DNA from: Bdellovibrionota bacterium
Lineage (GTDB): Bacteria > Bdellovibrionota_C > UBA2361
Direction: 5' to 3'
Assembly: GCA_044352465.1 (NCBI GenBank)
Contig: JBILDU010000088.1
Coordinates: 1-12,116 of the forward strand
Length of the DNA stretch: 12,116 nt
Part shown: piece by piece, positions 1 through 12,116 of the stretch
Position numbering within the stretch: position 1 is the stretch's first letter
How the letters are laid out: each line of letters starts with the position of its first letter
The notes under the pieces: model-generated
The model's database searches: none
What the model was told of the DNA's origin: nothing
What the model saw: the letters and a program-made list of their open reading frames with translations, nothing else
Program-made: the position numbers and the translations under genes

Positions 1-1
1 G

Positions 2-1111
2 ATCTTAGCGGTCTTTGACGGTCTTGCAGGGCCTCAGCCCCACGACGCCGATGTGGTCGACAACCTGCGCCGCTCGGGTAAGACGGTGATCGCCGTCGTG
101 AATAAATGTGAGAAGCCCGCAACGGCGGAGCTCGCCGCCGAGTTCTACACCCTGGGCCTCGATGACCTCGTGTTTGTCAGCGCAGCCCATCGTATCGGCA
201 TTCAGCAACTCATTGCGACCATCCGCGAGCATCTGAATATCCGCGAAGAGGACCAGTTTGAAGAGCGCGAGCCGCTCAAGGAAGCTATTCGAGTCGCGAT
301 TCTCGGCAAGCCGAACGTGGGCAAGTCGACACTGGTCAATACGCTGGTGGGGGAGGCTCGCGTTGTCGCGTCTCCGATTCCCGGTACCACCCGCGATAAC
401 ATCGATGTGACGGTAAAGCGGGACGGCCATACCTTCGTGGTCGTTGATACGGCCGGATTACGCAAGAAGAACAAGGTCGATCCTGAATCAGCGGAGCGCT
501 ACGGCAACCTCCGTTCCTTAAAGGCGCTCGTACAGTGTGACGTTGCGGTGTTGATGCTTGATGCCACCGCTGGCTTACCGACGGAGCAAGATGCCCGTAT
601 CGCGGGACTTATTCACGAAAGGGGAAAGTCGCTCATCATCGTGGTTAACAAGTGGGACGCGGTCGAGAAGGACCACACGACCGTCAAAGCCTATACCGAT
701 ATGGTGCACGAGGTGTTCAAGTTCGCACGCTATGCGCCTATCGTGTTCGCCTCGGCGCTGACGGGGCGACGGTGCCCCTCCATACTCGACACCGTGCTTG
801 AGGTGCACCAGGCGGCGAACATGAGGATCGCGACCTCTGATCTAAACCGACTCCTCGATCGGGCGTTCACAGAGAAGCCGCCGCCGGTGTATCGCGGCCA
901 TCCGGTAAAGCTCTTTTTTGCCGTTCAGGCCAGCGTTTCGCCGCCGACGATCGTTTTGTTTATGAATTTCCCGAAACGGATTAACTACGGGTATGAACGG
1001 TATCTCAAGAACCAGATCCGTGAAGTTTACCCGTTTCCGGGTAACGATATTAAGTTTCAGCTGAAGAAACGCTCGGAAAAAGCGGATCAAGCGGGGAATG
1101 CGGCGCGTTAA
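2..1111 (+). CDS. der: Ribosome biogenesis GTPase Der (EngA), 5'-truncated by the window edge
   Basis: Frame is open from position 2 (ILAVFDGLAGPQPHDADVVDNLRR...). Contains the end of G-domain 1 (NKCE, SAAH), a complete G-domain 2 (GKPNVGKS, GTTRD, DTAG, NKWD, SA) and the KH-like C-terminal domain (PPTIVLF..YERYLKNQIR). Confidence 0.97.
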   Translation: MLAVFDGLAGPQPHDADVVDNLRRSGKTVIAVVNKCEKPATAELAAEFYTLGLDDLVFVSAAHRIGIQQLIATIREHLNIREEDQFEEREPLKEAIRVAILGKPNVGKSTLVNTLVGEARVVASPIPGTTRDNIDVTVKRDGHTFVVVDTAGLRKKNKVDPESAERYGNLRSLKALVQCDVAVLMLDATAGLPTEQDARIAGLIHERGKSLIIVVNKWDAVEKDHTTVKAYTDMVHEVFKFARYAPIVFASALTGRRCPSILDTVLEVHQAANMRIATSDLNRLLDRAFTEKPPPVYRGHPVKLFFAVQASVSPPTIVLFMNFPKRINYGYERYLKNQIREVYPFPGNDIKFQLKKRSEKADQAGNAAR

Positions 1112-1122
1112 AGATAGCGGTT

Positions 1123-1150
1123 TTGAGCTTTCACGGTAATCTGCTATAAC
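1123..1150 (+). promoter_or_regulatory. Putative sigma70 promoter for guaA
   Basis: TTGAGC (1123-1128), 16-nt spacer, TATAAC (1145-1150) with an extended -10 TG at 1142-1143. Lies 33 nt upstream of the ATG at 1184. Confidence 0.55.
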
Positions 1151-1183
1151 CGGTTGAAATCTCCGAACCTATTGGGCAGCGCC

Positions 1184-2731
1184 ATGCAAGACTACGTCCT
1201 CGTTCTCGATTTCGGCTCACAGTACACTCAGCTCATCGCCCGGCGGACCCGGGAGTTGGGAGTCTACAGTGAGGTAAAGCCATGCACGTTGAGCCCATCT
1301 GAAATCGACCCGACCGGTCTCAAAGCTATTATTCTCTCGGGCGGTCCGGCGAGCGTCACCGATTCCGATGCCCCACCGTTCGACCCGCGCTGGCTCGATA
1401 TCGGCAAGCCGATCTTGGGAGTTTGCTACGGCATGCAGCTTCTCGCGCACCTGCGCGGGGGTAAACTGGCCCAGGGGGCGAGTCGGGAATACGGGCACTC
1501 CGTCCTCGAGATTGTTGAGACGAGCGGCCTTTTTGCTGGCTTTGAGTCCGGCGAGAAAACCAGCGTGTGGATGAGCCACGGCGATCACGTTGTGGAGCTC
1601 CCCTCTGGGTTTCACGTTACCGCTCGGAGCGCCGGTTCGCCGATTGCGGCTATGGCGAACCCCGCTGCCAAGATATACGCGCTCCAGTATCACCTCGAAG
1701 TGGTCCACACCCCCCGAGGGAAAGACATGCTCGAGAATTTCCTCTTCTCGATCGCGGGCTGCAATAGAGATTGGAACCCAGCTAACTTTATCGAGACCTC
1801 GATCGAGCGTATTCAGAACACGGTCGATCCCCGGGCGAACGTTATCTGTGGACTGAGCGGAGGCGTTGATTCGACGGTAGCCGCGGTGTTAGTCGATCGG
1901 GCCCTCGGAGCTCGACTTCAGTGTATCTTTGTCGATAACGGGCTGCTTCGGAAAGGCGAGAGTGCCGAGGTTATGGCTCGTCTCGGTAAAGAGGGACTGG
2001 GCTTGAACGTAACCCTCATTGATGCGAGCGAGGAGTTTTTGACGGCGCTCCGCGGTGTCACGAACCCTGAGGAGAAACGTAAAATTATCGGTCGGGTATT
2101 TATCGAGGTGTTTGATCGCGCCGCCGCGCAGATCCCGAACGTGACGCACTTGGTGCAGGGAACTTTGTATCCCGATGTTATTGAGAGCATTTCGGTGCGG
2201 GGGCCATCGGCCACGATTAAAACTCACCATAACGTCGGTGGACTGCCCGAGAAGATGAAGTTAAAGCTCATCGAGCCGTTTCGTGAGCTTTTCAAAGATG
2301 AGGTCCGCCGGCTTGGCGAGGATCTGAACGTACCGCGTGAGATCCTCTGGCGGCAGCCCTTTCCCGGACCCGGTCTGGCGGTTCGAGTGCTCGGCGAGAT
2401 TACTCCGGAACGGCTGTCGATTTTGCGTGAAGCTGACCACATTTTCCAAGAGGAGGTCCGGGCCGAAGGTTTGTACGAGCAGATCTGGCAGGCGTTCGCG
2501 GTGCTCCTCCCGATTAAGAGCGTCGGGGTGATGGGAGATGGTCGCACCTACGAGCAAACGGTGGCGCTACGGGCGGTTTACTCTGAGGACGGCATGACCG
2601 CCGATTGGTGTTATCTCCCCCAGGAGCTGTTACGCCGCACGAGCAATCGCATCATTAATGAGGTCAAAGGGGTAAATCGTGTCGTGCTCGATATCTCGAG
2701 TAAGCCCCCGGCGACGATTGAATGGGAATAG
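1184..2731 (+). CDS. guaA: GMP synthase (glutamine-hydrolysing)
   Basis: Motifs [26 protein letters not shown] (catalytic Cys), MSHGD, SGGVDS PP-loop, [21 protein letters not shown] and C-terminal [13 protein letters not shown] 1184 is preferred over TTG 1154 because the family starts just before VLDFG and the promoter ends at 1150. Confidence 0.98.
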
Positions 2732-2756
2732 ACTCTCTTTCCGGGGCGCTGAGCCC

Positions 2757-2784
2757 TCACTCAATCTCAGCATCTGACCGATAC
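2757..2784 (+). promoter_or_regulatory. Weak sigma28-like promoter upstream of the kinase
   Basis: TCAC-N16-ACCGATAC versus consensus TAAA-N15-GCCGATAA. The -10 element is good, the -35 element poor. Confidence 0.25.
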
Positions 2785-2871
2785 GTAAGGTGGGGCGCCG
2801 TCTTTCTGGCGACGCTACCCGTGTGGTTTCAATAAGTTGGCCGATCGAGGCCCTCATAATTTGCGCCCAGT

Positions 2872-4794
2872 ATGTCACGTCGTGTTGCGATAGGGGTTAC
2901 AGTCAGCGTCGGTACGCTCGCGATTCTTCCGCTGCTCAACATTACCTGCGGTAATCCCTTTCCGTGGCTCAACGGGAACGTCGTTGCCGGGATTAACCTT
3001 CTCGGCTGGAGTATCGTCCTTACTTTTCTGTTCGGTCGGGCCGCGCTGATGACATCCTTAAAGGGAGTAGCGCAGAGCGCCGGCCTCGACACCCGTCGCC
3101 GCTCGTTTGACCAACTTCTCGAAGCGGTTATTCGTGAGGTCTCACGGAAGAATAGTTCGCTTTCGATTAATCTCATCGAGCGGCGCATCGCCTCCAAAGA
3201 AGAGCTTTCTCGTACACTCGAGCGGATCGTTGCGCTCGCTTATAAACTCCTCGATGCCGAATCGGCGGAGCTGGCCCTCTTCGACAAGGATTCTGGTCTC
3301 TACCACTCATCGTTCGTACTGGGGCGCCCCTTTCGTGTCAGTGCCCAAGCGATGCTCGCGGGTGAGTCGGATCGCGAGCCGATCGATCCCGGCACCCTCG
3401 TCTATCCGATCGCCTTTGCGGGCACTGTGCTCGGCGGGCTCCGTGTCGGGTTAAAACGGGGCAACCTCCCCACTCTCGGAGATCGTGAGATTATGCGACT
3501 CCTCTCCCTCCAAAGTAGCCTCGCGATTATCAATGCCCAGTACTCCGAGGAGCTTATTCGGATGAAGCAGTACTCGGAGGAGTCGGTGAAGGCGAAGACC
3601 GGGTTCCTCGCAAATCTGAGCCACGAGCTTCGTGGGCCCCTGGGGATCATGCTCAATGCGGTCGAGCTCGTTTTGGAGGGGCTCTGTGGCCCTGTCAGCG
3701 CTGACCAGCTTGAGACTCTCGGCATGGTACGAGAGAACGGCGAGCACCTTCTTGAACTGATTAACGACGTTCTCGACTACGCGAAGATAGAGTCAGGTCG
3801 GTTAAAACCGCAGCCTGTGTCGATTCACGCCAACGAGATCCTTGAAGACCTGACCAACGTTGTGCGGGCTCAAGCGGAGACGAAAAAGCATAAGATCCTC
3901 GTGCGTCCCAATGAGGAGGCACTTGCGTTTTTATGCGACCGCCGGCACGCCCGGCAGATGTTGATAAACATGCTCACGAACGCGATCAAGTATACCCCGG
4001 ACGGCGGCACTATCGAGGTGTGGGCTGAGCGGGCCCCCGGAGGAAAGATTAAGCTCAGCGTCAAAGACTCAGGGGTCGGCATCGAGCAATCGAATCGCCA
4101 TAAGGTCTTCGCTGCCTTCGAGCGGATTGAGAACGCCTATTCGATGAATCAGGTTGGCACCGGCCTTGGCATGCCATTGACCCGCAGGCTCGCGGAGGTT
4201 AACGGCGGTCTCATCGACTTTCATTCGGTCCCCGGAAAAGGAAGTCACTTTTGGCTCGTTTTTCCGACGACTGAATTCGTCTCGAAGGCCTTGGAGAGCG
4301 ACGTTGAGTCGGCCGAGGAGCGACCGGGGCGGGGAGAAGCGGTGCTTCTTCTGGCGCGTGATGACGGTGAGCGAACGCTCCTTTCACGTCATCTGACCCA
4401 CGCCGGCTTTATCGTTCGGGCGGTCGATTCGACGGTTGATGCAGTTGACTTGCTGCGACTCCACGGCGCGGCCCTCGCTCTTATCGATAACGATTTCCTC
4501 GATAGATCCTCCGAGGATGTGCTGGGCCTCCTGCGCGGCGCGCCGGGCGGGGAGGTACTTCCGACGATACTCGTCAGCAGTCGAGCGTTTGTGTTCGATG
4601 TTGAGAGGTATCTTCGTGCCGGAGTCGATCGGTGTCTTTCAAAGCCCCTTGATATGAAGGGCCTTGGACGGACGTGTCGTGAAGCGATCGATACGAAGCT
4701 TTCGTTTTCCAAGACGGATAACGGGCGAGGGAACAGCGCGCCGACGGGGCGGGTTCTGAGCCGGCGTAGCTCCGGCGACGACGTATTTCATTAG
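2872..4794 (+). CDS. Hybrid sensor histidine kinase (2 TM, GAF-like, HisKA, HATPase, atypical REC)
   Basis: Two N-terminal hydrophobic segments and a GAF-like region (LAYKLLDAESAELALFD...LVYPIAFAGTVLGGLRV). H-box FLANLSHELRGPL, N-box NMLTNAIKYT, G1 DSGVGI, F-box VFAAF, G2 GTGLGM. C-terminal receiver with ALID, ILVSS and SKP. Confidence 0.92.
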   Translation: MSRRVAIGVTVSVGTLAILPLLNITCGNPFPWLNGNVVAGINLLGWSIVLTFLFGRAALMTSLKGVAQSAGLDTRRRSFDQLLEAVIREVSRKNSSLSINLIERRIASKEELSRTLERIVALAYKLLDAESAELALFDKDSGLYHSSFVLGRPFRVSAQAMLAGESDREPIDPGTLVYPIAFAGTVLGGLRVGLKRGNLPTLGDREIMRLLSLQSSLAIINAQYSEELIRMKQYSEESVKAKTGFLANLSHELRGPLGIMLNAVELVLEGLCGPVSADQLETLGMVRENGEHLLELINDVLDYAKIESGRLKPQPVSIHANEILEDLTNVVRAQAETKKHKILVRPNEEALAFLCDRRHARQMLINMLTNAIKYTPDGGTIEVWAERAPGGKIKLSVKDSGVGIEQSNRHKVFAAFERIENAYSMNQVGTGLGMPLTRRLAEVNGGLIDFHSVPGKGSHFWLVFPTTEFVSKALESDVESAEERPGRGEAVLLLARDDGERTLLSRHLTHAGFIVRAVDSTVDAVDLLRLHGAALALIDNDFLDRSSEDVLGLLRGAPGGEVLPTILVSSRAFVFDVERYLRAGVDRCLSKPLDMKGLGRTCREAIDTKLSFSKTDNGRGNSAPTGRVLSRRSSGDDVFH

Positions 4795-4804
4795 AATCGG
4801 CATA

Positions 4805-4884
4805 AGAAAAGCACCCGCGGCGGGGCGAAATCGTTGTAGGGGAAGCCCTCTACCGTTTCGCTCGAGGCGCGTGGGTGCTTTTTT
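4805..4884. terminator. Long imperfect hairpin between convergent genes, probable bidirectional intrinsic terminator
   Basis: AAAAGCACCCGCG (4807-4819) pairs with CGTGGGTGCTTTT (4870-4882). T6 tract on + and A-tract on the left. Inner stems GGGCGAAA/TTTCGCTC and GTAGGG/CTCTAC. Confidence 0.65.
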
Positions 4885-4908
4885 ACTACGCTCCGCAAAG
4901 ACGCTGCG

Positions 4909-5166
4909 CTAGGCAACGATCCTTAAAGGGAGCTTTGGGACGACGAGCTCTTTTGTTTCCTCGAGGGAGGCCGTTGCCCGCTCACCTGGTAGGGGCGGCG
5001 CGCTATCCCGCTCGGGAAACGGGGGGTTCTCTTTCTCCCGTTTGCGTTCATTGAGGTCGAGTTTCACTGCCTCAGCGTTAACGTCAGCCCGTCCATCATC
5101 CTCCCGAGCGATCCGTTCGATCGCCCGTGTGAGTGGGGTTGGACGGAGAATCCTTTCTATCTTCAT
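4909..5166 (-). CDS. Small charged, probably disordered hypothetical protein (85 aa)
   Basis: Strong SD AAGGAGG followed by GCAAT and ATG at 5166. Sequence MKIERILRPTPL...LPLRIVA. A sigma28-like promoter lies upstream and a terminator-like hairpin downstream. Confidence 0.75.
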   Translation of the reverse strand: MKIERILRPTPLTRAIERIAREDDGRADVNAEAVKLDLNERKREKENPPFPERDSAPPLPGERATASLEETKELVVPKLPLRIVA

Positions 5167-5169
5167 ATT

Positions 5170-5218
5170 GCCCTCCTTGGCTATGTGAGAACCATCTCTT
5201 AAGGGCATCCATGCCCCT
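5170..5218 (-). promoter_or_regulatory. Two CsrA/RsmA-type binding hairpins in the 5' leader, the second covering the SD
   Basis: Minus-strand RNA: AGGGGC-AUGGAU-GCCCUU (5218-5201) and GCC-AAGGAG-GGC (5181-5170). Both match CANGGANG with ANGGAN as a hexaloop. Confidence 0.65.
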
Positions 5219-5244
5219 CGCGGATAGTTCAATCGATAGAGGAA

Positions 5245-5271
5245 AGATCGGCATCCTAAGTGAAAGACTTA
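5245..5271 (-). promoter_or_regulatory. sigma28 (FliA)-type promoter for the 85-aa gene
   Basis: Minus strand reads TAAG-TCTTTCACTTAGGAT(15 nt)-GCCGATCT, versus consensus TAAA-N15-GCCGATAA. Confidence 0.65.
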
Positions 5272-5348
5272 AACCGTCTTTGGAGGATCCTGTACCACTG
5301 TAACTTCGCGATTTGCTCATATTTTCTCCCAAAAATAACGGGGGTTCA

Positions 5349-5376
5349 TAAAGTAACGAGCCGTAATCGTCGATAG
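5349..5376 (+). promoter_or_regulatory. sigma28 (FliA)-type promoter for the 120-aa gene
   Basis: TAAA (5349-5352, context TAAAGT)-N16-GTCGATAG (5369-5376), 31 nt upstream of the ATG at 5408. Confidence 0.55.
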
Positions 5377-5407
5377 CTACGGTAGGTGAGGTTTTACGGG
5401 GATATAC

Positions 5408-5770
5408 ATGCGAGAAAACGAGAAGAATACCGCGATCTATGTAGCTTACGAGGAGGCGGTGCCGTTCGATCCAGCGGCGCCGGAGAAGAACCTCCTTCGC
5501 GCGGTGCTGCTTTCGGCGATGCTTGATCTGAAAAAGCCCGGAGATGCTGGGCGCAAAGCCGTTGAGTACTTCCTGAGTCCCGATGAGGATTATATCTTTT
5601 CTTTCGCCTCAATCTGCCAGTTTTTGAACGTCGACACCGATAAAATTTTAGCGGTGACCGGGCTCAAGATGGGACCGTTCGTTGCTGAAGCGCCCACAGC
5701 CGCTCTCTCTAACGGTGCCGAGCCTGTGGCCGACCCGGTCGATAATCCGACAGGTGTCGATCTTTCGTAA
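5408..5770 (+). CDS. Conserved hypothetical small helical protein (120 aa)
   Basis: GGGGA upstream of the ATG. Ordered core PEKNLLRAVLLSAMLDL...AVEYFLSPDEDYIFSFASICQFLNVD followed by a low-complexity Ala/Pro tail. Confidence 0.8.
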   Translation: MRENEKNTAIYVAYEEAVPFDPAAPEKNLLRAVLLSAMLDLKKPGDAGRKAVEYFLSPDEDYIFSFASICQFLNVDTDKILAVTGLKMGPFVAEAPTAALSNGAEPVADPVDNPTGVDLS

Positions 5771-5857
5771 TACTCCTCCGCTACACAAAGATAGCGGTTG
5801 TGACGTGGGGTGAGCGCTCCCGTCGGGAGTGCACACTCTCCAGGCAGAGTCGTGGGT

Positions 5858-5886
5858 GAGGACCGTGCCACGGTTGGCTCTTTTTT
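5858..5886 (+). terminator. Putative intrinsic terminator after the 120-aa gene
   Basis: GAG-GACCGT-GCC-ACGGTT-GG-CTC followed by TTTTTT (5881-5886). Confidence 0.5.
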
Positions 5887-5962
5887 CGAAGCCTGGTAGC
5901 CTACTGCGGTGAATATCACGGGGGAGGACCGCCTCCTGCCGCTGTTTTTGTCACGGGCTGTT

Positions 5963-6637
5963 ATGTCGGTAACGGTAGGCTCACCTGAAGCGCAGCGAGC
6001 GCTTCAGCTCCAGCACAAAATTCGTCTGAGTGATGATCCCACCGCGCCGCTCGTGTACCTCGTCCACGGGCGGGCGGGTAATCACGATGTCATGTGGGCA
6101 TTCCGTCGCTGTATCCCCGAAGCCTGCTCGATCATCGCGCCCCAGGCGCCGCTGCCCGATAACGCGGGCGGATTCAGTTGGTGGGATATCGGCACGACGT
6201 CAGCTCGCGAGGGGAGCGAGCGTGCCGCTTCGATACTGCTTGAGTTCATGAACGCGGCCGAGAGCTTTTATCGGTTGAAGCCGCGCACCCGTTTGGCGTG
6301 TGGATTCTCTCAAGGTGCGGGGCTTTTATCGGCGGTGATACAGCGCGAAGCGTGTTTCGCTGGAGTCGGTCTTTTGGCCGGATTCGTCGTTGAAACCGCT
6401 CCGTCAAACCCGCTCCCTCGCGGACCAGGGGGACAGCCGACCGCGGTTTTTATGGCGCACGGCACGGACGATGAAATCGTGCCCGTTGAAAAAGCTCGAG
6501 CGGGGAGGGATCACCTTCTCTCGTATGGCTTTCCGGTCGAATATGTCGAAGACCCGGTCGGGCACAAGGTCGGCACCGGCGCGATGAAAGCGCTTACCCG
6601 TTGGTTTAGTTCGTTCGAGCTCGGCATCGCGCCATAG
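5963..6637 (+). CDS. Alpha/beta hydrolase, phospholipase/carboxylesterase type
   Basis: LVHGRAG oxyanion motif, APQAP...GFSWWD, nucleophile elbow GFSQG, acid in HGTDDEIVP, His in VGHKV. The start is uncertain (ATG 5963 versus GTG 5909). Confidence 0.9.
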   Translation: MSVTVGSPEAQRALQLQHKIRLSDDPTAPLVYLVHGRAGNHDVMWAFRRCIPEACSIIAPQAPLPDNAGGFSWWDIGTTSAREGSERAASILLEFMNAAESFYRLKPRTRLACGFSQGAGLLSAVIQREACFAGVGLLAGFVVETAPSNPLPRGPGGQPTAVFMAHGTDDEIVPVEKARAGRDHLLSYGFPVEYVEDPVGHKVGTGAMKALTRWFSSFELGIAP

Positions 6638-6649
6638 CTCCGCATCACC

Positions 6650-7189
6650 CTATTGACCGTCGCGGACCGGGGCATTGACGACGAGGCGCGCAGCGCCGTG
6701 CTCGCCATCGACCCGCACGGGTTGAAAGACCCGGACACTCCGAATCTTGCACACCGATTTTTTTGACTCCTCGCAGTAGTACACCACCGCTTCAATCACG
6801 ATATCTGCTTCGGTAGCTACCGGGGTGGTTTCGCCCCAATGAAGGGTGAGTGCCAGCGTGCTGGTATCGAGCGGTCCCTCGGCGATGAGCGCATCGCCCA
6901 CAAGTGGCGAACGGATCGCAACTCGTCCGGGAGCTTCAACGTTGATGGCATGATTGCCGGGGAGATCGAACTTCAGGTCCACTCCGAGCTCCCGCAGGGT
7001 GCGCACCTTCGCTGCAGGGTTCACGATCTCGGTGAGGTTGGGTAGGAAGTTGCCTGCTTTGGGCTGGTTTGGAGGTGAGTGTTCGGTCGGGGATTGAGTG
7101 GTTGCTCCGCCAGCCAAAACCGGACTCACTCCACCCAGGAGGAGACACCCCACCGCAAGGCCAACTCGAAAAGGGGTTGAAAAAGTCAC
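6650..7189 (-). CDS. Secreted protein (179 aa) with a DsbD-N-like / NHLRC2-SOQ1 C-terminal-like beta-sandwich and a Cys-x7-Cys pair
   Basis: SD GGAGG 5 nt before GTG 7189. Signal-peptide-like MTFSTPFRVGLAVGCLLLGGVSPVLA. Motifs LKFDLPGNHAINVEAP and VYYCEESKKSVCKIRSVRVFQPVRV. Confidence 0.75.
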   Translation of the reverse strand: MTFSTPFRVGLAVGCLLLGGVSPVLAGGATTQSPTEHSPPNQPKAGNFLPNLTEIVNPAAKVRTLRELGVDLKFDLPGNHAINVEAPGRVAIRSPLVGDALIAEGPLDTSTLALTLHWGETTPVATEADIVIEAVVYYCEESKKSVCKIRSVRVFQPVRVDGEHGAARLVVNAPVRDGQ

Positions 7190-7224
7190 GCAGTCCTCCA
7201 AAAAAGCTGTAAAAACAACCACCT

Positions 7225-7254
7225 ATGCTAAATCTGAGTCGGTAGATTCTGCAA
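7225..7254 (-). promoter_or_regulatory. Putative sigma70 promoter of the secreted Cys-x7-Cys gene with a dyad in its spacer
   Basis: Minus strand TTGCAG-N18-TAGCAT. The spacer is AATCT-N8-AGATT. Confidence 0.35.
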
Positions 7255-7283
7255 TCCCCCGATAGCTGTTAAGCATCAAAACA

Positions 7284-7310
7284 TTAACCGAATCGGGCTT
7301 TTACCGATAT
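7284..7310 (+). promoter_or_regulatory. sigma28 (FliA)-type promoter for the flagellin-like gene
   Basis: TTAA (7284-7287)-N15-ACCGATAT (7303-7310), about 98 nt upstream of the ATG at 7409. Consistent with flagellins usually being sigma28-driven. Confidence 0.6.
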
Positions 7311-7318
7311 ACGGTAAG

Positions 7319-7368
7319 GGGGACGCTTCCCCAGTACGGTCCCGTTCGGTCTCCGCCGAACGGAACCG
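7319..7368 (+). other. Two tandem hairpins in the predicted 5' UTR of the flagellin-like gene
   Basis: GGGGA-CGCT-TCCCC (7319-7332) and CGGT-C-CCGTTCGGT-CTCC-GCCGAACGG-A-ACCG (7337-7368). Confidence 0.55.
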
Positions 7369-7408
7369 AGCTCCGATTTTGCCCGGGTTCACGATTTAGC
7401 AAAAGCCG

Positions 7409-9418
7409 ATGTCGAAGGTCTCTCTAAATGGCATCGTGACCGAGAAGTTCATCACTCGGCTCGCGGCTGCAGGCAAGCAGGGCTCGAGCGCCTCGAGTAA
7501 TCCCCTGAAAGGAAGTTCCTCGGTGAGCCTCTCTGGTTCGCTCCGTCTGGGGGCGCAAACCTACGCGACCGCGGTCGGCGCTCTCAATAACACCCTTTCG
7601 GTGGTGAATATCGCGAAGGATACCCTTGGAAAGCTTGGCGACATCACCGACAAGATGATCGCGGTTACCGAGAAGGCGGCGCGACGCCCGATCGGAGCGC
7701 AGGGGCGGCGCGCTCTCGATATTCAATTCCGCGAACTCGCCGATGATTTTAAAAAGATCCTCGAAAAATCAAAGATCGGTGACAATAGTTTTTTGACCAC
7801 TGATGGGCTTACCGAGATATTTTTGGCGGTTGGTCTCGACAAGGAGAGTTCGAAGAGTATCGCTGATGTCTTTGCGCAGTTTGTCACCCCCGAGGAAGAC
7901 ACCACGTTGGCGAGCGAAAAAGTCGAGGGGAAGAAGCCGCTCGTTATTCCCGCCGCGGCATTCACCGTGCCCTCGCGTAGCGGACTGGTTCAGCTTGAAA
8001 CGTTAACCGATGCACCGCTGACCTCGGTCGTGGCCGGAATCTCGCCGACCACGAGCGTCTTTCAGGCGTCTGACGATATCCTGAATGAGAATCCGGGTGT
8101 CGAGGCGGTCTTCGTGCGGGATTCCGCCGGGGGCTTTCAAAGCCAGGGGGCTGGAAACCTTCTCGGAGTCGGGGCTACCCTCAGAGCGGTCAACGAGGTG
8201 ACCGGTTATTCAATTATTGAGTCGAGTTTTGATCCGTTAGGTGAGAATCCAGCCGGAGAGGCGCAGCTTTTTCTCCTGAGTGAGAAGGGCGCTCTCGTTG
8301 GTCAGCTCACCAATTTTAGCGGGGCAACAATCGAGTCGGTCGATATGACCTCCTCCGACGAAATGTTTGCGGTGAGTTATGTGAAAAGTGGTCAGTCCTA
8401 CGTTGATACGATCGAGATCACGAAAGGAGCTGCAGTCACCACCGCATTGATAACCAACATCGAGCGGACTAACGATTCGGTTACAAAAGTTAAGATAGAC
8501 AACAACGGAGACTACGTCGCTTTTCAGGTTGAAAAGCCCGGTCCTTTTAAAAACATCGAGCTTTATGACGTAGCTAACCGTACCTACGATAACGTCCTCC
8601 GTAACGACTCCCGTTCAAGAGATTCGCTCGACTACGGCTTCGTGGCTGACGGTGGCCAGATCGTCTACGGAATGACCGTCACCGATGGGTCGGCTGAGCG
8701 GAATTTGGTGTTGTACCAGAGCTCCGGAGGGATCAACAATACTCTTCGCTCCGCCGTTTCCTACGATGCGTTTGCGACCCTTCAATCGGGTAATTTCGGG
8801 ACAGGGGGAAGCTTTTCACTCGTTGAGAACGCTGGAGGGGTGAGGACCGTAAAGTTATACGATGCGGATGACGCCACGGAGAACTACGCCTTGGTGATCG
8901 GCAACGACGTCGTCTCGACGATGAGTTTGGCGGCGAACGCGAGCGACTCAAGCCGCATCGACATCGGGCTCGTCGGTTCGCTTCCTGATATCTCAGGGGA
9001 CTCCGATCTTGAATTTTACCGTATTCGCTACGATCCGGATGCTCGTCAGAACCGGCGTATCTCGAGCGGCTCGGTGCAATACTCTGAGATACTCGATCCT
9101 ACTCGAGGTATCACCTCGCGACCGGCAGCGTACCGGCTTTTAAACGATCTTAAGGCGCTCCGGGAGCAGATCACCTCGAACGTCGACGCGCTCCAAAACG
9201 CCTTCGATGTTGTGAATGACAATATCGCTCTCGTTCGCGCCACCGGACTCGCGCTCCTCGATATTGGGAACCAGCTCACCAACGAGACCGATGCCGCGGC
9301 GGTGGCCGAGTCCCTGCGTCGGCGTATTCGAGAGAGCGCTCAAGAGGCGCTCGCTCAAGCTGAAAATCTCGACCCGATCGCTGTTGCCACGTTGACCTAC
9401 ACCTCGAACGGAAATTAG
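7409..9418 (+). CDS. Divergent flagellin-family protein (669 aa) with a central putative beta-propeller domain
   Basis: Residues ~40-129 (SLSGSLRLGAQTYATAVGALNNTLSVVNIAKDTLGKLGDITDKMIAVTEKAA...GRRALDIQFRELADDFKKILEKSKIGDNSFL) follow the flagellin N-terminal helical pattern. Residues ~567-662 (GITSRPAAYRLLNDLKALREQI...ESAQEALAQAENLDPIAVATL) follow the C-terminal pattern (QAGTAMLAQANQ.PQ.VL.LL). The middle is beta-rich and repetitive. Confidence 0.8.
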   Translation: MSKVSLNGIVTEKFITRLAAAGKQGSSASSNPLKGSSSVSLSGSLRLGAQTYATAVGALNNTLSVVNIAKDTLGKLGDITDKMIAVTEKAARRPIGAQGRRALDIQFRELADDFKKILEKSKIGDNSFLTTDGLTEIFLAVGLDKESSKSIADVFAQFVTPEEDTTLASEKVEGKKPLVIPAAAFTVPSRSGLVQLETLTDAPLTSVVAGISPTTSVFQASDDILNENPGVEAVFVRDSAGGFQSQGAGNLLGVGATLRAVNEVTGYSIIESSFDPLGENPAGEAQLFLLSEKGALVGQLTNFSGATIESVDMTSSDEMFAVSYVKSGQSYVDTIEITKGAAVTTALITNIERTNDSVTKVKIDNNGDYVAFQVEKPGPFKNIELYDVANRTYDNVLRNDSRSRDSLDYGFVADGGQIVYGMTVTDGSAERNLVLYQSSGGINNTLRSAVSYDAFATLQSGNFGTGGSFSLVENAGGVRTVKLYDADDATENYALVIGNDVVSTMSLAANASDSSRIDIGLVGSLPDISGDSDLEFYRIRYDPDARQNRRISSGSVQYSEILDPTRGITSRPAAYRLLNDLKALREQITSNVDALQNAFDVVNDNIALVRATGLALLDIGNQLTNETDAAAVAESLRRRIRESAQEALAQAENLDPIAVATLTYTSNGN

Positions 9419-9532
9419 GAGATGCGCCGCTCTTCGATGGAGGAGAGGGCTCCGCGAGGAGGAGGCTCGGTGTCGTGAAGTATCTGTGCAGGCCTCACGC
9501 CAAAGCCCCGAAATAAGCCCTTTTGAGCGCGG

Positions 9533-9560
9533 TTGCAAATTTCCAAGAATGAAGTAAAGT
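9533..9560 (+). promoter_or_regulatory. Possible sigma70 promoter for sucA
   Basis: TTGCAA (9533-9538)-N16-TAAAGT (9555-9560) in an AT-rich patch 42 nt before the ATG at 9603. Confidence 0.35.
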
Positions 9561-9602
9561 TAAGTAATCCTAGCGTGTTAAGCCTTTTTGGGTGACGATT
9601 TT

Positions 9603-12116
9603 ATGACCTTGCCCCCACATATCCAAGCGGTCTTCGGTTCGAATGCGGGTTATATCGAGGAGCTTCTCGATCTTTACCGAACCGATCCAACCCTGGTGGG
9701 TGAATCGTGGGCATCTTTTTTTCGAAGTGAGCTTGGCGAAGCCCCGAGCGCTGTCGTCACGACAACGAAATTGAATGGCAACGGCTATCACGCCCCGACG
9801 CCGGCCGGTGAAGCGCCCCGAGCTCCCTCAGTCTCGAGCGCCCTGCAGGCGCGGGTAACCGCGATTATTCATGCATTTCGTGAGCGGGGCCACTTCCACG
9901 CCGCCGTGAATCCGCTCCGCAGCGGCGCGGCCCTTCCGGTGCAAGCGGATCTTACTCCCGAGGCGCTCACGTTCTCTCCGGCTGAACTGGCCGCCTCGGT
10001 CGATGTCGGTGGTTTTGCTGGCCGCTCCCAGATGACGGTTGCGGAGCTTCTTGCGTCGCTCCGCGGGGCTTATTGCTCTAGCGTAGGTTTTGAGGTGTCG
10101 CACCTCGTGAACCAAGAAGCGCGGCGCTGGCTTACCGAGCGGATCGAGCGAGGAATCGATCGCGCGACGCTCTCCCCGCAAGCCAAGCGGCATCTCTTCC
10201 ATAAGCTCGTTGATGCTGAGGGTTTTGAGGCTGAGTTACACAAAAAATACGTTGGAGTGAAACGGTTCTCCCTCCAAGGCGGGGATACGCTTATCCCCGC
10301 GCTCGATACGTTGCTCGATGAAGCTGCCCGGCGGGGAACCAAGGAAGGTGTCATCGGAATGAGCCACCGTGGGCGCCTCAACGTGCTGGCCAATATCGTG
10401 GGGAAACCGCTCGCGGATATCTTTAACGAGTTCGAAGACTCTAATCTTGTGACCGCGCTTGGGGCGGGGGACGTGAAGTATCATTTGGGCTACAGCTCGA
10501 CCTATGCGACCGGTAGTGACGGTGAAGTTGGGGGAGCGATTCGCATCTCGCTGGCGCCGAATCCGTCACATCTTGAGTTTGTGAACCCGGTGATTCAGGG
10601 GATCGTTCGCGCTAAGCAGGACAAGGAGCACGGCGGAGATCGCGCCGCGGTGGTTCCGATCTTGATTCACGGCGATGCAGCGTTCGCGGGCCAAGGGGTG
10701 GTTTTTGAGACGATTAACTACGCCGGGCTTCCGAGCTACACCACGGGGGGCACGGTCCACATCATCGTTAACAACCAGGTTGGATTCACCACGAACCCAG
10801 AGGAGTCGCGCTCGACCCCGTACTGCACCGACCTCGCCCGCGGTGTTCACATCCCGGTGTTTCATGTGAACGGGGAGGATCCCGAGGCGGCCTTGTGGGT
10901 GATGCGCCTCGCCGTCGAGTATCGGCAACGCTTCCTTGGCGATGTGATTATCGACCTTATCGGATTTCGAAAATACGGGCACAACGAGGGCGATGACCCC
11001 AGCTTTACTCAGCCGGTGATGTATAACGAGATTCAGTCGAAGCCCCCGACGGCGCGGCTCTACGGTGCGCACCTCGCTCAAGAGGGGCTCCTCTCAGAGA
11101 GCGATATCAAGGGCGCTTTCGATTCTTTTGGGCAGCGCTTTCAAGCGGCGCATGCAGGCAAGAAGGTGATTCCGACCGGCGAGGCGTGTGCGATGCACGG
11201 AATGTTGCGGGTCCCGTCACCTGCGACCGGTGTGGCGCTCGAAACGTTACGGAAGATCGCCGCCCCTCTCACGACGTACCCCGAGGGTTTTAAGCCCCAT
11301 CCGAAAGTTGAAAAGATTCTGGAGAAGCGGGTTGAATCGCTCGACGCGGGGAGCGGCATCGATTGGGGCTTTGCTGAGGGGCTCGCCATCGGTTCGCTTA
11401 TCCTCGAGGGCCATCCCGTTCGCCTGACCGGGCAGGACTGTGGTCGGGGCACTTTCAGTCAGCGTCACCTGATGTTGAGCGATGTGAACGGCCGGGGACA
11501 CTATCTTCCTCTCGATACACTCGACACCCCACAGGGGGCTCGCTTTGAGGTCCATAACAGCTCTCTCTCGGAAGCTGCGGTTGTCGGTTACGAATTTGGT
11601 TACGGCAGCGTCGCCCGGGGCGATCTGGTGATGTGGGAGGCGCAGTTCGGCGATTTTGCGAACGGAGCGCAGGTGCATATCGATCAGTTCCTCGCAAGCT
11701 CAGAGGCGAAGTGGAATCAGCTCTCCGGTGTGGTGATGTTGTTGCCGCACGGGTTTGAGGGGCAGGGTCCGGAGCACTCGAGCGCGCGGCTTGAGCGGTA
11801 TCTCCAGCTCTGTGCTGAGGGAAACATGGTGGTTTGCTATCCGACCAAAGCATCACAGCACTTCCACCTCCTACGTCGACAGGGGCTTATCGATATCAAG
11901 CGTCCGCTTATCGTGATGACGCCGAAGAGTCTCCTCCGTCATCCGGGCGCGGCCTCGGGGGTTGATGAGCTGACGAGTGGTCAATTTGAGACTGTGCTCG
12001 TCGACCGAGTCGGTGCCGGTGCCGTGCGGCATGTCGTCTTTCTAACCGGAAAAGTTTTCTACGAGGTCAAAGCGGCGCTCGAGAAAGAGAAGATTGATGG
12101 CGTGGCGCTCGTTCGT
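9603..12116 (+). CDS. sucA: 2-oxoglutarate dehydrogenase E1 component, 3'-truncated by the window edge
   Basis: Absent from the ORF track because it has no stop in the window. Translates as MTLPPHIQAVFGSNAGYIEELLDLYRTDP..., FRERGH, KYVGVKRFSLQGGD, GMSHRGRLNVLA, GDVKYHLG, NPSHLE, HGDAAFAGQGVVFET (ThDP motif), GHNEGDDP, WEAQFGDFANGAQ, LPHGFEGQGPEHSSARLERYLQL, all in one frame. Confidence 0.97.
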   Translation, partial: MTLPPHIQAVFGSNAGYIEELLDLYRTDPTLVGESWASFFRSELGEAPSAVVTTTKLNGNGYHAPTPAGEAPRAPSVSSALQARVTAIIHAFRERGHFHAAVNPLRSGAALPVQADLTPEALTFSPAELAASVDVGGFAGRSQMTVAELLASLRGAYCSSVGFEVSHLVNQEARRWLTERIERGIDRATLSPQAKRHLFHKLVDAEGFEAELHKKYVGVKRFSLQGGDTLIPALDTLLDEAARRGTKEGVIGMSHRGRLNVLANIVGKPLADIFNEFEDSNLVTALGAGDVKYHLGYSSTYATGSDGEVGGAIRISLAPNPSHLEFVNPVIQGIVRAKQDKEHGGDRAAVVPILIHGDAAFAGQGVVFETINYAGLPSYTTGGTVHIIVNNQVGFTTNPEESRSTPYCTDLARGVHIPVFHVNGEDPEAALWVMRLAVEYRQRFLGDVIIDLIGFRKYGHNEGDDPSFTQPVMYNEIQSKPPTARLYGAHLAQEGLLSESDIKGAFDSFGQRFQAAHAGKKVIPTGEACAMHGMLRVPSPATGVALETLRKIAAPLTTYPEGFKPHPKVEKILEKRVESLDAGSGIDWGFAEGLAIGSLILEGHPVRLTGQDCGRGTFSQRHLMLSDVNGRGHYLPLDTLDTPQGARFEVHNSSLSEAAVVGYEFGYGSVARGDLVMWEAQFGDFANGAQVHIDQFLASSEAKWNQLSGVVMLLPHGFEGQGPEHSSARLERYLQLCAEGNMVVCYPTKASQHFHLLRRQGLIDIKRPLIVMTPKSLLRHPGAASGVDELTSGQFETVLVDRVGAGAVRHVVFLTGKVFYEVKAALEKEKIDGVALVR

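Follow-up and report, generated by a model that had tools for sequence, protein, structure and literature searches.

A flagellin-like protein with an inserted beta-propeller from a lake bacterium points to a distinct clade of the flagellin superfamily

The window analysed here, a 12,116-nt stretch of contig JBILDU010000088.1 from a Bdellovibrionota bacterium, holds at 7409..9418 on the forward strand an intact open reading frame for a flagellin-superfamily protein with an inserted propeller (P0001), which, judged from sequence comparisons, is a member of a distinct, deeply diverged and unnamed clade of this superfamily. In its own genome the core HMM of the family matched P0001 at E 4.4e-108 vs E <=4.6e-13 for the canonical flagellins, of which there are about 11, several of them 606-626 aa long when called from the first start codon; the family gene itself is single-copy according to the same HMM. 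The original prediction had read P0001 as a flagellin-family protein, and its kinship to flagellins and its insert were borne out, but it is not a simple paralogue with a new insert, as it belongs to a separate family whose members are often insert-less.

The core family search returned 1170 cluster representatives at E<=1e-3 and 177 at E<=1e-30. By our own count, 73 of the 91 genomes of the same order have a family member (best E<=2e-38), so that the family is conserved across an order of uncultured freshwater bacteria, in one or two copies per genome, whereas canonical flagellins vary up to many copies. Four genomes of this order, from the taxonomic families f20 and f21, lack the family and also gave no Flagellin_N match at E<=1e-3; they still encode two FHIPEP paralogues, and the co-absence rests on these two taxonomic families only. 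Papers on the family of P0001 were not found in the literature on Bdellovibrionota flagellin-like proteins and propeller outer domains.

Flagellin-like ends around a propeller

Translation from the ATG start gives 669 aa, a reading favoured over the 631-aa database version (P0002) because the first 38 residues are conserved in the homologue alignment. Read by eye from the translation, the N-terminus is not hydrophobic and hence does not have the look of a Sec signal peptide. No RNA runs were among the listed sequencing runs holding this stretch; the runs were labelled as lake-water, freshwater or plain metagenome, and five of them are possibly its source.

The AF2 model of full-length P0001, computed from a deep alignment of 80 rows, reached a mean pLDDT of 93.1 and a pTM of 0.75. 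DSSP assigned helices to residues 6-25, 41-91, 97-120, 571-622 and 629-666 of this model, and residues 194 to 541 are all-beta, their roughly 28 strands falling into seven four-stranded groups. The order and lengths of the helices fit a D0/D1 hairpin topology with an outer domain between the D1 helices; this fit is read from the pLDDT-93 model, the structure matches listed for the full-length protein by VIA-align and Foldseek being propellers only.

From the N-terminus, and always on the forward strand, the chain begins with a short helix (6-25) in the D0 position (aa 1-25, 7409..7483; DSSP of the model and family consensus). With about 20 residues this helix is shorter than in the genome's own flagellins, the region lacks the 'RLSSGxRIN..DDAAG' stretch typical of them, and it was left unaligned when hhalign compared the family core with flagellin. 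There follow a Ser/Gly-rich linker in the spoke position (aa 26-40, 7484..7528; pLDDT 64-69), which varies and is interrupted by gaps in alignments A1 and A3, and the D1-like N-terminal helices (41-91, 97-120) with a short beta-hairpin (121-130), a part with in-register flagellin matches (aa 41-130, 7529..7798). The next 60 residues (aa 131-190, 7799..7978) form a conserved, family-specific segment, GLD..S.SIA..F..F.....D..LASE..KG..P..IP, in which G142 is invariant and L143, F155, F158 and L167 are conserved to at least 90% (alignments A3 and A5); it is modelled at pLDDT 93-97 and was poorly aligned to canonical flagellin by hhalign. The insertion point lies at the end of this segment. After the propeller (aa 191-545, 7979..9043), a linker (aa 546-570, 9044..9118) returns to the core, the core HMM resuming at about aa 547, and includes a conserved 'IFD/ILD...R' stretch common to the short forms. 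The D1-like C-terminal helix (aa 571-622, 9119..9274) was aligned by hhalign with the C-terminal D1 of canonical flagellin, and the last segment (aa 623-669, 9275..9415) contains the D0-like C-terminal helix (629-666), ending in 'LAQAENLDPIAVATLTY' vs '...LAQANQQPSLALSLIR' in the flagellins of the same genome. An insert between flagellin-like ends is present, as originally proposed, but it measures about 355 aa (191-545) and not about 430 aa, since residues 131-190 are family core that also occurs in insert-less relatives.

For P0001 alone the flagellin likeness of the ends is weak, while at the profile level it is solid as far as sequence can tell. Homology to flagellin over the D1 and the C-terminal D0 regions was recovered when hhalign compared the family core (A3, 37 short forms) with four flagellins of the same genome (A4), with a probability of 97% and E 9.2e-11 over 231 columns (columns 39-298 vs 45-280 of 287, the C-terminus being aligned up to 280); against one flagellin the core gave E 3e-8. 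A PDB search with the single P0001 sequence had no matches, flagellin being visible to profiles only: A1 found 9atl_A at E 1.6e-4 and A3 found 10pp_A as its best match at E 8.1e-8, the best 40 listed being nearly all flagellins or 'flagellin homolog'. Of the two Pfam domains named beforehand, Flagellin_N (PF00669) did not match P0001 itself at E<=1 and stayed at 12.9 bits in the genome search (cut-off 26.6), but it does match related sequences, namely five of seven close homologues and, in register at E<=0.01, 28 of 35 short forms (only 7 above the cut-off). Flagellin_C (PF00700) failed to match P0001, six close homologues, 35 short forms and 23 further members. The NCBIfam model LafA matched aa 44-135 of P0001 (E 5e-5), the language-model neighbours were flagellin clusters (score 0.96), and the identity of P0001 to the filament flagellins of its own genome was 22-26% over about 100 aa.

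The insert had been predicted as a seven-bladed propeller, and all seven blade strings quoted in support are present in the 669-aa translation. A closed propeller of seven four-stranded blades is what the strands of the AF2 model and VIA-align indicate, with blades at approximately aa 205-245, 255-300, 305-355, 356-405, 407-449, 450-499 and 500-543 of the model and a strand at 194-198 that probably closes blade 7. Searched against 48,161 chains, model residues 191-545 matched seven-bladed propellers at Z 19-23, the matches spanning ~192-543 (S9 carboxypeptidase 8wt1_A, Z 23.0, rmsd 3.4, 301 aligned; Sec12 4h5i_A, Z 22.6; oligogalacturonate lyase 3c5m_A, Z 21.7; integrin alpha 4um8_A, Z 21.5), and Foldseek of the P0001 model concurred. 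Less of the narrower label 'TolB/PD40-like' could be retained: the fold is a propeller, but the Pfam repeat families, including PD40 and FG-GAP, have no match in P0001, and the VIA-align scores do not separate TolB, S9-peptidase, WD40 and integrin propellers. TolB was among the Foldseek matches at E ~1e-7 without standing out, and profile A5 matched TolB chains in the PDB at E 7.5e-4 to 1.7e-3 and WD40 proteins at 2.4e-4 to 5e-3. The calcium loop D-x-[DN]-x-D-G of FG-GAP repeats occurs zero times, so by motif the propeller is not of the FG-GAP/integrin-alpha type; we call it type A. Its best-conserved part is blade 2 (aa ~266-312). The insert HMM had a single match in the own genome, P0001 itself (E 1.4e-89; next 0.096), and a word-indexed search with the propeller alone found four close relatives only and no other protein context.

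A modular insertion point

Across the family, one fixed insertion point at core HMM position ~190-195 holds varied modules. Among 134 complete representatives, 43 have no insert (about 310 aa in total length), 55 carry one type-A propeller, 13 two and one three; a further 15 carry one FG-GAP propeller and five carry two, one is mixed and one unclassified (P0111, FG-GAP by Pfam). FG-GAP was found in all 17 tested members of ~640-690 aa that carry an insert without a match to the type-A profile. This FG-GAP cassette is common to the family and the canonical flagellins of the P0001 genome, as seen from P0066 and a 626-aa flagellin, which share 32% identity over 494 aa (E 7e-60). When type-A and FG-GAP members were compared by hhalign, the score was driven by their shared termini, and the comparison is thus mute on the kinship of the two propeller types.

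A FastTree phylogeny of the core was computed from the 134 complete of 153 representatives, 19 fragments and the duplicate P0002 having been dropped. It requires at least 20 changes between short and insert-bearing forms and 8 between type A and FG-GAP; as tree error inflates these counts and they had no shuffled-label control, we use them only to say that both kinds of change appear to have been repeated. The exchange of inserts proposed for paralogues is accordingly seen across the family, which in the own genome is single-copy. Taken together, the site behaves like the outer-domain site of a plug-in scaffold that accommodates zero to three propellers of two kinds.

Promoters, FliS and genomic neighbourhood

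The strict sigma-28 scan (TAAAGTTT-N10-12-GCCGATAA) matched upstream of five of 11 family genes, at a distance of 52-78 nt from the start, against a background of 29 matches in 343,310 nt, or about 0.2 expected in 11 upstream regions; it found nothing upstream of the P0001 gene. With a relaxed scan (consensus TAAA-N15-GCCGATAA; chance rate 0.049 matches per 220 nt in the own genome), a sigma-28-like promoter candidate, TTAA-N15-ACCGATAT, was located at 7284..7310 on the forward strand, which implies a 5' UTR of about 100 nt. Alone, this candidate is weak (chance about 0.05). Together with the one at locus L040 it raises the number of family genes with sigma-28-type promoters to 7 of 11, the other four having no match in either scan. 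Two canonical large flagellins of the own genome have similar relaxed matches at -107 and -130, and the upstream regions of its canonical flagellins mostly have no match, strict or relaxed. By eye, these regions contain a TAAG/TAAAC...GCCGTTTA variant. FliA is encoded in the genome (250 bits, cut-off 189.6).

FliS is present in one copy. The complex prediction for FliS and aa 560-669 of P0001 scored 0.84 (best control 0.00), by a mark that 116 of 157 solved complexes and 2 of 215 mismatched pairs reached. The runs share at least 76% of their contacts, the partner pLDDT is at least 72, and the predicted interface covers aa 621-663. Solved FliS-flagellin complexes may have informed such a prediction, so that it shows likeness rather than binding.

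As originally stated, no other flagellar gene is found in the window, which contains der, guaA, a hybrid histidine kinase, an esterase and sucA, and in the window and the loci of 10 relatives the family gene was never adjacent to flagellar genes (0 of 11). Upstream on the forward strand lies an Abhydrolase_2 esterase (5909..6637; Pfam E 8.1e-8), which is also a neighbour in L049, L047 and L048; downstream on the same strand lies sucA (2-oxoglutarate dehydrogenase E1; 9588..12116, running off the window; NF006914, 1024 bits), which is also found downstream of the family gene at L040, L049 and L047. The two genes mark a conserved esterase-X-sucA slot, and since short and propeller-bearing forms occupy the same slot, these forms are positional orthologues.

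Possible roles and known systems

With a confidence that stays somewhat short of an even chance, we read P0001 as a substrate exported late by the flagellar type III system, its propeller being displayed outside the cell, and favour a minor structural subunit over a secreted protein of the FlaC kind. It would keep a flagellin-type D0/D1 core and add to it the clade-specific 60-residue segment and an outer seven-bladed propeller. Transcribed together with the late, sigma-28-dependent flagellar genes, it may be held in the cytoplasm by FliS at its C-terminal D0 helix and then be exported unfolded by way of the flagellar type III channel. Having folded outside the cell, it would join the axial structure via its D0/D1 core, as a subunit that is minor or specialised, with the propeller turned outward to offer a rigid surface for binding or spacing. 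The originally suggested use of the propeller as an adhesin or ligand-binding module, possibly for prey recognition, is a conjecture. The insert-less orthologues of about 310 aa would perform the same core task but lack the module for display.

Possible, but doubtful, is that P0001 is a FlaC-like non-structural protein, exported by the flagellum owing to its flagellin-like ends, not polymerising and released, its propeller serving as a factor that is soluble or binds to surfaces (particles, prey or polysaccharide, for example). The orphan gene outside flagellar clusters and the strong divergence from the genome's own filament flagellins agree with this, the shortened, motif-less N-terminal helix fits a lost polymerisation, which such a helix could prevent, and the sigma-28 and FliS evidence fits equally well. 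However, insert-less forms are common (43 of 134) and positional orthologues, and the core is strongly conserved, which argues that the conserved function resides in the D0/D1-like core rather than in any cargo domain; moreover, the host-response role of FlaC via TLR5 is without counterpart in a lake bacterium. We consider it unlikely that the protein stays in the cytoplasm as a regulator or decoy that titrates FliS or another flagellin-binding factor and so tunes flagellin export or translation. Such a function would be in keeping with the FliS interface predicted for the C-terminal helix, with the single copy and its strongly conserved core, and with the position among housekeeping and signalling genes, next to the hybrid histidine kinase, but one to three large propellers, including the FG-GAP cassette of flagellins, are hard to explain for a titrator.

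That P0001 is nothing more than a rapidly evolving filament flagellin of the usual kind, major or alternative, might be suspected from the homology over both ends, from the genome's canonical flagellins (about 11, among them several with 606-626 aa), and from propeller outer domains already catalogued in flagellins ('WD40-repeats' cluster, as described in the available text of PMC11532411). The core HMM gap (4.4e-108 vs <=4.6e-13), the clade-specific conserved segment, the missing Flagellin_C match, the divergent N-terminus and the one or two copies across the order, unlike canonical flagellins with up to many, make this very improbable. We give the least credit of all to a non-flagellar role, in which a coiled-coil scaffold of flagellin descent was recruited to another surface or cell-envelope structure: flagellar neighbours are lacking and the linkage to the esterase and sucA is conserved, but sigma-28-type promoters speak against it, as do a C-terminal helix of the flagellin type on which a FliS interface is predicted, an N-terminus that by eye does not resemble a Sec signal, and the absence of the family from flagellin-less genomes.

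Should the preferred reading as an exported structural subunit hold, the family would extend the parts list of a machine that is regarded as completely catalogued and offer a natural series of forms with no, one, two or three propellers to probe the role of the outer domain. Going further, and with rather little confidence, one may picture a new flagellar axial class beside FlgK, FlgL, flagellin and FliD, single-copy, sigma-28-controlled and FliS-chaperoned, confined to a defined filament zone (e.g., near the junction or cap) and repeatedly given one to three propellers as a local collar or binding platform. If P0001 is secreted instead, FlaC would have a counterpart in the environment, and the flagellum would be seen to serve for protein display or secretion in bacteria other than pathogens.

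To our knowledge, FlaC has no outer domain. The FlaC proteins of Campylobacter jejuni and other Campylobacterales modulate host responses via TLR5 according to the available text of two reports (PMC4863622, PMC5466977); on the same sources, FlaC and P0001 are alike in being divergent, flagellin-like and encoded away from filament flagellins, and flagellar secretion without a need in motility would extend to P0001 by analogy only. FlaC, as these reports describe it, acts on vertebrate hosts, whereas the organism of P0001 was found in lake water and its family has modular propellers.

Closer in architecture are the propeller-bearing flagellins, as in the 'WD40-repeats' cluster #55 of Fields et al. 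(2024, Nat Commun 15:9500, PMC11532411) and the FG-GAP flagellins of the own genome. As far as the survey's available text describes them, they have in common with P0001 a D0/D1-type core and a seven-bladed propeller in the outer-domain position, and some family members even carry the same FG-GAP cassette as the own genome's flagellins. In contrast, the core of P0001 represents a separate clade, below Pfam cut-offs, without Flagellin_C, with its own 60-aa segment and a short, motif-less N-terminal helix, and its propeller has neither FG-GAP motifs nor a Pfam repeat match. By its available text, that survey drew on proteins annotated 'flagellin' in UniProt; as the family is named otherwise, it probably lay outside. 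P0001 therefore points to a sister family missed by annotation, prior outer-domain surveys having been limited, so far as their text indicates, to annotated flagellins. Flagellins with enzymatic outer domains (flagellinolysins; 'flagella_HEXXH' cluster #15 of the same survey, PMC11532411) likewise present a functional globular module where a flagellin-type core has its outer domain; the module of P0001 differs in being a propeller without a recognised catalytic motif.

FlgL (hook-associated protein 3, TIGR02550) is also a flagellin-superfamily paralogue of about 300 aa, single-copy and with a fixed structural role. An identity of P0001 with FlgL was rejected: the own genome has a separate, canonical flgK-flgL pair on another contig (C151), the P0001 gene (on C69) was not among the TIGR02550 matches at E<=1 nor FlgL among the core-HMM matches at E<=1, and no NCBIfam FlgL model matched in 14 short forms. 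The family core matches flagellin and not that FlgL, its profile giving E 0.084 with 0.7% probability against FlgL vs E 3e-8 against flagellin. Family members that carry a name are called 'hypothetical protein' or, in one case of a short member, 'flagellin-like hook-associated protein FlgL'.

Flagellin-like termini around a predicted propeller

In the window, P0001, the flagellin-superfamily protein studied here, is encoded by an intact 669-aa ORF (7409-9418, + strand, from translation). The ATG at 7409 is supported because residues 1-38 are conserved among homologues; no clear Shine-Dalgarno sequence precedes it, and the database version, P0002, starts 38 residues further in. The neighboring genes are der, guaA, a hybrid histidine kinase/response regulator, a 120-aa ORF, an Abhydrolase_2 esterase and a divergent 190-aa ORF, with sucA downstream. 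Pfam and NCBIfam revealed no other flagellar gene among the window's ORFs, as the original prediction had stated.

The flagellin-like ends that had been proposed were seen with profiles and barely in P0001 alone. As a single query it reached 12.9 bits against Flagellin_N in a genome search, below the cut-off of 26.6, gave nothing flagellin-like in Pfam at E≤1 and no match in a single-sequence PDB search; NCBIfam LafA matched at E 5e-5. Five of seven close homologues match Flagellin_N, and Flagellin_C, the other profile suggested as a check, matched none of the family members tested. A profile of P0001 and close homologues aligned in register with flagellins of known structure (9atl_A, E 1.6e-4). 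The core profile, built from 37 short (insert-less) forms, retrieved almost only flagellins from the PDB (best E 8.1e-8), of which 7sqj_A and 7sn7_A cover the C-terminal part and 8jmv_A spans nearly the whole length. In hhalign, the same profile matched four canonical flagellins of P0001's genome with 97% probability (E 9.2e-11, 231 columns; core columns 39-298 vs flagellin 45-280 of 287), and the C terminus of P0001, "ALAQAENLDPIAVATLTY", resembles "...LAQANQQPSLALSLIR" of these flagellins. The helices predicted from an 80-row alignment (6-25, 41-91, 97-120, a hairpin at 121-130, 571-622 and 629-666) follow the order D0-D1...D1-D0. However, compared with canonical flagellin the N-terminal helix is short and the first ~38 residues were left out of the hhalign alignment, the stretch RLSSGxRIN..DDAAG is missing from the family, and residues 131-190 form a conserved segment of its own.

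An initial structure model, from seven sequences, already had high confidence over aa 255-541 and gave Foldseek matches to seven-bladed propellers. In the second model, from the 80-row alignment (mean pLDDT 93.1, pTM 0.75), aa 194-541 form about 28 strands in seven groups, and the seven repeat units recognized in the original prediction correspond to the modeled blades. Compared with 48,161 representative chains in VIA-align, model residues ~192-543 matched seven-bladed propellers: the S9 carboxypeptidase 8wt1_A (Z 23.0, rmsd 3.4, 301 aligned), Sec12 4h5i_A (Z 22.6), oligogalacturonate lyase 3c5m_A (Z 21.7) and integrin alpha-V 4um8_A (Z 21.5), followed by many WD40 domains (Z 19-21). The modeled fold class is thus clearly a seven-bladed propeller, of a subtype that is not separable because these matches are nearly tied. 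The insert contains no FG-GAP calcium-loop motif. The label "TolB/PD40-like" is a weak sequence-based lead rather than a classification: a profile of the 80 rows found TolB chains at E ~1e-3, WD40 proteins appeared at similar E, and no Pfam repeat family matched the propeller.

A modular family in a conserved slot

While a word-indexed search found just 7 relatives of P0001, an exhaustive profile search yielded 1170 representatives at E≤1e-3, of which 177 reach E≤1e-30. With P0001 as query, 55 of 61 relatives' genomes matched at E≤1e-5, a cut-off loose enough to admit canonical flagellins as well. Of the 124 phylum genomes searched with the core profile, 108 gave a match at E≤1e-12. Among 91 same-order genomes (manual count), 73 had a best E≤2e-38, four had fragments (1e-21 to 1e-33), seven had weak matches only (1e-13 to 1e-17, where canonical flagellins also fall) and seven none; matches outside the order were weaker (1e-14 to 1e-34). 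Within P0001's own genome, the core HMM separated its gene (4.4e-108) from the canonical flagellins (4.6e-13 or worse). FlgL, encoded there in a canonical flgK-flgL pair on contig C151, gave no match to the core HMM at E≤1. We rejected identity with FlgL: the core profile reached E 0.084 against the genome's FlgL vs 3e-8 against a single flagellin. Those family members that carry a name in their source are called "hypothetical protein", except for one that was automatically labeled "flagellin-like hook-associated protein FlgL". Core-profile stretches (E 1e-20 to 1e-26) also lie inside giant open frames of five genomes, which may encode giant flagellin-superfamily proteins: 3898 aa (G014:C14:25858-26370), 4816 aa (G073:C1:283151-283552), 4585 aa (G075:C60:81387-81884), 2183 aa (G031:C149:14556-14945) and 2179 aa (G049:C221:14667-15098).

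The core form (~290-370 aa) corresponds to aa 1-190 plus ~547-669 of P0001. Other members add one, two or three propellers of P0001's kind (type A), one or two FG-GAP propellers, or a mixture, and every insert sits at core HMM position ~190-195. The 134 complete representatives (19 fragments and the duplicate P0002 left out) comprise 43 short forms, 55, 13 and 1 with one, two and three type-A propellers, 15 and 5 with one and two FG-GAP propellers, 1 mixed and 1 unclassified (P0111, FG-GAP by Pfam). Where the insert of a ~640-690-aa member did not match the type-A profile, FG-GAP_3 repeats were present (17 of 17 tested). One of these 17 is 32% identical, over 494 aa (E 7e-60), to a canonical FG-GAP flagellin of P0001's genome; for P0001 itself, identity to that flagellin is 22% and limited to 101 N-terminal residues.

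The slot between esterase and sucA holds the 669-aa form in P0001's genome, a 310-aa form in G002 of the same taxonomic family and a 680-aa form in G016; on single sides, a 305-aa form precedes sucA in G043 and a 667-aa form follows the esterase in G050. Short and propeller forms are therefore positional orthologues. This synteny is firmer evidence than a quick core tree, which implied at least 20 short/insert changes, a count inflated by tree error and lacking a shuffled-label control. Some genomes (e.g., G010, G039, G008) carry a long and a short copy together.

The order of hybrid histidine kinase (2872-4794), esterase (5909-6637) and sucA (9588-12116) around the flagellin-like gene is kept across several of the order's taxonomic families (loci L047, L048, L049). 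The divergent 190-aa ORF (6650-7222, - strand; no Pfam or NCBIfam match) stays beside the orthologue in same-genus G001 (64% identity), lies elsewhere in G002 (36%) and gave no match in the other 28 relatives searched. In G010, a 1673-aa FG-GAP repeat protein (L046:2751-7772, - strand; FG-GAP E 2e-97) is encoded immediately upstream of the propeller-bearing member and is transcribed divergently from it.

Excerpts of Fields et al. 2024 (PMC11532411) describe a clustering of the outer domains of UniProt-annotated flagellins with a "WD40-repeats" cluster among them; flagellin-type cores that bear a propeller are thus already known. New are the family itself, on which literature searches for flagellin-like proteins, Bdellovibrionota and beta-propeller outer domains found nothing, the fixed insertion point with zero to three propellers of two kinds, and the Pfam-less propeller type.

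Links to the flagellum and possible roles

A strict sigma-28 pattern (TAAAGTTT-N10-12-GCCGATAA), applied with CGAT fixed and up to 4 mismatches allowed, was matched upstream of 5 of 11 family genes at a distance of 52-78 nt, against about 0.2 expected from a background of 29 matches per 343,310 nt; examples are TAAAGTTT-N11-GTCGATAA (L045) and TTTAGTTT-N11-GCCGATAC (L042). A relaxed pattern added locus L040 and the window, whose candidate TTAA-N15-ACCGATAT (7284-7310) is weak because the chance rate in this genome is 0.049 per 220 nt. The relaxed pattern also precedes two canonical flagellins there at comparable distance to the start, and the genome encodes FliA. Between the window's sigma-28-like site and the start codon of P0001, the putative ~100-nt 5′ UTR contains an inverted repeat, CCGTTCGG-N6-CCGAACGG (7342-7363). 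The four large canonical flagellins of the genome (contigs C45, C99, C139, C112) all have a TAAG/TAAAC-N16-GCCG(C)TTTA pattern upstream, apparently a local version of the sigma-28 consensus.

A single FliS is encoded in the genome. When its complex with aa 560-669 was predicted, the score was 0.84 vs 0.00 for the best control; among solved complexes 116 of 157 attain that mark, among mismatched pairs 2 of 215. At least 76% of contacts were common to the runs, and partner pLDDT was at least 72, with contacts at aa 621-663. Structures of FliS-flagellin complexes have been solved, so the score may reflect those known structures; the prediction shows a C terminus that looks like a FliS client, a likeness rather than binding.

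We tentatively favor P0001 as a minor or specialized structural subunit, because insert-less orthologues are common with a strongly conserved core, because copy number is 1-2 while that of canonical flagellins varies widely, and because surface-exposed flagellins carry the FG-GAP cassette too. P0001 would be exported late through the flagellar system; its function would lie in the D0/D1-like core, and its outer domain could be omitted or exchanged, much as in filament flagellins. A secreted, non-polymerizing protein, by analogy with FlaC, would explain the divergent N terminus and the orphan location equally well and is a possible, less probable reading. A cytoplasmic regulator titrating FliS appears improbable; still smaller is the chance of an ordinary flagellin, and a non-flagellar scaffold is the least likely of all.

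Of the same-order genomes without the family, the four in families f20 and f21 (G023, G024, G035 and G044, covering two lineages only) also lack Flagellin_N matches at E≤1e-3. Each of the four nevertheless retains two FHIPEP (FlhA/SctV-type) paralogues, compared with three in the flagellated genome G109, a hint that the lineage possesses non-flagellar type III-like export gates.
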